A model generated the notes under the pieces. That model worked only from the letters and a program-made list of their open reading frames with translations. It was not told the origin of the DNA and ran no database searches. Source: an uncultured Nitrospiraceae bacterium (GTDB taxonomy: Bacteria > Nitrospirota > Thermodesulfovibrionia > Thermodesulfovibrionales > UBA9159). From it: a stretch of 33,461 bases of DNA. This document shows positions 1 to 33,461 of the stretch, piece after piece. Position 1 is the first letter of the stretch; the number at the start of each line of letters is the position of its first letter. The position numbers and the translations under genes were made by a program. The stretch covers positions 1-33,461 of the forward strand of contig CAMTVV010000156.1 in assembly GCA_947085305.1 (NCBI GenBank), written 5' to 3'.

Positions 1-2
1 CC

Positions 3-515
3 ATGGAAATTCTAAAGGCTGTCAAGGAAAGGAGAAGCATCAGAAATTTTCAGAAAAAAGACATCCCCAAGGGCGTTATCGATAAGCTCGTTGATACCTT
101 GCTCTGGGCTCCCAGTGCCGGGAACCTTCAGTCAAGGAAGTTCTATTTCATTCAGGATGCCACACTGAAGAAAGAAATCGTCTCAGCGGCCCTCGGACAG
201 AGTTTCATTGCGGAAGCGCCCCTGGTGATCGTGGCCTGCACGGACAACATGATCTCCGGGAGATACGGCGACAGGGGTGTAAACCTCTACTCCATAGAGG
301 ACGTGGCAGCCAGCATCATGGGGATGATGCTCGTCGCTCATGAAAATGGTCTTGGCACTGTCTGGGTAGGGGCGTTCAGGGAAGACAGAGTGTTCGAGAT
401 CTTGGATCTTCCCCATAATTTGCGGCCTATAGCCATCGTACCGGTGGGATATCCTTCGACAGCGCCCGCCCCTCCCCCAAGAGTGTCAAGGACAAAGGCT
501 ATTGTGTTCAGATAA
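3..515 (+). CDS. Nitroreductase family protein
   Basis: RRSIRNF, APSAGNLQ and GLGTVWVG...VPVGYP motifs. Confidence 0.93.
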   Translation: MEILKAVKERRSIRNFQKKDIPKGVIDKLVDTLLWAPSAGNLQSRKFYFIQDATLKKEIVSAALGQSFIAEAPLVIVACTDNMISGRYGDRGVNLYSIEDVAASIMGMMLVAHENGLGTVWVGAFREDRVFEILDLPHNLRPIAIVPVGYPSTAPAPPPRVSRTKAIVFR

Positions 516-555
516 CAGCAGCTCCATATCCCGAAAGCCACTGTTTTTCATTGTT

Positions 556-642
556 TGTCATTCCGACTTGTTCGGAATCTTTCTTGCTATCATCTTCTTT
601 CAGCAGGCTCGTGAGAACGATTCCCGACAAGCGGGAATGACA
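556..642. repeat. REP-like bipartite palindromic element (GTCA...TGAC type)
   Basis: TGTCATTCCGACTTGTTCGGAATCT (556-580) and inverted partner GATTCCCGACAAGCGGGAATGACA (619-642), each a small hairpin. Confidence 0.75.
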
Positions 643-849
643 TCGAAATTACGAAGTTCGCTTTCGTCCGCAATATCACAAAATGCGAAGCGCCGCAAAG
701 ATGTGGCCATTGATTTTGCGTGATTTTGTCTCTTTGAGAAATCCGTGAAGTCTGATGCTATAGTTTAGACATGAACTCGGAGAACCGGAAAGTCGTATAG
801 TAATCGTTGTGCGTAAATAGCAGCCATAAAAACAAACCATAAAAAATGC

Positions 850-878
850 TTGACATTACAGAATAGACGTGGTAAATT
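850..878 (+). promoter_or_regulatory. Sigma70 promoter of arsR-family gene
   Basis: TTGACA (850-855), 17 nt spacer, TGn-TAAATT (873-878). Confidence 0.75.
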
Positions 879-880
879 GA

Positions 881-906
881 TATTAGTTTATACTAATTAA
901 CTTATA
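881..906. promoter_or_regulatory. Putative ArsR operator 1
   Basis: AGTT-N10-AACT inverted repeat just after the -10; 19/26 identical to the reverse complement of 1272-1297. Confidence 0.6.
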
Positions 907-919
907 AGGAAGATAAGCC

Positions 920-1246
920 GTGAAAGAAGCAGCAGACTTATTTAAAATTCTTTCAGTTGATAAAAGAATAGAGATTATCGAACTGCTAAAGAAAGGATCC
1001 AGGAGCGTTAACGCCTTAGCTGAGGTTTTCGGGGTAACGCAATCAGCAGTATCCCAACACTTGCGGGTACTCAAAGCTGCCGGCCTTGTGAAAGATGAGA
1101 GGCAAGGATACTGGATTTATTATTCTTTGAATAAAGATGCTCTTGAAAAATGTCGTCAAAGGCTTAATCGTATTTGCGCCTGTGGTTGCTTAGGCGGACA
1201 GGTAAGTATGAAAAGAATAAACAAGGAAGTTCCAAAAACAAAATAA
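920..1246 (+). CDS. ArsR/SmtB family repressor with Cys-rich C-terminus
   Basis: FKILS...RIEII, SAVSQHLRVLKAAGLVKDERQG wHTH; tail CRQRLNRICACGC; GTG start with AAGGA RBS. Confidence 0.93.
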   Translation: MKEAADLFKILSVDKRIEIIELLKKGSRSVNALAEVFGVTQSAVSQHLRVLKAAGLVKDERQGYWIYYSLNKDALEKCRQRLNRICACGCLGGQVSMKRINKEVPKTK

Positions 1247-1273
1247 GGGGGGAAAATTTTTTACCCTTCTATA

Positions 1274-1295
1274 TAAGTTAATGAGCAGTAACTTA
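1274..1295. promoter_or_regulatory. Putative ArsR operator 2
   Basis: Perfect TAAGTTA-N8-TAACTTA inverted repeat upstream of the small ORF. Confidence 0.65.
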
Positions 1296-1316
1296 ATCAG
1301 AAAGGAGGTGAGAACA

Positions 1317-1433
1317 ATGACAAAGGACATCAAAGGGATCAAAAAACAGCCTGAAGAAAAAAAGTCCGAAGTTAAGAGCGACTCAAAGTGTTCCTGTGGC
1401 TGCGGTTGCATTCCGCCCATGAAGACGAAGTAG
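1317..1433 (+). CDS. 38-aa Lys/Cys-rich peptide, metallothionein-like (not in ORF track)
   Basis: Strong RBS AAGGAGGTG; translation MTKDIKGIKKQPEEKKSEVKSDSKCSCGCGCIPPMKTK. Confidence 0.8.
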   Translation: MTKDIKGIKKQPEEKKSEVKSDSKCSCGCGCIPPMKTK

Positions 1434-1503
1434 TAAATCTTTTGTGAGGGTGAATTGAAAAAATCAATTCGCCCTCGCTCTTTAAAATCATACGGAGGAC
1501 AAA

Positions 1504-1983
1504 ATGAGAGAGATAATATTAGCGGGATCTTATTGGCTGCATCTCATCGCAACAGTTATATGGATTGGAGGAATTACTTTCATCCTCTTTATTGCAATAC
1601 CGTCAGCAAAGCAAGTTTTAGGTGTAGAGGCTGGCAAGCTGATGGGTGAAATTTCAAAGAGATTCACTCCCATAGCGAACTATAGTATAATTCTCTTGAT
1701 TGTTACTGGGGCGGTATTAACCGCCGTTAATAAGCAGTTTTCAGGACTTGGTAATTTTGGTAACAGTTGGTCTTTGGGTTTAATCGTGAAGCATGTTTTG
1801 GTGTTAGGAATGGTCGCTATCCATTTTTATAGAGGTTTGGTATTAGCTCCCAGGATTGCAAGAACAGAACCTGCTTCCGAGAAAGCATCTTTACAGAAAT
1901 TGTCCCTGAATTTGGTCAAAGTGAATTTTTGTTTGGGACTGCTTGTGTTACTATTCAGCGGAATTATATCTATCCTAAATTAA
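1504..1983 (+). CDS. CopD/DUF4149-like 4-TM membrane protein
   Basis: HLIATVIWIGG motif, four hydrophobic segments, GGAGG RBS. Confidence 0.8.
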   Translation: MREIILAGSYWLHLIATVIWIGGITFILFIAIPSAKQVLGVEAGKLMGEISKRFTPIANYSIILLIVTGAVLTAVNKQFSGLGNFGNSWSLGLIVKHVLVLGMVAIHFYRGLVLAPRIARTEPASEKASLQKLSLNLVKVNFCLGLLVLLFSGIISILN

Positions 1984-2001
1984 GAAAAATGGAAGCCTTC
2001 A

Positions 2002-2024
2002 GGGCGGGGGCACCCCGCCCCTAC
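2002..2024 (-). repeat. GTAG-family REP
   Basis: Minus strand GTAG followed by hairpin GGGCGGGG-TGC-CCCCGCCC. Confidence 0.75.
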
Positions 2025-2027
2025 AAA

Positions 2028-2362
2028 TATGCCCTCTGCTGACTTCTGTCTGCTCACCCGGTATGTCTCCATACAGGGCGCTACAGGGCTCATCATGAGG
2101 CGGTGTTTGTTTCGTGTTTCCCTTTGGGACTCATATCCGGTAACAGCTATCGGATATGCCGGGTTCTTGGTCAACCGGGTGGACTCTTTCCGGCCCTCTC
2201 TCGTGACTGTCCTGTCGCACGGCAAACAGATCTCCCCGGATTCGGTCACCCTTCCGCCCTTGCCTTCGGCTCGTACTTTTGGTAGTCTCCATTACTATGA
2301 ACACCTCCGGGTTCTCGTACAGGGGACTTTCACCCCATAAGCTCACGCCCGTGCCGGGCTAC
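2028..2362 (-). mobile_element. Group IIC(-attC) intron 5' remnant (domains I-III, no RT ORF)
   Basis: Minus strand starts GTAGCCCGGCACGGGCGTGAGCTTATGGGGTGAAAGTCCCC, contains CCGGGGAGATCTG and CAGAAGTCAGCAGAGGGCATA; follows TTGT of an attC bottom strand. Confidence 0.8.
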
Positions 2363-2415
2363 ACAATTCAATACAGCGGATGCGGTAAACCGCCCCCCTG
2401 ATTTTACTGTTATCT
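2363..2415 (+). other. Integron attC site interrupted at R'' by the intron
   Basis: ACAATTC-AAT(A)CAGCGG...CTGATT-TTACT-GTTATCT: L''/L' pairing with an extrahelical base, and a GTT core. Confidence 0.7.
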
Positions 2416-2444
2416 GGGAAGATACAAGAAAACTGCTGACTGAT

Positions 2445-2461
2445 ATGCATCGATAATGCAT
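2445..2461. promoter_or_regulatory. Putative TA autoregulation operator
   Basis: ATGCAT-N5-ATGCAT palindrome near TATAAT upstream of vapB. Confidence 0.45.
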
Positions 2462-2502
2462 ACTAAAGCATATAATATCGCATACACATGAGGTCAAGGC
2501 AT

Positions 2503-2678
2503 ATGAGAACAACATTAAACATCGAAGACGAGTTGCTTGAAAGGGCAACGAGGTTGACCGGCATTAAGGACAAGACTTCCCTTGTCAAGTTAGGCCTGGA
2601 GGCATTGATTGCGAGGGAAAGCAGTAAAAGGCTTGCCAAATACTGAAAACAATACCTCGCAGGAAAACAGCAAGCTAA
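2503..2678 (+). pseudogene. vapB: VapB-family antitoxin, frameshifted near C-terminus
   Basis: MRTTLNIEDELLERATRLTGIKDKTSLVKLGLEALIARESSKRLAKY stops at 2646; typical tail LKTIPRRKTAS continues in another frame to 2678. Confidence 0.8.
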
Positions 2679-2682
2679 AAGG

Positions 2683-2797
2683 ATGGTACTCGTTGACACT
2701 TCAGTATGGGTATCACACCTGCAGGCGGGAAACACTGAACTTGAAAATCTCTTGAATGATGGAGACGTCGCTTGTCATTTTTTTTCATCGGAGAGCT
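2683..2797 (+). pseudogene. vapC: VapC PIN toxin, N-terminal fragment
   Basis: MVLVDTSVWVSHL...VACH, then frameshift in a T run; IGEL in a shifted frame; truncated against the rluD 3' end. Confidence 0.8.
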
Positions 2798-2799
2798 CC

Positions 2800-3735
2800 T
2801 TACAGGGCAGATTTTAGCTCCTTGAGGACATCTCTCATGTCCTCGGGCAATGGACTGGAAAACTCCATATATTCGCCGGAAGCAGGATGGGTAAATCCCA
2901 GCATCTCGGCATGGAGCATCTGCCGTGGAAGGGAGACCTTTTTCTTTCTTATGTCCAGTTCGGTTTTTCTGCCGTAGGTCTTGTCCCCGAGCACAGGATG
3001 CCCGAGGGAAGAGAGGTGCACCCTGATCTGATGCGTCCTTCCCGTGCCCAGGTGCGCCTCCAGCAGCGTGGCAATGCCGAACCGTTCAAGGACTTTCCAT
3101 CTCGTCACCGCTTCTTTCCCCCTTCTCACCCTTGTGGACATCTTCTTCCTGTCCGACTCTGAGCGGCCTATGGGAAGGGCAATTTCACCTGCATCTCCCC
3201 TGATGTTCCCGTGGACCAGAGTAACGTACCTTCTTTTTATTGTCCGGCGCCTGAACTGTTCCACAAGATCATAGTATGCGCTGTCGGCTGCGGCAATGAC
3301 CATAACCCCGGAGGTATCTTTATCCAGTCTATGCACTACCCCCGGTCTCAGGGGGCCGCCCACAGAGGCAAGCCTTCCGCAATGGTGCGCCAGGGCGTTC
3401 ATGAGCGTACCATGTCCATGGCCCGCAGCAGGATACACCACCATGCCCGGAGGTTTGTTCACCACCACGATATATTCATCCTGATAAAGTATTTCGACTG
3501 GTATCGGCTCCGGGGTAAGCTCACCGGTTTTCTCAGCGGGAACCTGGACGATAATGCGGTCAGATGGCTTCACCCGGTAATTCCGGCTCACCGGGATGCC
3601 GTTCACCAGCACATCACCTTTATCCATGAGTTTCTGTATCTGCGACCGTGTTATGCCGGTCTTCCCGGTAAGAAATATGTCAATCCTCTGTCCGGCTTCA
3701 GATACCGTTACAGCGATGCTTTCACGAGTATTCAT
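2800..3735 (-). CDS. rluD: RluA-family 23S rRNA pseudouridine synthase
   Basis: S4 domain, NKPPGMVVYP, HRLDKDTSG, TGRTHQIRVH. Confidence 0.93.
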   Translation of the reverse strand: MNTRESIAVTVSEAGQRIDIFLTGKTGITRSQIQKLMDKGDVLVNGIPVSRNYRVKPSDRIIVQVPAEKTGELTPEPIPVEILYQDEYIVVVNKPPGMVVYPAAGHGHGTLMNALAHHCGRLASVGGPLRPGVVHRLDKDTSGVMVIAAADSAYYDLVEQFRRRTIKRRYVTLVHGNIRGDAGEIALPIGRSESDRKKMSTRVRRGKEAVTRWKVLERFGIATLLEAHLGTGRTHQIRVHLSSLGHPVLGDKTYGRKTELDIRKKKVSLPRQMLHAEMLGFTHPASGEYMEFSSPLPEDMRDVLKELKSAL

Positions 3736-3895
3736 AGCATTAACGATAGTTGTTCTTTTGTCTCCCGTTCATTTTTGGGCAAAGAGGAAAACACTATGTA
3801 TGCCAAATCCATTATACCCTAATGCTGCTTCATTATTGCCTTCTGCCCGTCAAAAAGCTTTTGTGCAAACATGAGATTATGCTAAAATTGTTAAG

Positions 3896-4416
3896 ATGAC
3901 GCCGGTATTACCATACGTATCCTCTCCTCGGCGACTACGGCCCTTTCTCGAGAATGGGTAAGAGCATCGGTTACCAGATTACCATAGGCCGGTCCAGTTT
4001 CCTCATTGACTGCGGCGCCCCCTTTTTCCAGCAGATCGGCGGCCACGGACTGAAGGATATCAGGGGCCTCATAGTCACCCATTGCCACGACGACCATAAA
4101 AGGCGGATGCTCTTTAAAGACCCTCATTACGGCGAGTGGATAGAGCCTGAGAGCTTTTATCCCTTTTCCTCCACCATATTCTATGAAGAAAACAGGAATA
4201 CATTCGTCGCTGAGGAAGAGTTCACCATTGATGCTATCAAGGCCCCAGTATGGCATGGTATTACAGGAAGGGGAACAACTTTTTTGAAGTGGTAGGGGAC
4301 AGGCTTTATCCTATGAATGCAGACATATACCATAAGAAAACGGGGAGATATTATGTCGGTTACAGAAATGAGAAGGGCAAATACGCCGTGCACGAAATTG
4401 ATGCAACCTTCAAAAT
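3896..4416 (+). pseudogene. MBL-fold metallo-hydrolase remnant
   Basis: LIDCGAP and THCHDDH motifs; TCCTC duplication at 3920-3929 breaks IRILGDYGPFS; apparent internal deletions and a frame change near 4260. Confidence 0.7.
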
Positions 4417-4542
4417 AATCAGTGATGCGAAATGCTGGAAATGTTGCAGGCGCCTTTGAAACCTGATATAATGCTGGTGACAAAATAGATCTCTCGCCAT
4501 TGTCAAATCAAAGCTTTTGGGATGCCGGAGGGAGGCTTACCT

Positions 4543-4971
4543 ATGAAAATTCTTGTTGCCGGCAGGATGGAACGGTGCATCGGCTGCCACTCCTGTTCCC
4601 TGGCGTGTGCGCGACTCGTGCATAAAAGGCTTTCCTGGGATGCCGCAGGCATCCGCATCATCTCCTCAGGGGGATTATCCAGCGGGTTCGAGGCCAAGAC
4701 GTGCCTTGCGTGCGACCCTGCCCCCTGCGCGCAGGCTTGCCCCACCGAAGCCTATTCCCAGCGCCGCGGGGGAGGAGTAATAGCGAAAATGAAACTCTGC
4801 ATCCGCTGCAGGCAATGTGCAGCAGCCTGCCCTGTGGATGCGATCTACCTAGATGCCTCGGGGGAGCCTTACGTCTGTATTCATTGCGGCCAATGCGTGC
4901 CGTTCTGTCCCCACCAATGCCTCGAGATGATCGATGCCGCCGGCGTGCATCAGACGGGAGTTTCCGGGTGA
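4543..4971 (+). CDS. 4Fe-4S dicluster protein, small subunit of adjacent oxidoreductase
   Basis: CIGCHSCSLAC, CLACDPAPCAQACP, CIRCRQCAAACP, CIHCGQCVPFCP; GGAGG RBS before ATG 4543. Confidence 0.92.
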   Translation: MKILVAGRMERCIGCHSCSLACARLVHKRLSWDAAGIRIISSGGLSSGFEAKTCLACDPAPCAQACPTEAYSQRRGGGVIAKMKLCIRCRQCAAACPVDAIYLDASGEPYVCIHCGQCVPFCPHQCLEMIDAAGVHQTGVSG

Positions 4972-6716
4972 TCAGAGATTATTTCAGAGTGCTGGTGGTT
5001 GATCTCGCATTTGGAAAAGGGAGCGTGGTTGACCTCGGAGGCAGGGATACCGTGGCAGGGGGAAGCGGTCTGGCCGCTGAACTGTTCAGCAAGTACGGCA
5101 AACCTGACAGACCGTGGAACGATCCTGAACAGCCGCTGATATTTACCATCGGGCCCCTCACCGGATACTTCCCCCTCATGAGCAAGACCGTCTGCGCCTT
5201 CAAGTCACCCTATCACGACCAGTACGCGGAAAGCCACGCCGGCGGCCGCTCCGCGCTGTGCCTGCGCTTTGCCGACCTTGACGCCCTCGTTATCACCGGG
5301 AAGGCCGGCCAGGCCTCATGCCTCTCCATAGGCTCACACCACCTCGAACTCAAAAACGTAAAGCACCTCTGGGGCGCTGACGTATATGCCACCGGCAAGA
5401 TGCTCCGCCGCACCGAGAAAGGATCAGGCCACCGGAGCATCCTCCGCATCGGGCCGGCGGGCGAGAGTGGTTCTGCAATGGCCTGCATAAATGTGGACTC
5501 CTACCGTCATTTCGGAAGGCTCGGCGGGGGCAGCGTCATGGGCGCCAAGAACCTGAAGGCTATTGTAATACAAGGTGACGGGGTCTTCCCCCTTGTGGAA
5601 AGCAAGGAGTACCAGGATCTTTTCGGGGAAGTGTACAAGCGGCTTACCGGCACCGACATGATGAGCAAGTACCATAACCTCGGCACGCCCGTTAACATGG
5701 CGGTGCTGAACGAGATTAAGGCCCTTCCCGTCAGGAACCTCCAGAAGACGAGCGACCCCGCCGTCGAGGGCATCACCGGCGAGAGGTTCGCCAGGGACGC
5801 ACTGCTTCGTAACGCCGCATGCTCCGGGTGTCCCATCGGATGCATACACCTCGGGTTTGTGCGTGAAAAGTTTATGGAGGAGAACCGGTATCTGTACCGG
5901 CAGGTGTCCTACGACCATGAACCGATCTTTGCGACGGGCTCCATGCTGGGCGTCAATGACTGCTTCGCGGTGCTCTCGATCCTCGACGTGGTGGAGAAGA
6001 TGGGCCTTGACGCAATGTCCGGCGGCGTGGCGCTGGCCTGGGCCACTGAGGCCTTGGAGAAAGGCATTATCTCTGAGAAGGAGACCATCGTCCCCGTGAA
6101 GTTCGGCGATGCCGGATCATACAAGGAGGCTATCCGTCATCTTGCGCTTGGAACCAACGATTTTTACCGGCTGCTGGGCCAGGGTACCATGAAGGCTGTC
6201 GAGCGTTACGGCGGCGGAGAGTTCGCATGCGTCCTCGGCCAGGAGATGGCAGGGTATGCCACAGGAGAGGTATTCTTTGTCTCCCAGGCCCTGGGGTTCC
6301 GCCATTCCCACCTGGATGCCGCTGGGTATTCCTACGATCAGAAGCACAAGGGCAAGGACGTGGCAAGCGCTGCGGATTTTCTCGTGAAAGATGAACAGGG
6401 ACGCGCATTCCTCACCTCCATGGTCGCATGCCTCTTTGCCCGGAGCGTCTACGCCGATGAACTCCTGGCAGAATGCCTGGGCTCCGTGGGTTACGGGACT
6501 CTTGCTGAAAATATGGAGGCCATATCGCGCCACATCCAGAAACTGAGATGGAAAACCCGCGTTGATACGGGCTTCAATCCCGAGGGTGTACGTATCCCGA
6601 AGCGTTTCACCGAGGTGGTCACGGAAAGCGGGGCCGTGGATGAGATGTATCTCGAGACGCTGAGGAAGGAGTATGCTCGCCGTATCGGGGAACTTGCCAG
6701 GCACACGCATTCATAG
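4968..6716 (+). CDS. Tungsten/molybdopterin aldehyde:ferredoxin oxidoreductase (WOR family, GOR/XOR-like), 582 aa
   Basis: KSPY, SHAGGR, IGPAGE, GRLGGGSVMGAKNLKAI, CSGCPIGC, GLDAMSGG; GTGA overlap with upstream stop. Confidence 0.9.
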   Translation: MIRDYFRVLVVDLAFGKGSVVDLGGRDTVAGGSGLAAELFSKYGKPDRPWNDPEQPLIFTIGPLTGYFPLMSKTVCAFKSPYHDQYAESHAGGRSALCLRFADLDALVITGKAGQASCLSIGSHHLELKNVKHLWGADVYATGKMLRRTEKGSGHRSILRIGPAGESGSAMACINVDSYRHFGRLGGGSVMGAKNLKAIVIQGDGVFPLVESKEYQDLFGEVYKRLTGTDMMSKYHNLGTPVNMAVLNEIKALPVRNLQKTSDPAVEGITGERFARDALLRNAACSGCPIGCIHLGFVREKFMEENRYLYRQVSYDHEPIFATGSMLGVNDCFAVLSILDVVEKMGLDAMSGGVALAWATEALEKGIISEKETIVPVKFGDAGSYKEAIRHLALGTNDFYRLLGQGTMKAVERYGGGEFACVLGQEMAGYATGEVFFVSQALGFRHSHLDAAGYSYDQKHKGKDVASAADFLVKDEQGRAFLTSMVACLFARSVYADELLAECLGSVGYGTLAENMEAISRHIQKLRWKTRVDTGFNPEGVRIPKRFTEVVTESGAVDEMYLETLRKEYARRIGELARHTHS

Positions 6717-6830
6717 CTGAACAGGCTCATTGCCGTTCAGGACCTCTACCTGTGCAGGGAGATCACTATTGACTGAGACGAAAGGCGATAAGTTCAATGG
6801 CGGAAAAATCATAAATAAGGAGTGAAAACA

Positions 6831-7580
6831 ATGCATAAGCTGGTTTTGCTGAGACACGGAGAGAGCATCTGGAACAGGGAAAACCTCTTCACAGGATGGA
6901 CCGATGTGGACCTTTCCGAAAGAGGAGTGGAGGAGGCAAAGGAAGCGGGCCGCGTTCTCAGAGAACAGGGCTATACGTTCGACATCGCCTTCACGTCTGT
7001 ATTGAAGAGGGCCATCCGGACGCTGTGGATCGTGTTGGATAATATGGACCTCATGTGGATCCCCGTGATCCGCGACTGGAGGCTGAACGAACGGCATTAC
7101 GGCGCTCTCCAGGGGCTGAGCAAAGCAGAGACAGCCGAAAAATATGGTGAACAGCAGGTAAAGATCTGGCGGCGCAGTTACGACGTCAGGCCGCCGGCGC
7201 TGGACGAAACAGACCCGCGGAACCCGTCAAAAGACAGGCGGTACAAAGACCTGCGAACGGAACAGATACCTCTCGCCGAGTGTCTGAAAGACACGGTGGA
7301 GCGCTTCCTCCCCTGCTGGAATGATATAATCTCACCTGCAGTGCGTTCCGGGAAGCGGGCGCTCATCGTGGCCCACGGCAACAGCCTCCGGGCCCTCGTG
7401 AAATATCTTGACGGGATTCCGGACGACGCCATCACAGAACTGAATATCCCCACAGGGATGCCGCTCATCTACGAACTTGACGACGCCATGAGACCGGTAC
7501 GAAACTTTTATCTGGGGGACCCGGAAAAGGTCAGAAAGGCCATGGAGTCAGTGGCAAGCCAGGGCAAGGCAAAAAAGTAG
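6831..7580 (+). CDS. gpmA: 2,3-BPG-dependent phosphoglycerate mutase
   Basis: [26 protein letters not shown]; AAGGAG RBS. Confidence 0.96.
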
Positions 7581-7593
7581 AGAGGGAAATATC

Positions 7594-9024
7594 ATGACAC
7601 TGGCGGCGAACAAGACCAAGATCATCTGCACCATCGGGCCGTCCTCTGATTCTCCGGAGGTCCTGGGAGAGATGATGCTCGCAGGCATGAACGTGGCGCG
7701 GCTTAATTTTTCCCATGGCGACTTCGAGGAGCACAGAAGGGTTATCGGCAACATCCGTGCTTCTGCCGCCGGGGTCGGCAAACGCGTTGCAATCCTGGCC
7801 GATCTGCCTGGCCCGAAGATCCGCATAGGCCGGTTTGCCCGGGAGCCGGTGGAGCTGAAACCAGGCTCTCCTTTCACCCTGACCACCGACGACATAGTCG
7901 GCGACAGCGGGCGCGTCTCGGTCACCTTCAACAGACTGCCCCTGGCAGTAAGTCCCGGGGATACCCTGTTCCTCAACGATGGACTCATTCAACTTGTGGT
8001 GGAGAATGTAAAAGGCAATGACATACAGTGCCGCGTGCTCGCGGGCGGCGAGCTCCGGTCCCGCAAGGGACTTAATATGCCCGGCATCGACCTCGGCATC
8101 AGCGCCTTCACGTCGCGTGACCGGGAGTGCATGCAGTTTGCCCTTGAACAGGGAGTCGATGCCCTCAGCCAGTCCTTTGTGGAGAGCGCCGCAGACATTG
8201 CTTCTGTCCGCAATGCGGCCGCGGCCCTCGGCTACAACCCCTTTGTCATCGCCAAGATCGAGCGTTCAAGGGCGCTGGAGCGCATTGAAGAGATTATGGA
8301 GGCGGCAGACGGCATCATGGTCGCCCGGGGAGACCTTGGAGTGGAAATACCCATTGAAACGATCGCCGTGGTCCAGAAGCGGCTGGTGCGTCAGGCGAAC
8401 CTGCGCGGCAAGCCGGTGATCACCGCAACCCAGATGCTGGAATCCATGACAGAGAACAGGCGGCCTACCCGGGCAGAGGCCACTGATGTCGCCAATGCCA
8501 TCCTCGACGGCACTGACTGCGTCATGCTTTCCGGAGAGTCGGCCATGGGAAAATATCCGGTCGAGGCAGTTGCAGTGCTGGCAAGGATCGCAGCAGCCAC
8601 CGAATCCCACCGTCCCGGCTGCCCCATAAAAGAGAACGTATTGGAGCAGGTCCCCGGAAAAAACATCAGCCTCATGGACCTTATCTCCCTGAGCGTCGAG
8701 ACAGTGTTTGAGCACGCCACCCCTGCGGCAGTGTTCGTCCCAACCAGAAGCGGCGCCACTGCCAGGAGCATCGCGAGGTTCAGGCTTCCTGTCTGGATTG
8801 CCGCGGTCAGCTCACAGGAGACAACCTGCCAGAGGCTCCAGTTCACCTATGGGGTATCCCCTGTTCATGAGCCGGTACATCCAGAGGACTGGCGTCAGTA
8901 CGTCCGGAATTGGCTCAGGTCCCACAACCTGGGCGGCAACATCGTCGTGCTGACAGAAGGACCTTCATCGAGGCATCCTGAGGCAAACCACCGCGTAGAG
9001 ATCATCGACCTTGACCGGACATAA
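7594..9024 (+). CDS. pyk: Pyruvate kinase
   Basis: TKIICTIGP, ARLNFSHG, AKIE, MVARGDLGVE, ATQMLESM, MLSGESA. Confidence 0.97.
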   Translation: MTLAANKTKIICTIGPSSDSPEVLGEMMLAGMNVARLNFSHGDFEEHRRVIGNIRASAAGVGKRVAILADLPGPKIRIGRFAREPVELKPGSPFTLTTDDIVGDSGRVSVTFNRLPLAVSPGDTLFLNDGLIQLVVENVKGNDIQCRVLAGGELRSRKGLNMPGIDLGISAFTSRDRECMQFALEQGVDALSQSFVESAADIASVRNAAAALGYNPFVIAKIERSRALERIEEIMEAADGIMVARGDLGVEIPIETIAVVQKRLVRQANLRGKPVITATQMLESMTENRRPTRAEATDVANAILDGTDCVMLSGESAMGKYPVEAVAVLARIAAATESHRPGCPIKENVLEQVPGKNISLMDLISLSVETVFEHATPAAVFVPTRSGATARSIARFRLPVWIAAVSSQETTCQRLQFTYGVSPVHEPVHPEDWRQYVRNWLRSHNLGGNIVVLTEGPSSRHPEANHRVEIIDLDRT

Positions 9025-9026
9025 AG

Positions 9027-9068
9027 CTTGCGCTCAAATAAGCAAGTCCACTGAGTAAACCGTTATCA
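9027..9068 (+). other. attC-like right-arm remnant
   Basis: Short stem CTTGC...GCAAG, then ACTGAGT-AAACC-GTTATCA (L', 5 bp spacer, R'); no left arm. Confidence 0.4.
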
Positions 9069-9101
9069 GTCCCCTTGGCGAGTAAGTAAAATTACTGGAT
9101 T

Positions 9102-9983
9102 ATGACATCTGAAGACGCCGCCAAACAACTGAAAGCAGATATTGAGGAGTGCGCTCGCCTGAGAGAAGAAAACAGGAGGCTCAGGTCTCTTGTGGGCATC
9201 CCGGAAGAAAAGCCTAATGCCGCTATAGCGGACAGCTTATCGCCCGAAGACAAGATTGCTCTGTTTCGCGGTCTCTTCCGTGGCCGAGAAGATGTTTACC
9301 CTGCAAGATGGGAGGCGAGAACTGGAAAATCCGGGTATTCTCCTGCCTGTGTCAACGAATGGAAGCGGCCTCTCTGTATCAAACCGAGTATCCGGTGCTC
9401 GGATTGCGAAAACCGGGAGCTTCTGTCTGTGACAAATGATGTGATCCAGTACCATCTTTCGGGAAAGCACACCATCGGGGTCTACCCGCTTCTTCAAGAT
9501 GAGACCTGCTGGTTTTTAGCTGTGGATTTCGACAAGGCCACATGGAAAGAAGATGCCGGGGCATTCTTAAAGACCTGTGAAGAGTTGAGTGTTCCGGCGG
9601 CACTCGAACGCTCCCGATCGGGTAATGGAGGGCATATCTGGATATTTTTCAATTCCCAAATTCAGACGGCACTGGCCCGAAAGCTCGGCTCAGCCGTACT
9701 TACCTATACGATGGAAAGGCATCCCCAGTTGGGTCTCGATTCCTACGACAGGCTCTTCCCGAGCCAGGATACCATGCCAAAAGGAGGGTTCAGGAGTCTT
9801 ATCGCCCTTCCGCTTCAGAGAATGCCAAGAGACAAAGGAAACTCTCTCTTTCTCGATAAGGACCTCAATCCTTATCCTGACAAATGGGCTTTTCTTTCAG
9901 GTATAATGAAAATGCGAAAGGAAGAGGTTGAAGCAATTGTCTACGAAGCCCAGCATAGAGCGGGAATGCAGCCAACGAAGTGA
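9102..9983 (+). pseudogene. AEP primase-like (TOTE-type) N-terminus of a primase-SF2 helicase, truncated
   Basis: LFRGREDVY, GYSPAC, GVYPL, AVDFD, ERSRSGNGGHIWIFF, LIALPLQ; ends before any helicase motif, at an intron remnant. Confidence 0.75.
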
Positions 9984-10160
9984 CTGAGCTAATGGGTGAA
10001 AGTCCCATCCTGACAATTGTCCGTAGCGGTCAGGTAGTTATATCTGGCATATAGGGAGGTAACAACCTATATGAAAGCCCAGAAGTAAACGGCCAGTCGG
10101 CTAAGCAGAGATGCTTAAGTCGGAACGATACAGGGGTCTAACAAAATGGCAAGCCTTAGC
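9980..10160 (+). mobile_element. Group II intron domain I fragment
   Basis: CTGAGCTAATGGGTGAAAGTCCCAT-CCTGAC...GTCAGGTAG and CATATAGG-GAGGTAACAA-CCTATATG hairpins typical of intron domain I; 5' GTGYG missing. Confidence 0.6.
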
Positions 10161-10237
10161 ATAACGCAACAGCAATTCACGGTGAAAAAAGACAGCTTAT
10201 CAATAAAGGCTTTTCTGAGGAGTTGGAGATAATTTTT

Positions 10238-10265
10238 CGTAACGTCAGTGAGCTTGCCGTTAGAC
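10238..10265 (+). other. attC-like arm preceding the GDPD gene
   Basis: AGTGAGC-TTGCC-GTTAGAC: L' box, 5 bp spacer, canonical GTTRRRY. Confidence 0.55.
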
Positions 10266-10402
10266 AAGCCAAATAGAACGAAAAGGGGGGCATAACCATT
10301 TATAGAAAATTCGGTTTACAGAAATTCATACAAAATAAAAGCGGCCCCTTTTCATGCTGCGCAGCTCTGCTCATTTTCAACGTCGCCATTCTGCATGAAG
10401 AT

Positions 10403-11203
10403 GTGTCTGCTTCCGAGAAAAGCACCGTCGCAATCATCGCCCATCGAGGCCTTCCGATGCTTGCTCCGGAAAATACACTGCCTGCGTTTCGCAAAGCAGT
10501 GGAACTTGGTGTCGAATACCTCGAGGTTGACGTGCAGCAGACGACCGACGGACACCTCGTGGTCTTGCACGACAAATCAGTTAGCCGGACAACAAATGGA
10601 GGGGGAAATCTTCGGGAATACACTTTGGACGAGTTGAAGAAGCTCGACGCCGGAACCTGGTTCAGCGATGCATTCAAAGGTGAACAAGTGCCCACCTTGC
10701 AAGAGGTTGTTAATGTGCTTGATGATCGGACGAAGCTCCTGCTGGAAATCAAATACGGAACCCCCTATCATGACGGCATTGAAGGACGGCTGATTGACTT
10801 CATCAGAGAGCGTCGTCTCGAAAACCGTGTGCTCATCAAATCGTTTGATCCGAATGTGGTCAAACGAGTGCGGTCGCTGGCGCCTGAAATTCCGGTCGGC
10901 ATCTCCATTGTCTTCCGCGTCCCCTTTCTCTCACTGATCGTCCATCGAGGCGTGCGTTTTGGAAATGTTTTGGAAGAAGATGTGGATTTCATCCATGTTC
11001 ACAGAATAGGGATGACGGAAGCTCTCGTGGCGCGCGCACACAAGCGGGGAATTTCGGTTATTGCATGGGACGTGCATGATGAATCCACAATGCGCCGGTT
11101 CATCGCCTATGGCGTAGATGCAATTGAGACCGACGAGGCTGAGCTGCTCAAGGAGATCAGACCGGCAGGCACGCCCATCAAAATTAAGATGCGCCGAGAA
11201 TAG
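10403..11203 (+). CDS. Glycerophosphodiester phosphodiesterase (GlpQ/UgpQ family); true start probably further upstream
   Basis: IAHRG, PENTLPAF, EVDV, VLHD, EIK, AIETD. Confidence 0.92.
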   Translation: MSASEKSTVAIIAHRGLPMLAPENTLPAFRKAVELGVEYLEVDVQQTTDGHLVVLHDKSVSRTTNGGGNLREYTLDELKKLDAGTWFSDAFKGEQVPTLQEVVNVLDDRTKLLLEIKYGTPYHDGIEGRLIDFIRERRLENRVLIKSFDPNVVKRVRSLAPEIPVGISIVFRVPFLSLIVHRGVRFGNVLEEDVDFIHVHRIGMTEALVARAHKRGISVIAWDVHDESTMRRFIAYGVDAIETDEAELLKEIRPAGTPIKIKMRRE

Positions 11204-11273
11204 AGTGGTGCGTCGGCTAAACGCACACCGTGGAGATGCGGTGAGAAAAGAGAAAAGTGACAGATTCGTTTTT

Positions 11274-11344
11274 CCCTAACAAATCAAATCACTCCAGCGG
11301 ACGGCGAGGAACGGCGCTCGCCGCCGTTGAGTTTGCCGTTGGCC
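11274..11344 (+). other. Integron attC site with duplicated spacer
   Basis: CCCTAAC-AAATC(AAATC)-ACT(C)CAGCGG(A)CGGCGAG...CTCGCCGCCGTTGAGT-TTGCC-GTTGGCC. Confidence 0.85.
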
Positions 11345-11358
11345 AGAAGGCGTAGACC

Positions 11359-12261
11359 ATGAAAGATGTCTGGTTTGCATTGGGACTGACCCTGTTTGCA
11401 GGCATGGCCACCGGAATCGGCAGTGTCATCGCGTTCACGGCCAAGCGAACCAACTATCGTTTCCTTTCGGTGGCAACGGGGTTCTCGGCCGGCGTGATGC
11501 TCTATGTGTCATTCGTCGAGATTTTCTTCAAGGGCGTTGGATTTCTCACGGAACGATACGGCGATTACTGGGGGCACTGGATCAATGCCGCCTCCTTTTT
11601 CGGGGGAATGTTGCTGATCGGCTTGATTGACAACCTGATTCCAGCCGCCGTGAACCCGCATGAGACCCATGCGGAAACTGAAACCATGCCCCTGCACAAT
11701 CTAACCGCGGCGCTCCCGGATTTCCACAAATCCGCAGCCGGCGTATCGGCGGGGACAGAAGGCCTCCACGATCACAGCGCCCATCATCAGAAGCTGATGC
11801 GGATGGGGTTGTTCACTGCATTGGCCATAGGCATTCACAATTTTCCAGAGGGCGTGGCCACCTTTCTTGCCGCCCTACAGGACCCGAGTCTGGGTGTGGC
11901 CATTGCGGTGGCAATTGCCCTGCACAACATTCCCGAGGGGATTAGCGTATCCGTGCCGATTTTCTATGCCACGGGAAATCGCCCAAAGGCCTTCTTCTAC
12001 TCGATGCTTAGTGGATTGGCCGAGCCGGTGGGCGCAGGCATCGCCTACCTTGCGCTCCGATTCTTCCTTGGAGGTGATGACGGAGTGGTCCCGCCCCAAG
12101 TGATGGGGATGCTGTTCGGGGGCGTGGCCGGCATTATGGTCTACATCAGTCTTGATGAATTGCTGCCAACGAGCAGGGCCTATGGAAAAGGCCACGACAG
12201 CCTGCTTGGCCTTGTGGCAGGAATGCTGGTGATGGCTTTGAGCCTCTTGCTGATGAAATAG
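11359..12261 (+). CDS. zupT: ZIP family zinc transporter
   Basis: [37 protein letters not shown]; His-rich loop. Confidence 0.95.
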
Positions 12262-12274
12262 TGACGATACGCCT

Positions 12275-12321
12275 GGTCAACCAGAAAGTGCATGCGACGC
12301 GGTACCAGCGCGCCTGACTTT
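12275..12321 (+). other. attC site lacking R'
   Basis: GGTCAAC-CAGAA-AGT(G)CATGCG...CGCCTGACTTT, 13 nt after the zupT stop; R'' complements upstream GTTGGCC at 6/7. Confidence 0.65.
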
Positions 12322-12542
12322 ATAAGGGAGGAATGGGGAGGAATGGTCTTTATTCTTGCGGTCAACGCTTGGATGTCGATTCTGCGCTTGTAACAATTTC
12401 CGCTTGTGCCCTGCAGGTTAATCAGGATGCTCGGCAGCGTTTGTTGCTGTGAGAACGTAACATTATAGGATAGCAACTGCAAAGGAGTTACTGTAGAACT
12501 TTTTTTGTCAACTGTAAATCTTTTCTTGTCCTATTCGCAAGC

Positions 12543-13268
12543 TTAACCCCTATTGCCAGTCTTCTTCTCGATCCGCGTGCATAATCCCCTGAGCATTCTC
12601 ACTTCCCATTCGGTGAGGCCTGCCCTGCCGATGAGCTGCTTGAGGTTCCTCATGATTCTCATCTCAATATCCCTGTTGCCCCTCGGGATATATTCGAGAA
12701 GTTTGAGGGTGGAGCGAATATGCCGGTAGAGCATCTCAAGTTCCCTGCGTTCCACAAGCTTCGGTGCCTCTGCCCTATATGTTCCCCGGCTGAGTTCGTA
12801 TGCCGTAAGGAGCACGCTCTGGGCAAGATTGAGAGACGGCGAAGACGGGTCTGAAGGGATAGTCATCAGAAAGCCGCATTCCTCAACCTCCCTGTTGTTC
12901 AGCCCCTTGTCTTCCCTTCCGAAAAGGATGGCAATCCTGTTCTTTTTTGCAGCAGTGATGATTTTTTCAACGCCCTCTTTCAAAGGCAGGATGACGCCCC
13001 TCCTTTTGCCGAGTCTCCTCGTGGTGCCGATGATCATGCTTTTGCCTTCCACTGCATGCTCGAAACTTGAAAAGCTCCCTGCTTGTTCAAGGAGGTCAAC
13101 GGCATTGCACGCCATCTGTCTCGCTTCTTCGGTAAGGAACTCCCGGGGCTTTATCAGTTCAAGATTCCTGAAGCCCATGTTCTTCATGGCCCTGGCAGAG
13201 GCGCCGATATTTCCCGGTTCCCTGGGCTCAACAAGGATAAAGGATAAGTTGTCTTTCCAGTTCTTCAT
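12543..13268 (-). CDS. trmJ: TrmJ/LasT SPOUT tRNA methyltransferase
   Basis: GNIGASARAMKNMG, FGREDKGL, SLNLAQSV. Confidence 0.9.
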   Translation of the reverse strand: MKNWKDNLSFILVEPREPGNIGASARAMKNMGFRNLELIKPREFLTEEARQMACNAVDLLEQAGSFSSFEHAVEGKSMIIGTTRRLGKRRGVILPLKEGVEKIITAAKKNRIAILFGREDKGLNNREVEECGFLMTIPSDPSSPSLNLAQSVLLTAYELSRGTYRAEAPKLVERRELEMLYRHIRSTLKLLEYIPRGNRDIEMRIMRNLKQLIGRAGLTEWEVRMLRGLCTRIEKKTGNRG

Positions 13269-13330
13269 ATGACGAGGATCGGTTCGGTCACCTCAGGCAG
13301 AGGAATGACATCTGCCCTGAATGCGACCTC

Positions 13331-14077
13331 TCAATTCTCACTGAACATGAGCTCGAAGATCGGAACCTTTTTGAATCCGGAAGGGATCGCAAACTCGGAT
13401 GCAGGAATATCCTTCTTCTCCAGTTTAATCACCTCATAGGTGGCGGGTTCCCCGCTTCCTGAATAGCTTCTGCTTTTCAGCTGCCACCCGGCCTGTTCCA
13501 GCTTTTTATATTCGAGGGATTCTTCAACAGCCAGAGGGAGCGTATGTACAATGTCGGCAAGGCTGGAGAGGCATTTCTCGAATTTTTTCATGACGGTCCT
13601 GAACAGGGACTCGAGCTCTTTCATCACTGCGGCATCAGTCGTAAGCCATACCTCTTCGTAGAGCTCCCCATCAGTCAGCACCTTATATTTCACCGTATTG
13701 TATCCCGCAACCACACCGCCGTCCCCTTCTTTCACCACGGAGACCTTTGGAGTGTGCTTGCCGCCTTTCCCCCGTTTCCCCTGGTCTTCCCCAGGCGCGT
13801 CCTTCTTCGCCTTGCCGATCTCAACGATCACCGCCTTGCAGAAATCATCGATACTTTCCCTGGCATAGACCTTCCGTTTGGTATCAATAAAGATAATATT
13901 CCCCTTTTTTGCGTCCAGGATCGAATACTGATCATCCCCCCTCGATGTCTCCTTGAGCATCCCTTCGGAAATGAGCGTTGTCGCGCCTTCCTGATCAACC
14001 TGAACCCACCCTGCAAAAGCTGGCACGGTGAGCCCCAATATCGCTGCCATGACAAAAGATACTTTCAGCAGTTTCAT
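13331..14077 (-). CDS. Secreted DUF4412-like protein
   Basis: Signal peptide MKLLKVSFVMAAILGLTVPAFA, VAGYNTVKYKV, C-terminal FAIPSGFKK; GGAGAGG RBS before 14077. Confidence 0.75.
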   Translation of the reverse strand: MKLLKVSFVMAAILGLTVPAFAGWVQVDQEGATTLISEGMLKETSRGDDQYSILDAKKGNIIFIDTKRKVYARESIDDFCKAVIVEIGKAKKDAPGEDQGKRGKGGKHTPKVSVVKEGDGGVVAGYNTVKYKVLTDGELYEEVWLTTDAAVMKELESLFRTVMKKFEKCLSSLADIVHTLPLAVEESLEYKKLEQAGWQLKSRSYSGSGEPATYEVIKLEKKDIPASEFAIPSGFKKVPIFELMFSEN

Positions 14078-14206
14078 GTCCTCTCCCTTCCTCCTTTGTT
14101 CCGGATGCGTAAATAATATCATAAAACAGTGCGCGGCAAACAGAGTTACTGAGAAGTTCATTAGAAAGCGTGAGGAGCAAGGCTTTTTATGGTATCATGT
14201 ATCTTC

Positions 14207-14941
14207 ATGGAAAAACGTCTTCAGAAGATCCTCTCGGAACTGGGGCTCGCCTCAAGGAGAAAGGCGGAAGAACTCATTCTCCAGGGCAGTGTTACTGTCA
14301 ACGGGCAGGTTGCGACCATCGGGATGAAGGCTGACCCCGAAAGAGACTATATAAAAGTCGGGAAAAAACTCGTGGCTGGACCAAGCCGGGAAGTCGTCCC
14401 GAAGGTCTATCTCATGTGGAACAAACCCAGGGGCGTGGTAACGACCATGTACGACCCCGAAGGAAGACCCACTGTGAAAGACTTTCTGAAACAGGTAAAA
14501 TATAGGTTGTTCCCTGTAGGTAGACTTGACTTTGACTCCGAGGGCCTGCTTCTGCTGACCAATGACGGCGATTTTGCCAATGCAGTGCTCCATCCTTCGC
14601 GCGAGACACCCAAGACCTATCTCGTCAAGGTGAAAGGGGAGATAGAAGAAGAGAACCTGGAGAAACTGAGGCGGGGGGTGAAACTGGAAGACGGCATGAC
14701 CATGCCTGCAAGGGTGAAAAAAGTGAGGAAGTCGGAGAATAACTCGTGGATTGAGATGACCATATACGAGGGGAGAAAACGGCAGATCAGGCGGATGATC
14801 GAAAAAGTGGGACATCTCACGCTGAAACTGAAGAGGGTCTCGATAAACGGCCTGAAGCTGAGGGCTCTAAAGCCCGGTGAACTGAGGCCTTTGACGCAGG
14901 ATGAACTGCATACGCTAAAAAAGGAATTGGGGATCAAGTGA
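14207..14941 (+). CDS. rluB: RsuA/RluB family pseudouridine synthase
   Basis: RLQKIL...ASRRKAE S4 domain, VGRLDFDSEGLLLLTNDG, EGRKRQIRRM. Confidence 0.9.
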   Translation: MEKRLQKILSELGLASRRKAEELILQGSVTVNGQVATIGMKADPERDYIKVGKKLVAGPSREVVPKVYLMWNKPRGVVTTMYDPEGRPTVKDFLKQVKYRLFPVGRLDFDSEGLLLLTNDGDFANAVLHPSRETPKTYLVKVKGEIEEENLEKLRRGVKLEDGMTMPARVKKVRKSENNSWIEMTIYEGRKRQIRRMIEKVGHLTLKLKRVSINGLKLRALKPGELRPLTQDELHTLKKELGIK

Positions 14942-14953
14942 AACGGAGAATGT

Positions 14954-16756
14954 ATGGTTCGTGACAGGGGTTGTGGTGAAATCAGGGAGTCGGATATCGG
15001 CTCTACAATACATCTTGCAGGATGGGTATTCAGAAGAAGGGACCACGGGGGCCTGATCTTTGTTGATCTGAGGGACCGAAGCGGTATCTTCCAGGTGGTG
15101 TTCAGCCCCGAGGTTGCGAAGGATGCCCATGAGCTTGCCCACGGACTCAGGGGAGAGTTCGTGATCCACGTTTCGGGTGAGGTGAGGCGCAGACCCGAAG
15201 GAACTGCAAACCCGAACCTTCCTACAGGAATGGTCGAACTTTATGCAAAAACCCTTGTCGTACTGAATGAATCCTCTCCCCTCCCCTTCCCCATGGAGGA
15301 AGCGGGAGAGGCGTCGGAGTCCCTGAGGCTTAAGTACCGTTATCTCGATTTGAGAAGACCGGAATTGCAGCACAATCTCATCACCCGCCACAGGGCTACG
15401 AAGGTCATAAGGGACTACCTTGATGAGCAGAAATTCCTCGAAATAGAGACTCCAATGCTTACGAAATCCACCCCTGAAGGCGCCAGGGACTACCTCGTGC
15501 CCAGCAGGCTGAATCCGGGCCACTTCTACGCGCTGCCCCAGTCGCCGCAGATTTTTAAGCAGATACTGATGGTGGCGGGCCTCGAGAGGTATTTTCAGAT
15601 AGTGAAGTGTTTCCGGGACGAAGACCTGAGAGCCGACCGGCAGCCCGAATTCACCCAGGTGGATATTGAGATGTCTTTTGCGGAAAGGGAGGATATCATC
15701 AGCCTTACCGAAGGGATGATGCAGAGACTCTTCAGGGATGTGCTGGACAGGGATATCGAGGCGCCTTTCGAAAGGCTCTCGTTCAGGGAGTCCATGGAGC
15801 GGTTCGGGAATGACAAGCCGGACTTGCGCTTTGAGCTCGAGCTGAAGGAGATGGCGGACCTCGCAAAGAATGGTTCTTTCAAGGTCTTCCTCGAGGCCCT
15901 GGAATCAGGGGGAAGGGTGAAGGCCCTGAACGGGAAAGGCTTGGCAGGGCTCTCGAGGAAGGAGCTCGACGTCCTCACAGAAGAGGCAAAGTCCTTCGGC
16001 GCAAAGGGACTGGCGTGGATAAAGGTGAAGAATGGGTTCGAGTCCCCCATAGCCAAGTTCTTCCCTGAGGAGATACTCAGGCAGATGGCCGGGAGACTGG
16101 GCGCGGCTGAAGGGGACCTCATGGTCTTTGTTGCAGACAGGGAAAAGGTTGTCCATGACGTCCTGAGCCGGCTGAGGCTCGACTTCGGGAAGAGCCTGAA
16201 CCTCATCAGACCGGTATATAAATTTGCCTGGATACTGGATTTTCCCCTTCTTGAATGGGACGAGGAAGAGTCACGGTTCCAGGCGATGCACCATCCCTTC
16301 ACCTCTCCGGTGGATGAAGATATCGAAAGGTTGTTGTCAATAGATACCTCTGTCCCTGAACTGTTCACTGTTCACCGTTCACTGTTCACTGAACTAAGGG
16401 CAAAGGCCTATGACATAGTGCTTAACGGCTGCGAGATCGGCGGCGGGAGCATCAGGATTCACAGGAAGGAAGTACAGAAAAAGATGTTCGAGGTGTTGGG
16501 AGTTAGCGAGGAAGATGCACGGATGAAGTTCGGCTTCCTCCTGGATGCCCTTGAATTCGGGTCCCCTCCCCATGGCGGCATCGCCCTCGGCCTTGACAGG
16601 CTTTTGATGCTCATGGTCGGCGCCTCATCCATCCGTGATGTCATCGCTTTTCCGAAGACCCAGAAAGCGGTATGCCTTATGAGCGGCGCCCCCTCTGCCG
16701 TAGAACCGAAGCAGCTCAGGGAACTCTTCATAAAGACATTGGATCTGGGCGGTTAG
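14954..16756 (+). CDS. aspS: Aspartate-tRNA ligase, probably non-discriminating
   Basis: RRDHGG, TPEGARDY, FRDEDLRADRQPEF, GGGSIR, PPHGGIALGLDR. Confidence 0.97.
   Translation: MVRDRGCGEIRESDIGSTIHLAGWVFRRRDHGGLIFVDLRDRSGIFQVVFSPEVAKDAHELAHGLRGEFVIHVSGEVRRRPEGTANPNLPTGMVELYAKTLVVLNESSPLPFPMEEAGEASESLRLKYRYLDLRRPELQHNLITRHRATKVIRDYLDEQKFLEIETPMLTKSTPEGARDYLVPSRLNPGHFYALPQSPQIFKQILMVAGLERYFQIVKCFRDEDLRADRQPEFTQVDIEMSFAEREDIISLTEGMMQRLFRDVLDRDIEAPFERLSFRESMERFGNDKPDLRFELELKEMADLAKNGSFKVFLEALESGGRVKALNGKGLAGLSRKELDVLTEEAKSFGAKGLAWIKVKNGFESPIAKFFPEEILRQMAGRLGAAEGDLMVFVADREKVVHDVLSRLRLDFGKSLNLIRPVYKFAWILDFPLLEWDEEESRFQAMHHPFTSPVDEDIERLLSIDTSVPELFTVHRSLFTELRAKAYDIVLNGCEIGGGSIRIHRKEVQKKMFEVLGVSEEDARMKFGFLLDALEFGSPPHGGIALGLDRLLMLMVGASSIRDVIAFPKTQKAVCLMSGAPSAVEPKQLRELFIKTLDLGG
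16356..16395 (+). repeat. Heptamer tandem repeat inside aspS
   Basis: CTGTTCA x4 (one CCGTTCA) at 16361-16388, flanked by CTGAACT direct repeats. Confidence 0.85.
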
Positions 16757-16761
16757 GGAAA

Positions 16762-17712
16762 ATGGAAATACCCCTGTGGCTCAAAACCGTGAGAAGTGAT
16801 GAGTCACGAGTGAATTCGTTACGCGTTACGCATTGCGCATTACGTAAAAATCACTCACGGTTCCTTGACAGAACCCTCTGCCGGGTCATCACCTTTGTTG
16901 AAGATACAATGTTCAATGAGACCAGCTCTGCACAGAACGGCCTCCTGCAGATGATCGAACCGAGGTTAAAGGTCATTAGCCTTCTTGTCTTTGTTGTTGT
17001 CCTGAGCCTGCAGAAGTCCGTGGAAGGGATCGCTGTTTTTTCCCTTTTGGCCGTCCTGCTGGCCTTAGCATCAAGAATATCCCTCGCAACGTTCGCAAAA
17101 AGACTCCTGCCGGCCGCTGCGCTCACGATCATCATATCTCTCCCGGTGATCCTGAACCTGATTGTTGAAGGCGACCCTCTCCTTGTCCTTCTCCGTTTTG
17201 AAAAGGCTGTGAACATCGGTCCCCTGGTCATACCGCAGGAGATCGCTGTAACACGTCAGGGACTGGGCAGCGCCGTAACTCTCCTTTTGAGGGTTCTCAC
17301 ATCCGTCTCCATTGTATTTCTTATCGCCATGACCACGCCGCCGAATGCCTTTCTAAAGACCCTTTCTTCCCTTGTCCCCGGCGCTCTATATCCCCTCGTC
17401 TCAATAAGTTACCGGTATATCTTCTTTCTCGTGAGGAAGGTTGAGCATTTTATCATGGGCTTGCGATCAAGACAGATTGCTGCGGTAACATCCTCAACAG
17501 GACGCCACTGGATTGCCTCGAGAATCGGACTGTTATTTTCCATAAGCCTTGAATTCAGCAATGAACTCTCAATGGCAATGGAATCAAGGGGCTACAGGGG
17601 AGAAAAATTCAAAACTCTAAATTCAAAATTTGAAATTAAAAAAAATGATATGGCCTGGCTTATTTTTGCCGTAATCTTCTGCGGAGTCATGATTTGGAAA
17701 TCTTTAGCGTAG
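16762..17712 (+). CDS. cbiQ: ECF transporter T component (CbiQ/NikQ)
   Basis: EPRLK, SYRYIF, AMESRGY motifs; multiple TM segments. Confidence 0.88.
   Translation: MEIPLWLKTVRSDESRVNSLRVTHCALRKNHSRFLDRTLCRVITFVEDTMFNETSSAQNGLLQMIEPRLKVISLLVFVVVLSLQKSVEGIAVFSLLAVLLALASRISLATFAKRLLPAAALTIIISLPVILNLIVEGDPLLVLLRFEKAVNIGPLVIPQEIAVTRQGLGSAVTLLLRVLTSVSIVFLIAMTTPPNAFLKTLSSLVPGALYPLVSISYRYIFFLVRKVEHFIMGLRSRQIAAVTSSTGRHWIASRIGLLFSISLEFSNELSMAMESRGYRGEKFKTLNSKFEIKKNDMAWLIFAVIFCGVMIWKSLA
16789..16844 (+). repeat. Degenerate heptamer repeats in cbiQ 5' end
   Basis: GTGAGAA GTGATGA GTCACGA GTGAATT, then CGTTACG CGTTACG CATTGCG CATTACG. Confidence 0.7.
17604..17638 (+). repeat. Degenerate heptamer repeats in cbiQ 3' end
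   Basis: AAAATTC AAAACTC TAAATTC AAAATTT GAAATTA. Confidence 0.7.
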
Positions 17713-18746
17713 AGAATATCTCATACACTTACAAGGACGGGAAGAAGGCCCTTGATTCCGTCTCCCTGCGCGTCTCGGAAGGAGAGAGCCTGACCGTCAT
17801 CGGCGCCAATGGGTCAGGAAAATCCACACTCCTATATATCCTTAACGGAATAGTAAGACCCCAGTCCGGTAAAATAAAGGCCTTTGGCGCCCCCCTGATG
17901 GATGACAGTCCTGAGTTCAGACAAAAAGTCTCTCTCCTTTTCCAGAACCCCCAGGTACAGCTCTTTTCGTTGAGCGTATGGGATGAGCTCTGCTTCGGCC
18001 CGTTACAGTTGGGCCTCGGTCAGGAAGAGAGCACAAGAAGGGCATCGGATATCCTCAGGCTTCTGGACATCGAGCATCTCAAAGACAGGGGGCCCTGGAA
18101 CCTGAGCGGGGGAGAGATGAAGAAGGTAGCAATGGGAACATGTCTCAGCATCAACCCGGAAGTGATCCTCCTGGACGAACCCACCACCGGTCTGGATCCG
18201 AGGAGTCAGGTCGAACTTATAGACCTCATCATCGGCCTCAGGAAGGCAGGGAAGACCATCATCACCGCAACCCACGACCTCGGGATCATCCAGGACATCT
18301 CCGACAGGACAGTGGTCTTCGGCGAGGACCACAGGGTAATGCTTGAAGACAGCCCGTGGGAGGTACTGAAAAACAGTGATGTGCTCCTGCACGCAAATCT
18401 CATGCATAAACACCCTCACAGGCATGCCTGGTATGTGCACGAGCACAGCCACTCGGGCCTGCATGAACATGAGCATATACCAGAACTCATCCCTCCGGAA
18501 GGCTCTTTGGAAAGGCCGCCTGAGACCGGGAGGACCGCGGAGATGGAAAAGTTGAGAATTCTCATCCAGCACTGGATGGAGCACAATCACGAACACGCAG
18601 AAACGTATATCGAGTGGGCAGAGAAGGCGATAGCTTCCGGGAATATGGATATTGCCCGGATGCTCAAAGAAATCGCTGCGGAGACAAAGAAGATCGATGC
18701 GCTTTTCCATAAGGCAAGGAAGGCGATTAATGAGCGGCTGAGATAA
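17694..18746 (+). CDS. cbiO: ECF transporter ATPase with His-rich linker and extra C-terminal helical domain
   Basis: GANGSGKST, FQNP, LSGGE, LLDEPT, ATHD; tail HKHPHRH...HEHEH and HWMEHNHEH. Confidence 0.9.
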   Translation: MEIFSVENISYTYKDGKKALDSVSLRVSEGESLTVIGANGSGKSTLLYILNGIVRPQSGKIKAFGAPLMDDSPEFRQKVSLLFQNPQVQLFSLSVWDELCFGPLQLGLGQEESTRRASDILRLLDIEHLKDRGPWNLSGGEMKKVAMGTCLSINPEVILLDEPTTGLDPRSQVELIDLIIGLRKAGKTIITATHDLGIIQDISDRTVVFGEDHRVMLEDSPWEVLKNSDVLLHANLMHKHPHRHAWYVHEHSHSGLHEHEHIPELIPPEGSLERPPETGRTAEMEKLRILIQHWMEHNHEHAETYIEWAEKAIASGNMDIARMLKEIAAETKKIDALFHKARKAINERLR

Positions 18747-18804
18747 GAAAGCTGACCGCAAGCAGGGTTGCATTTAGGATGACTATATGCTATCGTAGTT
18801 GCAT

Positions 18805-19941
18805 ATGGTAAAGCGTCATTTCTGGCTCAAGAAAATAGCCGAAGGATTGCAGAGACGCTCGGTGCTCTGGCTTTCTGGTGTCCGTCGAGCCGGTAAGACA
18901 ATGCTTTGTCAGAGCCTTCCGGACATTGAGTATTTCGACTGTGAGCTGCCTCGTGTCAGAAGAATGATGGAAGACCCCCAGTCCTTCCTTGAGGATCTCA
19001 AAGGGCATACAGTAGTCCTGGATGAAGTTCACCGCCTGGCCAATCCCTCTGAGTTGTTGAAGATCGCGGCCGATCATTATCCGGAAACAAAGATTGTGGC
19101 TACGGGCTCTTCGACGCTGGGGGCCTCGGCAAAGTTCAAGGACACGCTCGCCGGCAGGAAATACGAGCTATGGCTTACGCCTATGATCACCGAGGACCTT
19201 AAAGACTTCAAGCAGACTGATTTGTCCCATCGGTTCATCCATGGTGGGCTTCCCCCGTTCTTCATGGCGAAGCGATTTCCAGAGCGGGACTTCCAGGAAT
19301 GGATGGACGCTTTCTGGGCAAAAGATGTCCTGGAGCTCTTCAGATTGGAGAGACGGCATTCCTTCCTGAAGTTTGCTGAACTCCTCATGAGCCAAAGTGG
19401 GGGGATCTTTGAAGCAAGCAGCTTTGCCGGCCCCTGCGAAGTCAGCAGAACCACTATCTCAAATTATCTTGCCGTTCTCGAAGCAACCTATGTGGTGCAT
19501 GTGATTCGGCCCTTCACCTCACACCGCCCTACGGAGATAGTGTCAGCCCCCAAGGTCTATGCCTTTGATACCGGCTTCATGTGCTACTACAGCGGATGGG
19601 ACAAGCTTCGGCAGGATGATATGGGAACCTTATGGGAGCATTTTGTTTTGAATGAGATACTAGCGCGGACTCAGTCCAGAAAAATTTACTATTGGCGTGA
19701 CAAGCAAAAACATGAGGTAGACTTCATTATAGGGAGTCAGGCTGAGCCAATGGTTGTCGAGTGCAAATGGACCGCGACAGATTTTGATCCGACGAATGTA
19801 AAGATATTTCGAAGACACTATCAGAGGGGACTTAATCTCGTGGTTGTATCAGATGTTAAGAGATCATATTCCCGGAACTTTGACGATGTCACAGTCAAAT
19901 TTGTAAACCTTGAGGCCTTGATCAAAGAGGTGACAAGGTAA
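18805..19941 (+). CDS. AAA+ ATPase with DUF4143 C-terminal domain
   Basis: GVRRAGKT, LDEV, ATGSS, GGLP, PKVYAFDTG, EVDF...VECK. Confidence 0.88.
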   Translation: MVKRHFWLKKIAEGLQRRSVLWLSGVRRAGKTMLCQSLPDIEYFDCELPRVRRMMEDPQSFLEDLKGHTVVLDEVHRLANPSELLKIAADHYPETKIVATGSSTLGASAKFKDTLAGRKYELWLTPMITEDLKDFKQTDLSHRFIHGGLPPFFMAKRFPERDFQEWMDAFWAKDVLELFRLERRHSFLKFAELLMSQSGGIFEASSFAGPCEVSRTTISNYLAVLEATYVVHVIRPFTSHRPTEIVSAPKVYAFDTGFMCYYSGWDKLRQDDMGTLWEHFVLNEILARTQSRKIYYWRDKQKHEVDFIIGSQAEPMVVECKWTATDFDPTNVKIFRRHYQRGLNLVVVSDVKRSYSRNFDDVTVKFVNLEALIKEVTR

Positions 19942-20056
19942 TCTTGAGCTACCCCTTCAATTCATATTTGAACTTAATCGTTCATTTCTCAACCTCCTTG
20001 CGCTGCACTTAAGATTTTTGGCAATCCCTGTTTTTCAGTGTGAATCGAGACAGTCC

Positions 20057-20599
20057 CTAAAACCAGTACTCAGGATATTTTCTGTTCTTCGAAAGGTTAT
20101 TCACCAGAAGAGCGACGATCAGGAGAATAAAGGCGCCGAGACCTGCCGGCACAAAGGCATACAAAAAACCGAGGTTGTGTATTTTTTCACCGCCGATGAC
20201 CGCGATCAATGCGGTGGCGCCTGCCGGCGGATGGAGCGTCTTTGTCAGAAGCATCGCCACAATGGCAAAGGATGCGGCAAGGGACCCTGCCAGCCAGAGT
20301 GTACTGCCGAACATCTTATAACATGCCACCCCGATAATCCCTGCAATGATATGACCTCCGATGAGGTTCCTCGGCTGGGCCAGGGGACTTTTGATTGCGC
20401 CGTACACCAATACTGCTGATGCGCCGAAGGAGCCTATGAGCAGGGTCAGGTCAGCCGGCTCAAAATAATGGGCGGAGAGATAGCCGCAGATGCCTACACC
20501 GATGACCGCGCCGAGCCATGACCAGAGCGCCTCTGTGAAACCGACGCCGGGCGGGCTCTTGGAGCCGCCTTTCATTTTTGACAGATACTCTCTTATCAT
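20057..20599 (-). CDS. HPP family membrane protein
   Basis: FGASAVL, SPLAQPRN, LHPPAGA. Confidence 0.93.
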   Translation of the reverse strand: MIREYLSKMKGGSKSPPGVGFTEALWSWLGAVIGVGICGYLSAHYFEPADLTLLIGSFGASAVLVYGAIKSPLAQPRNLIGGHIIAGIIGVACYKMFGSTLWLAGSLAASFAIVAMLLTKTLHPPAGATALIAVIGGEKIHNLGFLYAFVPAGLGAFILLIVALLVNNLSKNRKYPEYWF

Positions 20600-20781
20600 T
20601 TCCCCATAGCCCTGACGATGTCAGCCCTCGATATGATCCCTATGAGTTTATTTTTTTCATCAACCACAGGGAGTCTCTTGATCCTTTTTCCATCCAGGAT
20701 CTTCGCCACTTCCCTTATCTCCTTCAGCGCTGCCCTGAAGTCTTCGTCTGAGATATCAAAATCCATCTGTTTTTCAGCCAT
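20596..20781 (-). pseudogene. CBS-domain protein with large in-frame internal deletion (61 aa)
   Basis: N-terminal DISDEDFRAALKEI joined directly to the end of one CBS motif (IKRLPVVD...GIISRADIV); GAGGAG RBS; overlaps the HPP start. Confidence 0.7.
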
Positions 20782-20907
20782 TGAAACGGACTCCTCTCCA
20801 AGCCATGAAGTCTGCCACAGATTAGCCTTTACCACAGACCATCTGTTATGATTTATATCATATATATGCGCCGATGGCAACGGACGCCTGCAGACGGGAA
20901 AACTCTG

Positions 20908-21570
20908 ATGATCAGCATAAAACTCGATGAAGTAAGATTTGATGAAGCCGTCAATGAGGCCATAACTGTTTTGCGCAGGGGGGGCATCATCGCCTATCCC
21001 ACCGAAACTTTCTACGGGCTCGGGGTGAAGTTCGACATGCCGGAATCCCTGCAGAGGCTTTATGACCTGAAAAAAAGGCCGGCGGAAAAGGCCATGCCCC
21101 TTATCATCGGCCACAGGGGATTGCTCTCCGAGGTAGTGCCTAAGGCATGGCTCGCTTCTCTCCCGCATGCAGCTCAGTCACTCATGGACAGGTTCTGGCC
21201 CGGCCCCCTCACTGTGCTTTTCCCTGCGAAGGAAGACCTCCCGGAATTTCTGACTGCCGGTACAGGAATGATTGCTGTGAGAGTCCCGGGAGAATCATTT
21301 GCCCTCCAACTGGCGAAAAAGACGGGCTTCCCCTTTACTTCAACCAGCGCGAACCTCTCCGGCACGCCTCCGGCAGTGAATGCCGGGGAGGTTATGCAAT
21401 ACTTTGGAAAACACCTCGACCTCCTCATTGACGGCAGTCAAACCCCCGGCGGTTTGCCGTCAACTATTGTTGATGTATCAGGGGCCGGGATAAGGATAAT
21501 TCGCGAGGGCGCCATAGACCGCAGGGAGATAGAAAATCACCTTGCGCAATGTTCGTCTGACCAGGGATGA
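20908..21570 (+). CDS. tsaC: L-threonylcarbamoyladenylate synthase (TsaC/Sua5); start uncertain
   Basis: YPTETFYGL, KKRP, FWPGPLT, AVRVP, STSANLSG, PSTIVD. Confidence 0.93.
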   Translation: MISIKLDEVRFDEAVNEAITVLRRGGIIAYPTETFYGLGVKFDMPESLQRLYDLKKRPAEKAMPLIIGHRGLLSEVVPKAWLASLPHAAQSLMDRFWPGPLTVLFPAKEDLPEFLTAGTGMIAVRVPGESFALQLAKKTGFPFTSTSANLSGTPPAVNAGEVMQYFGKHLDLLIDGSQTPGGLPSTIVDVSGAGIRIIREGAIDRREIENHLAQCSSDQG

Positions 21571-21592
21571 GAGAAGACCAACAAGGCACAGG

Positions 21593-23122
21593 ATGATCCT
21601 CATATACCCCCCTGTTGCTAAACCATCCGAACCCCCTGCCGGTATAGCACACCTGTCCGGTGCGCTGAATCAGCATGGAGTAACCCATAGCGTACTTGAT
21701 GCAAATATCGAGGGCCTCCTCCATCTCCTGCAGCGGCCTCACCGCGTATCTCGTGATTTCTCTGACAGGTGGACCCTTCGCGCTTTCCGTCATTGCGCAG
21801 ATAATATTCTTTCCCTTAGAAGGCAGGATACATACGGTAATTTTGACGGCTATAAGCGGACTGTCCTGGACGTGAACCGCGTCCTTGAATCATCGTCGGC
21901 ATCCGATGATATCACCATCGGTCTGGCAAACTATGAGGACCGTGAATTGTCTCCTTTAAAGAGCAAGGATCTCGTCAGGTCAGCTGAAGACCCTGAACGA
22001 AATCCCTTTTACCCATATTTTAAGAAGCGGCTTGCCGCGCTCATAGACGAGAAGAAGCCGACCGTGGTCGGCTTCTCGCTCAATTATCTGAGCCAGGCCC
22101 TCTGCACCTTTGCCATGACCGGCTTCATACGCAAAAGCTTTCCCGGAGTGAGGATTGTCCTCGGCGGCGGACTAGTCACCTCGTGGATGAAAAGACCAGA
22201 ATGGAAAAATCCCTTTGGAGGGCTGGTAGACCATCTCATTGCCGGTCCCGGGGAATTCCCATTGCTCTCCATGGCTGGTATTCATGATGTCAAAGATGGT
22301 TTTACGCCGGATTATTCTTCTCTCCCAACCAATGACTACCTCGCCCCCGGCAGCATCCTCCCCTACAGCGCTTCCAGGGGATGCTTCTGGCGCCGGTGCT
22401 CATTCTGCCCTGAAAGGGCTGAAGACAATCCCTATATTCCGGTTCCGGTGACCCGGGTCATCTCGGATATTCCAGAGATCACAAGGAAAACCGATTCCGT
22501 TCTGGTCCATTTCCTGGATAACGCCGTGAGCATGTCTCTCATGAGGGCGCTTTCAGAGACTGCCGGAGGCGTATCGTGGTACGGTTTCACCAGGATAACC
22601 AGGGAACTCACCGATATTGATTTCTGCATGACACTAAAGCGTTCGGGATGCGTAATGCTCAAGCTCGGTCTCGAATCCGGAGATCAGGGGGTACTGGACC
22701 GGATGCAGAAGGGCATAGACCTTGAGACCGCATCGCTGGCATTGCGCACGTTGAAAAGGGCAGGAATCGCGACCTATATCTATCTCCTCTTCGGCACCCC
22801 TTGGGAGACGCTATCCTCGGCAAGAAGGAGCCTCGAATTCACTGTGAGACACAGGGAAACCATCGGTTTTCTGAACCTTGCCATATTCAACATGCCTGTG
22901 TGCTGGTCTGGAGCAGAGCGGGTTGAGACCCGCAGTTTCTATGAAGCTGACCTCTCCCTCTATACTGATTTTCTTCACCCGGAGGGGTGGGACAGAAGAA
23001 GGGTAAGGTCATTTCTGGAGAACGAGTTCAAAAGTCAGAGGGATGTCTCCTCCATCCTGAAAAAAGACCCTCCCCTCTTCACCTCGAACCACGCGCCTTT
23101 TTTTGTGATGAATCGCGGATGA
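21593..23122 (+). CDS. B12-binding radical SAM protein
   Basis: LIYPP...PPAGIAHL N-terminus, VLGGG, SRGCFWRRCSFC, GLESG. Confidence 0.88.
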   Translation: MILIYPPVAKPSEPPAGIAHLSGALNQHGVTHSVLDANIEGLLHLLQRPHRVSRDFSDRWTLRAFRHCADNILSLRRQDTYGNFDGYKRTVLDVNRVLESSSASDDITIGLANYEDRELSPLKSKDLVRSAEDPERNPFYPYFKKRLAALIDEKKPTVVGFSLNYLSQALCTFAMTGFIRKSFPGVRIVLGGGLVTSWMKRPEWKNPFGGLVDHLIAGPGEFPLLSMAGIHDVKDGFTPDYSSLPTNDYLAPGSILPYSASRGCFWRRCSFCPERAEDNPYIPVPVTRVISDIPEITRKTDSVLVHFLDNAVSMSLMRALSETAGGVSWYGFTRITRELTDIDFCMTLKRSGCVMLKLGLESGDQGVLDRMQKGIDLETASLALRTLKRAGIATYIYLLFGTPWETLSSARRSLEFTVRHRETIGFLNLAIFNMPVCWSGAERVETRSFYEADLSLYTDFLHPEGWDRRRVRSFLENEFKSQRDVSSILKKDPPLFTSNHAPFFVMNRG

Positions 23123-23555
23123 TATTATGTGTATCCTGCGGGTAGTGACGTTTCTGATGACAATAAGCGCGGCATGTACATTCCAGTAGTGCATCAGATG
23201 ATCGCCGTTCAGGAAAGAATCCTCACAGTACACCGCAGCCCCGCGCGTCCCAGTCATTCTGCGGAGTACAAATCTAAATAGTTACAACGGTTGATAGCAC
23301 CAAGGTCTGCCGCAAGAACAACACCGAAGCCCCAATGCGCCCCCCTCGAAAATAGTCCCTATTTATTTGCTCCGAGAGAAAAATCAGATTGATATTCCTA
23401 TATTTCTAAAGTAGCAACCTTAGATATTAACCGGCGTGGAATATTTGTTAATGTCCTTTTCAAAAGCATTCTTGATCAGAGAGAGGAGTCCTTAGATTCC
23501 AAAGGGGGAACGAGAGGGAGACGCGAGGAAGGCACGACACGAGAGGAAGACGTGC

Positions 23556-23585
23556 TTGACTATTTCCCTCCGGGGGTGCTATAAA
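23556..23585 (+). promoter_or_regulatory. Sigma70 promoter of riboswitch leader
   Basis: TTGACT, 18 nt spacer, TGc-TATAAA; start falls just before P1. Confidence 0.7.
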
Positions 23586-23590
23586 AGGAA

Positions 23591-23689
23591 CAGATTATCG
23601 AAAAGAGCAAACTATCCGAAAGGATAGGGCGCAAAGACCCGGTCTAACACCTGAAGAGGTCATGACAGCGGGTCTGCCGAAATAATCTG
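23591..23689 (+). ncRNA. GEMM-I riboswitch, A20 variant (predicted 3',3'-cGAMP / GEMM-Ib)
   Basis: P1 CAGATTAT-CG/CG-ATAATCTG, AGCAAA, P2 CTATCC-GAAA-GGATAG, GCGCAAAG, P3 with CTAA/ATG receptor, ACAGCGG...TGCC. Confidence 0.9.
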
Positions 23690-23700
23690 GAACAGCCGGC

Positions 23701-23730
23701 AACCCATACCTTTTCAGGTATGGGTTTTTT
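23701..23730 (+). terminator. Intrinsic terminator (riboswitch expression platform)
   Basis: AACCCATACC-TTTTCA-GGTATGGGTT followed by a T run. Confidence 0.85.
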
Positions 23731-23757
23731 GTTTGGATGAGCGCCGGGAGGGAGCAG

Positions 23758-24867
23758 ATGGACATTGAAGAGACGGCCATACTGGTCGTTGATGACGACC
23801 CTTCCATTCTTGACTACCTTTCAATATTACTTAGGAAGAATAACTATCCTGTTATTCTCTGCAGCACCGCAAAGGAAGCACTAGCTCAAATACAAGACAA
23901 CTTGATCGCCTTTGTATTGACCGATATCAAGATGCCGGGAGTCTCGGGGATTGAGCTCCTGGAAGAAATTCATCGTCTTAATTTTGAAATACCGGTTATC
24001 TTGATGACCGGTCAGGCGGAACTCGATACTGCTATTGAGGCAGTAAATAAAGGTGCCTTTAGCTTCATCACGAAACCTTTCAATCGGGAATATCTCATCC
24101 GTTCAGTGGAGAAGGCGGTCAGACACTACCAGCTGATTAGAGCGGAAAAGAATTATAAGTACATGCTTGAAAATACGGTAATACAGAAGACACGAGAACT
24201 TGCGGATGTCGCTTTGATGGCGAGCAAGCTAAGCTTGGAGATCATTCAGCGTTTATCGGCGGTTGCTGAATTCAGGGACAGCTACACGGCTGCACACATA
24301 TCGAGAATCGGTCACTACTCAAGGAAGATTGCCGAGGTTATGGATATGCGTGAGGACTTTGTTGAAGGCATAGCTGTTGCAAGCTCTTTACAGGACATAG
24401 GGAAGATAGGGATACCTGATAAGATACTTTTGAAGGAAAGTCGTCTTACTGAGGAGGAATATCAGATAATAAAAGGACATACTGTCTTCGGCAGTAAAAT
24501 ACTCGAGAACTCGTCTCATCCGACCATACAGATGGCAACCTCCATTGCATTGAATCATCATGAAAGGTGGGAGGGGAAGGGATATCCGCGAGGGTTAAAG
24601 GGCAAAGAAATACCGATTGAGGCGAGGATAGTTAAGCTCGTTGACCAATATGATGCATTAAGAAGCAAACGGTCATACAAGCCATCGCTCAGTCATCAGG
24701 AAGCTTTCAGAATAATAACGAAGGGAGATGGAAGGAGCGAACCGGAACATTTTGCCCCAGAGGTGCTGGACGCATTCATAGAAAATGCATCACATTTTGA
24801 TCACATATTTAATTCTCATCAGGATTGCTCGCAGACTGTTTTTTCAACGCACCCGAAGGCACAATAG
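23758..24867 (+). CDS. Response regulator with HD-GYP domain (RpfG-like), HD replaced by QD
   Basis: REC: VDDD, TDIKMP, MTG, KPF. HD-GYP: RDSYTAAH, QDIGKIG, HHERWEGKGYP, DQYDAL...RSYK. Confidence 0.92.
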   Translation: MDIEETAILVVDDDPSILDYLSILLRKNNYPVILCSTAKEALAQIQDNLIAFVLTDIKMPGVSGIELLEEIHRLNFEIPVILMTGQAELDTAIEAVNKGAFSFITKPFNREYLIRSVEKAVRHYQLIRAEKNYKYMLENTVIQKTRELADVALMASKLSLEIIQRLSAVAEFRDSYTAAHISRIGHYSRKIAEVMDMREDFVEGIAVASSLQDIGKIGIPDKILLKESRLTEEEYQIIKGHTVFGSKILENSSHPTIQMATSIALNHHERWEGKGYPRGLKGKEIPIEARIVKLVDQYDALRSKRSYKPSLSHQEAFRIITKGDGRSEPEHFAPEVLDAFIENASHFDHIFNSHQDCSQTVFSTHPKAQ

Positions 24868-24868
24868 T

Positions 24869-25241
24869 ATGAAGAAGCTTAATTGTTGGGAATTGCAGAT
24901 TCCCTGCGGCAAGACCGCAGGGAATCTTAATGTAATGAATTTTTATCATTATATTCGCTCGCTAACCATTTAAGAAATGCGGGATGGAGCTGGGAGGGGA
25001 GAACTCTTCCGTCCTGGGGGTATGTCCTGCGTGGGTCGCCATAATGCTCGATGGCGTTCACGGCGGGACAAATGCAGGCAGGGCGTGCTGGGTAATAGCG
25101 GGTACTATGTGCAAAGGACAGGTGCAGGGCACGTTTGCCCAGAAATACAGGGACTGTGCCGTATGCAATTTTTATAAAGCTGTACGGGAAGAAGAAGGTG
25201 ACAACTTTCAGATGACAATAAACCTGCTTGGACTTGTTTAA
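24869..25241 (+). pseudogene. Two-CW domain protein interrupted by a 76-nt insertion
   Basis: Removing 24893-24968 restores MKKLNCWE-FKKCG...CPA...GRACWVIAGTMC...CAVCNFY (98 aa). Confidence 0.85.
24893..24968. mobile_element. Palindromic MITE-like insert, possibly derived from IS200/IS605 ends
   Basis: 13-bp perfect stem AGATTCCCTGCGG-CAAGA-CCGCAGGGAATCT plus AT-rich tail; ATT at both junctions. Confidence 0.7.
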
Positions 25242-25521
25242 GAATAGTCTCTTCTTCTGAGCCGCACATTTCCCGTTACCGGTTCTTCCGGTAATAAACA
25301 CTGCAAAAGGTTCCTTCACAGTTTCCGCAATCTCTCAGAATTATTTCCTGCGGGTGAACGATGCATCATTATTAAAGGTCTCCAGGGTGGCGGCGCCTGC
25401 CATTATCGATGGCTGGATTGGAAGCAATAGCGGCTATCACAGAAGAGGTAATCCTCTGCCATTGCACGGTTTCTTTTACTTTTTTGCTATAATAGAGTTG
25501 TTTTGTGAGACAGGAGAGAAC

Positions 25522-26589
25522 ATGAAGGCTCTAATCTTAAGCGGAGGGAAAGGGACCCGTCTGAGGCCCCTCACCTATACTACCGCAAAACAGCTTGTGC
25601 CTGTGGCAAACAAACCGATCCTCGGCTATGTCATTGACCACATAAAAGATGCCGGAATAAAGGATATTGGAGTGATCATATCCCCTGATACCGGAGATGA
25701 GGTCAAGCGATACATTGACGGCGGCAGGAGATGGGGAATACGGGTGACGTTCATACCACAGGCCGAGCCCCTCGGCCTTGCCCACGCGGTAATGAGCGCC
25801 CGGGATTTTCTCAAAGACGATGATTTCGTAATGTACCTTGGTGACAATCTCCTGAGCCACGGGGTGAAGGATGCCCTGAAAAAATTCAGGCGGGAGTCTC
25901 CCCAGGCATTGATCTTCCTGAAGGAGGTTGACAACCCCAGGCAGTTCGGAGTGGCCAAGCTCGACCGTAAAGGGCATATTGTGCGGTTGATCGAAAAACC
26001 GAAGAGGCCTCCGTCAAACCTGGCGCTGGTGGGCGTCTATATATTCTCCAGGGAGATCCATGATGCCATCTCGCGGATCAAGCCGTCCTTCAGGGGAGAA
26101 CTGGAAATCACCGATGCAATACAGGAACTGATTCACATGGGCTATGCCGTAAGGAGCGAGATCCTTGACGGCTGGTGGCTCGATACAGGGAAAAAGGACA
26201 GTATCCTCCAGGCGAACACCGTTGTTCTTGACGAATACATTAAGAGGGATATTCAAGGTTCTGTGGACAAAAAGAGCCAGATAACAGGTAGGGTGACCAT
26301 AGAGAAAGGCGCCGTGGTGAAGAACAGTATCATCAGAGGGCCTGCCATCATCGGAAAGCAGACCGAGATCGTGAACTCTTTTATCGGGCCCTTTACCAGC
26401 ATCGGCGACGGGGTCACCATACTGAACTCCGTTGTCGAACATTCAGTGGTCTTGAATAATGCCTTCCTCTCAGGGATCGAGAGGCTTGAGGACAGCCTCA
26501 TTGGGAAAAGCTCAAGGGTCATAAAAAATGATTCCCAGCATAAAGCCCTTCGTCTCATGGTGGGCGATGACTCAACAATAGAGGTCTGA
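25522..26589 (+). CDS. rfbA: Glucose-1-phosphate thymidylyltransferase, long form
   Basis: LSGGKGTRLRP, KQLVPVANKP, RGELEITD, WLDTG, C-terminal hexapeptide repeats; AGGAG RBS and TGcTATAAT upstream. Confidence 0.94.
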   Translation: MKALILSGGKGTRLRPLTYTTAKQLVPVANKPILGYVIDHIKDAGIKDIGVIISPDTGDEVKRYIDGGRRWGIRVTFIPQAEPLGLAHAVMSARDFLKDDDFVMYLGDNLLSHGVKDALKKFRRESPQALIFLKEVDNPRQFGVAKLDRKGHIVRLIEKPKRPPSNLALVGVYIFSREIHDAISRIKPSFRGELEITDAIQELIHMGYAVRSEILDGWWLDTGKKDSILQANTVVLDEYIKRDIQGSVDKKSQITGRVTIEKGAVVKNSIIRGPAIIGKQTEIVNSFIGPFTSIGDGVTILNSVVEHSVVLNNAFLSGIERLEDSLIGKSSRVIKNDSQHKALRLMVGDDSTIEV

Positions 26590-26590
26590 A

Positions 26591-27049
26591 GTGTTCGTTG
26601 ACGGAGAAATCTCCGGGGTTCTGATCCGGAAATTCAATGAATTTCACGACCGGCGCGGCTGGCTCTCTGAATTATACCGCATTGATGAAGCAGGAGAGTA
26701 CCGGCCCGCCATGACATACCTGTCAGTGACCAATCCAGGAGCCACCCGGGGACCCCACGAACACATTGAACAGACCGACTACTTTTGCTTCATGGGCGCC
26801 TTTGCTCTTTACCTCTGGGATAACAGGAATGACTCGCAGACTTATGGAAAGAAAATGGTAATAGAAAACGCTGACCGGCTAATCGTGACGGTGCCTCCGG
26901 GCATTGTCCATGCCTACAAGAATTCCGGGGAGAGCGAGGGGCTCGTCCTGAATTTTCCGGACAGGCTCTACGCTGGCTGGGGAAAAAAGGAGAAAGTGGA
27001 CGAGGTGAGATACGAAAACGATCCGGAAAGCCCTTTCAGGGTGGAGTAA
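26591..27049 (+). CDS. rfbC: dTDP-4-dehydrorhamnose 3,5-epimerase family
   Basis: DRRGWL, RGPHEH, VPPGIVHAY. Confidence 0.88.
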   Translation: MFVDGEISGVLIRKFNEFHDRRGWLSELYRIDEAGEYRPAMTYLSVTNPGATRGPHEHIEQTDYFCFMGAFALYLWDNRNDSQTYGKKMVIENADRLIVTVPPGIVHAYKNSGESEGLVLNFPDRLYAGWGKKEKVDEVRYENDPESPFRVE

Positions 27050-27078
27050 TGAAACATTCATACCGCTTGACACAAACC

Positions 27079-27134
27079 GTCACCCTGAACTCGTTTCAGG
27101 GTCTCATTAGATGCTGAAACAAGTTCAGCATGAC
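27079..27134. repeat. REP-like bipartite palindromic element (GTCA...TGAC type)
   Basis: GTCACCCTGAACTCGTTTCAGGGTCT and inverted partner AGATGCTGAAACAAGTTCAGCATGAC. Confidence 0.8.
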
Positions 27135-27154
27135 AAATTGAGAGGTATTTTCGG

Positions 27155-28153
27155 ATGAAGCTTCTTATTACAGGCGGCTGCGGCTTTATCGGCTCGCATT
27201 TTATCCGACATGTCCTCAATAAGTACACTGCCTATTCCATTATCAACCTCGATGCCCTCACCTATGCAGGAAATCCTGAGAACCTGAAAGATGTCCAGGG
27301 GAACGGAAGATACACCTTTGTGAAAGGGAAAATCGAAGATGCAGCTCTCATAAAAGAGCTCGTCCGGGACGTTGACGCCGTTGTCCACTTTGCCGCAGAA
27401 AGCCATGTGGACAGGTCCATTGCAGATGCTCAGCCGTTCCTCATGACCAATATCATAGGGACGCATACCCTCATGGAAGCGGCAAAAAATGCGCTGGTAA
27501 AGAGATTTGTCCATATCTCAACGGATGAGGTCTACGGCGCCCTCGGAGAAGAGGGGAAGTTCATGGAGGATACCCCCCTCAGGCCCAATTCTCCCTATTC
27601 GGCGTCAAAGGCATCCGCGGATATGCTTGTGAGGGCTTTTTATGAGACCTTTGGATTTCCCGCGCTCATCGTCAGACCTTCCAACAATTACGGGCCATAC
27701 CAGTATCCGGAGAAATTCATCCCCCTCATGATCACGAACCTTTTCGAAAACAGGCCGGTCCCGGTCTACGGCAAAGGGAAGAATGTGAGGGACTGGCTCT
27801 TTGTGGAAGACAACTGCGGCGCCATAGATTTGATCCTGCATAAAGGGAAAGTGGGTGAGGCGTATAATGTGGGCGGCAATGCCGAGAAGAGAAATATCGA
27901 CATCGTGAGAAAGGTCCTCGAGGTCATGGGGAAGGACGAAGCCCTCATCACCTTTGTGAAAGACAGGCCGGGGCACGATTATCGCTACGCCCTTGATACC
28001 TCAAAGATAGAGATGGAACTGGGCTGGAAGCCATCAGTGGATATAGACGACGGACTTATTAAAACCGTCCAGTGGTATAGAGACAATGAGTGGTGGTGGA
28101 GGCCGCTGAAGGAAAGATTATCCTCTGAGAGTAAGGTGATACAATATCCCTGA
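27155..28153 (+). CDS. rfbB: dTDP-glucose 4,6-dehydratase
   Basis: GGCGFIG, AAESHVDRSI, STDEVYG, YSASK, DRPGHD. Confidence 0.96.
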   Translation: MKLLITGGCGFIGSHFIRHVLNKYTAYSIINLDALTYAGNPENLKDVQGNGRYTFVKGKIEDAALIKELVRDVDAVVHFAAESHVDRSIADAQPFLMTNIIGTHTLMEAAKNALVKRFVHISTDEVYGALGEEGKFMEDTPLRPNSPYSASKASADMLVRAFYETFGFPALIVRPSNNYGPYQYPEKFIPLMITNLFENRPVPVYGKGKNVRDWLFVEDNCGAIDLILHKGKVGEAYNVGGNAEKRNIDIVRKVLEVMGKDEALITFVKDRPGHDYRYALDTSKIEMELGWKPSVDIDDGLIKTVQWYRDNEWWWRPLKERLSSESKVIQYP

Positions 28154-28159
28154 AGGTTA

Positions 28160-28195
28160 CCCCTCCCCCTCGCCCCCTCCCGCAAGGGGAGGGGG
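28160..28195. repeat. C/G-rich REP-like hairpin element
   Basis: CCCCTCCCCCTCG leader, then CCCCCTCCC-GCAAG-GGGAGGGGG stem. Confidence 0.65.
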
Positions 28196-28283
28196 TTTGA
28201 GAGGATTAACAATTTTCTATCTCTATTCTAGGGTCTTCTGTCATGTCTTTACATTTCAGCGTCTTTTGCTGTATCTTTCTAAG

Positions 28284-28940
28284 ATGATTGACCTGCATAC
28301 GCATACCATCTTTAGCGACGGTGAACTTCTTCCCTATGAGCTGGTGAGGAGGGCGATCGCTGCGGGATACAGCGCCATCGCCATCACCGATCATGCGGAC
28401 CCGTCCAACATGGACTTCATAGTCCCTCGGATCGTCAAGGCATTAAAAAAGCTCAGGGAGTACGTTTCCATCGAGGTAATTCCCGGAGTGGAGATAACCC
28501 ATGCCCCGCCGAAACTCATCCCTGACCTTGTAAAAGAAGCACGGGCTATGGGAGCAAAGATCGTTCTGGTTCACGGCGAGACCATTGTGGAGCCTGTGGC
28601 AGAAGGCACCAACAGAGCAGCCATTGAGGCGGAAGCCGATATCCTGACCCACCCGGGAATCATCACCATGGAGGATATCCTTTTCGCCAAGGATAAGGGG
28701 GTCGTTCTCGAAATTACTTCACGGAAAGGTCACTCTCTCGCCAACGGCTATGTGGCAAAAGAAGCGATCAAATTCGGCCTGCCCTTGTCCATCAATACCG
28801 ACGCTCACGGCCCCGGGGACCTCATCACAAAGGAAACCGCAAAAAAGATACTCATTGCAGCAGGGATAGATGAAAAGCGAATCGAATCGGTCTTCGAAAA
28901 TTCACGATCACTCGTTGAAAAAGCGCTCAGGAGGGATTGA
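28284..28940 (+). CDS. PHP-domain phosphoesterase (histidinol-phosphatase-like)
   Basis: DLHTHT...SDG, ITDH, GVEITH, HPG, TDAH. Confidence 0.9.
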   Translation: MIDLHTHTIFSDGELLPYELVRRAIAAGYSAIAITDHADPSNMDFIVPRIVKALKKLREYVSIEVIPGVEITHAPPKLIPDLVKEARAMGAKIVLVHGETIVEPVAEGTNRAAIEAEADILTHPGIITMEDILFAKDKGVVLEITSRKGHSLANGYVAKEAIKFGLPLSINTDAHGPGDLITKETAKKILIAAGIDEKRIESVFENSRSLVEKALRRD

Positions 28941-29632
28941 TGCCGAAGGTCATCAAAAAGAAAACCGCAAAACCGACGAACACAGAAGAAGGTGTAAAGA
29001 ACGTTCTTCATGATACAAAGGAATTCATCAGCGAAAAACAGCGTATTCTATTCCCCGTTGTCATTGCCCTTGTCGTTCTCGCTATCGCGGCGGCAGGAAT
29101 CCTCATCTACAGGTCGAATGTAAAGAATCAGGCCGCGGCCCTTGAGTATGAAGGCTATAAGATCTACTATGGACTTTACCAGAAACAGCCTTTTCAGAAA
29201 GAGGAGCGCTCCCGGAAAGCGCTGGAAAAATTCAGCAAGGCTTATGAGGCAAGAAAATCGCCCTTCCCCCTTTTCTATATCGCAAGCTGTTACTATGATC
29301 TGGGGAAGAGCGATGACGCGCTGAAGACCCTGAAGGAACTGAACGCGCGGTTTCCTGATGACGAGAGATTTGTTCCCCTGTCCTATTACAAAATGGCGGT
29401 GATCACCCTCAAGAAGGGCGACAGGGAGGGGGCTCTCAGGCTTCTCGATACCCTTTACAACTACAGGACGGGTTCGTTCAAGGACCTCGCCCTTGTTGAA
29501 TCAGCGAGGATTCTTGATGCCATGGGGAAGAAAGAGGATTCCGTAAAGAAATACGAGGAACTCACAAAGAGCTTCCCGGAATCACCGTTTGCTGAAGAGG
29601 CGAAAGCGAAACTCGGGGGAAAGAAAAGCTAG
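28940..29632 (+). CDS. Membrane-anchored TPR protein (YfgM-like)
   Basis: Single N-terminal TM helix, TPR-like helices, FPESPFA end; TGATG overlap. Confidence 0.8.
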   Translation: MPKVIKKKTAKPTNTEEGVKNVLHDTKEFISEKQRILFPVVIALVVLAIAAAGILIYRSNVKNQAAALEYEGYKIYYGLYQKQPFQKEERSRKALEKFSKAYEARKSPFPLFYIASCYYDLGKSDDALKTLKELNARFPDDERFVPLSYYKMAVITLKKGDREGALRLLDTLYNYRTGSFKDLALVESARILDAMGKKEDSVKKYEELTKSFPESPFAEEAKAKLGGKKS

Positions 29633-30963
29633 TCGTTCACGTACGACTGTTTCTTCTGCAGCGAGGTAACGATAACCTTTTTTGCTGCCGGCTTTTTCCT
29701 GAGGGATTTTTTGTTCTTTGCCGAGGCCTTTTTCAAGTCAGCCCTATCATCCCGGTCCAGGACTAACTTCTCTTTGGGCGGCAGGTAAATAATCTCACCG
29801 GCCTTCAATGCTTTCAGCCCCTTGCCGTCGTTGAGATCGAGGATCACATTGACGGGAATCCCGGTCTTGCTCGAAACATTCTTCAGAGTATCGCCTTTCT
29901 TTGCGGTATAGGTCGCAAGGGAAAACCTCTCTTCATCAGAAAGCCCCGCAAGATTCTCCATGAATATATCTTTCTTGCCGTAAGGTATCCTCAGCTTGTA
30001 GTCGGAAACATTGGGGGGCGTGCTCCATCTCCTCAGCTCCGGATTCAGTTCCCGGATCACCTCCGGCGTGGTCTCTGCGCACCGGGCCGCAGCCTCCAGG
30101 TCAACGGGCTTCTCTACGACTACCTCATCATATTGGAGAGGAGGATGATATTCCTGGTCAACAAAGCCGTAATTGTCGGGGTCTTTGGCGATCAGTTTTG
30201 CAGCGATGAACCTCGGCACGTATTCCTTGGTTTCCTTCTTTATGTGCCGTGTGCTCAACAGGTCCCAGTAATCGTCGCTCTTTGACCTGTTCAGGGCCCT
30301 GAGGATCTTCCCCTCGCCCGCATTGTAGGCAGCCATGGCAAGATTCCATGAACCGAACATTTCGTAAAGGTACTTCAGGTAATTCGCTGCAGCATAGGTC
30401 GACTTTACCGGGTCTTTTCTCTCGTCCCTCCACCAGTCGATCTTTAACCCGTACTGCTTTCCGGTAGAGGCGATGAACTGCCAGGGACCCACTGCCCTTG
30501 CCACAGAATACGCATTGGGATTAAAACCGCTCTCGATGAGTGGAAGAAAGGCGATATCCTCAGGCATATTTTTCCCCTTTAGAATCTCTTTCATCAGTTC
30601 AAGGTATTTTCCGGACCGCAAAAGATAGAGAGAAAACCGCTCCTTTATCCTTTCCGCAAATAACGAGATATTTCTGTCCACTGCCCTGGCAGCAACGGGA
30701 TTTGAAGCATAAGGGATAAGGGCAGTGTTCTCTTTCTCTAAGAGGGGCGGTGGTATTTCAGTTTTTTGGGGTTGAGGGTTTTGTGCTTCCAGAGCGTCCT
30801 GTCCTCCATGAGCTTTGTTCTGCTCCATGGAAGTATAATGTGGAACCTGGGCGGCCTGCACTGCCGGCCCAGTATCATTTCCAGGCGCTCTCTCAGCGGC
30901 AAAAAGATAACAAGGAGTGAGTAGGAGCAGAAACAGCAGACTAAGGCGCTGCAAAATAACCAT
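29629..30963 (-). CDS. MltD-like lytic transglycosylase (SLT + LysM)
   Basis: Signal peptide, IESGF, GPWQF, AAYNAGEG, ETKEYVP, ELNPEL, LysM KKGDTL. Confidence 0.9.
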   Translation of the reverse strand: MVILQRLSLLFLLLLTPCYLFAAERAPGNDTGPAVQAAQVPHYTSMEQNKAHGGQDALEAQNPQPQKTEIPPPLLEKENTALIPYASNPVAARAVDRNISLFAERIKERFSLYLLRSGKYLELMKEILKGKNMPEDIAFLPLIESGFNPNAYSVARAVGPWQFIASTGKQYGLKIDWWRDERKDPVKSTYAAANYLKYLYEMFGSWNLAMAAYNAGEGKILRALNRSKSDDYWDLLSTRHIKKETKEYVPRFIAAKLIAKDPDNYGFVDQEYHPPLQYDEVVVEKPVDLEAAARCAETTPEVIRELNPELRRWSTPPNVSDYKLRIPYGKKDIFMENLAGLSDEERFSLATYTAKKGDTLKNVSSKTGIPVNVILDLNDGKGLKALKAGEIIYLPPKEKLVLDRDDRADLKKASAKNKKSLRKKPAAKKVIVTSLQKKQSYVND

Positions 30964-31053
30964 ACGAGATATTAATACCTCAAAAAAGCTTATTTGTCAA
31001 GAAATTTTCCGCTGCTTTACAAAAAATCTCTTTAAATGTTAGATTTTCTCACT

Positions 31054-31443
31054 GTGCGTTACGGAGAGCGGACGATCAAAAAAACAAAGCTGGAGACGTG
31101 GGATAACCCCCACGCCGAAAGGGATTATGAGGTCGACATAAGCTTTCCCGAGTTTACCTGCCTCTGCCCCCGCTCCGGGTATCCCGACTTCGCCGCCATA
31201 CGGATACGCTATGTCCCCGACCGGAAGATCATAGAACTGAGATCCCTGAAACTCTACCTCAATTCCTTCCGGAATGTTCCCATATCCCATGAAGATGTAA
31301 CCAACAGGATCTACTCGGAATTAGAGAGGATACTGAAGCCGAGGTTCCTCGAGGTATTTGGGGATTTCAACCCCCGGGGAAATGTCAAGACCGTGGTGAG
31401 GGTCTGCTCCGAGAACCGGAAGACACCTGAGTCTTTCCTGTAA
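31054..31443 (+). CDS. queF: preQ1 synthase (type I)
   Basis: [26 protein letters not shown]; GTG start preferred. Confidence 0.94.
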
Positions 31444-31498
31444 ATCCAAGAATCCTAAAGAGTTCCGAATTCCTGCTGGTATGTGGTAATATTTCCGT

Positions 31499-33349
31499 AT
31501 GGTCAAGGATTTCATGCTCCACGGAAGCATTGGACCCTTCGAATTCTATGTCTTTGTGGCCGGAGCAAACGTCAGCAATACCTATTTTTACGAAGAAGCA
31601 GGCCCGAACATACGGTTTTTTTCGAGAGGAAATGAGCTCACGTTGTCCCCTGAAGGCGTCCATTACAAGGGCACCGGGGGTAATTTCTGCGAATACATGT
31701 TCGGCGTCGAGAAACCCTTCAAGGATCTCATTAAAAAGGACGTCCTGAATCGCCTCGTCATGTTCGGGGCTTTTCTCGATAAGACGGAAAGGCTCATCTT
31801 CACCAATGATACCGGGGGTTCAGAGGCGTTCCACCGGCTCTTCCTCCTCGGCCACGCCGTAAAGAACTACTATTTCTTCGTTTCCTCCGACGATAAAAGC
31901 GAATCCAGGAAGAGGCAGCGGCAGATATTGAGGTCTGTGGGGAAGTTCCTGAAGAGAACCGATCTTATTGCGGAAGACCGGGATGCGGAACTGGTGAACG
32001 GCCTGGTGAAGGAGCTCAACGAGCCCCGTTCCACGGTCTTTGTTTTTAAGCTCGTCCATTCCGAGAACCTGGAATATTCACGGGAATTCGAGGCGTTCTA
32101 TGAAGACAAGCGCATGCTGTTGCCCGAAGAAGAGGCCCGCCTGAATGCGGTTGCCATGAAATATCATATTGACGCTTACCAGCAGGAAAGAATGAAGATC
32201 GACAGCATGTACCGGCACGGCGAGAACAAGAGCATTGTGGATGAATACCGGGATATACTCCTTGACATCGCGAATAAGGAGACCGCAGAGCATTCGGAAC
32301 TGGCGAAACTCCACCGGCTGAGAACATTGAGCATAAGGAACAATATCCCGGGCATCCTCTTTGATACCCTCGATGATCTCCTTCTCAAGGACAAGGACGT
32401 GCCCGCCATGGAAGAGCCCGAATACCTCAAGGAAGCGCGGGCGATCCTGGAGAACCTCTTTTTTAAAGCTCCTTCTCTCAAGAGGCATATCATCAGGGAG
32501 GACATCGCTAAACTGATCATGGCAAAGCATATTGCCCATTCACACAGCGACATGGGCTTTGAGCGGGTGCTCCTCGATATCGGCAAGGCGTGCGATGAGT
32601 TCGCCAGGGAGAACAACGACTTCAGTATCTTCGAGGAGCTCAGCTCCATTATCACCTACTTCGACCGCTACGATAACATCCATTCCACAATGAGCAGGAT
32701 CGCATTCATGGAACATCTTGAACTGACCGAGAATGCTCTGAGAAGCCTTGTGGGGAATAAGAAGGAATTCGACGCCCTGGACAAGCCTCTTTTCAAGGAG
32801 ATCTTCATCAAGGAGCTCCTCGCGAATAAGTACATCACCTCCTTCGGAAAGAAACGGATAAAAGCCCTCAATGACGGCATCGGAAAGGTGCTCAGGGGCG
32901 ACGCATCCCTGAGGGATCTGGTAATGGAGCTCCATAAAATTAGTGAAGAGGAGAGGGTGTACAAATATATCCGCACTTCTTTAAAGGAAAGGCTTCACGA
33001 GTTATATACCTCGCTGAATATCAAGGAAGAAATGCTGAGAATCCGTAAGGAGATCGAAGCGGAACTGAGCAAGGAAGGAATAGCATGGGAGGTTCGTAAA
33101 AATCTCTTCGACAAGGCGCTCCTTGACCTCAAGAAGGAATCCTACTACCTCTGTCATCTCCTGCCTATCATCATGAGGGACAAAGACCTCGCGCTCAGGG
33201 AGGACTTCCTGAACAACAGCGGCCTCGACCGCTTCTACATCGAGGGGCTTGAAAAGGAATATCTGAAAGACAACGGATTCAGCTCCGCCATTCTCGAGTC
33301 GGTAAGGGAAGACCAGTTTTCAGGGGCTGGAGGCGGCGAGCGGATTTGA
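31499..33349 (+). CDS. Conserved protein, TIGR04442-like family
   Basis: 616-aa ORF with RFFSRGNE, GGNFCEYMFG, NRLVMFGA, YQQERMKID, REDFL..SGLDRFY; family recognised from memory. Confidence 0.75.
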   Translation: MVKDFMLHGSIGPFEFYVFVAGANVSNTYFYEEAGPNIRFFSRGNELTLSPEGVHYKGTGGNFCEYMFGVEKPFKDLIKKDVLNRLVMFGAFLDKTERLIFTNDTGGSEAFHRLFLLGHAVKNYYFFVSSDDKSESRKRQRQILRSVGKFLKRTDLIAEDRDAELVNGLVKELNEPRSTVFVFKLVHSENLEYSREFEAFYEDKRMLLPEEEARLNAVAMKYHIDAYQQERMKIDSMYRHGENKSIVDEYRDILLDIANKETAEHSELAKLHRLRTLSIRNNIPGILFDTLDDLLLKDKDVPAMEEPEYLKEARAILENLFFKAPSLKRHIIREDIAKLIMAKHIAHSHSDMGFERVLLDIGKACDEFARENNDFSIFEELSSIITYFDRYDNIHSTMSRIAFMEHLELTENALRSLVGNKKEFDALDKPLFKEIFIKELLANKYITSFGKKRIKALNDGIGKVLRGDASLRDLVMELHKISEEERVYKYIRTSLKERLHELYTSLNIKEEMLRIRKEIEAELSKEGIAWEVRKNLFDKALLDLKKESYYLCHLLPIIMRDKDLALREDFLNNSGLDRFYIEGLEKEYLKDNGFSSAILESVREDQFSGAGGGERI

Positions 33350-33403
33350 ACCGCTGCATAAAGGTTTTGCAGACCTCCCCCTTAGCCACTTGGGTACGCC
33401 GCC
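33328..33403 (-). tRNA. tRNA-Cys (GCA)
   Basis: GGCGGCG acceptor stem, CT-GCA-AA loop, TTCAAAT T-loop, U73 discriminator, encoded CCA; 76 nt. Confidence 0.97.
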
Positions 33404-33407
33404 ATAT

Positions 33408-33458
33408 TAGCTGATAGCTGATAGCTGATAGCTGATAGCTCATAGCTGATAGCTGATA
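33408..33458. repeat. Heptamer tandem repeat TAGCTGA x7
   Basis: Seven copies, one variant TAGCTCA, directly upstream of the tRNA. Confidence 0.95.
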
Positions 33459-33461
33459 AAC

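What the first reader, a model, noticed from the sequence alone, without database searches (positions are those of the whole stretch)
23556..25241. Candidate 3',3'-cGAMP circuit: A20 GEMM riboswitch, atypical REC-HD-GYP, two-CW protein
Seen: promoter, full GEMM-I aptamer, terminator and two tightly linked genes. Aligned by eye to V. cholerae Vc2 (G14...G20-G21-C22-AAA), position 20 is A (23606) and C92 is retained (23677). Established: A20/C92 marks the Geobacter-type GEMM-Ib riboswitches that prefer cGAMP. Here the flanking pair is G21-C46 as in c-di-GMP types, not the C21-G46 I recall for Geobacter. Inference: cGAMP controls expression of its own phosphodiesterase or receptor, possibly in a lineage where cGAMP signalling is little described.
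Basis: partly seen in the sequence, partly recalled or inferred. Interest (0 to 1): 0.85.

Follow-up and report, generated by a model that had tools for sequence, protein, structure and literature searches.

The report
A20 GEMM-I riboswitch before HD-GYP gene
A genuine cyclic-dinucleotide riboswitch carrying the base change that permits cyclic GMP-AMP binding sits before a phosphodiesterase gene, in a bacterium that also encodes a likely cyclic GMP-AMP synthase, but which nucleotide it prefers remains untested.

Summary
Rfam c-di-GMP-I matches 23596-23681 at 76.5 bits. Vc2 position 20 is A (23606) and C92 is C (23677). An intrinsic terminator follows, then a REC-HD-GYP gene and a two-CW gene.

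A20 is not a sequencing error. Two orthologous leaders, a roughly 96%-identical strain and contigs from four studies all carry it.

The genome (nearest named relatives are Thermodesulfovibrionales MAGs) encodes a GAF-GGDEF with all three Hypr signatures: Ser348, a non-Arg cross-dimer residue, and GGDEF rather than GGEEF. Its best solved-structure match is Geobacter GacA. A cGAMP source is therefore plausible.

Three corrections apply:
- A20 alone does not give cGAMP selectivity (PMC6140456).
- The HD-GYP has the canonical RxxK motif, not the cGAMP-specific RxxQ/N. Its only oddity is a strain-specific His-to-Gln change in the HD motif.
- The two-CW gene is split by a 76-nt repeat element.

A conserved antiterminator predicts an OFF switch. 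This is a new member of a known kind, of moderate interest.

The parts
23556..23585 (+). Sigma-70-like promoter: -35 TTGACT (23556-61), 18-nt spacer, -10 TATAAA (23580-85).
   Evidence: Read by eye. The scan did not list it because its rule requires T at position 6 of the -10 hexamer. The same boxes stand before the orthologous aptamers of G013, G014 and L236.
23591..23689 (+). GEMM-I aptamer including P1 (5' strand 23591-98, 3' strand 23682-89). Pocket bases are A20 = 23606, G21-C46 = 23607/23632, A47 = 23633 and C92 = 23677.
   Evidence: Rfam RF01051 at 76.5 bits over 23596-23681. P1 appears in the centroid and MFE folds. It is the only GEMM-I in this genome.
23650..23664 (+). 5' strand of the predicted antiterminator (CCUGAAGAGGU, bulged C23661, then AUG). 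In the aptamer fold this stretch is the loop and 3' strand of the distal P3 hairpin.
   Evidence: It pairs with 23705-23718. This helix is the MFE fold at the transcript stage ending in ...CAGG for the window (-40.2), G013 (-38.5) and G014 (-41.0).
23701..23734 (+). Intrinsic terminator: stem 23701-11 / 23716-26, loop 23712-15, U-run 23727-34. Positions 23705-23718 double as the 3' strand of the antiterminator.
   Evidence: 11 pairs, 5 of them G-C. The 22-nt hairpin sequence is identical in G013, G014 and L236.
23758..24867 (+). RpfG-type response regulator: REC + HD-GYP. The longest ORF starts at 23737. Features are HD motif = QD (Q219, CAG 24391-93), HHE-GYP intact, RxxK = RSYK.
   Evidence: Pfam Response_reg 97 bits and HD_5 122 bits. 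NCBIfam NosR-family 227.7 bits, below its cut-off of 400. Alignment to PmGH 4mcw. Motif comparison across homologs.
24869..24892 (+). 5' fragment of the two-CW gene (MKKLNCWE, the first CW motif). It starts 1 nt after the HD-GYP stop codon.
   Evidence: Translation (ORF 24785-24973). Intact homologs read KLNCWEFKKCG (L026).
24893..24968 (+). 76-nt palindromic repeat element (REP/MITE-like) inserted in the two-CW gene. It shifts the reading frame by +1.
   Evidence: A second copy lies at G000:C132:1010-1080, 93% identical over 71 nt. The hairpin core occurs 14 times in the genome. Other contigs of X1 and X4 match only 24891/2-24932/67.
24969..25241 (+). 3' part of the two-CW gene (FKKCG..., the second CW motif).
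   Evidence: NF045718 at 96.3 bits, profile positions 6-80, when read from 24969.

Best explanation
A sigma-70-type transcript begins with a complete GEMM-I (c-di-GMP-I family) aptamer of the A20 subtype.

Proposed mechanism, inferred from folding:
- Without ligand, the loop and 3' strand of the distal P3 hairpin (23650-64) pair with the 5' arm, loop and first bases of the 3' arm of the terminator (23705-18). This antiterminator lets RNA polymerase read into the operon.
- With ligand, the aptamer is locked, the terminator (23701-26 plus U-run) forms, and transcription stops. The element is therefore a predicted OFF switch.

The controlled operon encodes an RpfG-type REC-HD-GYP phosphodiesterase and a small two-CW domain protein.

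The ligand is a 3',3' cyclic dinucleotide with G at the C92 site. A20 makes 3',3'-cGAMP an acceptable ligand. The genome encodes a conserved GacA-like Hypr GGDEF, so cGAMP is probably made and sensed here. My odds are about 65-70% that cGAMP binds at useful affinity and about 35% that the aptamer is selective over c-di-GMP.

The enzyme's RxxK motif points to c-di-GMP, or to both nucleotides, as substrate. The circuit may therefore be cross-talk rather than simple self-regulation.

In this strain the operon looks degraded. The metal-binding His of the HD motif is Gln, and the two-CW gene is split by a repeat element.
For: Aptamer:
- Rfam 76.5 bits, the best score among the 41 genomes searched.

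A20 is fixed:
- The orthologous leaders of G013 and G014 have A at this position.
- So does metagenome contig L236.
- No difference at 23606 appears among the 40 rows shown for runs X1, X4, X6 and X7 from four studies. Twenty further rows were not shown.

Antiterminator:
- At the '...CAGG' stage it is the MFE fold in all three orthologs. The aptamer-type folds of the transcript one base shorter score -36.8, -30.4 and -34.0.
- The terminator hairpin, including its loop, is invariant, while the linker before it varies.
- The purine run differs among orthologs (GAAGAG, GAGAAG, GGAAAG) but always pairs with UUUU.
- The only strain difference inside the antiterminator helix (C23661G) falls on the bulged base.

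cGAMP source, G000:C152:5003-6385(-), a GAF + GGDEF protein:
- GHLVGS, giving Ser at the GacA 348 position.
- NSRY, giving Ser at the cross-dimer 304 position, where PleD has Arg.
- GGDEF, plus an RSID I-site.
- Best solved-structure match is 6d9m (GacA Hypr GGDEF) at 168 bits, against 115 for the next.
- These are the signatures described in PMC6456294.
- Ser and GGDEF were found in 27 of 27 ortholog rows and in 29 of 29 rows from the phylum sample.

Enzyme:
- REC with an intact acceptor site, HHE-GYP and RSYK.
Against: - No binding data exist. A20 aptamers can be bispecific or prefer c-di-GMP (PMC6140456).
- The genome also has 6 canonical Asp-type GGDEFs, so c-di-GMP is available.
- The HD-GYP lacks the RxxQ/N signature of cGAMP-specific enzymes.
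- The Hypr ortholog also occurs in relatives that have no GEMM-I riboswitch at all, for example G005, G006, G016 and G018. Co-occurrence therefore says little.
- At full length, the aptamer plus terminator (-55.2) beats the antiterminator (-47.7). The OFF model depends on kinetic control.
- Only three orthologs and one strain are available, and no helix position shows a double compensatory change.
- Geobacter cGAMP riboswitches are ON switches (PMC6456294).
Confidence: 0.6

Rival explanations
1. This is an ordinary c-di-GMP circuit. The A20 aptamer binds c-di-GMP as well as or better than cGAMP, and it regulates a c-di-GMP phosphodiesterase.
For: - Vc2 G20A and the natural A20 aptamer Cbe 1-2 bind c-di-GMP at 53 and 30 nM (PMC6140456).
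- The HD-GYP has the canonical RxxK motif.
- A at position 20 is common in this order: 28 of 112 aligned GEMM-I hits, in 12 of 23 genomes.
- The genome holds canonical GGDEFs.
Against: - A20 is kept in all four related leaders, although a G would bind c-di-GMP far more tightly.
- A Hypr GGDEF with all three signatures is present and conserved.
Confidence: 0.3
2. The element is an ON switch, as in Geobacter. Ligand binding allows read-through, so a high nucleotide level induces the phosphodiesterase (negative feedback).
For: - All Geobacter GEMM-Ib riboswitches studied activate expression (PMC6456294).
- Feedback induction of a degrading enzyme is intuitive.
- The terminator is strong and lies only about 12 nt before the ribosome-binding site, so read-through must be regulated.
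Against: - The P1 3' strand does not overlap the terminator.
- No pairing was found that would break the terminator only when ligand is bound.
- The only conserved competitor of the terminator uses aptamer P3, which ligand binding should lock away.
Confidence: 0.25
3. The QD-GYP protein is a deliberate, functional variant, for example a nucleotide receptor or trigger enzyme, rather than a damaged enzyme.
For: - The Gln codon is present in contigs from two studies (X1 at depth 219, X4 at depth 4.8).
- All other catalytic motifs and the REC domain are intact.
Against: - Every other homolog read has HD. That is 26 loci, the G014 ORF, and L236.
- The roughly 96%-identical strain (X6, X7) has CAT = His at the same codon.
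- The neighbouring two-CW gene is also disrupted, which suggests local decay.
Confidence: 0.15

Closest known systems
GEMM-Ib cGAMP riboswitches of Geobacter (e.g. Gs1761, Gm0970)
   Same: Same Rfam family and fold. A at position 20 and C at position 92. The genome encodes a Hypr GGDEF.
   Different: - Different phylum: the nearest named relatives are Thermodesulfovibrionales/Nitrospiraceae MAGs.
- Predicted OFF rather than ON.
- Controls an HD-GYP response regulator rather than cytochrome or pilus genes.
- Selectivity is untested.
Vc2 c-di-GMP-I riboswitch of Vibrio cholerae, and its G20A mutant
   Same: The pocket layout is G21-C46, A47 and C92, with a GAAA tetraloop on P2. The window's pocket equals the G20A mutant at the positions checked.
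   Different: Wild-type Vc2 has G20. The G20A mutant is bispecific (PMC6140456), which is why selectivity cannot be read from the sequence here.
GacA / GacB Hypr GGDEF cGAMP synthases (Geobacter, Myxococcus)
   Same: Ser348, GGDEF, a non-Arg cross-dimer residue, an RxxD I-site, and a GAF-GGDEF layout as in GacB (bioRxiv 10.1101/600031). The best solved-structure match is 6d9m.
   Different: The cross-dimer residue is Ser, not Tyr. The N-terminal 120 residues match no Pfam family. The product is untested.
RpfG-type REC-HD-GYP phosphodiesterases; PmGH (4mcw); PmxA-type cGAMP-specific HD-GYPs
   Same: REC + HD-GYP architecture, with HHE, GYP, the DxxDA motif and the RxxK motif shared with PmGH.
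   Different: - The HD His is Gln.
- The residue at the PmGH E185 position is Tyr.
- It lacks the RxxQ/N signature of PmxA/Bd2325.

Membership tests
GEMM-I / c-di-GMP-I riboswitch (RF01051) | Covariance-model score above the curated threshold over the whole model | tested here: met
   76.5 bits against 35, model positions 1-87.
GEMM-I / c-di-GMP-I riboswitch (RF01051) | G at Vc2 position 20, pairing with the Hoogsteen face of the first guanine | tested here: not met
   A at 23606. This places it in the A20 subtype.
GEMM-Ib (cGAMP riboswitch) | A20 together with C92 | tested here: met
   A23606 and C23677. A20 is also present in G013, G014 and L236.
GEMM-Ib (cGAMP riboswitch) | Selective binding of 3',3'-cGAMP over c-di-GMP | not testable with these tools
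   Sequence cannot decide this. A20 aptamers range from selective to c-di-GMP-preferring (PMC6140456).
GEMM-Ib (cGAMP riboswitch) | A cGAMP synthase in the same genome | tested here: met
   A Hypr-type GGDEF lies at G000:C152. No SMODS-family CD-NTase was found (genome 93.5% complete). The enzyme's product is inferred.
Hypr GGDEF (GacA family) | Ser/Thr at position 348 in place of Asp | tested here: met
   GHLVGS, aligned to GacA GHLVGS in 6d9m.
Hypr GGDEF (GacA family) | GGDEF, never GGEEF (Goldilocks rule) | tested here: met
   RYGGDEF. The rule is from PMC6456294.
Hypr GGDEF (GacA family) | Cross-dimer residue 304 is not Arg | tested here: met
   NSRY, against GacA NYRY and PleD NRRY.
Hypr GGDEF (GacA family) | Makes cGAMP | not testable with these tools
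   Requires expression and LC-MS.
HD-GYP phosphodiesterase | HD metal-binding dyad | tested here: not met
   LQDIGK, against PmGH MHDIGK.
HD-GYP phosphodiesterase | HHE...GYP motif and Pfam HD_5 score above cut-off | tested here: met
   HHERWEGKGYP. HD_5 scores 122.1 bits against a cut-off of 27.2.
cGAMP-specific HD-GYP (GAP; PmxA, Bd2325) | Rxx(Q/N) in place of Rxx(K/R) | tested here: not met
   RSYK, aligned to PmGH RPYK. None of the other HD-GYP ORFs read in the genome shows RxxQ/N.
two-CW domain protein (NF045718) | Profile score above cut-off | tested here: met
   96.3 bits against 35, for 24969-25238.
two-CW domain protein (NF045718) | Both CW motifs in one open frame | tested here: not met
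   The first motif (NCWE, 24881-92) is in another frame, separated by the 76-nt element.

The most novel reading that the evidence does not exclude
Hypr-GGDEF/cGAMP signalling may be an old, widespread trait of this Nitrospirota lineage. The Hypr-type GGDEF was found in 35 of 151 sampled genomes of the phylum.

A20 GEMM-I riboswitches would be its RNA effectors. Here a cGAMP-selective OFF switch would shut down a c-di-GMP-type HD-GYP. cGAMP would then raise c-di-GMP, which in turn inhibits the Hypr enzyme through its I-site.

The uncharacterised Cys-rich two-CW domain recurs behind GEMM-I riboswitches and is fused to PAS-GGDEF, chemoreceptor and kinase modules. It would be a sensory partner of this network.
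Probability: 0.25. Interest if true: 0.7.

Novelty: new member of a known kind. Interest (0 to 1): 0.5.

Why it matters
cGAMP signalling through Hypr GGDEFs and GEMM-Ib riboswitches has been worked out in Geobacter, Myxococcus and Bdellovibrio. A third component set in a different phylum would show that this pathway is older and broader than its founding examples. That set would be a conserved Hypr-type synthase, A20 riboswitches in 12 of 23 riboswitch-bearing relatives, and an HD-GYP under riboswitch control.

It would also supply a compact pair of natural test cases, the window's strain and its 96%-identical relative. These could be used to study riboswitch selectivity, OFF-type expression platforms and the role of the HD histidine.

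I found no paper linking Thermodesulfovibrio or Nitrospir* with cGAMP or Hypr in the held library. The primary papers and their supplements could not be read, however, and they may list such genomes.

Tried and rejected
- Position 20, first attempt. A strict regular expression missed most hits. I replaced it with an nhmmer alignment.
- ON-switch search. I looked for overlap between the P1 3' strand and the terminator and found none. A 6-bp GAAAAG/CUUUUC pairing was considered and dropped as too weak.
- Folding constraint. The '<' constraint was not enforced. One search repeats the test with enforced pairs.
- CD-NTase. PF18144 (SMODS) gave no match in the genome. This was one family only, in a 93.5%-complete genome.
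- cGAMP-specific HD-GYP. No RxxQ/N motif appeared in the HD-GYP ORFs read from 10 HD_5 matches.
- Expression. No RNA holder was listed for this stretch.
- Primary papers. Kellenberger 2015, Nelson 2015 (not tried by id), Ren 2015 and Hallberg 2016 are not held. What I say about them comes from passages of papers that cite them. Supplements are closed.
- Literature on 'two-CW'. One unrelated paper only.
- The Geobacter aptamer sequence could not be fetched.
- Structure prediction, complex prediction, the protein atlas and the large protein searches were not used.
Full report
**What is there**

Rfam's c-di-GMP-I model matches window 23596-23681 on the + strand over its whole length, at 76.5 bits against a threshold of 35. 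In that alignment:
- Model position 11, a consensus G that corresponds to G20 of the Vibrio Vc2 aptamer, is A at 23606.
- The CC at model positions 83-84 is C23677 and C23678, so C92 is kept.
- The G21-C46 pair is G23607-C23632.
- The intercalating A47 is A23633.
- P2 ends in a GAAA loop.

P1 is formed by 23591-98 and 23682-89.

A strong intrinsic terminator follows, with stem 23701-26 and then a U-run.

The scan did not list it because of a rule about the last base of the -10 hexamer. The same boxes precede the related leaders.

This is the only GEMM-I element found in the 2.09-Mb, 93.5%-complete genome.

**Is A20 real?**

Yes. A REC-HD-GYP ortholog is preceded by the same aptamer in only two other genomes of the 41 searched. 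This comes from comparing the coordinates. The two orthologs are G013 (84% protein identity) and G014 (71%). Both aptamers have A at position 20, and the P2 stem shows a compensating change.

Contigs from four studies were laid on the region:
- X1 and X4 match the window.
- X6 and X7 carry a strain with 47-48 differences in about 1295 bases.

No difference at 23606 is listed in any of the four runs. Forty rows were shown and 20 were not.

An independent metagenome contig (L236) was found with a pattern that left position 20 open. It also has A there.

**How common is A20 nearby?**

I fetched 113 loci holding the 114 above-threshold GEMM-I hits of the 41 genomes. The 13 hits below threshold were not fetched. 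nhmmer aligned 112 rows, and two loci (L115, L118) gave no row.

| Base at position 20 | Rows |
|---|---|
| G | 83 |
| A | 28 |
| gap | 1 |

Twelve of the 23 genomes with a riboswitch have at least one A20 copy.

Both orientations of the 21-46 pair occur with both G20 and A20.

**Is a cGAMP synthase present?**

The genome has nine GGDEF domains. One of them, G000:C152:5003-6385 on the minus strand, encodes a 461-aa GAF + GGDEF protein. It reads:
- GHLVGS where diguanylate cyclases have GHxxGD.
- NSRY where PleD has NRRY and GacA has NYRY.
- GGDEF, preceded by an RSID I-site.

Its best solved-structure relative is the Geobacter GacA Hypr GGDEF (6d9m) at 168 bits, against 115 for the next.

Passages of Hallberg et al. 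2019 (PMC6456294) name exactly these three features:
- Ser348.
- GGDEF and never GGEEF.
- A cross-dimer residue that is Tyr, Ser, Ala or Gln in cGAMP producers and Arg in enzymes that make more c-di-GMP.

Conservation of the Hypr-type enzyme:
- Homologs at E <= 1e-40 occur in 37 of the 41 relatives.
- Of 30 fetched loci, 27 gave a row with my filter, and all 27 have Ser and GGDEF.
- In an even sample of the phylum, 35 of 151 genomes have a close homolog.
- Twenty-nine of the 30 phylum loci gave a row. All 29 have the Ser and GGDEF, with S, T, M, L, Y or F, never R, at the cross-dimer site.

No SMODS-type CD-NTase was found.

The enzyme also occurs in relatives without any GEMM-I, so its presence is permissive rather than specific evidence.

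**What A20 does and does not show**

I read passages of Keller et al. 2018 (PMC6140456). They report:
- The adenine pairs with the adenine of cGAMP.
- Vc2 G20A binds c-di-GMP at 53 nM and cGAMP at 120 nM.
- The natural A20 aptamer Cbe 1-2 prefers c-di-GMP (30 against 463 nM).
- The determinants of selectivity are unresolved.

The primary papers by Kellenberger, Nelson and Ren were not held. Selectivity cannot be read from this sequence.

**Expression platform**

The P1 3' strand does not overlap the terminator.

A different competitor is conserved. CCUGAAGAGGU-c-AUG (23650-64) is the loop and 3' strand of the distal P3 hairpin. It pairs with CAU-ACCUUUUCAGG (23705-18), which is the 5' arm, the loop and the first bases of the 3' arm of the terminator.

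Folding energies in kcal/mol. The antiterminator fold is the MFE for the transcript ending at '...CAGG'. The aptamer-type fold is the one returned for the transcript one base shorter.

| Sequence | Antiterminator fold | Aptamer-type fold |
|---|---|---|
| Window | -40.2 | -36.8 |
| G013 | -38.5 | -30.4 |
| G014 | -41.0 | -34.0 |

The terminator hairpin, loop included, is identical in all four leaders, while the linker before it varies.

Ligand binding should lock P3 and favour the terminator, so I predict an OFF switch, at about 65% odds. The model depends on kinetic control, because the full-length transcript prefers aptamer plus terminator (-55.2 against -47.7).

**The genes**

The first gene is an RpfG-type response regulator with a normal receiver domain and an HD-GYP domain.

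Aligned to PmGH (4mcw), it keeps the first His, HHE, GYP and the DxxDA motif. It reads RSYK where PmGH has RPYK, the RxxK motif that contacts guanine.

I read the whole main text of Wright et al. (bioRxiv 10.1101/600031). They show that cGAMP-specific HD-GYPs have RxxQ or RxxN. This protein does not, and neither do the other HD-GYP ORFs read in the genome. Vibrio V-cGAP3 has RPYR, so cGAMP hydrolysis is not excluded.

The atypical feature is LQDIGK in place of HD. Every other homolog read has His:
- 26 loci (three further loci gave no row with my filter).
- The G014 ORF.
- L236.

At base 24393, X1 and X4 carry G (Gln), while the 96% strain in X6 and X7 carries T (CAT, His). This is a recent, strain-specific change at a metal-binding residue, and most simply a loss of activity.

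**The two-CW gene**

Read from 24969, it matches from position 6.

The missing start, MKKLNCWE, lies at 24869-92, one base after the HD-GYP stop and in another frame. Between the two pieces are 76 nt containing a 13-bp hairpin. Evidence that this is a repeat element:
- The unit recurs at G000:C132 (93% identity).
- Its hairpin core occurs 14 times in the genome.
- Other contigs in X1 and X4 match only this unit.

The gene is therefore interrupted by a REP/MITE-like element. In X7 the region 24845-25195 is replaced by 19 letters, and X6 and L236 diverge after 24844.

Two-CW domains are common in the order, in 39 of 41 genomes. They lie behind a GEMM-I riboswitch in two other genomes:
- G019: an A20 riboswitch directly before the gene.
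- G031: a G20 riboswitch, with a weak PilZ-like ORF in between.

They are also fused to PAS-GGDEF, PAS, chemoreceptor and histidine-kinase modules. This points to a signalling accessory domain. No literature on it was found.

**Verdict**

The element is a new member of the A20 GEMM-I group, in a lineage where I found no published cGAMP work. It has a probable OFF platform and controls an operon that is partly degraded in this strain.

Noticed in passing
window 9102-10130: ORF 9102-9983 matches the AEP-TOTE primase domain of the TOTE conflict system (328.8 bits). It is followed within 7 nt by an Rfam group-II-D1D4-4 RNA motif at 9990-10130 (58.6 bits). The next ORFs downstream are GDPD and ZIP proteins, so this is a structured RNA beside a defence-type primase rather than a full intron.
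   Followed up: partly
window 1994-2080 (-): A second group II intron D1-D4 motif (group-II-D1D4-1, 57.9 bits) abuts a CopD-like ORF on the other strand (1504-1983). No intron-encoded protein was looked for.
   Followed up: no
G000 genome-wide; window 24902-24927: A palindromic repeat family with the core CCCTGCGG-N-CCGCAGGG has 14 exact-core copies on 14 contigs, often within a longer conserved unit. It looks like a REP/MITE family.
   Followed up: partly
G000:C152 (L033 471-1484, minus strand): The Hypr-type GAF-GGDEF gene overlaps at its end with a 338-aa Ras/Arf-like small GTPase ORF (Pfam Arf 31 bits, Ras 31 bits). This hints at a link between the synthase and an MglA-like polarity or motility switch.
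   Followed up: no
L013 (G002), L004 and L024 (G032): Other A20 riboswitches of the order precede secreted or surface proteins: SCPU pilus-type subunits, an FG-GAP repeat protein and a CARDB/BNR protein. In L013, an A20 copy and a G20 copy precede paralogous SCPU genes about 1.5 kb apart.
   Followed up: partly
window 33328-33403 (-): tRNA-Cys (GCA) at the end of the window.
   Followed up: no
L208, L211 (G001, G002): Two-CW-PAS proteins end in a Cys-rich tail (ICAWCKKIRD...HGICPEC) that matches no Pfam family.
   Followed up: no

Follow-up and report, generated by a model that had tools for sequence, protein, structure and literature searches.

An A20 GEMM-I riboswitch, possibly responsive to two cyclic dinucleotides, ahead of a REC-HD-GYP and two-CW operon in a Thermodesulfovibrionales genome

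A terminating GEMM-I riboswitch that combines A20, G21-C46, A47 and C92 (Vc2 numbering) and accepts both c-di-GMP and 3',3'-cGAMP may control an operon encoding a c-di-GMP-type REC-HD-GYP protein and a two-CW protein in a metagenome-assembled genome (MAG) of the Thermodesulfovibrionales (Nitrospirota); a probability of roughly 0.45 was assigned to this reading. The locus lies within a 33,461-nt stretch of DNA, referred to here as the window, and its features are collected in Table 1. Contigs from four sequencing runs of four studies (X1, X2, X6 and X7), one of which is possibly the sample that yielded the MAG itself, were compared over the locus; two runs matched at ~99-100% identity and the other two represented strains at ~96%. 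Two orthologous leaders (L011 and L049) were also compared with the window, giving three sequences in all. RNA datasets were sought among the sequencing runs with this locus, and none was listed.

Table 1. Features of the riboswitch-controlled operon and of the candidate cGAMP synthase gene
Feature	Position	Strand	Basis or remark
Sigma-70-type promoter: TTGACT (23557-62), 18-nt spacer, TG-n-TATAAA (23580-85)	23557-23585	+	Read from sequence
GEMM-I (c-di-GMP-I) aptamer with P1	23591-23689	+	RF01051 match 23596-23681; ViennaRNA fold
A at Vc2 position 20, contacting the alpha nucleobase of the ligand	23606	+	Model position 11, cmscan alignment
P2 with G21-C46 (23607/23632), C22-G45 (23608/23631), then A47 (23633)	23607-23633	+	cmscan alignment
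Antiterminator 5' strand CCUGAAGAGGU, distal part of P3 (proposed)	23650-23660	+	11-bp duplex with 23708-23718
C92 equivalent, Watson-Crick partner of ligand G-beta	23677	+	Model position 83
Intrinsic terminator: 11-bp stem (23701-23726), then T-run UUUUUUGUUU	23701-23736	+	Terminator scan
REC-HD-GYP response regulator, 369 aa, ATG at 23758, RBS GGGAGGGAG	23758-24867	+	Pfam Response_reg, HD_5
Codon CAG (Gln) at His position of HD motif	24391-24393	+	CAG kept in runs X1 and X2
First eight codons of two-CW gene (MKKLNCWE)	24869-24892	+	Fits family consensus M..K.NCWEFKKCG
76-nt repeat with 13-bp hairpin, inside the two-CW gene and frameshifting it	24892-24967	+	Second genomic copy
Rest of two-CW gene (FKKCG... 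to stop)	24969-25241	+	NF045718 match
Hypr-type GGDEF gene, GAF-GGDEF, 461 aa	C152:5003-6385		Ser at specificity site

Leader, aptamer and expression platform

A preliminary description of this DNA, made from its letters alone, had named a promoter, a full GEMM-I aptamer with A20 and C92, a terminator and two tightly linked genes, and this leader was borne out. The promoter carries a TG element two bases upstream of its -10 hexamer, and the pattern TTGAC[T/A]-N18-TATAAA was recognised in both orthologous leaders in an alignment read by eye; it is absent from the list of the scan tool because the latter demands T at the sixth -10 position. The transcript start would fall a few bases from the 5' strand of P1. 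A cmscan search of Rfam returned RF01051 on the forward strand with 76.5 bits (gathering score 35; E=1.5e-13) over the whole model (1-87 of 87), and this model ranked first in clan CL00126 at the site, which settled the suggested comparison with the c-di-GMP-I and variant models. The two strands of P1 (23591-23600 and 23678-23689) pair CAGAUUAU (23591-98) with AUAAUCUG (23682-89), supplemented by C23599-G23679 and G23600-C23678, and substitutions in P1 of L049 leave the pairing intact. P2 ends in a GAAA tetraloop, and the P1/P2/P3 three-way junction folds at -36 to -37 kcal/mol (ViennaRNA).

The pocket bases were confirmed in the cmscan alignment. At model position 11, which is unpaired and immediately precedes the first P2 pair, A (23606) stands in place of the canonical c-di-GMP contact G20, and the 3' tail of the aptamer reads G23676-C23677-C23678. 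A sequencing error, which would have undermined the A20 assignment, was discounted, as A23606 was not among the variable sites in contigs of the four runs and A20 is also present in L011 and L049. A20 is known to occur naturally in GEMM-I aptamers, according to the accessible part of an NMR study (PMC6140456). The window aptamer thus has the GEMM-Ib trait of A20 with C92 retained, but lacks the C-G pair beside A20 that characterises the solved member Gs1761 (C15-G40; PMC6274999), G23607-C23632 occupying this place; a reservation on this very pair in the preliminary description was well founded.

In the proposed antiterminator, the 3' strand is supplied by the terminator, namely by its 5' arm and loop (23708-23718, ACCUUUUCAGG). 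The extended antiterminator duplex was calculated at -29.2 (window), -28.5 (L011) and -26.9 kcal/mol (L049), and the substitutions across the three sequences are purine-for-purine opposite U, which keep all pairs and are not compensatory. Across the three leaders the terminator stretch CCCATACC...TTTTTTGTTTG does not vary, unlike its flanks. In L011 and L049 the nascent RNA reaches its lowest calculated energy with the antiterminator, whereas in the window, at the test point, it does so with a GAAAAG/CUUUUC pairing (-39.1, versus -37.1 for the antiterminator). This simpler pairing, between J1/2 and the terminator loop, comprises only 6 bp and was ranked below the 11-bp P3 pairing because the latter is kept in all three orthologues. 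For the full-length leader, the fold with both aptamer and terminator is preferred (-53.5), and OFF control would therefore have to be kinetic.

The calculated folds and the conservation of the antiterminator across the three orthologues suggest that the switch is of the OFF type. In the proposed mechanism, distal P3 would pair with the terminator 5' arm and loop when ligand is absent, resulting in read-through, while ligand binding would lock the aptamer, allow the terminator to form and turn the operon off. The degrading enzyme would then be made at low messenger and shut off at high messenger, as in a latch, which either messenger could throw because the cell has both ordinary diguanylate cyclases and a Hypr GGDEF. 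As the platform looks OFF, the ligand would repress the enzyme, not induce it.

The REC-HD-GYP and two-CW genes

The longest open reading frame of the first gene begins at 23737, and the L011 orthologue begins at the equivalent of MDIEE. Both domains of the atypical REC-HD-GYP protein described previously were recovered (Response_reg, 8.4e-28; HD_5, 2.5e-35), its closest PDB relative is PmGH (4mcw/4mdz; E=7.4e-42), and the NCBIfam model for NosR-family response regulator c-di-GMP phosphodiesterases scored 227.7 bits, below its cut-off of 400. The metal-binding HD dyad is altered, the motif reading LQDIGK (QD for HD); strains in X6 and X7 carry T at 24393, giving CAT (His), and the HD motif is intact in orthologues L011, L012 and L049. 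The HHExxDGxGYP and Rxx(K/R) motifs are represented by HHERWEGKGYP and by RSYK, the latter aligned to RPYK of PmGH (R314/K317). As stated in the accessible part of 10.1101/600031, Rxx(K/R) is the c-di-GMP-type guanine-recognition motif and RxxQ/N the cGAMP signature of PmxA and Bd2325. RxxQ/N was found neither in the window protein nor in any of the nine HD_5 matches of its genome, whose domain sequences, read by eye, comprise six with RxxK/R, two with LSYK or NSYK and one without a clear motif. The earlier suggestion that cGAMP controls its own phosphodiesterase is therefore unsupported in view of the c-di-GMP-type RSYK, the Gln at the HD histidine and the OFF-looking platform.

The tight linkage of a second gene was upheld, but its integrity was not: a 76-nt repeat interrupts the two-CW gene and leaves the first CW motif (MKKLNCWE) in another frame from the rest, so that the two CW motifs do not share a frame. 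NF045718 was matched with 87.5 bits (cut-off 35), although only over profile positions 12-80; a six-frame match extends this to positions 6-80 (24969-25193), and the longest ATG-started frame of the remainder spans 24984-25241 (85 aa). A second copy of the repeat, 92% identical over exactly 76 nt, lies at C132:1010-1085 of the same genome; read depth rises at the repeat, several contigs match the repeat alone with unrelated flanks, and its DNA fold was calculated at -19.9 kcal/mol. The two-CW protein yielded an AF2 model with a mean pLDDT of 86.8, for which neither Foldseek against PDB (best E 8.2) nor a wide VIA-align search (best Z 2.3) returned convincing fold relatives. No Pfam match was obtained, and the only ESM Atlas hits were clusters without a name and a single one automatically named 'putative metal dependent phosphohydrolase'. 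Two-CW is an uncharacterised Cys-rich family without a known fold.

With Gln in place of the HD histidine and a repeat that interrupts the two-CW gene, the output arm is probably weakened in this strain. It is possible, albeit doubtful, that the locus has become a decaying remnant, in which the riboswitch folds and the operon lacks a working output. The His-to-Gln change occurs only in this strain and near-identical contigs, with relatives keeping His; apart from the frameshifted two-CW gene of the window, strain X7 lacks 24845-25195 entirely, L011 retains only a contiguous MKKLNYWEFK remnant of this gene, and the aptamer is the single GEMM-I of its genome, as opposed to six and ten in two same-genus genomes. 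Conversely, all 369 codons of the HD-GYP gene remain in one open frame, with the other metal ligands and the GYP motif kept, Gln can still ligate metals, such that the protein may serve as a binder or as a slow enzyme, and promoter, aptamer and terminator are unchanged compared with the orthologues. Decay would in any case affect nothing but the output, and fits every one of the ligand readings.

Hypr GGDEF and the aptamers of relatives

Nine GGDEF domains were identified in the genome, of which six have the canonical specificity Asp (five called by regex and one by eye), one has Ser and two are degenerate. The Ser-bearing protein, encoded on C152, has the T4L-GacA fusion 6D9M as its best PDB match (3e-48; next, 2.9e-32). 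Hypr enzymes are recognised by Ser/Thr at GacA Ser348, GGDEF instead of GGEEF and a non-Arg cross-dimer residue (PMC6456294); the C152 protein displays GHLVGS, RYGGDEF and an N-S-R aligned to N-Y-R of 6D9M, i.e. Ser at the positions of both GacA Tyr304 and Ser348, together with RxxD. These three signatures are kept in all 30 orthologues read, and the 151 relatives gave at least ~100 listed matches with E<=1e-95 that cover the greater part of the C152 protein. The C152 GGDEF gene adjoins a gene for an MglA-like GTPase.

SMODS (PF18144), searched for as the mark of a CD-NTase/DncV, gave no match in the genome (93.5% complete), which leaves the Hypr GGDEF as the sole candidate synthase found. A cGAMP synthase somewhere in the genome, on which the preliminary description had made its reading depend, therefore has a candidate by predicted product, and the conservation of the Hypr GGDEF in the genome and order indicates that cGAMP is probably made. 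In a limited literature search, Thermodesulfovibrionales did not appear in connection with studies of Hypr enzymes or cGAMP, in keeping with the earlier remark that cGAMP signalling is possibly little described in this lineage.

Among 74 distinct aptamers read in the order, 17 carry A20, which is therefore a common variant. A20 was combined with C21-G46 in aptamers of relatives (L090, L092, L096 and L107), among them a same-genus genome, and the lineage thus holds a closer match to the Geobacter pocket than the window aptamer. None of the seven aptamers in the four genomes without a full-length Hypr orthologue (G046, G085, G145 and G067) has A20, compared with 17/67 elsewhere, but the sample is too small, and its genomes too closely related, for this to be informative. 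Six of nine relatives' aptamers scored best with RF03167 (c-di-GMP-I-GGC); a changed pocket was rejected as the explanation, since these alignments show A where the model has G, after the P2 closing pair, and the assignment reflects a shorter P3. An operon of PilZ and two-CW genes is located behind a G20 aptamer in G031 and behind an A20 aptamer in G128, a single pair alike by gene content, and the PilZ protein behind the A20 aptamer has RRHTRV and DASSSG motifs. GEMM-I was detected within 1.5 kb of none of the 30 best-scoring two-CW loci (0/30), which rules it out as a general two-CW feature and limits such control to a minority of paralogues.

More broadly, these data direct attention to signalling by Hypr enzymes and cGAMP in Thermodesulfovibrionales, and to the two-CW genes that follow A20 aptamers there. 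In its fullest form, which we regard as unlikely, the order would possess a complete Hypr-GGDEF/cGAMP pathway, outside the lineages for which such a pathway has been reported, with A20/C21-G46 aptamers and with A20/G21-C46 dual-input OFF switches that repeatedly control two-CW genes with HD-GYP or PilZ; c-di-GMP/cGAMP crosstalk would then be wired through the A20/G21-C46 switches. The comparative data name the conserved Hypr GGDEF clade and the two-CW family as testable parts of such a regulon. If the window aptamer responds to cGAMP, the A20/G21-C46, A20/C21-G46 and G20/C21-G46 aptamers of one order would moreover provide a natural series for selectivity beyond position 20, the determinants of which are left open in the accessible part of the NMR study (PMC6140456).

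Ligand range and comparison with known systems

The ligand range was deduced from the pocket bases, by analogy with Vc2 G20A and Cbe 1-2. In the accessible part of PMC6140456, wild-type Vc2 binds cGAMP only at 10 uM; the G20A change lowers its c-di-GMP affinity from the picomolar range to a Kd of 53 nM, with binding persisting, and gives a Kd of 120 nM for cGAMP. The corresponding values are 30 nM (c-di-GMP) and 463 nM (cGAMP) for Cbe 1-2, a natural A20 aptamer that favours c-di-GMP 15-fold, and 660 nM and 0.53 nM for Gs1761, the only selective one of the three; P1 may contribute to ligand specificity, according to the same text. As Vc2 G20A and Cbe 1-2 both bind the two dinucleotides at tens to hundreds of nM in that account, the earlier statement that A20/C92 marks cGAMP-preferring riboswitches was too strong. 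The sequence by itself favours a sensor of c-di-GMP as well as cGAMP over one of cGAMP alone, and by this analogy the window aptamer is probably a further, dual-responsive member of GEMM-I.

Alternatively, c-di-GMP may be the sole ligand that matters, A20 being an affinity-tuning or neutral change in an ordinary switch of a c-di-GMP phosphodiesterase. The c-di-GMP binding of Vc2 G20A and the preference of Cbe 1-2 (both from PMC6140456, as accessible) agree with this, as do the c-di-GMP-type products of the regulated genes (RxxK HD-GYP; PilZ behind an A20 aptamer), the operons of like gene content behind the G20 and A20 aptamers of G031 and G128, and the frequency of A20 in the order. This alternative was nevertheless considered somewhat unlikely: the conserved Hypr GGDEF makes cGAMP synthesis probable, a pocket binding cGAMP at ~100 nM, as reported for Vc2 G20A, would be expected to respond, and A20 is fixed across orthologous leaders and strains.

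The preliminary description had preferred a cGAMP-selective GEMM-Ib riboswitch, by which cGAMP would govern expression of its own phosphodiesterase or receptor. Of this, the aptamer, A20, C92, G21-C46 and a candidate synthase stand, whereas the selectivity and the dedicated phosphodiesterase are unsupported. A20 with C92, the three published Hypr signatures of the C152 protein (PMC6456294), the position of the window aptamer as the only candidate cGAMP sensor in a genome without a Geobacter-like GEMM-Ib, and the degradation of 3',3'-cGAMP by V. cholerae HD-GYPs with RxxR (10.1101/600031, accessible part) speak in its favour. It is nonetheless improbable, given the G-C pair beside A20 instead of C15-G40 of the selective Gs1761, the presence of A20/C21-G46 in L090, L092, L096 and L107 but not in the window, the lack of RxxQ/N in the window HD-GYP, the bispecific binding conferred by A20 alone (PMC6140456, accessible part), and an OFF-looking platform that misfits substrate induction of a degrading enzyme.

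If the window aptamer responds to cGAMP, riboswitch-based sensing of this messenger extends beyond Geobacter and its relatives into Nitrospirota. If c-di-GMP alone is sensed, the locus represents an ordinary GEMM-I riboswitch before a phosphodiesterase gene.

Among known aptamers, Vc2 G20A shares with the window aptamer the RF01051 fold, A20, C92 and the pair beside position 20, which we take to be G21-C46 in Vc2; the likeness to Cbe 1-2 was drawn for the RF01051 fold, A20 and C92 only. Vc2 G20A is an engineered mutant and Cbe 1-2 derives from a Firmicute, whereas the window aptamer is natural and belongs to Nitrospirota. The Geobacter GEMM-Ib riboswitches (Gs1761 and Gm0970) have A14 and C75 as equivalents of position 20 and C92, and coexist with a Hypr GGDEF (GacA) in the same genome, as in the window host; the arrangement of G-C followed by P1 in the window aptamer is that of J1/3 in Gs1761 (G74-C75). 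Gs1761 differs, however, in the C15-G40 pair with which its P2 begins, beside A14. The Geobacter GEMM-Ib riboswitches regulate extracellular electron-transfer genes, and an ON switch is described for pilM in the accessible part of PMC9262584, whereas the window aptamer precedes an HD-GYP gene and looks OFF.

As for the proteins, PmGH (4MCW/4MDZ) and PA4781 (4R8Z) combine a REC or sensor domain with HD-GYP, as does the window protein, which aligns with PmGH at HHExxDGxGYP, the downstream His and Asp ligands and RxxK, but has Gln for the HD-motif His (in this strain) and Tyr for Glu185 of the trinuclear site. In PmxA and Bd2325, RxxQ/N confers cGAMP selectivity (10.1101/600031, accessible part), a signature that the window HD-GYP lacks. 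The C152 protein resembles GacA (PDB 6D9M; the paper gives 5VS9) in GHLVGS (Ser348), RYGGDEF, the RxxD I-site and the non-Arg cross-dimer residue, yet differs in having Ser or Thr instead of Tyr at the cross-dimer position and in its N-terminal 140 residues, which gave no Pfam receiver match, GAF and GGDEF being the only domains recognised.

Architecture and conservation of the A20 riboswitch locus

As judged from sequence comparison, the A20-kind GEMM-I riboswitch at this locus is real and conserved. The covariance-model search proposed in the preliminary description matched a complete c-di-GMP-I (GEMM-I) aptamer on the forward strand (23596-23681; 76.5 bits against an Rfam gathering score of 35, E 1.5e-13), the only one found in the organism's own genome (2.09-Mb, 247-contig assembly, 93.5% complete). 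The earlier statements on aptamer alignment, promoter and terminator were all borne out, including the caveat that the pair flanking A20 is G21-C46 (V. cholerae Vc2 numbering). The promoter was not listed by the scan tool because that tool requires T at the last -10 position; alignment by eye revealed the same promoter arrangement in L011 and L049, the leaders upstream of HD-GYP orthologues in related genomes.

Features of the riboswitch locus (window coordinates)
Feature	Position	Strand	Basis or remark
Promoter TTGACT-N18-TG-n-TATAAA	23557-85	+	read upstream of aptamer
P1	23591-23600 with 23678-23689	+	pairing
Vc2 position 20 equivalent (unpaired, before P2)	A23606	+	covariance-model alignment
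First P2 pairs	G23607-C23632, C23608-G23631	+	covariance-model alignment
P2 loop, GAAA tetraloop		+	aptamer of the window
A47	23633	+	covariance-model alignment
C92	23677	+	covariance-model alignment
Intrinsic terminator, 11-bp stem and T-run	23701-23736	+	downstream of aptamer
REC-HD-GYP gene	23758-24867	+	ATG behind GGGAGGGAG; start as in L011
Missing two-CW start MKKLNCWE	24869-24892	+	different frame from the rest
76-nt repeat with 13-bp hairpin (GATTCCCTGCGG..CCGCAGGGAATC)	24892-24967	+	splits two-CW gene

Contigs from four public sequencing runs of four studies, one of which may be the MAG's own source sample, were compared with the window over 23500-25300; two were ~99-100% identical, while two (X6 and X7) represented strains with ~50 differences each. 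Position 23606 was without difference in all four, and A also occupies position 20 in L011 (the same stretch as L028 of G013, with an HD-GYP protein 84% identical to that of the window) and in L049 (from G014, a different genus of the same family), which disposes of the possibility that A23606 is a sequencing error. The HD-GYP protein has its nearest public relatives in MAGs designated 'uncultured Nitrospiraceae bacterium' (84%) and 'Thermodesulfovibrionales bacterium' (66%).

In its distal part, CCUGAAGAGGU (23650-60), P3 shows 11-bp complementarity to ACCUUUUCAGG (23708-18), a segment made up of the terminator's 5' arm and loop. The extended antiterminator duplex amounts to -29.2, -28.5 and -26.9 kcal/mol in the window, L011 and L049, respectively. 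The P3 strands differ solely by purine exchanges opposite U, so that every antiterminator pair is kept, and the terminator is identical from the stem core through the T-run, with differing flanks. As soon as transcription has reached the terminator loop, the antiterminator is the minimum-energy fold in L011 and L049; for the window's RNA, a different weak pairing beats it by 2 kcal/mol. The locus is likely to be an OFF switch of the usual build, in which the ligand would lock P3, the terminator would form and the operon would be silenced. Such a switch would act as a latch, because a high messenger level would remove the enzyme that degrades it; the substrate-induced feedback implied by the preliminary description does not fit this design.

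Elsewhere in the window, matches to group II intron domains (RF01998, 57.9 bits, 1994-2080, minus strand; RF02003, 58.6 bits, 9990-10130, plus strand) and a tRNA gene near the end (RF00005, 62.6 bits, 33331-33403, minus strand) were observed. The genes flanking the locus are unrelated to signalling, encoding a B12-binding radical SAM enzyme upstream (21542-23122) and a dTDP-sugar set downstream (25354-28153; long-form RmlA, a cupin/epimerase-like protein and dTDP-glucose 4,6-dehydratase).

Genes downstream of the aptamer

The receiver domain of the REC-HD-GYP protein appears, by eye, to have kept the acidic, Thr and Lys residues that are normally conserved. Its HD-GYP domain aligned to PmGH (E 7.4e-42), with HHERWEGKGYP and the later His/Asp ligands retained, and carries RSYK where PmGH has RPYK (R314, K317). 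According to bioRxiv 10.1101/600031, an Rxx(K/R) motif recognises guanine, whereas PmxA and Bd2325 are cGAMP-selective through Rxx(Q/N), a motif absent from all nine HD-GYP-type domains of the genome, the window's included. The earlier proposal that cGAMP controls its own phosphodiesterase thus finds no backing, given this motif and a switch that looks OFF. A domain search of the own genome detected five PilZ domains and no EAL domain. In the HD dyad, His is replaced by Gln (codon CAG, 24391-93). This codon is CAG in X1 and X2 and CAT in strains X6 and X7, and orthologues L011, L012 and L049 have HD, indicating that the change is real and limited to the window's strain.

Both of the linked genes reported previously are present, but the second, a two-CW gene, is split by the 76-nt repeat; its NF045718 match covers profile positions 12-80, or 6-80 in a six-frame search. 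A second copy of the repeat was found at C132:1010-1085 of the same genome (92% identity over exactly 76 nt), and the runs display a depth spike at the window's copy, with several metagenome contigs matching nothing but this stretch, indicative of a small repeat that frameshifts the two-CW gene. The C132 copy lies between genes and is followed by another similar hairpin, and at least six other contigs contain fragments consisting of the hairpin alone. In strain X7, 24845-25195 (351 bp) is replaced by 19 other bases, so that the two-CW gene is missing; L011 holds only a remnant, and the X6 contig diverges at 24844. The output genes in the window's strain look impaired.

Two-CW proteins (~100 aa; motifs NCWEFKKCG and GRACW at loci L120-L149) constitute a large family of paralogues in this order, present in 119 of 151 related genomes with up to 16 copies each; the own genome has one match (broken), and same-genus G001 and G002 have three and four. 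The family has seven conserved Cys, no Pfam model and a confidently predicted fold (pLDDT 86.8) that matched no solved structure, and a literature search found no paper on it.

A candidate cGAMP synthase

The synthase that the preliminary description had proposed to search for has a candidate in a Hypr-type GGDEF protein (461 aa, contig C152). Among the nine GGDEF domains of the genome, this one stands apart in having GHLVGS where six canonical domains (five by regex, one by eye) have GH..GD; two more are degenerate. It also carries RYGGDEF and an RxxD I-site. The best solved relative was 6D9M (E 3e-48; runner-up 2.9e-32), in which lysozyme is fused to a 'response receiver sensor diguanylate cyclase, GAF domain-containing'. 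A Tyr and a Ser of this chain are spaced 44 residues apart, in agreement with the Tyr304/Ser348 pair described for GacA of G. metallireducens (PMC6456294); the C152 protein differs in having Ser at both positions. In that paper, Hypr enzymes are marked by Ser/Thr348, by GGDEF in place of GGEEF and by a cross-dimer residue other than Arg; the C152 domain shows all three signatures. A domain search of the 93.5% complete assembly detected no SMODS/CD-NTase domain.

Among the 151 relatives, at least ~100 matches cover most of the C152 protein at E<=1e-95, matches at E<=1e-40 occur in 120 genomes, and Ser348, GGDEF and Ser/Thr at the cross-dimer site are kept in all 30 orthologues read as DNA. The genome very probably makes cGAMP, the predicted Hypr product, besides c-di-GMP. 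A literature search, whose reach did not extend to Hallberg 2016 and its supplements, found no Hypr or cGAMP work on Thermodesulfovibrionales (Nitrospirota). On C152 (L004 468-2865, minus strand), the C-terminal end of a SecA-like gene precedes the Hypr-type GAF-GGDEF gene, which is directly followed by a gene for a 336-aa Ras/Arf-like GTPase with an MglA-like N-terminus. Gliding of Bdellovibrio is controlled by the Hypr enzyme Bd0367 (PMC9140294).

Pocket classes and ligand specificity

At least one GEMM-I aptamer was found in 70 of the 151 related genomes (up to 17 per genome). Same-genus G001 and G002 (2.8-3.0 Mb, compared with 2.09 Mb) have six and ten. Pockets were surveyed in 74 distinct aptamers of 42 genomes, a non-random sample of 35 best-scoring matches, chosen same-family genomes, genomes without a Hypr orthologue, together with three selected by their genomic neighbourhood. 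Four classes were observed: G20/G21-C46 (33 aptamers), G20/C21-G46 (21, plus three unparsed and alike by eye), the window's A20/G21-C46 (13) and A20/C21-G46, the Gs1761 combination (4). The last, confirmed by alignments, comprises L090 and L092 (G002), L096 (G009) and L107 (G015), so that the lineage has pockets nearer Geobacter's than the window's; the genes behind them, labelled from N-terminal sequences read by eye, encode an unknown 141-aa protein, an FAD-type oxidoreductase, a 273-aa protein and a Tat-signal protein. G20/C21-G46, with its swapped P2 closing pair, is the most frequent kind in the window's family (L085-L112; L083/L084 of G067). Rfam assigns L041, L085, L090, L107, L150 and L153 to the variant model RF03167 (c-di-GMP-I-GGC); in these the P2 closing pair is still followed by A, and the variant seems to win through a short P3 rather than the pocket.

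Genes preceded by A20/G21-C46 aptamers encode HD-GYP orthologues (window, G013, G014), secreted repeat proteins and two-CW proteins. An intact two-CW gene lies <=1.5 kb downstream of 5/13 A20/G21-C46 aptamers (besides the window's broken copy), compared with 1/33 for G20/G21-C46 and 0/21 by motif for G20/C21-G46 (one divergent case by eye); as two of the five positives and the divergent case owe their inclusion to an adjoining two-CW match, the counts without these loci are 4/11, 1/33 and 0/20, and three of the positive genomes belong to one genus. GEMM-I was found at none of the 30 best-scoring two-CW loci. An operon of PilZ (94-95 aa; motifs RRHTRV and DASSSG) and two-CW genes lies behind a G20 aptamer in G031 (L153) and an A20 aptamer in G128 (L154), which suggests overlap in the signals sensed by the two aptamer kinds. 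Of wider interest than the locus itself are the conserved Hypr GGDEF clade of Thermodesulfovibrionales, the occurrence of four pocket classes in one order and the placement of two-CW genes behind A20 aptamers.

With a probability of roughly 0.45, the window's riboswitch would respond to both c-di-GMP and cGAMP. Its A20, G21-C46, A47 and C92 form the pocket of the bispecific mutant Vc2 G20A, the pair adjoining position 20 in Vc2 being G-C (G21-C46). PMC6140456 gives Kd values for c-di-GMP and cGAMP of 53 and 120 nM for Vc2 G20A, 30 and 463 nM for Cbe 1-2 (natural A20), the picomolar range and 10 uM for wild-type Vc2, and 660 and 0.53 nM for Gs1761; its authors leave the determinants of selectivity open, to which P1 may add. 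A response to c-di-GMP alone, the tighter-bound ligand of both A20 RNAs, is less likely. Still less probable is the cGAMP-selective riboswitch that the preliminary description read from A20/C92, a preference that does not follow from A20 alone. The P2 pair of Gs1761 is C15-G40 (PMC6274999); the pair adjoining the key adenine is thus C-G in the cGAMP-selective RNA, whereas that of the window's aptamer is G-C.
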